From positions 1 through 34,157 of IMG/VR virus record IMGVR_UViG_3300017770_000065: DNA of 34,157 bases. One strand, given 5' to 3'. Below the pieces are notes generated by a model. It did not search any database and was not told the origin of the DNA. It worked only from the letters and a program-made list of their open reading frames with translations. Origin of the DNA: a virus. Its lineage: Duplodnaviria; Caudoviricetes. A program made the position numbers and the translations under genes. Shown here piece by piece: positions 1-34,157 of the stretch. Position 1 is the stretch's first letter, and each line of letters starts with the position of its first letter.

Positions 1-11
1 AAGTAGATAAA

Positions 12-452
12 ATGTATGATGATATTGCGTTCTTAAAGCGATATTTATTCAAAGGCCGAACTATCCGAAACTTTGATGGTAAAGATAGCAGATGGAAATT
101 TACAAGAACAAGTTATAAAACAACAGATGATTTTGTACAGAAAGTTTTTAATGGTGATAATTGGGAAGGCTACTTAATTGTAGTTGATAGTGTTTATTGC
201 TGTAGAACAAGAAAAGAACAAGTTGACTTCTTTAATAAGATACAAACGTTTATGATACAAAAGAATCTGAGAGAGCTATACGAGATGACTAGAAGGAAAG
301 AATACAGATATGGCAGATTTTATTATCATACTAAAGATATGTTCAAGAGAGCACTTAAAAAGTTCTTTGGTGAACGATCACCTCAATCAGATAAATGGTG
401 GAATGATTTTCTTGCATCCACTGACATTAGAGATTTAGACAAACACGTCTAA
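12..452 (+). CDS. hypothetical phage protein (146 aa)
   Basis: Open ORF with ATG and TAA, same orientation as the rest of the window; no recognisable motif. Confidence 0.7.
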   Translation: MYDDIAFLKRYLFKGRTIRNFDGKDSRWKFTRTSYKTTDDFVQKVFNGDNWEGYLIVVDSVYCCRTRKEQVDFFNKIQTFMIQKNLRELYEMTRRKEYRYGRFYYHTKDMFKRALKKFFGERSPQSDKWWNDFLASTDIRDLDKHV

Positions 453-461
453 ACTTTAAGT

Positions 462-473
462 GATATATAAATA
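462..473 (+). promoter_or_regulatory. late-promoter-like motif GATATATAA, containing T4-type TATAAATA (466-473)
   Basis: Intergenic, 18 nt before the ATG at 489; the motif recurs before many genes; TATAAATA is the T4 gp55 late promoter consensus. Confidence 0.65.
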
Positions 474-488
474 AAAATAAAGTATTTT

Positions 489-2216
489 ATGCCAATTTTA
501 TTAGCAGCTTTACAGGCTGGACAATCCGCAGCTAATTATGCATATGAAGCAGTTACCGATACTGGTGATTTTGTTTACAAGAATTTAGAAACTGGTTTTA
601 ATGAAAATTTTAGTGGTAAAATATCAGGTGCTAAAAACAATCCATCTGATTCTAATTTAGAATCTCAGTTAAGTGCTTTAGGTGCTTTATTTTCGGCACA
701 GGGTAATAGTGATATAAACGTTAAGAGCGACAAAGGATTATACACTGATAAAACTACATCTGCTAGATATAAGGGTAAAGATGGTAAAGAAAATATAGCC
801 GGCGAAGCCGCTGTAAGAAGTAAGCAAAACACTTGGTCTTTATTAAAATATAGAGGTGAAGGAAATAGTACTGACTATAACAAAGCAGTGTTAGGCGATA
901 GTAGAGGAGCTAATAATCAATATTTAAATCCAACTGCAAATGTTTTAATTGAAAAATGTAATAAATCTGCGAGTTACACATATAACTATAAAGACTTTGT
1001 TTTTGCTAAGTGGTATGGTAAAATACCGAATAACTACATGTTAACTTTAAGAAGGTTTCCTTTTCCAGCCGAAGATAATATCATAAACCCGATGGTTTAC
1101 AGTGCTAAAGAACAATCGGAAATAGCAAATATTCAACCTGCCCTTGCACAGGCTGTAACATGGATGGGAGAAAGTGCCGGTAATAATTTAAATGATATAT
1201 TAAAATTTAGTGTTGGTTTTAATTGGAAACAAGCAGATGCTAATCTTCAAGAAATAAATTCAAAGCCTAGAGATAGAGGGTTTGTAGGTGGTTTTTTAGA
1301 TGGACTTCCAAAATCTCAACAAATTCAAGGAGGTTTAGCGGGAGAGAGTGCTGCACAAACAAAAAGAAGACTTGCACAAGGAGACAATTGGGATCCTTTA
1401 AAACAAACATATCCTAATCATACATTTGCCCCACTTAATGTTATTAAAAGTATGCAAGTTAGAGAGAGTGGCTTAACATTTGATCAAAGCTTTAGTATAG
1501 TTTTTGAATATAATTTAAAAGGCATTCCAAATACAAGTCCTAAGGTTGCATTCTTAGATGTACTTGCTAATTTATTATTATTAACTTATAATAATGCTCC
1601 TTTTTGGGGAGGTGGTTTAAGATATACAGGAGGTGGTAAACATATTGGAAAACCTTTTGGAAATATTGGACTATTGAAAAAAGGAGATTATAAAGGATTT
1701 TTTGGTAGTATAATGAAAGACATTGGAAAGGGCTTTGGTAATATTATGGATGATTTATCTAAAATGGGAGATAGCAAGGCTTTAAATAATGTTCTAGGAG
1801 GTGGCTTAATGGATTTATTTGGTGGACCACAAGGTGGACAAATTGCTCAAGCATTTTTAACTGGTGAATCTACTGGACAATGGCATTTAACAGTTGGAAA
1901 TCCATTAAATCCTATTGCTGTTATTGGAAATTTAGGTTGTACTAAAACTGACTTTCAATTTGACGGGCCTTTAGGTTATGAAGACTTTCCAACAAAACTA
2001 AAAGTAACAGTTCAATTGCAACCGAATAGACCAAGAGATAAATCAGATATTGAATCAATGTTTAATGCTGGTAAAGGTAGATTATATTTACCAGAAAAAG
2101 GAGTAATAGATCCTACTGAATCATTTGATGTAAGTGCCTATGGTAATAAAGATAATGGACAAAATGCTCAAGCAAAAGCCTTCTTTAAAAAGGCTGCAAA
2201 ATATGCAAATGGATAA
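489..2216 (+). CDS. putative baseplate/tail-tube-fold structural protein (gp48-like cap, tentative)
   Basis: 575 aa; C-terminal beta-rich segment (TDFQFDGPLGYEDFPTKLKVTVQL) resembles tube-fold baseplate proteins; immediately upstream of gp53-like and hub genes; TAATG overlap with the next gene. Confidence 0.5.
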   Translation: MPILLAALQAGQSAANYAYEAVTDTGDFVYKNLETGFNENFSGKISGAKNNPSDSNLESQLSALGALFSAQGNSDINVKSDKGLYTDKTTSARYKGKDGKENIAGEAAVRSKQNTWSLLKYRGEGNSTDYNKAVLGDSRGANNQYLNPTANVLIEKCNKSASYTYNYKDFVFAKWYGKIPNNYMLTLRRFPFPAEDNIINPMVYSAKEQSEIANIQPALAQAVTWMGESAGNNLNDILKFSVGFNWKQADANLQEINSKPRDRGFVGGFLDGLPKSQQIQGGLAGESAAQTKRRLAQGDNWDPLKQTYPNHTFAPLNVIKSMQVRESGLTFDQSFSIVFEYNLKGIPNTSPKVAFLDVLANLLLLTYNNAPFWGGGLRYTGGGKHIGKPFGNIGLLKKGDYKGFFGSIMKDIGKGFGNIMDDLSKMGDSKALNNVLGGGLMDLFGGPQGGQIAQAFLTGESTGQWHLTVGNPLNPIAVIGNLGCTKTDFQFDGPLGYEDFPTKLKVTVQLQPNRPRDKSDIESMFNAGKGRLYLPEKGVIDPTESFDVSAYGNKDNGQNAQAKAFFKKAAKYANG

Positions 2217-3166
2217 TGAATTTTAAAACAGTTATAGATAAAATAGTAGAGGGTGGCAAATTAATATTAGCACAACCTACCTTTATTTTTAAAGATAAAG
2301 AAGAAGTACCATTTACAAAGTATGAGGTTAGAGCAGAAGATGCTGGTAGAATTGATCTCATTGCGTTAGACCAATACGGTTCCGATGATGGACCTGACGT
2401 TGAATACATTCTAAAATTTAATGGTATATCTGATCCATTTTCAATTAATGAAGGAGACATCTTAAAAATACCAGTTGAAAATTCTTTAATTGTAAAATTA
2501 GAAAGACCTGAAGGAGCAATTGATAATATAGTTAGACAATCCTTTGTAGGTGGTAAAAAATTAACTAAGAAAGATCAAAGAAGGCTTGACTTCCTTAAAA
2601 AGAAATATAAAATTAAAGAGGTTCTTCCACCTAACATGTTAAAATCTGGATTTAGCAATTCTGAAATAACTAAAAACCCAGACGGTACTACAACTACAAA
2701 AATGGGCATGGGTGTTGGAACTCCTGAATCTAATTTTTCAGCTAAGAAAAGTGAAACTAAAATATCTAAAGTAGAAGAGCAGTCAATTGCAGATTCTATT
2801 GTGAAGAAATTACAAAGTAATAAATCAGAACAATTAACAGATGCTGAAATTGCTAAAATAGAAAACAGTGGAATAATTTCAAAGGTAGTTACAGACATTG
2901 CAGGCAGTTCAGGCACTGTTAAATTAGCAACTACGTTTGACGGTACAGTAATAGGATCTGATGTTGCTTCATCTTCTAATTTTTCAACTAACATGTCAGA
3001 GGCAGTTGATGAAGATGGTAATAAAATAGGAAATCAATCTGTAAATCAGTCTGAACAGATTGAAGGTGATAAGGTAACTAAAACAGTTACTAAAACTATT
3101 GTAAAACCAGATGGCTCTTCTGAAACAACTCAAACTGTTACATTTTCTAAATACGAAGGAAAATAA
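2216..3166 (+). CDS. baseplate wedge protein, gp53/LysM (tail X)-like N-terminus with S/T/K-rich C-terminal extension
   Basis: YEVRAEDAGRIDLIALDQYG...ILKFNGISDPFSINEGDILKIP is the LysM-like pattern of T4 gp53/P2 gpX. Confidence 0.75.
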   Translation: MNFKTVIDKIVEGGKLILAQPTFIFKDKEEVPFTKYEVRAEDAGRIDLIALDQYGSDDGPDVEYILKFNGISDPFSINEGDILKIPVENSLIVKLERPEGAIDNIVRQSFVGGKKLTKKDQRRLDFLKKKYKIKEVLPPNMLKSGFSNSEITKNPDGTTTTKMGMGVGTPESNFSAKKSETKISKVEEQSIADSIVKKLQSNKSEQLTDAEIAKIENSGIISKVVTDIAGSSGTVKLATTFDGTVIGSDVASSSNFSTNMSEAVDEDGNKIGNQSVNQSEQIEGDKVTKTVTKTIVKPDGSSETTQTVTFSKYEGK

Positions 3167-3170
3167 TCAG

Positions 3171-3179
3171 GATAAATAA
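3171..3179 (+). promoter_or_regulatory. GATAAATAA late-promoter-like motif
   Basis: Intergenic; ends 3 nt before the ATG at 3183. Confidence 0.55.
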
Positions 3180-3182
3180 TAT

Positions 3183-4700
3183 ATGGAGTTAAATAATAAT
3201 ATATTGTCTGTAATAGAGCCTACAATTAGGCCTACTGATGTTGAGTTAGAAGGTGGAAATGAAGGAGATGGTGGAGATAAAACAACTAAAAGCTTTGGTG
3301 CAAACGTTCCTAGAATTATAATTAACGGTTACTTATTTGAAGAGTCAGACATATTATCATTTAAATTAACGGTTGGGATTAATAAAAAATATCCTACAAT
3401 TTCAATTACAGTAAAAGATAGCCAAGGTTTCTTTGATATAGATCAATACCCAAGAGACGGTGATGTAATTACAGCCTATATTAATTCTAAAAATCAGGAT
3501 ACCTTTAAAAGTATCCATATGGATTTTAATATTACATCAATAATATCGCCGACAATAGGGTTACCTAGTAGTGAAAAAGAATATAGTTTTTCAGGTAATT
3601 GTAAAGTACCTGGGTTATTTAGCGAGGATTGTGTATTTTTTAGTGAAAATACAAGTTTAGGCCATCTTGAAGAAATAGCATCTAAGTTAAAACTAGGTTT
3701 AGCAACGAATGTCGATGCCACAACGGATAGTCAAAATAGAATTCAACCTTATGATACTTCTTTAACATATATAGGAGATGTTGTTAATTCTTCATACATT
3801 AATGAAGAAAGCTTTCAAACTTTTTACATAGATCAATATTATAATTTAAACTTTGTAGAGATGAATCGTATTTTTAATTCTGAAAATGTAAGTATTGAAA
3901 GTATGCAAGAAAACTTTACATCTCTTTCTAAAAGCTATAGTGAAGATGCTAATAGTGAAAATGAAGATGATATAAAAACAAAACTATTTTTAACTAATAA
4001 TCTACAATTTGATAAAACTAATCTTAAAATATCTCAATTTGCATTAAAAAATAATTCAAGTAAAATATCATTATTAAATGGTTATAGGCGAGTATTACAG
4101 ATGTGGGATGGATTAGAAGAAAGCAATCCAAATCAATGGGATGCTGAAAGACTTATAGAGTTTGATGTAGAATCTTTTACTAGTAAAAACATTAGGGATG
4201 TTGAAGAGCCATTAAAGGGTAGAAGAGGAGAAAGTGAATATGATAATCATTCAAAATATAAATGGGTAGGTAGAATGCAAGACTATGCATTAGAAGGAAA
4301 TGTACATTTAAATAGAAAATACTCTATATTAAATAATTGGCAAAATTTACAAGAACTTGAAAAGATGAAACTTATTGTAGAACTTGATAGCTTTAACCCA
4401 AGTATTTATATGTGTCAAAAAATACCAGTAATGATGTATGTTTATGAGGAAAGAAAATCTCAAGTCATTGCTGCTAAAGAGGAAAAACTAAAGAAAAAAG
4501 GAGTAAAGGTAGATGACAAGGCATTTGATAGTAAAAACGAAGTAGAAGCTGAAGAAGCTCCAGTTAAGCAAGATGATTTTATTACTGGGCATTATATCGT
4601 AGGTGGAATAGAATATATATACTCAGATGGTGATCAAGCCCTAACGCAGAGATTAACTCTATTAAGAAGAGAATGGCCAACAAGAGCAAATAATTTATAG
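3183..4700 (+). CDS. baseplate hub protein (gp27/gpD-like)
   Basis: 505 aa; N-terminal PTISITVKDS..FFDIDQYPRDGDVI and C-terminal ITGHYIVGGIEYIYS...TQRLTLLRR match hub-protein end motifs; lies between the gp53-like and spike genes. Confidence 0.65.
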   Translation: MELNNNILSVIEPTIRPTDVELEGGNEGDGGDKTTKSFGANVPRIIINGYLFEESDILSFKLTVGINKKYPTISITVKDSQGFFDIDQYPRDGDVITAYINSKNQDTFKSIHMDFNITSIISPTIGLPSSEKEYSFSGNCKVPGLFSEDCVFFSENTSLGHLEEIASKLKLGLATNVDATTDSQNRIQPYDTSLTYIGDVVNSSYINEESFQTFYIDQYYNLNFVEMNRIFNSENVSIESMQENFTSLSKSYSEDANSENEDDIKTKLFLTNNLQFDKTNLKISQFALKNNSSKISLLNGYRRVLQMWDGLEESNPNQWDAERLIEFDVESFTSKNIRDVEEPLKGRRGESEYDNHSKYKWVGRMQDYALEGNVHLNRKYSILNNWQNLQELEKMKLIVELDSFNPSIYMCQKIPVMMYVYEERKSQVIAAKEEKLKKKGVKVDDKAFDSKNEVEAEEAPVKQDDFITGHYIVGGIEYIYSDGDQALTQRLTLLRREWPTRANNL

Positions 4701-4701
4701 A

Positions 4702-6009
4702 ATGTTAAAAGGAAATAAAAACAGATTTACAAAAGCTAAAGGAGGTCATCCATATGATGAACCTACCTTTTTAAGTTTTTTCTTAATATTTGATTGGACA
4801 GGTTCCGGCTCTCCGTTGTTTAATGGTAAAGCTGCTGCCTTTTTAAGAGACGTTTATGGAGATGAGGCTAGAGCTAAAAAGCTAGAACAGTTTGTAAAGT
4901 ATTTAAAAAAGATTAATTTAGAAATGCCATGGTTTTGGCAAAGTATTACAGGCCTAGAATCCGCACACTCTTATGGTGCAATGAAAGACCCTTATGGTTA
5001 TGCAGATGCTAAAATAGAAATAGACTGTTTAGACACTCTTGATTTTACAATTTCAGGTATATTTGATTTATATAGAAGCTGTGTTATAGACACTAATAGA
5101 TATGTCGAAGTTTTACCAGGTAATTTAAGAAAATTTAGGGTTTATGTGCATGTGCAAGAAATAAGAAACTTTGTACCATTTATTGGAGCTGATTCAAATG
5201 TAGATCAGGTTAAAAAATTAAAAGGAATGAGTGGAAAGGAAAGAAAAGAAGCATTAGATCAATTAACTAATATTTCAGCAGCTGATGGTTATAAAGCCGT
5301 GCAAGATAGATTAGACTCAGATCTCTTAGATTGGAAAGCTAAAGGCATGGGTCCAAGATTTGTTACACGTTTAGATAATTGTAAATTTGATTGGGATAAC
5401 GGTAGTAAAATGTTTAGTGAAATAAGCAATGTTGACATATCTGCCCCTGTAAAACATAAAATGTGTTTTTATTACCAAGGTGCAAGTATATCCGAAGTAG
5501 AATATTTAAATGCCTTTAATTATAAAGACGCAGATCCATTAAGTACATTTGACAATGATATTTTAAATGATCTCGCAACTAAAGGTCTTGCCGCGGCAGT
5601 TGACGCAGGAAATCAATTAGGTAATGCAGCGATTGGAGCAGCTGAAAGAACTTTAGATAATTTAAAAGGTAGACTTCTTTTAGGTAATGTATATGGTGCA
5701 AATACTCTATCGAACTTACAAGATGTTTTTAATTCAGGTTCTATAAACGCTATTAGACCACTGCTAGGAGGAGACGATCAAAGAATATTAGGAGGTGTAG
5801 GAGCAGATATTAGCGATAATCTTTTCCCAGCAACTAACCCTGAAGTTGCATTAAAAAGTACTAAAATATTTGATGAGACACTGGAAGAATCTCCACTAAG
5901 ATCTGACAATGTTTTTCCAGAAACTACTGAAGAATCTCCACTTGAATCTGATAACATATATCCTCAAAGAAGTAATGAAAGCGATGCTAACCTCGGAAAT
6001 GTAAGATAA
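4702..6009 (+). CDS. putative tail-tube-fold baseplate protein (gp54-like tube initiator, tentative) with C-terminal 15-aa repeats
   Basis: 435 aa; PWFWQSITGL...KIEIDCLDTLDFTISGIFDLY resembles a tube fold; position within the baseplate cluster. Confidence 0.45.
   Translation: MLKGNKNRFTKAKGGHPYDEPTFLSFFLIFDWTGSGSPLFNGKAAAFLRDVYGDEARAKKLEQFVKYLKKINLEMPWFWQSITGLESAHSYGAMKDPYGYADAKIEIDCLDTLDFTISGIFDLYRSCVIDTNRYVEVLPGNLRKFRVYVHVQEIRNFVPFIGADSNVDQVKKLKGMSGKERKEALDQLTNISAADGYKAVQDRLDSDLLDWKAKGMGPRFVTRLDNCKFDWDNGSKMFSEISNVDISAPVKHKMCFYYQGASISEVEYLNAFNYKDADPLSTFDNDILNDLATKGLAAAVDAGNQLGNAAIGAAERTLDNLKGRLLLGNVYGANTLSNLQDVFNSGSINAIRPLLGGDDQRILGGVGADISDNLFPATNPEVALKSTKIFDETLEESPLRSDNVFPETTEESPLESDNIYPQRSNESDANLGNVR
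5812..5991 (+). repeat. degenerate 45-nt (15-aa) tandem repeat, about 4 units
   Basis: SDNLFPATNPEVALK / STKIFDETLEESPLR / SDNVFPETTEESPLE / SDNIYPQRSNESDAN; GAAGAATCTCCACT occurs at 5884 and 5929, 45 nt apart. Confidence 0.8.
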
Positions 6010-6010
6010 T

Positions 6011-6157
6011 ATGAATGATAAAACTCAGTTAAAAATTATAGAATTTGCAAGAAACATAGTGTGTGGAAAGGTAATGGATTCGCCAGAAGACATTCAATTT
6101 TATTTAAATTATAGAGTAGAAATAGAAGAAACTCTAAGAAAGTGGGCTGAAGATTAA
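6011..6157 (+). CDS. small hypothetical protein (48 aa), absent from the ORF track
   Basis: ATG 1 nt after the previous stop; MNDKTQLKIIEFARNIVCGKVMDSPEDIQFYLNYRVEIEETLRKWAED then TAA; fills the intergenic gap. Confidence 0.65.
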   Translation: MNDKTQLKIIEFARNIVCGKVMDSPEDIQFYLNYRVEIEETLRKWAED

Positions 6158-6160
6158 CAG

Positions 6161-6169
6161 AATATATAA
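6161..6169 (+). promoter_or_regulatory. AATATATAA variant of the late-promoter-like motif
   Basis: Ends 3 nt before the ATG at 6173, with the same TAT-ATG context as at 3171. Confidence 0.45.
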
Positions 6170-6172
6170 TAT

Positions 6173-6895
6173 ATGAAGGCTGAAGAATTATATAAAGATA
6201 ATTTAAGGGACACTCATTGGTTGGGAAAGGTTGTTGATACTGCTGACCCTTTACTTGAGGGTAGATGTAGAGTAATGGTATATGGTAAGTTTGATAAAAT
6301 ACCAACTGAATCTATTCCGTGGGCAACATCTTCTAATAGCAATATGATAGGAACTTACTCTACCCCAAAGCTAGGAGATATTGTTTCTGTTAAATTTGAT
6401 AATGGAGACATTTACCACCCTGAATATACTTATACAATTAACAGCAATGATAGAAATACATTTAAAACAGAAATATTAGAAGCATTGGGCGCTGAGGAAG
6501 CCGTTAAAGCACAATCAATTGTATATGATGTTGATAATAAATTTAGAATATATTATGAACCAAATGAAGGTTTAATAGTTTCAATGGGTGATGGAATTAA
6601 AACAGAGCCTTTTATAAATGTAAAACAAACTGGTGAAATACATATCCACACCGATCAAGAAGGTAAGGTTGAAGTATTTACAGATGGAGACGTAGAAGTT
6701 AAAGGTAAAAAAGTTCATGTAAATAGTCCAAAGGTTGAGCTTGGTGAAATTGCACTTGAACAGGTAATTAAAGGAAATACTTTTCAAGCTTTATTTAACA
6801 CACATACTCACCTTGGAAATTTAGGAATGCCTACATCGCCTCCAACCGTACCTCTATCAGGAACAGAATTAAGTAAAATTAGTAAAACAGAATAA
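6173..6895 (+). CDS. baseplate central spike (gp5 N-terminal OB fold / gpV-like) with C-terminal HxH motif
   Basis: WLGKVVDTADPLLEGRCRVMVYG...IPWA...PKLGDIVSVKFDNGD is the gp5/VgrG OB-fold motif; beta-repeat region; FNTHTH at 6803-6811 resembles metal-binding spike tips; no lysozyme domain. Confidence 0.85.
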   Translation: MKAEELYKDNLRDTHWLGKVVDTADPLLEGRCRVMVYGKFDKIPTESIPWATSSNSNMIGTYSTPKLGDIVSVKFDNGDIYHPEYTYTINSNDRNTFKTEILEALGAEEAVKAQSIVYDVDNKFRIYYEPNEGLIVSMGDGIKTEPFINVKQTGEIHIHTDQEGKVEVFTDGDVEVKGKKVHVNSPKVELGEIALEQVIKGNTFQALFNTHTHLGNLGMPTSPPTVPLSGTELSKISKTE

Positions 6896-6897
6896 AA

Positions 6898-7422
6898 ATG
6901 GCATTAATAGATTTAGAATTAGAAGCAAGATTAAAACAAATATTTGGAAGTGTTATAAAAAGAACTGCACTTAGATTAAGAATAGAAGGAGGTGAAAGTA
7001 TTCTTAGAGATGATAAATTTCCACCTACCTCAACTAAAATAGATCATAAAGCTGATCAATTAATATCTCCACCTGCTGGTATATACAATGCTTTAAAAGA
7101 AGTAGATGAGTATGTTACTTTAAACAGACCTGCCCCTGGAGAATCTATTGATAAAATTAAGAAAGAAATGTGGAGAGAATTTTCAAGACAAATGTCAAAA
7201 GAACTTTCTGAAAATATAATAGATTGGCTTGAAAAAGATGTGATGCCAGATTTAGCTAAGGAAATTAACGATCAAATTAAGAGAGCTGACATTACAATTG
7301 ATGTTCATCCGGATGTTACTAGAGATATTATACCTGTAACACAGGCGACGCCAACTGGTCAACAACCTGCCGCTGATTTACCAGGTACTCCTATACTTCC
7401 GGCAGCAGTCAAGATAGAATAA
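6898..7422 (+). CDS. hypothetical protein, possibly spike/baseplate-associated
   Basis: 174 aa ORF starting 2 nt after the spike gene; Pro-rich C-terminus. Confidence 0.7.
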   Translation: MALIDLELEARLKQIFGSVIKRTALRLRIEGGESILRDDKFPPTSTKIDHKADQLISPPAGIYNALKEVDEYVTLNRPAPGESIDKIKKEMWREFSRQMSKELSENIIDWLEKDVMPDLAKEINDQIKRADITIDVHPDVTRDIIPVTQATPTGQQPAADLPGTPILPAAVKIE

Positions 7423-7429
7423 TTTAATA

Positions 7430-7438
7430 GATATATAA
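7430..7438 (+). promoter_or_regulatory. GATATATAA late-promoter-like motif upstream of the S1 gene
   Basis: Intergenic exact motif copy, 31 nt before the ATG at 7470. Confidence 0.6.
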
Positions 7439-7469
7439 TTCATAAGTTTTAACCTTTAAAAAATAAAAA

Positions 7470-8669
7470 ATGATAGAAAAACAAAATGCTGACTTTTTTG
7501 ATAAAGATGGCAATTTCGATTGGGATGGATATGAGTCAACATGTCCAAAAGTCTTAAGAACCCCAAACCCACACATAAAAGTAGTAAACGATAAGCATAA
7601 AGTATACAGTAGAGAGCCATATGCTCAGGACATGTATAATAAACTTGTAGGCCATATTGAAGAAAATGATATTATTACTCATATACAATATGGAAATGCT
7701 TATAATGGTAAAGTCTTTGGTATTACTGATATGACAGCAAGTATCGATATTGGTTATAGACAACTTGTTTATGTCAATTTAGAAAAAGAGGATGATGAAT
7801 TTAAAAACATGCAACTTGGAGATGAAGTTAGTGTTATTATTACATCATTAATGGAAGATGATAGAAAGCCTATAATGGGTAGTGTTAGTGAAGGTACTAA
7901 ACAGGCTACTTTCCAAGAGATGCTAAGTGCTATTGAAGAACAAGATACTGCATGGGTTGGTAAGGTTACTAGAATGCTGTCCGCTGCTGGTTATATGGTT
8001 AATATTAAAGGTATAGAGTGTTTTATGCCAGGCAGCCTTGCGGGTATTAATAAGTTACACGACTTTGAAAGTATTGTAGGGCAAGAGATGTATGTTGTAC
8101 CTGTTAGTTTTTCTAAAGAAAGAAAAATAATCGTTGTTTCCCATAGAGCATATCTTAAAACATTAATTCCGGATGCTATTGAAAAATTAAAAGAAATGGC
8201 TAGTGAATATATTATAGGAAATGTTACAGGTTCTGCTAAATATGGGGTTTTTTGTGAATTCTCACAATGTTTAACTGGTATGATTCATGTCAATGATTTA
8301 GATGGAGATACTTTAGCTAGACATAAAAATAGAGAAATTGAACCAGGTGAAGAAATTAAGTTTAAAGTAAAGGATATTATATCTAGCACTAAAATAACAC
8401 TAACTCAGCGAGATGATGTTGAAGTAAATCCTTGGTTAGAAATTAATAAAAAATTTAAAGTGCCTTCAGAGGTTGAAGCTACTGTAAAAACTTGTAAAGA
8501 CTATGGTTTATTTGTGGAGTTAGAAGAAGGAGTAGTTGGACTATTACATGTTAGTGAAATTGGCGAAGATAAAATAAAATCATATAAGCCTAAACAAACT
8601 ATTACTGTTTTAATTACTAAAATAGAAGAAGATACTAAAAAGATATTCTTAAAATTGCCTAAGGAATAA
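7470..8669 (+). CDS. rpsA: phage-encoded ribosomal protein S1 homolog (4 S1/OB domains)
   Basis: S1 repeats: GKVFGITDMTASIDIGY...LGDEVSV; GIECFMPGSLAG...IVGQEM...IVVSHRAYL; GNVTGSAKYGVFCEF..LTGMIHVNDL; NPW...DYGLFVELEEGVVGLLHVSEI. The N-terminal FDWDGYE resembles Bacteroidota S1. Confidence 0.85.
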   Translation: MIEKQNADFFDKDGNFDWDGYESTCPKVLRTPNPHIKVVNDKHKVYSREPYAQDMYNKLVGHIEENDIITHIQYGNAYNGKVFGITDMTASIDIGYRQLVYVNLEKEDDEFKNMQLGDEVSVIITSLMEDDRKPIMGSVSEGTKQATFQEMLSAIEEQDTAWVGKVTRMLSAAGYMVNIKGIECFMPGSLAGINKLHDFESIVGQEMYVVPVSFSKERKIIVVSHRAYLKTLIPDAIEKLKEMASEYIIGNVTGSAKYGVFCEFSQCLTGMIHVNDLDGDTLARHKNREIEPGEEIKFKVKDIISSTKITLTQRDDVEVNPWLEINKKFKVPSEVEATVKTCKDYGLFVELEEGVVGLLHVSEIGEDKIKSYKPKQTITVLITKIEEDTKKIFLKLPKE

Positions 8670-8679
8670 TTTAGGTAAT
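8654..8679 (+). other. 9-bp stem-loop spanning the S1 stop codon
   Basis: ATTGCCTAA (8654-8662) pairs with TTAGGTAAT (8671-8679) with one G-U pair; the 8-nt loop contains the TAA stop; no U-tract follows. Confidence 0.35.
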
Positions 8680-8689
8680 AAATAAATGT

Positions 8690-8701
8690 GATATATAAAT
8701 A
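8690..8701 (+). promoter_or_regulatory. GATATATAA motif containing TATAAATA (8694-8701)
   Basis: Intergenic, 22 nt before the ATG at 8721. Confidence 0.65.
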
Positions 8702-8720
8702 AATAATTATTTAATATTGC

Positions 8721-10034
8721 ATGCTAACGTATCAAATTACAAAACATAAAAGTAAAGAAGACATTCTACAAGACTCTCTTGTCGGAATAGAGTTTGAGTT
8801 CTATTCCGACAAAGAGCTTGAAGATATTAGAGGTGAAATTTCTACTTTATTAGGTAAAAAAATCAGATTAGAGGGTAAAGCACATAGTGACTTCGTTCCG
8901 ACTAAAGATGAGTATAAATTAGAACCTGATATGAGTGGAGGTAAAGGGCTTATAGAACTTATTACTGCTCCTATTCCATATAGTGTTGCAAGAAATACTA
9001 TAATAAAAGTATTAGGCTGGATTCAAGAAAACGGCTATACTACTTCAAAAAGTTCAATTCACTTAAATTTAAGTTTTGATCCTAAAAAAACAGGTAAAAG
9101 TAATCTTATTTCTAAGATGGATCCTCTTAAATTTATTTTAGGATTTAATGAGACTGAAGTCTATAAGTTATTTAGTAATAGGAAGGATAGTGTTTATGCA
9201 AAGTCTATAAAATGGATCATGCCTAAAATAGATCATAATTATTATGAAGGTCAAAATATAAATCCTCATGTGTTTCATTTTGCTGTTGAAAAATATTACG
9301 GTGTAAACTTTCAAAAATTACAACAAGGTTATTTAGAGTTTAGATATATTGGAGGTAAAGGGTATGAAAAGAAAACAACTAATATTTTATATTTATTAGA
9401 TCGTTTTATTTTACAAATGTGGGCAATTGCAAATCAAGAAAAATATACTGATTTAGACTTAATAGAGTTAAAAAGAATTCTTAATAGGAATCATAAGTTT
9501 ACTGAAATATTAAAAGATTGGAAAAGGTTAAAAGACTTTTATCCTGAAATTAATCTATATGTTGATCTAAAAGATGATGAAAAAATCATAGATATGTATT
9601 GGCCTAAAATATTAATGGATGTATTAAGATTAATTAGCCATGGGGGTTTAGTAAAAGGAGACATAAATTATGATAGTGATTTAAGTAGAGTGCAAGTGAG
9701 AAATGGAAGTTTACCATTTTGCTTTGAATTAAATAATTATGATTTTGTAGATTGTGAACTTTCTGGTTCTTTAAGTTTTTGTGATATTTTTAGATGTCAA
9801 ATAAAAACAGCAAGTTTAAAAAGATGTAATTTATATCAAGGTACAAGTGTTGAAGATTCTAAGGTAGAATCATGTTACACTAACCAAACATGTGAAGTTA
9901 AAAATAGTTATGTGTTTCAATGGGATTCTGTATTTAAAGGTAAAATGGTTGGAGGTATATTTAGACATGGTCAAATAAGTAAAGAGGCGGAATTTGATGG
10001 TACTGAAATAATAACAAGTAAAAAAATTAATTAA
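8721..10034 (+). CDS. putative amidoligase (COOH-NH2 ligase, glutamine-synthetase-like fold) with C-terminal beta-helix-like region
   Basis: VGIEFEF, ELITAP, SSIHLNLSF, KYYGVNF and LEFRYIGG match the phage amidoligase motif series (GxExE, E, HxH/N, EFR); the C-terminal ~100 aa has short periodic repeats. Confidence 0.8.
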   Translation: MLTYQITKHKSKEDILQDSLVGIEFEFYSDKELEDIRGEISTLLGKKIRLEGKAHSDFVPTKDEYKLEPDMSGGKGLIELITAPIPYSVARNTIIKVLGWIQENGYTTSKSSIHLNLSFDPKKTGKSNLISKMDPLKFILGFNETEVYKLFSNRKDSVYAKSIKWIMPKIDHNYYEGQNINPHVFHFAVEKYYGVNFQKLQQGYLEFRYIGGKGYEKKTTNILYLLDRFILQMWAIANQEKYTDLDLIELKRILNRNHKFTEILKDWKRLKDFYPEINLYVDLKDDEKIIDMYWPKILMDVLRLISHGGLVKGDINYDSDLSRVQVRNGSLPFCFELNNYDFVDCELSGSLSFCDIFRCQIKTASLKRCNLYQGTSVEDSKVESCYTNQTCEVKNSYVFQWDSVFKGKMVGGIFRHGQISKEAEFDGTEIITSKKIN

Positions 10035-10036
10035 AA

Positions 10037-10882
10037 ATGAGTGATATTAGAAGCGGCGATAATATAGATTTAAGTCAAGGTAGAGATTATGGTACTGATT
10101 GTTTAACTGAATTCTTAAATGAAATTGGTTCAGAAATAACAGGAGCATGTATGATACCTCTTAATTTGCCACAAGCTGAAATAATAAACGTTATAAAAAG
10201 AGCCGTTAAATGGTTCAGAAAAAATTACGAATATAGTCTTAGAGAAAACTATTTTCATGTACCTAATGGAGTTTTTAGTAGTCAAAGTTTTAAGACAACG
10301 AGAACTTTAAACTTTCCTAAAGAAAATGCAACGACAGGAGCAGGAGAAGTATTTTCAATATATGGAGTATATGATTTAGCATCTGGTTGGAATACAGGTG
10401 GTACTAGTTTAGATTTAAGATTTACTAGTGGTGCAGATTTTAATATTGAAAAAATGTTTTTTAGTAATACATTTGCTGGAACAGGAGCTGCTGAATCTGC
10501 AGAAGAACTTCAATATTATGTAATTAATCAAAGTTATTTTGATATGGCTCGTCAAATCCTAGAGAATCCTTTAAGTTTTAATTACTCACAATTAACAGGT
10601 CAGCTTAAATTTATGGGAGATACTCCAAAGGGAGATGTAATTATTGAGTGTTATGAAAGCATTGAGAACTGAGCATTATATAATGATGAAATATTTTTTA
10701 GATATGTTTCAGCTAAAGTAAAACAGGCAGTTGGTGCTAAATTAGGAGTCTTTAAATTCTCTTTACCAGGTGGCGTAGAGATTGATTATGATGGTATTAA
10801 ATCCATGGGAGATGAGGAAATGGAAAGAGTACTTGAAGAGATTAAAGGAGATGAAGGTGTAGATTGGATGATGCACTCATAA
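10037..10882 (+). CDS. neck protein (T4 gp13-like), 281 aa if the in-frame TGA at 10670-10672 is read through
   Basis: N-terminus EIINVIKRAVKWFRKNY is gp13-like. After the TGA the frame continues 69 codons (ALYNDEIFFRYVSAKVKQAVGAKLGVFKFSLPGGVEIDYDGIKSMGDEEMERVLEEIK...) to TAA at 10880-10882, matching the gp13 YND...K...G..L.KF..LPGG C-terminal motif. Confidence 0.8.
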
Positions 10883-10889
10883 AAAAACA

Positions 10890-10898
10890 GATAAATAA
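10890..10898 (+). promoter_or_regulatory. GATAAATAA late-promoter-like motif
   Basis: Between the extended neck gene stop (10882) and the ATG at 10902; ends 3 nt before the ATG. Confidence 0.55.
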
Positions 10899-10901
10899 TT
10901 A

Positions 10902-11258
10902 ATGGAACTGTATATAAAGACAATAGGCGATCCAAACTTTGATGCAAAAGGAGTTGATGTTGAAAATGAATTAAGTCAACTTTTAATTCAGATTGAGACT
11001 CTTCTTTTTACAAATAAAGGAGATGTTTTAGGAAAGAGTGGATTTGGAGCAGACCTTGAAAAAATGATATACAGTTTTAATTTTAATGAATTTGAAGTTA
11101 AAAAAGCAATAGAAGATCAAATAGAAATATATTGTCCACTTGCGAATAAATATGGCACTAAAGTCGATGTTGAATTTACAAGAGGAGAAGTTAGAGATAT
11201 TGCCCAAATAAACATAGAAGTAGACACTAAATATTTAGTTGGTGTTTATGTAAATTAA
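10902..11258 (+). CDS. baseplate wedge subunit gp25/gpW-like
   Basis: QIETLLFTNKGDVLGKSGFGADLEKMIY matches the gp25 LL.T..GE....FG..L motif; 118 aa; precedes the gp6-like gene. Confidence 0.85.
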   Translation: MELYIKTIGDPNFDAKGVDVENELSQLLIQIETLLFTNKGDVLGKSGFGADLEKMIYSFNFNEFEVKKAIEDQIEIYCPLANKYGTKVDVEFTRGEVRDIAQINIEVDTKYLVGVYVN

Positions 11259-11269
11259 AAGATTAAAGA

Positions 11270-13123
11270 ATGGCAGATTTTAAATTTTTAGATAAGGCTA
11301 GAGCTACTGCGGGAGACATTGTATCTGACACAAGGTCTTATTTAAGTAGAGTTTATAAGAAAGCCGGAAACTATTTTACAACGGCAAGTCCATTTTCTCA
11401 AATCCTTGAGGTAATGGCTGAAATGAATGAGATGCTCTTGTTCTATATAGAGGACTCTACTGTTGAACAGAATATTTATACAGCTCAACAGCCTGAATCA
11501 ATTCATGGACTTGCAAGACTTGCTGGGCATGATGCAACTAGAGGCTTCGCAGCAACTGGTGAAATCCGTTTTAGATGGAAGCCCGGTGCAGGTGACGATG
11601 TCGCAGGTGGTAATTTAATTATTGATCCAAATACAGAAATAACATATGACAATAATGGTTTAACTTATTTTTTAAGAACAGATAAAGATGAGTTTTTATT
11701 ACCAAAAAGCAGCAATGACTGGGTTAGAGCAAATATTATACAAGGAACGCTTGAATTGCAAAGTCTTACAAGTAATGGAGAAAGCATGCAAAGTTTTAAT
11801 ATACAAACAAAAGGTACTACAGATCATAATTTAGTAAAGGTTAGTGTCAATGGTGAACAATGGACTAAGTTTAATTCATTATATGAAATGTTAGCGAGTG
11901 ATAAAGGTTATTTAGTAAAGACTGGAATTAGCGGTGGGTTAGACATTTATTTTGGAACTGGTAATTTTGGAATTGTACCAGCAAACGGTGCTGCAATTGA
12001 AGTTGAATATATTAAATGTGATGGAGCAGAAGGTAACTTAAATCAAGCTGGAGACCTAACATTTAAATGGATTGGTGAAGGTAAAGACTCAACAGGAGAT
12101 ACTCATGATTTAAATGAATTATTAGAGACTGAAACTTCAACGGCTCCTTTTATGGGTGCAAATCCTGAAACGCCTGAATTTACAAAATTAATGGCGCCAT
12201 TGGCAAGTAAAAGTTTTGTACTTGCAAATCCAGATGCTTATGAATATTTTTTAAGTAGATATGCACAATTCAGTTATTTAGATGCATATAATACTACAGA
12301 TGATGGATATTTAGATGATGACAATGTAATTTATATTTTTGCAATTCCAAATTTAGAGAAAAGATTATTAAGTGGAACTGACTATTTTTCAGTTGATGAA
12401 AGTGAGTTTTTCTTTGGAAAAGATGAGACTGATAGAATGCTTGGTGTAATTGAAGATAGTGGTCAGCAAATGGTCACAAGTGAAGCAATCTTTGTAGAGC
12501 CAGAAGCTGTTAAATACAGAATGGATGTTTCTATTAGATGGTTTGAAGGATTTAAGCAACAAGATATTTTTAATGATGTTAGAGCGGCTATTTCAAAATA
12601 TTTAATAAAAATTGTACGTAGAGACAAACTACCTAAGAGTGATATTATTGCAATTATAGAAGGTATTGAAGGCGTAGATGCGGTAAATGTACAATTTGTA
12701 TCGAGCATCGAAGAGCAAGCAAGAAAAGATGGATATTATACTTATAATCAAGTTACTGTAACGCCGTCAACTCCAGAATTAGAAGGAGCAGATGGAGATC
12801 AAAAGAGACTTGTATTTTTTAAGAGAACTGAAGAAACTAAGAAAGTAATATTAGACAATCCTGAATTATTAGTACCAGTGACTGGTGAACAGGCAATAAA
12901 AGATTGGTATAATAAAATAGGACTTGATAAATATGGAGATATTATTTTAGATAAACAAGAAGTAGCAATATTTAGAGGCGGATGGGAAGATAGAGATGGA
13001 GAACTAGTAAAAGATGAGCCAGCAATTGGAGAAATGGCTTCATTGTCAGTTTACTTTGATAACCCTCCAGTGCCAAGAACAATTTATAGTAGAGTTCAGG
13101 CAGGAAATAGAAGAGCAAGATAA
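11270..13123 (+). CDS. baseplate wedge subunit gp6 (baseplate J-like)
   Basis: EQNIYTAQQPESIHGLARLAGH, IYFGTGNFGIVP..GAAIEVEY and SDIIAIIEGIEGVDAV are typical gp6/gpJ motifs; 617 aa. Confidence 0.85.
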   Translation: MADFKFLDKARATAGDIVSDTRSYLSRVYKKAGNYFTTASPFSQILEVMAEMNEMLLFYIEDSTVEQNIYTAQQPESIHGLARLAGHDATRGFAATGEIRFRWKPGAGDDVAGGNLIIDPNTEITYDNNGLTYFLRTDKDEFLLPKSSNDWVRANIIQGTLELQSLTSNGESMQSFNIQTKGTTDHNLVKVSVNGEQWTKFNSLYEMLASDKGYLVKTGISGGLDIYFGTGNFGIVPANGAAIEVEYIKCDGAEGNLNQAGDLTFKWIGEGKDSTGDTHDLNELLETETSTAPFMGANPETPEFTKLMAPLASKSFVLANPDAYEYFLSRYAQFSYLDAYNTTDDGYLDDDNVIYIFAIPNLEKRLLSGTDYFSVDESEFFFGKDETDRMLGVIEDSGQQMVTSEAIFVEPEAVKYRMDVSIRWFEGFKQQDIFNDVRAAISKYLIKIVRRDKLPKSDIIAIIEGIEGVDAVNVQFVSSIEEQARKDGYYTYNQVTVTPSTPELEGADGDQKRLVFFKRTEETKKVILDNPELLVPVTGEQAIKDWYNKIGLDKYGDIILDKQEVAIFRGGWEDRDGELVKDEPAIGEMASLSVYFDNPPVPRTIYSRVQAGNRRAR

Positions 13124-13392
13124 TGGGACTGTACGACGATTTATATAGATATAAGAGAATAAAAATCTACGATGTTAGAAAAACTGCAAAGGATAATAAA
13201 AAACATTTAGGTTACGATTATAAAAATGATTTAATAACAAATAGAGTTTCTAGGCATATTATTAGAAATCAAACGATGTCAGATTTTGTGCAATTTTGTA
13301 CAGACTATTTTTACAATACAATTAAGCAAATTCGTGTAATGAAAAACTGGAAAAATTACACAACAAACAAAGATGATAAAAACATAAGATAA
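13123..13392 (+). CDS. small basic hypothetical baseplate-region protein
   Basis: 89 aa; TAATG overlaps on both sides indicate translational coupling. Confidence 0.75.
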   Translation: MGLYDDLYRYKRIKIYDVRKTAKDNKKHLGYDYKNDLITNRVSRHIIRNQTMSDFVQFCTDYFYNTIKQIRVMKNWKNYTTNKDDKNIR

Positions 13393-16130
13393 TGTCAAAA
13401 TACTCATATTTAAGGTTTTTTAATGGAGTTGAGAATGAATTAAATCTCGACTATGATACTACTAATGAAAGATGGAGTGGTGTTGTATATTTACCTGAAG
13501 TATCAGTAGGCTTATATGAGACTTTTAACTTATTTATATTAGAAGAGCTTGTAGATCCTACAGGTTATGTTGTATATGGTAGACCTGTTTCTGAAAATAG
13601 TAATGGTAGTAATTTTAAATTTAGTTGGAAAGCTGACAGATATTCAAGTGAAGATATTTTTATTTATGGAACACAATTAGAAGATAACGTTGTAAAGGTA
13701 CAAAATTTAGATGGTTTAAATATTCAAGTCTTAGATCATACAGACGTTGTTTCAGTCGTTGCTGGTTTAAAAACAGTAAATGATTTTACAAACAATGCAA
13801 TTCAAGCAAATATTGCTCTTTCATCTCAGTCTGAAAAAAGACATGAAAGAACTTTAATAATTACAGATGATAGCGATGGCCATATAGTTGCTGAAATAAT
13901 AATTTATGGAGAGACTGTAGGAGAAGACGAAAGAATGAGAGACCTACTACAAAATTTAGGTGCTACTCTTGATGATGGTGATTTTATAATTTTTAAAGAG
14001 CATGATATTAATGAGATGGGAATCGATTGGATGCTCATGAATAAAAAGAGAAAAGAACTACTTTTAGAATTACATAATATTAAACCTTTCATTGGAACTT
14101 ATAAAGCTGTATTAAATGCAATTGATTTTTTCGGTTATAATAATATTACACTTAAAGAATATTGGCTAAATATAAACCAAGACAGTGATAGTTTTGGAAA
14201 ATTAAAAGCAGTTTCAGTTCCAGATAAAAATGCTGGATTTAGTTATAAGAAAAGAAAGCAATTTAATTTGCCTTCGACTACAATGAAGAAAACAAGTCGT
14301 TTTTCTTTAGTTTACAAATTAAACGAGCCTAATGGTACATTTGACTATTGGGATATTCCTAACGTTGATGAAGTATTTGACTTTACACCTGAAGAGATTT
14401 TAATTAAATTATATGGTCTTAAAAATAAACTTCAAAGAGAGTATCTTCCGCTTCAAGCAAAGATTGTAGATATTACAGGAGAAGGAAGTTATTTTGATCA
14501 AAAGAATTTAAATGTTTGGAATAATCAACAACCAATTGCATCGTTTAATGAAGGTAAAGATGTTGAATTTAAAGTATATCCTGAAAATAAACAACTTTAT
14601 ATTGAAGACTATGTTTTAATTTCAAATAGTAATATTATTATAAATGACATAGATTTTAAACCAATAAAATTAAGTGGATTTGGTGATTTAAATAATACCG
14701 AACATGAAACTTTATTGTCTGACTTTGAAACATTTTATAATAATTATTATATAAATAAAAAGTATACATTTAACAATGATACAGATGGAGGTCACTCAAT
14801 TCCAGTAGGAGCTCCTATAATTTTAGAATGTACATCTCTTCCACATGAATGGGAATTTGCTAATTTTACTTGGTTTGATGCAATTGATCCTACAGTTACT
14901 TGGAATGATTGGTGGAAGCAACATGTATATGAATTGGAATGGGTAGTTACTGGACCTAAAGGATATTCACAAAGTTTTAGAGGTAGTATTGGTTACTATG
15001 AAATTGATAGTACATTCCATCCTGGATATTTAAGGTTTCCAATGATTGTGCCATTTGAGGGGGACTATAGTGTAGAATTAAGAATGTATGATCTTCAAGG
15101 GTTTATGAGTTTTAGGAAAGAGTCTGACTTTTTTAATGTTAAGGTAAAACCTCTTGAAATATATGGAATATATCAATGGAAAGAAGATAATAAATGGAAA
15201 GATTGGAAAACTGCTTGGAATAAAACTGGAGGCTATTGGAACATACCTTCTGAAAATTTACAAAAAGTTGAAGATAGTTTTCAATCTTTATACTTAACAA
15301 TGGATAGGGCTAATTATTTACACGATGAAAGCCAAGGTAAAAGATTTAGTACAGTACGGCGTTTTAAAGATAACAATCCTTCTAATTTAATAGGATATAA
15401 AGAATCTACAGGTCCTTATGTATGGGATGAAATGGATACTGTGAGGTGGAAAGATGGAATGCATAATTGGTGGAATGCTACTAGGATTGGTGGAGATTTA
15501 GTAAGTAGTTTTAAAATTAATAATATACAACAAGGGAGTATTTTAACTATAGTTCATGAAAATGCTAAAAGTAATATAATTGAAACGGGTTCACATGTTA
15601 TAAACTCACAAACTCCTTCTACTTTACAAGATTGGGAAAATATAGCAGATGAATTAAACGCATCGACTCATCCAATTATAAGTAAGTTTAATTATAACCC
15701 AGTATTTGAGGACACCAATAATGATGGAAATAACGATACCTTTTTGTTTATTTTAGCAGTTGGTAAAGGGTATTCTAGAACATACGATTTTAAAGAGGTT
15801 GAATTAACTAATGGTAATATATATGGAAAAGTAAACTATGTAAATTATAATCCTACTGCAGATACTGTTAGAATTATAAACGGATGTGCAGAAGTGGAAA
15901 GATCAACACATATTACTTTTTCGTTGGATAAAACTGAAATGGCAGGTATTAAAAGACCTGTGTGGAAGATATATAAAGATAGTAGTCAAGAAGAACATGA
16001 TATATATTATGATAATATGTGGTTGACATACATTTTTAAGGAGGCGGGTTCTTATAGAATTTCGGCCGAAGTTGAAGATACTAATGGCAATACTAATATT
16101 GTCGAAAGAAATATGATAATTGTAAAATAA
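13392..16130 (+). CDS. baseplate wedge protein gp7/gpI-like with PKD/Ig-like domains
   Basis: FIGTYKAVLNAIDFFGYNNITLKEYW resembles the gp7/gpI KGT motif; GDYSVELRMYD and the C-terminal YIFKEAGSYRISAEVEDTNGN are PKD-like; follows gp6. Confidence 0.6.
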   Translation: MSKYSYLRFFNGVENELNLDYDTTNERWSGVVYLPEVSVGLYETFNLFILEELVDPTGYVVYGRPVSENSNGSNFKFSWKADRYSSEDIFIYGTQLEDNVVKVQNLDGLNIQVLDHTDVVSVVAGLKTVNDFTNNAIQANIALSSQSEKRHERTLIITDDSDGHIVAEIIIYGETVGEDERMRDLLQNLGATLDDGDFIIFKEHDINEMGIDWMLMNKKRKELLLELHNIKPFIGTYKAVLNAIDFFGYNNITLKEYWLNINQDSDSFGKLKAVSVPDKNAGFSYKKRKQFNLPSTTMKKTSRFSLVYKLNEPNGTFDYWDIPNVDEVFDFTPEEILIKLYGLKNKLQREYLPLQAKIVDITGEGSYFDQKNLNVWNNQQPIASFNEGKDVEFKVYPENKQLYIEDYVLISNSNIIINDIDFKPIKLSGFGDLNNTEHETLLSDFETFYNNYYINKKYTFNNDTDGGHSIPVGAPIILECTSLPHEWEFANFTWFDAIDPTVTWNDWWKQHVYELEWVVTGPKGYSQSFRGSIGYYEIDSTFHPGYLRFPMIVPFEGDYSVELRMYDLQGFMSFRKESDFFNVKVKPLEIYGIYQWKEDNKWKDWKTAWNKTGGYWNIPSENLQKVEDSFQSLYLTMDRANYLHDESQGKRFSTVRRFKDNNPSNLIGYKESTGPYVWDEMDTVRWKDGMHNWWNATRIGGDLVSSFKINNIQQGSILTIVHENAKSNIIETGSHVINSQTPSTLQDWENIADELNASTHPIISKFNYNPVFEDTNNDGNNDTFLFILAVGKGYSRTYDFKEVELTNGNIYGKVNYVNYNPTADTVRIINGCAEVERSTHITFSLDKTEMAGIKRPVWKIYKDSSQEEHDIYYDNMWLTYIFKEAGSYRISAEVEDTNGNTNIVERNMIIVK

Positions 16131-16143
16131 AAAAAATAAAACT

Positions 16144-16680
16144 ATGGCGGTTATAGAAATTTTAGGAACTGATTCTCTTTCATCATCAAGAATTACTCTA
16201 AATGATAATTTCACATCTTTAGAGGATGAGATATCGAATTTAAAGGGATATTTAGATCCATCTGCTTTAACTCTTACTGGAGTTACAGTATCAACAAGCC
16301 AACTCACAGTAGGTTCAAGCGTGTTAGGCACTTCATCTGCTACTATTGGAGTTGCAACTACTATTAGTGCTAATTTAACATTAGATGCTAGTATTATTAA
16401 ATCAGGAATTAGTGGAACAAGTTCTGCTGGTTTAACTGCATTACCAGCTACATTAGCTCATTCAACTTATTTTGTTGATGCTACTGCGCAAATTGCATTA
16501 GCAGTGAGTACAATAGTTGGACAAGAAATAACATTAATAGCACAGGTAAGTGGAGATATTGAAGCGACAAATGTTGCAGGTGCAGCTTCAATTACTTTAA
16601 CACAAAACGGAACATTAACTTTAAGATCTGATGGTACTAGTTGGTACATTATTGGTTCTTATGGTGCAACTATTGCTTAA
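16144..16680 (+). CDS. small fibre/baseplate appendage protein
   Basis: N-terminal D.....RITLNDNF anchor-like motif, T/S/A-rich beta body and C-terminal LTLRSDGTSWYII, common in tail-fibre domains. Confidence 0.55.
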   Translation: MAVIEILGTDSLSSSRITLNDNFTSLEDEISNLKGYLDPSALTLTGVTVSTSQLTVGSSVLGTSSATIGVATTISANLTLDASIIKSGISGTSSAGLTALPATLAHSTYFVDATAQIALAVSTIVGQEITLIAQVSGDIEATNVAGAASITLTQNGTLTLRSDGTSWYIIGSYGATIA

Positions 16681-16697
16681 AAATAAACTTATTATAA

Positions 16698-18644
16698 ATG
16701 GCTACACCATTAGTTAGAACGCCGCAAATACAGGGAGGAACAATGTACGCTTTTGCAAGTGGTACAAGAGATTTGACTCGAGCTTTTCAAAATCCAGACA
16801 TTAAATTTGAATTTAGTAAATATGCTCTGTTAGATATTCCAAATTTTGAAGAGCCTGTAAATGGCAAAAATACAGTTGATTTTGATCAAATGTTAGACTA
16901 TAGTAATGTGGCTTATTCTCCAGTTGGAAATGCTGGACACGACTTTGCAATTACATTTCAAAATTATGCTCTTAACTTAGAAGAAGAGCTATTACAAGAT
17001 GATGACTTTGATAGTACATTATATGGATCAGATGCTGAAAAAATATTCTTTAAATGGTTACATAAATTAGGTGCTATGAGGTTTAAAACCGCAGATTCAA
17101 CCGAAACTACTCAATCTGGTTTAGCCACTGAAGAATTAAATGCAACTGGAACTGGTACCGATTATGATAGAGTAGTTAAATACTTAGGAAGTATTGATGT
17201 CGGTAACGATATTCAATATAAAGGCAACGCCTATCATGAAGTATACATTAACGTACCGTCATCCATTGGCTACACGCCAACTGTTTTATTTAATTCTAAA
17301 ACATACAACACCACGGCTAACAAGATTTATCCTGAGGCAACAATTAGTGGTAGAAACGGACAGACACATCCAGATGTTAACATGAATTTAGAAACTTTAG
17401 TTGATACAGTAGATACTTCTGATCCACAAAACTTAATTCCTTATTATGATATTGATGTAAATTCAACTCCTAATTTTGGAATTGACTGGACTGCAGGCGA
17501 CTATCATGGTATTGCGACTAATTCAGATCTTAATACTTTACAGGACTATGCTAAGCAAGGTGGAGACTTTAGATTTAATGCAATTCTTGTTTATTATGAT
17601 TTATATAGTGAATCTGTGCCAGCAAATAGAGAAACTAATCTATATGGTATATTAATATTAGACAATCCTCAAGATAATCCCGGTGCAGCAAACAGTTCTT
17701 ATATTCCTGAACTTATTAAATATAAGCCAAATGAAATTACTGGCTTAAATGGAAATGCATTCGGTCTTAAATTAAATATTAAATTTAATTCATCTCTTGA
17801 TAACGTAGGAGTTGAAGTTAATATTAACGACTTTACTACATTCTCTATGGATTTATTCATGGATACGACAAGCGCCTTAGAAAATGCAGCTAAATTATTA
17901 TCAGATGCAAATGCAAGATACAGTAGAATTAAGAGTAGAGTTGATGATTTAGAAAACTTAGTAATGTCGATGGATTCAAGTACTGAATTACTTAGTAGAA
18001 TAACTCAATTAGAAACAGAATTTCAAAACACATCTGTTAATTTAGCAGATAGCAATAGCCTTTTACAATTAATCACAAATGCAAATCAAAGAATTAATCA
18101 ACTTATAGATGGTACTATCCCGTCAGAAGTACAATACAACGTTGATGTTCTTTTTAATGGACCTGGAATTATAGTTGATAAAACTGTTCCTAACAAAATT
18201 AAAATTAAAAATGATCTAAAAACTTATGTTTTTGGCAAACCTTTTTTATGGAATGAAAGTACCTTAACGGTTTATAATGAAATCACAAGTGCTAATCAAT
18301 ATAACCCTGCTAACGCAACTGGCTTTGGTATTTGGACAAGGCTTAAAGAATTTTCTAACCAACTGAGACTTGCGGGTAAAACTACTACTCAGGCGGCTGA
18401 TAATAATATTAATATATACATAGATGACAAACTTATAAAATGGCAAGATGGTCAAAGTTATAAGATTGTTTTTGAAAATTTAGACTTAAACGGTAATAAT
18501 ATTAACGTTTATACAAATTGGAAGGATGGATTTAACAAACTTATTGGAAGCGTATCAGCAGCAATTACTGGTAACAATCCATATTTTGAAATAGTTTGTA
18601 CAAATTCTGCAACTTTCGAGTTTGAAATAGATATTATAAGATAA
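16698..18644 (+). CDS. structural protein of unknown function with central coiled coil
   Basis: 648 aa; heptad region (ALENAAKLL...RVDDLENLV...RITQLETEF); structural-module context. Confidence 0.65.
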   Translation: MATPLVRTPQIQGGTMYAFASGTRDLTRAFQNPDIKFEFSKYALLDIPNFEEPVNGKNTVDFDQMLDYSNVAYSPVGNAGHDFAITFQNYALNLEEELLQDDDFDSTLYGSDAEKIFFKWLHKLGAMRFKTADSTETTQSGLATEELNATGTGTDYDRVVKYLGSIDVGNDIQYKGNAYHEVYINVPSSIGYTPTVLFNSKTYNTTANKIYPEATISGRNGQTHPDVNMNLETLVDTVDTSDPQNLIPYYDIDVNSTPNFGIDWTAGDYHGIATNSDLNTLQDYAKQGGDFRFNAILVYYDLYSESVPANRETNLYGILILDNPQDNPGAANSSYIPELIKYKPNEITGLNGNAFGLKLNIKFNSSLDNVGVEVNINDFTTFSMDLFMDTTSALENAAKLLSDANARYSRIKSRVDDLENLVMSMDSSTELLSRITQLETEFQNTSVNLADSNSLLQLITNANQRINQLIDGTIPSEVQYNVDVLFNGPGIIVDKTVPNKIKIKNDLKTYVFGKPFLWNESTLTVYNEITSANQYNPANATGFGIWTRLKEFSNQLRLAGKTTTQAADNNINIYIDDKLIKWQDGQSYKIVFENLDLNGNNINVYTNWKDGFNKLIGSVSAAITGNNPYFEIVCTNSATFEFEIDIIR

Positions 18645-18647
18645 TAG

Positions 18648-21600
18648 ATGGACACACAAAACTCATTTTCTGGAATAATCAAGCAATTCACACAGATGAA
18701 TGCTAATGCGTTAGAAACTTTCGAACGTATTAACGAGGCAATAACAAGTGAAAAAGATGCCATTACAGTTTCTGTCGATTTATTCGGCACGCCAGACGAC
18801 GACGGTGTAACTACCATTAAGACATATCAAATACCATCCTTTGGTTTTTTAGATAGAGAAATAAAAAGACTAGAAAATAATATTAAAGCGCTAAGCGGTG
18901 TTGGAACTGCAGACGCAACTGTTCAAATGCCAGATGGTAGTTTTAAAAAGATTATTGCAAGAAAACTTAAAACTCCCGCAAACGATTTAACTTCAATCGC
19001 ATTACCTACGCAATTTGTAACTACAGATAATGACTTTTTTGAAGATTATTTAAATCCATTATTAACTGTTAAATTTGATGTTAGTAATCAAATCGCCGTT
19101 GATACTGAAAGGGTTTTAGTAAAAAGATATATTTTCCAAGCAAATGATGAATTTGCTGCGTCATATTTTGAAGATAATTATATAAACGTAGATGAAATAG
19201 ATTATCAAACATTTGTCGAAGGCTTAGTAAGTAGCGGCGCAAATGCTACAATAGATGAACAAGTTAGAGACCTTCCTTTTAAAGCAACACAGTATTATGG
19301 AGGCTTTGATGTATTGGCTGTTGAAAATGCTGAAAGAGAATTTATTGTAGATGGAGAACCAGTATTAAGATCAGTTAAACTATATACTTTAAATAAACTA
19401 ACATATACTGATGGTGCAAAATCCTTAAAAGATACTGAGTTTATTTCAATTGGAGATGAACTGTTGGTAAATAGCGGTAATAATAATACAAGATACAAAG
19501 TTGAAAACATTTACAATGGGACTAGTCAAGTAGAGCTTAGGTTAATAGAAGGATTTGACAGTATTAAAATTGGAGCAGATCAAGTTAGAATTTATAAATC
19601 ACTTGAAAATAAAGTAGATCTTAGCATTAACGTGGGTTTCGATGAGAGACAGGTTGTATTCTTTAAGGCAATAGATCCTGATTCTAAAATTATTGCAGAA
19701 AATTGGTCACCTGGTGTTGGTTTTTATTCTAACGATTTAACAATTGAAAGTCAAACTGGTGGAACTCAAACATTATCTGCATTTTATAGAGATAGCGTTG
19801 CTGATTTTGGTCAATTTATTAAATCATTAAAAGAAGATTTTATTCCACCAGCAACCGTTGGTATTACGCCAGATCCAGTATTATTAGATGCTGCTAATTT
19901 CAAAGTAGTACAAATAAATACTCACTTAACTGAGAATGATGCATTTGATAACATAAAGAAATTAAACAACGATAAAATTACTATTAGTGAAAATATTAAG
20001 AAATTAGATGATAATATTACAAGTAAAAGAAGCGAGGTTGCCACTAAAAAGTACAAATCTGAAATTGAAAAAAGTAAAGATAAAAACAACTTAAATACTT
20101 TAATTGAAAAAAGAAGTGGAGAGGCTCAATTATATTCTTCTATTGTAAATCAAATTCAAAGTATTAGTACAGATCAAAATGTAAAGGATATTAAGCCTAA
20201 ATTTAGAGTTAGAGGTTTTTGGAAAGTGCCCGAAGCAAAAACAAATGCAGATACACTTCCACAAGAAATTGTTAAATTTAGTATTCAATATAGATATGTT
20301 TCTGCAAGCGGTAAAACAAGTAATATTGAACAAATTCCATTTACACAAGATAATAGAACTACAACTGCAAGTTTTTCTAATTGGAATCAATTAGACACTC
20401 CAACTAGAAAGAGACAAAGAGATGTAGTAACCGGTAAATATGTTTGGATAACAGAAAGCGTTGAAGATGGTCAAGAAGTAAATTTTAATCAATTAGACCT
20501 TCCTATTAATCTTGGTGAAAATGTTGAAATTAGAATGAAAGCAGTTTCAGAAGCAGGTTATCCTTCAAATCCTATAACTTCTGACTGGAGTGAAACTATT
20601 TTAGTTCAATTTCCAGAAGGTTTATTAGATACAAGTGATATTATTAATTTGGTAGATGAAAACAGTAAAGAAACTACTTATGTAAAACTTGTTGAGGAAT
20701 TAGATTCTAAAGGAGTTTATACACACATTGCTGATAGTTTTAGTGCTAATGAAAAATATTTTGTACACGGTGCAGCTGCGATAGCTTCTGGTTTTTTATC
20801 AGATGAACAAACTCCAATTAGTTTATTTGATAAATTAATAGACTTACAAAAAGAAGTTGACAATTTAAGGGAACAACTAGAAAATGCAGAAGGAGAATTA
20901 GTGGTATCTTTAATAGATGAAGAAGGGACAGCTACTTCTATTAATGCAAACAGTACAACTAAGATATTCGCAGGGTATTACGTAGATGAGGTTGCAGATT
21001 TAAATATTAAAAAGGGACATATTGTTACAAAAACATTTAAACTATTATTAGAAAATAGTAAGGCCACTGATTTAGAATTAATGGCTAGAATGATAGGAAA
21101 CCGAAACGAATCTGTACAGCCTTCTTCGGCAACTGGAACAGAGACTACGTTTGAAATGGGAACACATGATTATGCTATAAGCACTGCTCCTATAATAGAT
21201 AGCAGAATCCAAAACGACACATATTATACAGTTGAGGGTAAATATGACTTAGTTCCTATACAATATCAAAATGTTTCTAATAATGATAGAGCTGAGATAT
21301 TTAATAGTAGAGCCCCTTTTCAATCTGCTCAAAGAAAAGGACAGTTTATATATGCCAGATACATGGATGTTGCTGGTGAAAATCCAATGTATGCGACCGC
21401 ACCTCTTTCTTATTTAAAACTAATTGATGCTGGAGACACAGCAGGGGCTAATGCAATCGTTAATGGACCTGGTGAATTTGAATGTTATGGTCAAATAGCA
21501 ACAGGAACTGCAGGTAGTAATGAGGACTTTATATGGTCTGGTGAATATGATGCGGATGGAACTCCTCGTTTAATTAAATTAGACGGTAATTTTACATCGA

Positions 21601-22292
21601 CTGAATATGACGAAGGATTATATTTACACAAAGATCATTATAATTGTGTTAATGGAGCACCTATATTAGATGCTAATGGTAATCTTCAAACTGATTCAAA
21701 TGGAAGACAATCTGTTACACTACCTGTAACATGGACATCTGCTGATAATTTTGCTAGTTTAAAATATGGTAGTGACTCACATGCTGATTTACAAACAGCA
21801 TACAGATTTGAAAAGTCAGGAGGATATTTAAGAGGTATGAAGATGTCATTTGAGGATAATGATCAATATTTATTGGGAGGTAAGTCTTGTGGAGCTTATT
21901 TGTTTTTAAGTCCTACTAGAATTGGAAGCTTATCGGTTGATGGAGATAATAAGTTTGGTAAAAGGAGAATTGGCAAGGTAGATTCTAAACAAGTAAACTC
22001 AACGGCTTCTAAGGCGCCTAATATTACAGTTGATGTTGTTTTTCAATATAGAATGACAGATTATTTTGGTGTAACTGCAACGGGAGGAGTTGATACATCT
22101 GATGGTAAGTTAGGAGGATTATATACAAACCCTATTACTAATTTAACTTATTCTAAAAAAATAGGACTTGATATTTTTGATTCGAATGATAATCAATTTT
22201 CTTTTGATTTAGAAGTATTTGCAAAATATAAGCCTAGAGGATATAACTTAAACAATACTAAAAAGGTTAGACTTCTAAAATCTCTAGATTAA
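18648..22292 (+). CDS. large structural protein (coiled coils, FN3-like segment)
   Basis: 1214 aa; two coiled-coil stretches; VEIRMKAVSEAGYPSNPITSDWSETI resembles an FN3 C-terminus. Confidence 0.65.
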   Translation: MDTQNSFSGIIKQFTQMNANALETFERINEAITSEKDAITVSVDLFGTPDDDGVTTIKTYQIPSFGFLDREIKRLENNIKALSGVGTADATVQMPDGSFKKIIARKLKTPANDLTSIALPTQFVTTDNDFFEDYLNPLLTVKFDVSNQIAVDTERVLVKRYIFQANDEFAASYFEDNYINVDEIDYQTFVEGLVSSGANATIDEQVRDLPFKATQYYGGFDVLAVENAEREFIVDGEPVLRSVKLYTLNKLTYTDGAKSLKDTEFISIGDELLVNSGNNNTRYKVENIYNGTSQVELRLIEGFDSIKIGADQVRIYKSLENKVDLSINVGFDERQVVFFKAIDPDSKIIAENWSPGVGFYSNDLTIESQTGGTQTLSAFYRDSVADFGQFIKSLKEDFIPPATVGITPDPVLLDAANFKVVQINTHLTENDAFDNIKKLNNDKITISENIKKLDDNITSKRSEVATKKYKSEIEKSKDKNNLNTLIEKRSGEAQLYSSIVNQIQSISTDQNVKDIKPKFRVRGFWKVPEAKTNADTLPQEIVKFSIQYRYVSASGKTSNIEQIPFTQDNRTTTASFSNWNQLDTPTRKRQRDVVTGKYVWITESVEDGQEVNFNQLDLPINLGENVEIRMKAVSEAGYPSNPITSDWSETILVQFPEGLLDTSDIINLVDENSKETTYVKLVEELDSKGVYTHIADSFSANEKYFVHGAAAIASGFLSDEQTPISLFDKLIDLQKEVDNLREQLENAEGELVVSLIDEEGTATSINANSTTKIFAGYYVDEVADLNIKKGHIVTKTFKLLLENSKATDLELMARMIGNRNESVQPSSATGTETTFEMGTHDYAISTAPIIDSRIQNDTYYTVEGKYDLVPIQYQNVSNNDRAEIFNSRAPFQSAQRKGQFIYARYMDVAGENPMYATAPLSYLKLIDAGDTAGANAIVNGPGEFECYGQIATGTAGSNEDFIWSGEYDADGTPRLIKLDGNFTSTEYDEGLYLHKDHYNCVNGAPILDANGNLQTDSNGRQSVTLPVTWTSADNFASLKYGSDSHADLQTAYRFEKSGGYLRGMKMSFEDNDQYLLGGKSCGAYLFLSPTRIGSLSVDGDNKFGKRRIGKVDSKQVNSTASKAPNITVDVVFQYRMTDYFGVTATGGVDTSDGKLGGLYTNPITNLTYSKKIGLDIFDSNDNQFSFDLEVFAKYKPRGYNLNNTKKVRLLKSLD

Positions 22293-22313
22293 TAATTCAT
22301 TTAAATTAAATAA

Positions 22314-22322
22314 GATATATAA
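22314..22322 (+). promoter_or_regulatory. GATATATAA late-promoter-like motif
   Basis: Intergenic, 36 nt before the ATG at 22359. Confidence 0.6.
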
Positions 22323-22358
22323 TTCTAAAGATTATATTATCAAAAAATAAAAAGATTA

Positions 22359-25300
22359 ATGTCTAGAAGTATTAGAACCGATATAGAAAATAACGGCAAG
22401 GTTAATAACTTGTCTAAGCCTATTTTTAGGACTAATCCTATTCTTTCTACTAATATTAAACTAATAGTAACTGATGATGATATGTATTTAGAAAGCATAG
22501 ATTCTTCTAGTCTTTTAATGAGTTCTAATTATAAGAAGTATCTTGTTAAGGAAAGTGGATCATATTCATATGATCTTTCTAAATTTTGGAGGCTTAATTC
22601 AACCCCATTAGATTTAGCATTTAAAGTCAAAAGGGAATATTCTGACTTTTCAGTATTGGATAGTTATAATAAACAGTTTGAGGAATCTTATTCGTATGGA
22701 ACATCTGTTAATTACTCTAAAATATATGACTATAGCTATAGAATGTTTGCTCCTATATGGTTAGATAAAAATATTCCTAAAAAATTTTTAATCTATAGGG
22801 TATTAGATCCTGTGGATCCTGTTTCTTTAAATAGCGTTGATAGAATTAATAATATTCTTTCTAAATCAACCTTAATAAAAACTGTAGATCTTTCTATTAA
22901 AAGCAAAGTCGGAAAATATTTAAGAAACTATGTGGCAGATGAAAACTTTCCTAAATCTCCTATTACTGTTTCATTTAATAAAGATGAAAAGGTTTTTTAT
23001 AATGGAGTAGATTTAGAAAAAGGAGGATTTGTAAGTAGGGGAGAATTTCAATATAAAGACACTTTAGATATTGATAAACCTTTAATAGAATATAATGAGT
23101 TTATAAGCAATGGATTTAAAAGAAACTCAATGGTGTGCGCCAATTTAATTAATTTAGAGTTTTTATTTAATGATGAAACTGCTGAAGAATTTTCTATAAA
23201 TAGATATTTTGGTATTTATGTCGATGATCATTCAATAGGAAGTGGAATTGTAGATGATATTAAAAACGATTTAATAACTTTTTCTGAGGTAAGTCACAAC
23301 TTAGACTTAAATGGAAGTGACGCTTATTTTTCAATACCTAATTCTGATTTTTATAAAAAATCACCGATGCTAGGATGGGTTAAAAACTCTGTAAACTACC
23401 ATAATGTTAAAAATGGAGCTGATTGGGACTATTCTAAAATGCAGCTTAAAATTGATTCTAATAATAAAGATTTAAATAATTTTTTAGGAATTAAAAAAAC
23501 AAATAAAAATATAGAAATTTTTAAAAACGAAGAAGGGGTTGGAGATTATTTAAAATTAAATTTAGTAGCTAATCCTCTCAACGGTGACGAGTTTGGAATA
23601 TATTCTCTTAAAAAACAAAGATTTATTATATCCATAGTTACTAATATTAGTGGAAGTAGTATTATAATAGAAGATGAAAATGGGTCTCAAACATCTGTAA
23701 ATTCTGGCGCTACTGAAAAAGAAACACTAGAAAACATAATTAATAATTGGAATTTTAGCAAGTATTCTTTAGAGTTAGAAAGTAATAAGAGTGGAAAATA
23801 TCAGATACAATTAATAGAAAAGGAATACAACTTTGATAATAGACATAGTTTTAGCTTTATTCAAACTGCAAACGCATCTATTGTGAAAATAGAAAGGACA
23901 TTTACTCCAATGGAGATAAATGAAAATACATTTATTTGTGATAACTCAATTGATAAAGGTAAATTCATTGATAATAGATTTTCAGGAAATGGAACTTTAG
24001 AAAACGTAAGTAATTCTATTTGTGAGGCTATAGAAAATAAAACTAGGTTTTTAACAGAGCAAGATGGATCTATAATTTATTTAAGAACCCCCATAAAGGG
24101 TTATAATAGAAATAAAGAAGTGTTTTTGTATAAAAAAAATTCTAGTAGATTTTTAGAAATAAATGAAAACGAAGATGTTTTAAATAGTTTAAATATAAGT
24201 TCATATGTTCTTAGTTTAAATAAAGCTTATTTATTAAAAGGAGGTAGTAATAAAAACGAGTCAGTTTATACAAAACCAGATGATTTTAATCAAGTAAATA
24301 TTGGAGAATACTTACTTAACAATGACGGTTCTTTTAATAAAATAATAGATAAGTATGAGGAATTTAATATGCTTATTTTGCAAGATAAAAATAAAAACTT
24401 GGAAGGCGTCATTAATTTATATTCTGATTTTAGACTAGAATGGGGAATGTTTAGTGCGTATGATATTTATGACTTTAATTTTGATTTTTATGATACTTCA
24501 AATTCAAATTTAAAGGAATTATTATTAGAAGATATTGAGTATGTTAATACTTGGCCAAACAGTAATGTAGAAGGAGATCCCGATGAAGGAAAAAAAGCAG
24601 CATATGAAAATATTGAAGCAATACAAGAAAGCGCTGAATCTTATTTTGCAAATCTTATTCCTATATTAAACGATGAAACTACTGAAGAAAGAGAAGTTGA
24701 AAAAATCTATAATGAATATGATCGTTTACAGGAAAATTATACTACACAGTTTGCTACTCTTTCTAGGATTATACCTACTATAAATAAATGGTGTTTAAAA
24801 GATTCTAAAAACGTTAGAGAGAATCCATACTATTTAAACTGTGACGAATCTTTTGGTGAAACTAATTTTTCACCAAGCATGGACGTAAACGGAACTGATA
24901 AGGATAAAATGACACATGAATGGTTTTATCTAGACAAATTACCAACATATTTCGATCAAAAAAATATAAACTCTGCCTTTAGTTATGTAAACCCTTTAGA
25001 AAACGTTGGGTTTAATTTAAATCTTTTAAAAGATATTAATTTTGATTATTTTCAATCTTATTTTTTAAGTAAAGGATATATGACTTCTGCTGGTGTTTTT
25101 GCTAAAACTAAACCTTTAAAAAAATATACATTAATTGATGGAGGCAATTCACAAAGCTTTTCATCTACAATATTTAAAGGATTAAAATTTACGCCTAAAT
25201 TAAGAAAAAGAATTGGAAATAATATTACTAAAGAGTTTGTAAAGACATCTGAATTTAATGGTTATAAGTTTTCAACATGTTTAAAAACTAATTTTAATAA

Positions 25301-27077
25301 CGCTATTCCAAATTATTTAAAAGTTCACGTAATAGAAAATAAAACTTTTAAAAACATAACACTAGTTTTAGAAATTAACATAAGCGATGATAGTTATGAT
25401 TATTTAAATAGAAAATTATTGTATGAATTAGATCACAAAACTAAAAATGGTGTTTTCTCTGATTCAATATTATCTGGTTCTTTAGATTTAAATTCAGCAG
25501 ATTTACAAATTGGAGGTTTTACTACTGTAAAAGGAGTGCCTGCTGCTAATGGATCAATTCCTCAATTTACTACTCAAATACTTAAAGATCCAAATACTGG
25601 TTCATATGGTTCGATAAATATAACAATTGGTGAATTAACATATGAACTTGCAGTTAGTAGTGTAAACAACGATTCAGAATTATTAATTTCTGGAGGAATG
25701 ATGATAGAAGGAGTTAATCAGCCTACTTCATATTATAGTGAAAATGATTATAAACTAGCAAGTTATGGATATAAAAATGGAGGTATATTTGCACATAGAG
25801 AACTTTTAAATCAATTAAACCCTTCTAAAATAAATGAAATATTAAAAGGGTCTAATGTTGAATATATTACAGTAGAATTAGATGGTTCTATAACTAATAA
25901 TAGACTTATTTTAGATATTGAAGATGGAGTTGAATTAGTTAAAACATCTAGCCTTTATCCTGAAATAGATATTAATAAACCAAAATCATTTAAACTATCT
26001 AATGAAGTAATAGGTTATGATATACAAGAAAGATCTAAATATTTTGCATTTTTAACTAGGCATAATGGAAACTACACAGTGGATATGAATCCTATAATTA
26101 CATTTAGTGAGCCCTTTAGTATGCATAAAATAAAAACAGATTGGACTAATGAGGCATATTCAAGTCTTTATTATAATTATGATACTAGTAGTATTGATTT
26201 AAATAATTTAACCGCAGCCCTTTACAAAAAACTAAATAATTGCGGAGTTCTTTTTAACGTAGGTGAAATAAAAGACCGTAGTCATGATGAAAGCTGGGGA
26301 ATTATTAAAAATCATTTCTTTCATAAAGTAAATGAAATAGATACAGAGGGTGTTATAAAATTATCTACAACTGATGATTTACTTCCTAAGTATCAATTGA
26401 TAAATGAAATAGCTATTGATAAGAAAGACAAGAACGTTTTCAAGTCTAGGTGGGAAAATGATTATTATGTAAGAAGTTTAAACGGGGGTGAAATTAACTT
26501 ACAGCCGGGTACAAAAAATATAATTGAAGAAAAAAGTTATGGAGCATCTAGCGTTATAAAAACAGGAGATTCTTATGATTTATTTAATTTTACAACTAAC
26601 TTATTTAATAATATAGAAGAATTAAACGATATTAAATCTTCTAACAATACTTCATACGACATTAACTTTATAGAAACTGAAACAGAAGTTATTATGGACT
26701 TTTATTTAATTAGAAATTTTATTAAATTTTTAGATAATAAAGGGGTAAGAAAAACGATTAGCAAATATGTAAATGTTGAAAATAGCTTTGGAAGAATAGA
26801 TACCTTAGATGATGACATAGAGGGATATATTTCTGAAAACATAATTAAGTTATATACCGTTTCTTTAATAGATCTATATGTGTTAGAGTCTAAGAATATA
26901 AATACGAATGTTAGTAGTGTTGAAAGTTCTTCTATTATATCAAGTGGAGGATATGTCTTAGACAATAATTATTCGTTTAAAAAAGATCCTAAAAACCCTC
27001 TAAATTTTAGATTAATATATAATAAAAGATTAGGCTTCTCTTATGAGATTAGACCTTTAGTAAAAATAAAAACATAA
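22359..27077 (+). CDS. very large N/K/I-rich putative structural protein
   Basis: 1572 aa uninterrupted ORF in the tail module; no recognisable catalytic motif. Confidence 0.65.
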   Translation: MSRSIRTDIENNGKVNNLSKPIFRTNPILSTNIKLIVTDDDMYLESIDSSSLLMSSNYKKYLVKESGSYSYDLSKFWRLNSTPLDLAFKVKREYSDFSVLDSYNKQFEESYSYGTSVNYSKIYDYSYRMFAPIWLDKNIPKKFLIYRVLDPVDPVSLNSVDRINNILSKSTLIKTVDLSIKSKVGKYLRNYVADENFPKSPITVSFNKDEKVFYNGVDLEKGGFVSRGEFQYKDTLDIDKPLIEYNEFISNGFKRNSMVCANLINLEFLFNDETAEEFSINRYFGIYVDDHSIGSGIVDDIKNDLITFSEVSHNLDLNGSDAYFSIPNSDFYKKSPMLGWVKNSVNYHNVKNGADWDYSKMQLKIDSNNKDLNNFLGIKKTNKNIEIFKNEEGVGDYLKLNLVANPLNGDEFGIYSLKKQRFIISIVTNISGSSIIIEDENGSQTSVNSGATEKETLENIINNWNFSKYSLELESNKSGKYQIQLIEKEYNFDNRHSFSFIQTANASIVKIERTFTPMEINENTFICDNSIDKGKFIDNRFSGNGTLENVSNSICEAIENKTRFLTEQDGSIIYLRTPIKGYNRNKEVFLYKKNSSRFLEINENEDVLNSLNISSYVLSLNKAYLLKGGSNKNESVYTKPDDFNQVNIGEYLLNNDGSFNKIIDKYEEFNMLILQDKNKNLEGVINLYSDFRLEWGMFSAYDIYDFNFDFYDTSNSNLKELLLEDIEYVNTWPNSNVEGDPDEGKKAAYENIEAIQESAESYFANLIPILNDETTEEREVEKIYNEYDRLQENYTTQFATLSRIIPTINKWCLKDSKNVRENPYYLNCDESFGETNFSPSMDVNGTDKDKMTHEWFYLDKLPTYFDQKNINSAFSYVNPLENVGFNLNLLKDINFDYFQSYFLSKGYMTSAGVFAKTKPLKKYTLIDGGNSQSFSSTIFKGLKFTPKLRKRIGNNITKEFVKTSEFNGYKFSTCLKTNFNNAIPNYLKVHVIENKTFKNITLVLEINISDDSYDYLNRKLLYELDHKTKNGVFSDSILSGSLDLNSADLQIGGFTTVKGVPAANGSIPQFTTQILKDPNTGSYGSINITIGELTYELAVSSVNNDSELLISGGMMIEGVNQPTSYYSENDYKLASYGYKNGGIFAHRELLNQLNPSKINEILKGSNVEYITVELDGSITNNRLILDIEDGVELVKTSSLYPEIDINKPKSFKLSNEVIGYDIQERSKYFAFLTRHNGNYTVDMNPIITFSEPFSMHKIKTDWTNEAYSSLYYNYDTSSIDLNNLTAALYKKLNNCGVLFNVGEIKDRSHDESWGIIKNHFFHKVNEIDTEGVIKLSTTDDLLPKYQLINEIAIDKKDKNVFKSRWENDYYVRSLNGGEINLQPGTKNIIEEKSYGASSVIKTGDSYDLFNFTTNLFNNIEELNDIKSSNNTSYDINFIETETEVIMDFYLIRNFIKFLDNKGVRKTISKYVNVENSFGRIDTLDDDIEGYISENIIKLYTVSLIDLYVLESKNINTNVSSVESSSIISSGGYVLDNNYSFKKDPKNPLNFRLIYNKRLGFSYEIRPLVKIKT

Positions 27078-27078
27078 G

Positions 27079-29529
27079 ATGGCAATTAATATAAAGGAAT
27101 TATTCGATGCTGATGCGGAAAATATTAAAGTTGATAAAATAAATTATAACTTTGATCAAGTTTTAGCTAACGGCGGTGGTGCAACTGGCCTTAAAGGAAA
27201 TCCAGGCATAGTAGGACCAGTTGGTCAAAAAGGAACAGGTGGTGATAAAGGGAGCAAAGGAGAAGTAGGACCTAAAGGTGATGCAGGAGCTTCATCTAGT
27301 TTATGGGACAGTGACGTCATAGGAATTAATGGATATGATGTAAGAATACTTAGACCATACGACGTTGATCCAGAACCTAACACTGATCCAAACAATATAC
27401 CAGAAGGTAGAAGAAGTAGATTAATTTTAGGTCAAAATACATATGCAGACCCATTAGAACCTAATACACTAACAGGTACTCCAAATGGTTTATTAAATTT
27501 AATAAATCCACCTGTTATTAATAACGATGTAACTGCTCAAATTATATTTGCAAATAACGAGAGTGGTAATCCAAAGGAATTTAAGATGGCGACATCTTAT
27601 ACTTCAGGTAATAATAATGGGACTACATTTACTTTAAGTGCATTAGCCGCTGCATTAGGTGAAAAAACAAATTTATTAATTTCAATTCCAAATGATATTA
27701 AATTACAGTCTAATTATATAGAATTAGATGGAGACAATTCAAAAATTAAAAATAGCAATAATCTTATTATAGATAGTGGCGCTCAGACAGAGGTTTTAAC
27801 AGAAACGTTTAATCTACAAGCATCTGATTCTGTTACATTATCAGCAGCATCTGATTTGACTTTAAATTCTTCTGACAGAATCGATATAACTGCAACATCT
27901 GTTCTTGAGTCTAGTGCTAATAACACTACACAATATTCTCTTTTAAATTCATCTCAGCAAGGAGGAGAACATTTAATAGTGGCAGAAGAACATTTATTAA
28001 TTAGAATAGCTGGAACAAATTCAAATAATACTCATAATAAATTACACATTGAGTCGGATTTGACTACTTCCGGTAATAATGTTTTATTTCAAGGAATTGC
28101 AATAAATGGAGATATAAACTCATTAAATCAAGAAGGTAAAGTTGCAAATAGTTCAGCCTTCGATACAGGTTATGGTATAAGATTTAAAGACGGATTAGAC
28201 GTGGATGAAAGTATAATATCTAACGGACAAGCTGCAACTAGATTATATACTGAAAAATCACAAAGTACTAATCTTCAAGAAAAGACATTATCTGATTATT
28301 ATAGTGACTTCGCGTTAGAGGATGCCCTTAGACTTAATATATCTAATCCAACAAGTGTTCCAGCAATAAACGCTAATCCTCAATATACGACTGGAATGGA
28401 AAGTTTTTATAAACTAAGAAGCGCTAGCGGAAGCAGCAATGGATTTGAAATGGAAAAAACTACTGTTTCTAAAATAGGAAGTACTGTTTTTGTTAATACT
28501 TCTTTAAAAATTAGAACGCACCCTATTTGGGCAACATATGGTTTAAGTGGAAATCTCGCAAAAAATCAAATGTGTTTTAGATTTAATCCTTTAAAATTTC
28601 CTTATAGGAATGATGGTGGATCGGTGGTAACATTTCCAATAAATATAGGAACTCAATTCAACATGCAGTTTGGTACAGTTAGTTCAAGTGGAGAGAGAAC
28701 ACAGGGCGGATACAGTTATGACTATTTTAATGGAAGAGATATAGAGAATGGTTATTTACCTGCAACTGTAGGTTCATATAACATATTTGGTAGAATATAT
28801 AATAACTCTAACGTTGTTTATTTATTTAAAACAGTAAAAAGAGATTTTGCTGGAGAAACTGCTGCGTTTCAAGTGCCACTTGTACCTGCTGATTTTGTAA
28901 GACAATGGGATGCTACAAATTCTCCGGGCCCTTCACAATCTATTAGTATGGAATTTTCGTTTAATATGTTAAGTAAATTTAATTCATATACTAGTATATC
29001 TTCGAGCTCCAATAGAAATCAGATAAATAGCATTTATGCTGCTCCATCATTTAATGAAAATATTCAAGTTAGAAGCGCACATACTGGAGATATAAATCTT
29101 CCTAGTGCCACAAATGATGGATTTGATAAAATGTCAACTTGGGCTGCAGGTAATCAGCAAAGTTATTTTAGAACGAATGCTGCCAACTCATACACTTCGG
29201 GTAATTATACAGTACCGGAGAATCATGGGATGAGTTTTATTTGGGTTAACGTACCTCCTCACTGTAATTTAAATATCGATACTCTTGATTCACAAACTCC
29301 GCCATGGCCAATTGCACCAAGCGCAAGTAATGCGATAACTTTTGACAACGCAGTGTGTTATGATGATACTCAGGATAATACTTGGAATTCTGATAATAGA
29401 ACCAGACTTTGGTATAGGTATAAAATTGTTGCTAAAACTAATACTGTTCAAAACAAGAGAGACTTCACTGTTACGTTTACTGCAAGTGGTTATAACAACA
29501 AAAACATAACATTGTCTCAAGGTACTTAA
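27079..29529 (+). CDS. collagen-repeat tail fibre / receptor-binding protein
   Basis: N-terminal KVDKINYNF anchor, 13 Gly-X-Y triplets, beta-repeat stalk and BACON-like C-terminus (NTVQNKRDFTVTFTASG...ITLSQG). Confidence 0.75.
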   Translation: MAINIKELFDADAENIKVDKINYNFDQVLANGGGATGLKGNPGIVGPVGQKGTGGDKGSKGEVGPKGDAGASSSLWDSDVIGINGYDVRILRPYDVDPEPNTDPNNIPEGRRSRLILGQNTYADPLEPNTLTGTPNGLLNLINPPVINNDVTAQIIFANNESGNPKEFKMATSYTSGNNNGTTFTLSALAAALGEKTNLLISIPNDIKLQSNYIELDGDNSKIKNSNNLIIDSGAQTEVLTETFNLQASDSVTLSAASDLTLNSSDRIDITATSVLESSANNTTQYSLLNSSQQGGEHLIVAEEHLLIRIAGTNSNNTHNKLHIESDLTTSGNNVLFQGIAINGDINSLNQEGKVANSSAFDTGYGIRFKDGLDVDESIISNGQAATRLYTEKSQSTNLQEKTLSDYYSDFALEDALRLNISNPTSVPAINANPQYTTGMESFYKLRSASGSSNGFEMEKTTVSKIGSTVFVNTSLKIRTHPIWATYGLSGNLAKNQMCFRFNPLKFPYRNDGGSVVTFPINIGTQFNMQFGTVSSSGERTQGGYSYDYFNGRDIENGYLPATVGSYNIFGRIYNNSNVVYLFKTVKRDFAGETAAFQVPLVPADFVRQWDATNSPGPSQSISMEFSFNMLSKFNSYTSISSSSNRNQINSIYAAPSFNENIQVRSAHTGDINLPSATNDGFDKMSTWAAGNQQSYFRTNAANSYTSGNYTVPENHGMSFIWVNVPPHCNLNIDTLDSQTPPWPIAPSASNAITFDNAVCYDDTQDNTWNSDNRTRLWYRYKIVAKTNTVQNKRDFTVTFTASGYNNKNITLSQGT
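27178..27294 (+). repeat. collagen-like Gly-X-Y repeat (13 triplets)
   Basis: GAT GLK GNP GIV GPV GQK GTG GDK GSK GEV GPK GDA GAS. Confidence 0.9.
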
Positions 29530-29544
29530 AAAATAAAAAATTAA

Positions 29545-30342
29545 ATGTTTAAAAGCTTAGAAATAAAACCAATTCATTTTATATCGGTTATTTTAGTACT
29601 TATTCTTTTGTTAATGCATCAATGTAACAGAACTGCTAAAATAAAAGCTATAAACGGTGGTTTAGAGAAAAAAGTAGAGAGAGTCGAAGCAAACATTGTC
29701 GCAAGCCAAGATAGTATTAAATATTATAAAAATAAAAATGATTATTTAGTTAGTGAAATAAGTGGATATGAATTTACAGAAGAAGAACTAAAAAATAATG
29801 CAAATGATTTATATGCAAAATACGAAGATGCTTTAGGGGATATTAAAAAACTTAAAAAAGTAAATCAACTGTTAAGTGCTGAAATTAGTATTAAAGAAAC
29901 TGATACCGTTTATGCATTTATTGAAAGCGATTCAGTTTTATATTTTAATGATTCTACTGACTATGGAGATGGGAATTGGAGAAAATGGAATAGTAAAATT
30001 AGTTTATTTGAAAAAGATAATAAATTAACCGGAGCATTAAACAGTTTTAGTTATGAACAAGGGATTAAATTATACTCAAGTGTCGAAGAAGTTGAAGGAA
30101 TTAAAAAAATTAGTATTGCTACAAAATATCCAGGTTTAACATTTAGTAATATTGAAGGAATTAGCCTCATTGAAGATGAGATAAATAAAGCAAAAGAAGA
30201 AAATAAAAGTAGGGTTAGATTAGGCTTAGGTGTAGGTTATGGTTTAACATTTACTACTGGCAATTTAGTATATCATGGACCACAAGTTGGAGTGTTTTTA
30301 ACATATACACCGAAATTGTTTAATTTTAAAAGAGATAAATAA
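29545..30342 (+). CDS. membrane-anchored coiled-coil protein, possible spanin-like lysis protein
   Basis: N-terminal hydrophobic helix ending LLLMHQC (lipobox-like Cys), coiled coil, and C-terminal beta-hairpin GLGVGYG...GPQVGVFLTY followed by a basic tail. Confidence 0.55.
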   Translation: MFKSLEIKPIHFISVILVLILLLMHQCNRTAKIKAINGGLEKKVERVEANIVASQDSIKYYKNKNDYLVSEISGYEFTEEELKNNANDLYAKYEDALGDIKKLKKVNQLLSAEISIKETDTVYAFIESDSVLYFNDSTDYGDGNWRKWNSKISLFEKDNKLTGALNSFSYEQGIKLYSSVEEVEGIKKISIATKYPGLTFSNIEGISLIEDEINKAKEENKSRVRLGLGVGYGLTFTTGNLVYHGPQVGVFLTYTPKLFNFKRDK

Positions 30343-30345
30343 ATT

Positions 30346-32337
30346 ATGGCAGAAAGTTCAAGATATTATAAAATTGATAATGATATACTCTTAGAGGTTA
30401 TCTATCACGATCAATCTGATCCTTCTTCTTATGAAATAGAAGTAGATGATAATGGTAGTGAGATAAAAATATTAGATACCGTCCAAGGAGATTCAACTCA
30501 AACAAGACATCTTATACATGAACTTGGTAGTTTAGTAGTAAATTTTGATGTAACCGAAGATGGTGCGTACGTTGCTGTTGAAGGATTTGCCGCAAGAACT
30601 TTATTATTAGAAGCTGGTAAAACTTATAAATTTAACTTAAGTGCACTTTCTACTCCATCTGATTTTTCAATTACAGGTACTAACAATGGTGCTGGTTTAG
30701 TTGGAACAACGTTTGTTTATATTCCTGCAAATACAGGTAGTTATGAATATAAATTAACTAATTATAAAGGTGGTAAAATTACAGTTGGCAATGTAGCAAA
30801 TCCATTATTTGCTACACCCGATGAAGAAACTGGAAACAGTATAGTAACGGGTTCTGGCAGTATTGAAAGATACCATGCAGTAAAGGTTCATGAAAACAAA
30901 TACGCTCTTTTAGATAGTACAGACATATTTATAGATAGTGTTGAGTGGAATGGTTCAGATTCAGCAGATTTATTAACTAGTCAAACTAATGCGACTAATG
31001 TTGTTAATACAATTAAATACGACAAAGTAAGACTTCATTTAAGAAGCGGCTTTAGTTTTGCAGCAAGAGGTTATGAAGGTTTTTTATTCGAAGTAAAAAC
31101 TAATAGAACTTCAGGAGTTCAAAACTTCTTAACACAAGCCGTTTATTTAAACACATCAAGTTTTGAAATTAAAAACCCTAGACCTTTTATTTTAAGTGAA
31201 ACTTTATATAGTAATTTTATAGAAATTAAATTACCTACATTAAAAAGTCAATACAGTGATTTTGAAGATTTATTTTATGACAATGGAGCGGGTGCTAGTG
31301 ATTTAGATACTACTTCAAATTATGATATTTCTTTAAAGTTAATTGACAGCATAGAAGATACAGCAGGGATTGATTATATTTACACAGGAGAAGAAACTAA
31401 TTTTATAGTTGCTAAAGAAGATGAATTCCAAGATTTTACAGTTGTTGTAGAAGAGGCAGCTGACGGGGACTATTTTGAAATATATGGTGAAAAAGACAAT
31501 AGCGCTGCTGATTTTGAGGCTTATATTATTAATAGAATAGCAACAAGCTCTGATGATATTTCAGTTATATTTGATATTATAGTAAATGAACAAATAGGTA
31601 CAAGTTTTATAGAGACTTATGCGACTTCAATTACACAGACTCAAGATTTTGAAGAGCCAATTCAATTTAGACCAATTATAAAAAATGCAAATAATGCTGC
31701 AAGTTTTATGATTGATGTGACAATGAGAATTTACAATCAAACGGATAATACTCAAATTGTAAAAAGAGGAAGTTTAATTGGTAACAACGCTCCTAAATAT
31801 GGTAAGAGGTTAATGAGAGTAAATATAGCATCGAGTGCTAATTTAACTAGAGTTTATAATACTCTTCCGAATTTACAAGCTACAAGAAATGTTGCGCAGG
31901 TAGTTAATTCTAGTTTACCTAAAGCTCAGGTAAAATATGCACCTGCGTTTGTTGAAAGATTAAACGTTGTTGTAAATGTTGGTAATGTAACTATTGACGA
32001 TGGCCAAATTACATCTATTAATAATAGTAATGGTTTAGAAATATCTCCATTTGATACATATATTAAATTTAACGTTTCAAAAATAGAAGGAGGGGATAGA
32101 AAAACTATTTCATTTACTAACTTAAAAAACGTTAGACTTAATTTTGCTGATGGAATTTACTTTAACAATATTACAAGTTTTAAAGATGTTGATTTATCTA
32201 AAGGTGAAGTATTATTTAAAATAGACAAAGCTAATGCCGCTAAATTACAAGGTTTAAATAATAAAAAGTACTATATTTCAATAGATAACGGTAGCACTGA
32301 AACTATGGTATTTAAAGGTGAATACTCGGCAATATGA
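30346..32337 (+). CDS. structural protein of unknown function
   Basis: 663 aa; acidic and beta-rich; LLLEAGKTYKFNLS motif; ends in TGA within an ATGA overlap with the next gene. Confidence 0.65.
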   Translation: MAESSRYYKIDNDILLEVIYHDQSDPSSYEIEVDDNGSEIKILDTVQGDSTQTRHLIHELGSLVVNFDVTEDGAYVAVEGFAARTLLLEAGKTYKFNLSALSTPSDFSITGTNNGAGLVGTTFVYIPANTGSYEYKLTNYKGGKITVGNVANPLFATPDEETGNSIVTGSGSIERYHAVKVHENKYALLDSTDIFIDSVEWNGSDSADLLTSQTNATNVVNTIKYDKVRLHLRSGFSFAARGYEGFLFEVKTNRTSGVQNFLTQAVYLNTSSFEIKNPRPFILSETLYSNFIEIKLPTLKSQYSDFEDLFYDNGAGASDLDTTSNYDISLKLIDSIEDTAGIDYIYTGEETNFIVAKEDEFQDFTVVVEEAADGDYFEIYGEKDNSAADFEAYIINRIATSSDDISVIFDIIVNEQIGTSFIETYATSITQTQDFEEPIQFRPIIKNANNAASFMIDVTMRIYNQTDNTQIVKRGSLIGNNAPKYGKRLMRVNIASSANLTRVYNTLPNLQATRNVAQVVNSSLPKAQVKYAPAFVERLNVVVNVGNVTIDDGQITSINNSNGLEISPFDTYIKFNVSKIEGGDRKTISFTNLKNVRLNFADGIYFNNITSFKDVDLSKGEVLFKIDKANAAKLQGLNNKKYYISIDNGSTETMVFKGEYSAI

Positions 32338-32885
32338 TTTTAGATAGCAGAAATAATTCATTTGATTTTAGGTTTCCTAGAAAATTTATACCTCAAGATA
32401 TTATAGATAAGTATAAGCCTTATTTAAATAAAATTCCAGGTAATTTATTCGAAGACCCTATTGATTTTATTAATTACGGAATTCAATCTATTAATTTACC
32501 AGGAATTACATTTGATCCTGTGAGTCAAGCAGATAACGATGGAACTGTTCGTTATTTTAGAGGAAAAGTACCTATTCAAAATACAATTGAAAGACAATTT
32601 ACCGTAACTATGCAATTAATGGATGGCTATATTAACTACTGGATGATGACAGATATTTTGTTATATTATTATGCGCCTACTACTAAACAGAAACATATTA
32701 CTGATTTAAAATTAGGTATATTAGATGCTGAAGATTTAGTACTTGCTAACATTACATTTGAAAAGCCAATCTTAAATCAAATAAGTGAACTAAATTTAAA
32801 CATGGCAGAAAACGTTGCTGAATTTAATACATTTGATTTAAATTTTTATTATAACAAATTTCATATTAAAATTGACGTAGATTAA
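32334..32885 (+). CDS. tail completion / tube terminator protein (T4 gp3-like)
   Basis: IQSINLPGITF...FTVTMQLMDGYINY...LGILD...ITFEKPILNQISEL...TFDLNFYY parallels the gp3/tube-fold pattern; 183 aa. Confidence 0.65.
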   Translation: MILDSRNNSFDFRFPRKFIPQDIIDKYKPYLNKIPGNLFEDPIDFINYGIQSINLPGITFDPVSQADNDGTVRYFRGKVPIQNTIERQFTVTMQLMDGYINYWMMTDILLYYYAPTTKQKHITDLKLGILDAEDLVLANITFEKPILNQISELNLNMAENVAEFNTFDLNFYYNKFHIKIDVD

Positions 32886-32887
32886 AA

Positions 32888-32896
32888 GATATATAA
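32888..32896 (+). promoter_or_regulatory. GATATATAA late-promoter-like motif
   Basis: Intergenic; ends 3 nt before the ATG at 32900. Confidence 0.6.
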
Positions 32897-32899
32897 CTT

Positions 32900-33268
32900 A
32901 TGAAAACATTTATAGAATATTTAGAAGAAAACAGAGTTACTGAAAAAGAGATGCAGCTTTTAACAGAAGGACTTCAACAAGAATGGACTCCTGAATTAGA
33001 AGAAAAAGTAGATCAAGCAGTAGATTCTTTTTTAAATGAATATAGAAATGAGGATGGAAATCTAGATATTAATAGATTTAATAACGAAATGACAAATGAA
33101 GGTTTATTTGGTTCTATTATTGGAGGTCTTACTGGTTTTGCTTTAGGAAAGTCTATGGGTAAAATGATAGCTAAGGTATTAGGTGTTCAAAAGGGTATTC
33201 TATATGATTTATTAACTTCAAGACTTGTTGGAACTGCAATCGGCGCTTCAATGGGTAAAGGTTTTTAA
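32900..33268 (+). CDS. putative internal head protein with glycine-zipper C-terminus
   Basis: N-terminus MKTFIEYLEE resembles the T4 capsid-targeting sequence MKTYQEFIAE; C-terminal GSIIGGLTGFALG...LVGTAIGASMG. Confidence 0.55.
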   Translation: MKTFIEYLEENRVTEKEMQLLTEGLQQEWTPELEEKVDQAVDSFLNEYRNEDGNLDINRFNNEMTNEGLFGSIIGGLTGFALGKSMGKMIAKVLGVQKGILYDLLTSRLVGTAIGASMGKGF

Positions 33269-33269
33269 T

Positions 33270-33926
33270 ATGAATTTTATCACAATTGATTTTTCTTTAA
33301 ATTCTCCAGGTATTTGTGTTTTTAATAGCAATACAAAACAATATTATTTTATTTCTTATTTAAAAAAGACAGGTACAAAGAAGGCTATTAAAATGCAAGA
33401 AGACTTAGCCTTAATAGAAGGTGTTACTCTTGTCTTTCAACCAGATTGGGAAACGCATGTTGATTATTCTAGTGTTGAGCTTGCAAAAATTAAGCGATAT
33501 GATATTATGTCAAATGATATTATCGAACTAATTACAAAACATATAGATAAAGAAGACTCTTTTAAGATAGCATTTGAAGGGGTATCTTATGGTAGTTCTG
33601 CTGGTACTAATAATATTATTGATATGGCAGCAGCTGCATCTATTCTTAAAATTAAACTTCTCAAATACTTTAAACCCGAAGACATTTTAACAATTGCTCC
33701 TTCAACAATTAAAAAACATGCGGGTAAAGGTAATATGAATAAGCTTGCTTTATGGGAAGTTTTTATAAATAATTCTACAGGTGAAAAATTTCTCGAGGAG
33801 ACAAATTTCTGGAAGTTCGCTAAAACCGTTGAATTCGGTAAATCTATCCCAAAACCCTTTGATGATCTTGTAGACGCTTTCTACTTAAACTCCTTAATGA
33901 GAACCTTAGAACCTAATCTTCCCTAA
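33270..33926 (+). CDS. RuvC-like Holliday junction resolvase (218 aa)
   Basis: RNase H-fold acidic motifs IDFSLNSPG, AFEG, PSTIKKHAGKGNMNK and DDLVDAF; the ATG at 33270 is 1 nt after the previous stop, so it is preferred over the track's TTG at 33225. Confidence 0.8.
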   Translation: MNFITIDFSLNSPGICVFNSNTKQYYFISYLKKTGTKKAIKMQEDLALIEGVTLVFQPDWETHVDYSSVELAKIKRYDIMSNDIIELITKHIDKEDSFKIAFEGVSYGSSAGTNNIIDMAAAASILKIKLLKYFKPEDILTIAPSTIKKHAGKGNMNKLALWEVFINNSTGEKFLEETNFWKFAKTVEFGKSIPKPFDDLVDAFYLNSLMRTLEPNLP

Positions 33927-33942
33927 GGCTTAAATACTTAAG

Positions 33943-33971
33943 TTATATAGCCCGTTCTCTCTTTTGTTTCA
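33943..33971 (-). promoter_or_regulatory. minus-strand bipartite motif TGAAAC-N16-TATATAA
   Basis: Reverse complement of TTATATA (33943-33949) and GTTTCA (33966-33971); mirrors the plus-strand copy at 34017. Confidence 0.45.
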
Positions 33972-34016
33972 GAAAATATAAAAAAAAATTAAAAAAAGTT
34001 TTTTAGTCTATTTGGT

Positions 34017-34044
34017 TGAAACTATTCTAAATAGAGATATATAA
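34017..34044 (+). promoter_or_regulatory. plus-strand bipartite motif TGAAAC-N15-TATATAA (includes GATATATAA 34036-34044)
   Basis: Intergenic, preceded by A/T tracts, 8 nt before the ATG at 34053. Confidence 0.55.
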
Positions 34045-34052
34045 TATTGTAT

Positions 34053-34157
34053 ATGGAAAACGATAAACTAAGTTCATATTTGAACACTAATTATCGGACC
34101 CTGTCTGAAGCAAACATAGGTGCAATAGCACAAACTAAGTCGGTTAGACGCGCAAAC
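34053..34157 (+). CDS. possible ORF running off the window end, or a long 5' leader
   Basis: ATG at 34053 is open for 35 codons (MENDKLSSYLNTNYRTLSEANIGAIAQTKSVRRAN) to the window edge. Confidence 0.3.
   Translation, partial: MENDKLSSYLNTNYRTLSEANIGAIAQTKSVRRAN

What the first reader, a model, noticed from the sequence alone, without database searches (positions are those of the whole stretch)
7430..8679. Phage-encoded four-domain ribosomal protein S1 in the baseplate module, with its own late-type motif
Seen: four S1 repeats in 399 aa, an N-terminal FDWDGYE motif and VVSH at the end of domain 2. Established: S1 domains 1-2 bind the 30S subunit and later domains bind A/U-rich mRNA leaders. 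Gram-negative S1 typically has six domains, FxW..YE and VVSH are Bacteroidota S1 features, and S1 homologs have been reported in huge phages. Inference: a shortened S1 that keeps the ribosome anchor could displace host S1 and redirect ribosomes to late structural mRNAs, which here lack Shine-Dalgarno sites.
Basis: partly seen in the sequence, partly recalled or inferred. Interest (0 to 1): 0.75.

Follow-up and report, generated by a model that had tools for sequence, protein, structure and literature searches.

The report
Jumbo-phage remodelled ribosomal protein S1
A large uncultured T4-like phage, likely infecting Flavobacteria-type bacteria, carries a real four-domain copy of ribosomal protein S1 among its tail genes that keeps the host-type ribosome-docking motifs and is predicted to sit on host ribosomes late in infection; phage S1 genes were reported in 2020, but this one appears to lack the usual third domain rather than being simply cut short.

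Summary
Observation confirmed. 7470-8669 encodes a 399-aa bS1 homologue with four OB domains, FDWDGYE and VVSH; GATATATA at 7430 behaves as a late promoter. The gene is under purifying selection and lies before the amidoligase-like gene in 51 of 51 viral loci. It belongs to one phage clade that includes the Lak and >600-kb phage S1s of the 2020 huge-phage paper's kind. This scan has already noted the family on other DNA at least eight times.

The residues that dock bS1 and bind RNA are kept, and relatives co-encode a Bacteroidia-type bS21, so ribosome binding in a Bacteroidia host is likely but untested. The Shine-Dalgarno argument fails: the hosts lack SD equally.

Three points I did not see in the papers or notes I read. 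The third domain is D4/D5-like, not D3. The S1 leader keeps a host-type initiation element that its neighbours lack. Some genes carry the promoter exactly 12 nt before ATG, which suggests leaderless mRNAs.

Best reading: a late translation booster on host 30S subunits (0.55). A selective switch remains possible (0.2). Verdict: new member of a known kind.

The parts
7430..7437 (+). GATATATA, putative T4-type (gp55) late promoter of the S1 gene
   Evidence: Before S1 in 34 of 36 distinct full-length loci. In relative G001, 29 of 43 copies lie within 60 nt upstream of a start, including the tail tube and prohead protease genes. G001 encodes a late sigma factor (phrog_234, E 2e-10). Promoter function is inferred.
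7450..7459 (+). Conserved leader element TAACCTTTAA followed by an A-run; host-type Bacteroidia translation-initiation feature
   Evidence: In 28 of 29 distinct S1 leaders, ending 9-12 nt before ATG, against 1 of 193 neighbour leaders (pattern chosen after seeing the S1 leaders). Positionally enriched in host leaders (10 of 170 vs 2 control; 10 of 139 vs 0) but not in phage G001 (5 of 173 vs 5). The leader is unstructured.
7470..8669 (+). bS1-like gene, 399 aa, four OB domains
   Evidence: dN/dS 0.06-0.13 against 9 relatives.
7515..7535 (+). FDWDGYE (residues 16-22), Bacteroidia-type N-terminal anchor motif
   Evidence: F16 and W18 invariant in 39 of 39 aligned homologues. The matching F. johnsoniae segment 11-20 contacts uS8 (PMC13000457, passage).
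7542..7619 (+). Phage-specific basic insert (residues 25-50) between the two anchor helices
   Evidence: FxW-to-D1 spacing is 73-77 aa in 7 phage proteins vs 50-52 in 13 Bacteroidia; net charge +4 or more in 34 of 39.
7683..7889 (+). Domain 1 (uS2-binding type); D93 and R97 correspond to E. coli D39 and K43
   Evidence: The phage profile picks cellular D1 in 5 of 6 test proteins. D93 in 36 of 39, R97 in 38 of 39. Contact residues from PMC10123108 (passages).
7941..8153 (+). Domain 2; keeps Y175 and F185 (E. coli F120, F130) and VVSH; phage signature PGSLAGxN; E. coli K117 not kept
   Evidence: N194 in 47 of 47 phage rows; K at the K117 column in 45 of 45 cellular rows but 6 of 47 phage rows.
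8199..8411 (+). Third domain, RNA-binding type (Y258, F261, H273, K308), D4/D5-like rather than D3
   Evidence: the RNA-binding residues Y205, F208, H219, R254 of E. coli are from PMC4176380 (passage).
8460..8657 (+). Fourth domain, RNA-binding type (Y345, F348, H360), D4/D5-like sequence with a shortened loop
8690..8697 (+). Second GATATATA, in front of the amidoligase-like gene, so S1 and its neighbour each have a motif
8721..10034 (+). Amidoligase-like gene, constant downstream neighbour (context; no functional link shown)
   Evidence: Follows S1 in 51 of 51 viral loci. PF12224 E 0.0024, under the cut-off.
6173..6895 (+). gp5-like baseplate hub (context); its promoter motif sits exactly 12 nt before ATG
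   Evidence: phrog_430 E 4e-12. Motif at -12 in 14 of 23 distinct homologous leaders.

Best explanation
This is a phage-encoded, four-domain derivative of ribosomal protein bS1 that is likely made late in infection, is predicted to dock on the 30S platform of a Bacteroidia host, and would raise translation of the phage's unstructured, A-rich late mRNAs. Shown: the gene, its domain make-up, the conserved anchor and RNA-binding residues, purifying selection, fixed position in the tail/neck block, a conserved upstream motif, and bS21 on the same contigs in relatives. Inferred steps: (1) a gp55-type sigma transcribes it from GATATATA; (2) its host-type leader lets normal host ribosomes translate it well; (3) the FxW helix (uS8) and the second helix plus D1 (uS2) anchor it where the loosely bound host bS1 sits, filling empty sites or competing; (4) two D4/D5-type domains capture single-stranded leaders and feed them into the mRNA channel, alongside phage bS21. 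Any preference for phage mRNA would come from abundance, lack of structure and the altered RNA-binding surface, not from the absence of SD.
For: Colinear bS1 homology and fold. Bacteroidia-specific FxW and VVSH; the matching host segment contacts uS8 (PMC13000457, passage). uS2-side D93/R97, OB2 Y175/F185 and RNA-face aromatics are kept in 36-39 of 39 homologues. Predicted complex of residues 1-160 with F. johnsoniae uS2 and uS8: weak support, score 0.60 vs best control 0.05; runs agree in at least 79% of contacts, partner pLDDT at least 68. That mark was reached by 116 of 157 solved and 2 of 215 mismatched pairs, but at 0.60 or under by only 18 of the 157 and by both mismatches, and like complexes are solved, so it may reflect likeness. 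dN/dS 0.06-0.13. bS21 found in 3 of 5 related records; the G001 copy matches only Bacteroidia bS21 structures and keeps the Tyr54 equivalent. Late sigma factor in G001. In F. johnsoniae, purified ribosomes hold sub-stoichiometric bS1 and added bS1 doubles initiation on an SD-less mRNA (PMC9976891, passages).
Against: No experiment exists, and no cultured phage in the 50,697-record collection gave a phage-type match. The protein is only about 25-31% identical to cellular RpsA and sits on a very long stem, so function may have shifted. The canonical D3 seems absent, and D1-D3 is the minimal functional core in E. coli (PMC3858243, passages). The conserved Trp after the His in the RNA-binding domains and K117 are lost. 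F[DN]W is missing in 7 of 42 phage loci (2 of these keep an F-W variant) and is present in only 23 of 77 full-length distant representatives. RNA-library contigs cover the gene but do not show transcription.
Confidence: 0.55

Rival explanations
1. Selective switch. The protein displaces host bS1 and, lacking D3 and some tail domains, makes ribosomes poor at structured or host-type leaders while leaderless and pure A-rich phage late mRNAs continue. This would give host shut-off and self-limiting expression.
For: In E. coli, anchor-only S1 fragments displace native S1, stop bulk translation and spare leaderless mRNA (PMC3296737, passages). In G001, 13 of 173 genes have the motif exactly at -12, against 1 of 170 and 0 of 139 in two host samples. 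T4 numbering, which I read off the P23 template and the A-12 contact in PMC7892883 (passages), puts the start at about the ATG. The S1 leader alone among its neighbours is host-type. D3 is absent and the D2 loop is remodelled.
Against: Both RNA-binding domains keep their RNA-face residues, unlike the dominant-negative fragments. Major late genes (tube, prohead protease, S1 itself) have the motif 27-40 nt upstream and so would carry leaders. Host and phage leaders have similar A-rich profiles. No start site has been mapped.
Confidence: 0.2
2. Off-ribosome RNA chaperone or cofactor, for example for a phage nuclease (as host S1 is for T4 RegB), for RNA polymerase recycling, or for protecting late mRNA.
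For: S1 has such roles (PMC3014915 and PMC10123108, passages). S1 domains 4 and 5 form the RegB-activating surface, and the phage pair is D4/D5-like. The 2020 paper left 'on or off the ribosome' open.
Against: The host-lineage-specific 30S anchor is invariant in 39 of 39 close homologues, and the N-terminal segment has the lowest or near-lowest pN of the five regions in 8 of 9 comparisons. No RegB was found in 5 related records, but that search had no positive control.
Confidence: 0.12
3. Counter-defence or rescue. The protein replaces host bS1 that is inactivated, degraded or locked in hibernating ribosomes during infection, and its divergence lets it escape the host target site.
For: The S1 gene and its upstream neighbour are exchanged between near-identical genomes (flank pS 0.05-0.16 vs 0.46-0.48 in L010 and L013), as host-interaction genes often are (inference). 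bS1 is part of a hibernating ribosome structure (6H4N title).
Against: No defence system aimed at bS1 was identified here, and strong purifying selection is seen rather than diversification.
Confidence: 0.08
4. Structural or packaged virion protein, co-opted into the baseplate or neck, or injected with the DNA.
For: Fixed position among hub, neck and wedge genes.
Against: Ribosome-anchor and RNA-face residues are what is conserved. It has its own promoter motif. In distant relatives it sits at other places in the late region (L055-L057, L062) or has no recognised structural neighbours (Lak, L054).
Confidence: 0.04

Closest known systems
'Possible rpS1' proteins of huge phages and Lak megaphages (Al-Shayeb et al. 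2020, PMC7162821; passages read)
   Same: Phage-encoded multi-S1-domain protein, genomes poor in SD sites, the same proposal of ribosome hijack. S1 genes of LR756500-LR756504, LR745206 and Lak genomes match, and the six fetched fall in the same clade as the window protein (SH-aLRT 100).
   Different: That paper could not confirm true rpS1 and, in the passages I saw, gave no anchor, domain-identity or promoter analysis. It mentions up to six domains, whereas 85 of 87 signature-bearing representatives here are 476 aa or shorter, and Lak-A2 has three domains, also under code 15.
Cellular bS1 (RpsA) of Bacteroidia, e.g. Flavobacterium johnsoniae (PDB 9zcd_A; PMC13000457)
   Same: N-terminal F[DN]W helix, second anchor helix, D1 and D2 in order, VVSH, RNA-face aromatics.
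   Different: Four domains against six (19 Flavobacteriales RpsA parsed are 581-721 aa); about 25-31% identity; 25-aa basic insert; PGSLAGxN in place of PGSQID; no D3-type domain; Trp and K117 lost; below the rpsA cut-off.
Phage-encoded bS21 of Bacteroidetes jumbo phages (Chen et al. 2022, PMC9723584; passages and part 2 of 6 read)
   Same: Large myoviruses of Bacteroidetes with a ribosomal initiation protein tied to late expression; relatives of this phage carry bS21 with the Tyr54 equivalent.
   Different: That paper's main text has no mention of S1. In G001 and G002 bS21 lies among DnaJ and PhoH genes, not in the terminase/portal block described there.
bS1 of jumbo cyanophage PhiMa05 (PMC13157829; passages)
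   Same: A phage genome annotated with bS1.
   Different: That copy groups with cellular (Vampirovibrionia) proteins in a ribosomal-protein gene set; this is an old, phage-only clade in a structural block.
Four-domain bS1 of Bacillota (e.g. L061)
   Same: Four S1 domains, about 400 aa.
   Different: Their third domain scores best as D3 (control), and they lack FxW and the phage signature.

Membership tests
Ribosomal protein bS1 (RpsA) | Tandem S1/OB domains as the whole protein, D1 and D2 first | tested here: met
Ribosomal protein bS1 (RpsA) | Score above the curated rpsA cut-off (TIGR00717, 577 bits) | tested here: not met
   145.5 bits. The cut-off is strict: only 2 of 14 control genomes passed.
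Ribosomal protein bS1 (RpsA) | uS2-anchor residues (N-terminal helix, D39, K43) | tested here: met
   D93 in 36 of 39, R97 in 38 of 39, helix 52-66. Correspondence of the helix aromatics to F5/F9 is by position only.
Ribosomal protein bS1 (RpsA) | Canonical domain 3 in third position | tested here: not met
   0 of 47 phage third domains score best with D3; in reverse 0 of 78 and 0 of 16 genomes; turn length 8 (39 of 41 parsed) vs 7 in D3 (76 of 78). Strong divergence or gene conversion could mimic loss.
Ribosomal protein bS1 (RpsA) | RNA-face residues (Y205, F208, H219, R254 equivalents) | tested here: met
   Y258 39, F261 39, H273 38, K308 38 of 39; Y345 38, F348 38, H360 38, K391 35 of 39.
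Ribosomal protein bS1 (RpsA) | Binds 30S and promotes initiation | not testable with these tools
   Only a weak structure prediction (0.60 vs control 0.05).
Bacteroidia-type bS1 | N-terminal F[DN]W motif and VVSH | tested here: met
Bacteroidia-type bS1 | Nests in or beside Bacteroidia RpsA in a tree | tested here: inconclusive
   Attachment differs between trees. AU rejects neither Bacteroidia (p 0.42) nor Pseudomonadota (p 0.33).
Bacteroidia-type bS1 | Six domains | tested here: not met
   Four domains.
Huge-phage 'possible rpS1' (Al-Shayeb 2020) | Multi-S1 protein in a large phage genome | tested here: met
   The window is a virus record, CheckV 14% complete; one clade with huge-phage and Lak S1.
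Huge-phage 'possible rpS1' (Al-Shayeb 2020) | Genome rarely uses SD sites | tested here: met
   1 of 24 in the window; 15 of 235 in G001.
Non-ribosomal S1-domain proteins (PNPase, Tex, RNase R, CvfB, GSP13, Rrp5) | S1 domains fused to other domains, or best match to these families | tested here: not met
   The top 11 NCBIfam hits are RpsA models, and the top structure hits are bS1.
T4-type gp55 late promoter | Octamer upstream of virion genes on the coding strand, with a late sigma in the genome | tested here: met
   The motif differs from TATAAATA at 1-2 positions and also precedes non-virion genes.
T4-type gp55 late promoter | Transcription starts there late in infection | not testable with these tools
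   Only assembled contigs were available.

The most novel reading that the evidence does not exclude
Jumbo phages of Bacteroidia build a specialised ribosome late in infection. A D3-less, remodelled bS1, translated first from a host-type leader, displaces host bS1 and with phage bS21 shifts initiation from host-type leaders to the phage's A-rich and leaderless late mRNAs, shutting off the host and its own synthesis.
Probability: 0.2. Interest if true: 0.8.

Novelty: new member of a known kind. Interest (0 to 1): 0.42.

Why it matters
Phage S1 genes were reported in 2020 but left unconfirmed as true bS1, and one survey of viral ribosomal proteins set the S1 domain aside as ambiguous (PMC6375957, passage). 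Here the gene is shown to be an old, conserved, phage-only clade with host-lineage docking motifs. Because F. johnsoniae ribosomes, bS1 assays and structures exist, the open question of whether a phage ribosomal protein changes mRNA choice can be tested without culturing the phage. A working S1 without a canonical D3 would also revise the minimal-S1 model drawn from E. coli.

Tried and rejected
SD absence as the basis of selectivity: rejected, because hosts lack SD equally.

A plain D1-D4 truncation: not supported. Which cellular domains the pair derive from is unresolved. The D6 profile wins for 28 of 45 fourth domains in one direction but rarely in the reverse test, and the single-domain tree has too few columns.

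Donor lineage by phylogeny: no power. The careful tree did not finish, so quick trees were used. Three rows with doubtful cropping (L087, L116, P0227) were dropped. The 30 '_rep' rows were classed as phage by signature and length, not by genomic context; 8 looked up gave no taxonomy. The 80 bacterial loci are the best 80 of 586 found in 1/64 of the collection.

Promoter-in-hairpin occlusion of the S1 start, a lead from note e1-5935944: no such hairpin here (MFE -4.2 kcal/mol, 197 of 200 shuffles fold as well).

RegB partner: 0 of 5 records, with no positive control. PHROGs has no family for this protein.

Expression: contigs from four seawater RNA-type libraries lie on the region, but they cannot show strand, start or level, and no silent control stretch was laid.

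Lak S1 truncated by TAG recoding: rejected. Neck-gene frameshift, my first guess: wrong, it is a point change. Upstream 174-aa gene: no Pfam, PHROG or Atlas hit.

Supplements: searches of 10 files of PMC7162821 and 2 files of PMC9723584 found no S1 terms. Even 'Shine' was not found, so the supplementary text on rpS1 was probably not among the readable files and may hold architecture details that I did not see.

Full report
Observation. The window is a 34-kb virus record that CheckV rates 14% complete, i.e. a piece of a roughly 240-kb genome (my arithmetic). It holds baseplate hub, neck, wedge, tail fibre and RuvC-like genes. ORF 7470-8669 encodes 399 aa that align in order with E. coli bS1 residues 21-346 (E 2e-37). 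The top 11 NCBIfam hits are RpsA models, all under their cut-offs. The AlphaFold model has N-terminal helices and four barrels (pLDDT 81.5), and Foldseek's best matches are ribosome-bound bS1.

Upstream motif. GATATATA at 7430 is not over-represented by count (8 vs 4.2; 7 of 100 shuffles reach 8). Its placing is non-random: all 8 are on the coding strand and 5-6 of 8 lie just upstream of starts, the top rank among 280 permutations of the same letters. It precedes S1 in 34 of 36 distinct full-length loci. In the 205-kb relative G001 (S1 93% identical), 29 of 43 copies lie within 60 nt of a start, including tail tube and prohead protease. That genome has T4-like portal, protease and capsid genes and a late sigma factor. 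I read it as a gp55-type late promoter; this is inferred. It also precedes non-virion genes, and the downstream amidoligase-like gene has its own copy.

Family. A word-indexed search gave 1507 proteins at E up to 0.001, a total that may include cellular RpsA; the best 120 are 53-96% identical. All 51 IMG/VR loci have the amidoligase-like gene next, and 50 of 51 also show the neck gene, the other ending first. GenBank matches include the 462-735-kb metagenomic huge phages and 15 Lak genomes; the other matches that I fetched were cellular rpsA in contaminated records. In a 100-row tree, 47 phage or phage-like rows, including Lak and the >600-kb phages, form one side of a branch (SH-aLRT 100). 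The stem is long and the attachment unstable; AU tests reject neither a Bacteroidia (p 0.42) nor a Pseudomonadota (p 0.33) sister. dN/dS is 0.06-0.13 against 9 relatives, and S1 with its upstream neighbour has been exchanged between otherwise near-identical genomes.

Host. F[DN]W is found in 14 of 15 Bacteroidia RpsA (the miss is a mis-started ORF) and 0 of 69 others, and in 17 of 19 parsed Flavobacteriales RpsA out of 20 fetched. In F. johnsoniae this segment contacts uS8 (PMC13000457, passage). bS21 occurs in 3 of 5 related records, and the G001 copy matches only Bacteroidia bS21 structures and keeps the Tyr54 equivalent. The A-peak in leaders is at -11 in both G001 and Chryseobacterium, against a flatter -14 to -11 in Bacteroides, which leans to Flavobacteriales. 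Contigs from seawater RNA-type libraries cover the region; this does not prove transcription.

Functional anatomy. E. coli contact residues are taken from PMC10123108 and PMC4176380 (passages). Their equivalents D93, R97, Y175, F185, Y258, F261, H273, K308, Y345, F348 and H360 are kept in 36-39 of 39 homologues. Differences from cells are systematic: a 25-aa basic insert between the anchor helices, N194 in 47 of 47 phage rows in a remodelled D2 loop, T269 in 47 of 47 where cells have Asp in 45 of 45, and loss of K117 and of the Trp after the His. A predicted complex of residues 1-160 with F. johnsoniae uS2 and uS8 gave weak support: 0.60 vs best control 0.05, contact agreement at least 79%, pLDDT at least 68. 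The mark was reached by 116 of 157 solved and 2 of 215 mismatched pairs, but at 0.60 or under by only 18 of the 157 and by both mismatches; like complexes are solved, so it may show likeness only.

Domain identity. The third domain is not D3-like. None of 47 phage third domains scores best with the cellular D3 profile. In reverse, D3 wins in 0 of 78 genomes and 0 of 16 further Flavobacteriales; D5 wins in 14 of 14 Bacteroidia and D4 in 47 of 64 others. The beta-turn has 8 residues in 39 of 41 parsed phage domains, like D4 and D5, against 7 in 76 of 78 D3. As a control, the third domains of two four-domain cellular S1 proteins pick D3. So an internal deletion or a conversion is at least as likely as a cut tail. 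Since D1-D3 is the minimal core in E. coli (PMC3858243, passages), activity cannot be assumed to equal the host's.

Leaders. SD-like sites are as rare in hosts as in the phage (7 of 173, 5 of 170, 7 of 139, crude ORF calls on 200-kb samples), in line with PMC3155529 and PMC9976891 (passages). Two other patterns emerged. First, 28 of 29 S1 leaders, from proteins 30-100% identical, carry an AAC-CTTTAA-type element ending 9-12 nt before ATG, against 1 of 193 neighbour leaders (post hoc pattern). It is positionally enriched in Bacteroidia host leaders but not in G001. Second, 13 of 173 G001 genes have the motif at exactly -12, against 1 of 309 host genes, and the spacing is kept before gp5 (14 of 23) and gp25 (13 of 26) in relatives. 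By T4 numbering (PMC7892883, passages) these would be leaderless mRNAs, which do not need S1 (PMC3296737, passages).

Mechanism. Most likely (0.55) the protein is made late, docks on host 30S subunits, where bS1 is loosely held and added bS1 stimulates SD-less initiation (PMC9976891), and raises translation of abundant unstructured late mRNAs. A selective switch (0.2), an off-ribosome cofactor (0.12), counter-defence (0.08) and a virion role (0.04) are the rivals. Every step after the sequence anatomy is inferred.

Known or new. PMC7162821 (passages) already reports phage rpS1, the link to SD-poor genomes and the hijack idea. My ten paper searches showed no paper devoted to this clade's anatomy or function, but the library lacks most subscription papers and the 2020 supplement text on rpS1 was probably unreadable. 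Earlier notes of this scan describe the same family on other genomes; in the lines shown they call it a shortened S1 and do not mention D3 loss, the host-type leader or leaderless mRNAs. Verdict: new member of a known kind, interest 0.42.

Noticed in passing
window 10037-10882 (stop at 10670-10672): The neck (gp13-like) gene stops at 211 aa through one base change to TGA; the near-identical locus L001 reads 281 aa. Probably an assembly or variant call.
   Followed up: yes
window 3171, 6161, 10890, 30334, 32888: Promoter-like octamer exactly 12 nt before ATG of the hub, gp5, gp25, 663-aa and 122-aa genes; candidate leaderless late mRNAs.
   Followed up: partly
window 6898-7422: 174-aa gene of no known family, highly variable (29-99% identity) and exchanged together with S1 or alone; an RNA-library contig also replaces this stretch.
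   Followed up: partly
window 8721-10034: Amidoligase-like gene fixed downstream of S1 in 51 of 51 viral loci and in the 462-kb record, but not in Lak or the >630-kb phages. The whole block is syntenic, so a functional link is not shown.
   Followed up: partly
window 6011-6157: Small 48-aa ORF, below my ORF cut-off, conserved between the 435-aa gene and gp5 in close relatives.
   Followed up: no
L145:1492-1683 (G001), L143:1492-1689 (G002): bS21 sits in a DnaJ-bS21-PhoH cluster about 18-24 kb from S1 in relatives.
   Followed up: partly
L054:7953-9062: Lak-A2 S1 has only three OB domains and a charged tail, also under code 15.
   Followed up: yes
L151:9133-9984, L153:12114-13646, L152:509-1117, L154:17532-17930: Relative G001 also encodes a short Ala-tRNA-synthetase-like protein, a Glu/Gln-tRNA synthetase, a sigma-70-type factor and a SET-domain protein.
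   Followed up: no
L058, L067, L090, L100, L101, L104, L118, L121 upstream of rpsA: Bacteroidales rpsA leaders share a motif close to ATAATGTCTAAC about 30-45 nt before the start; possible promoter or operator.
   Followed up: no
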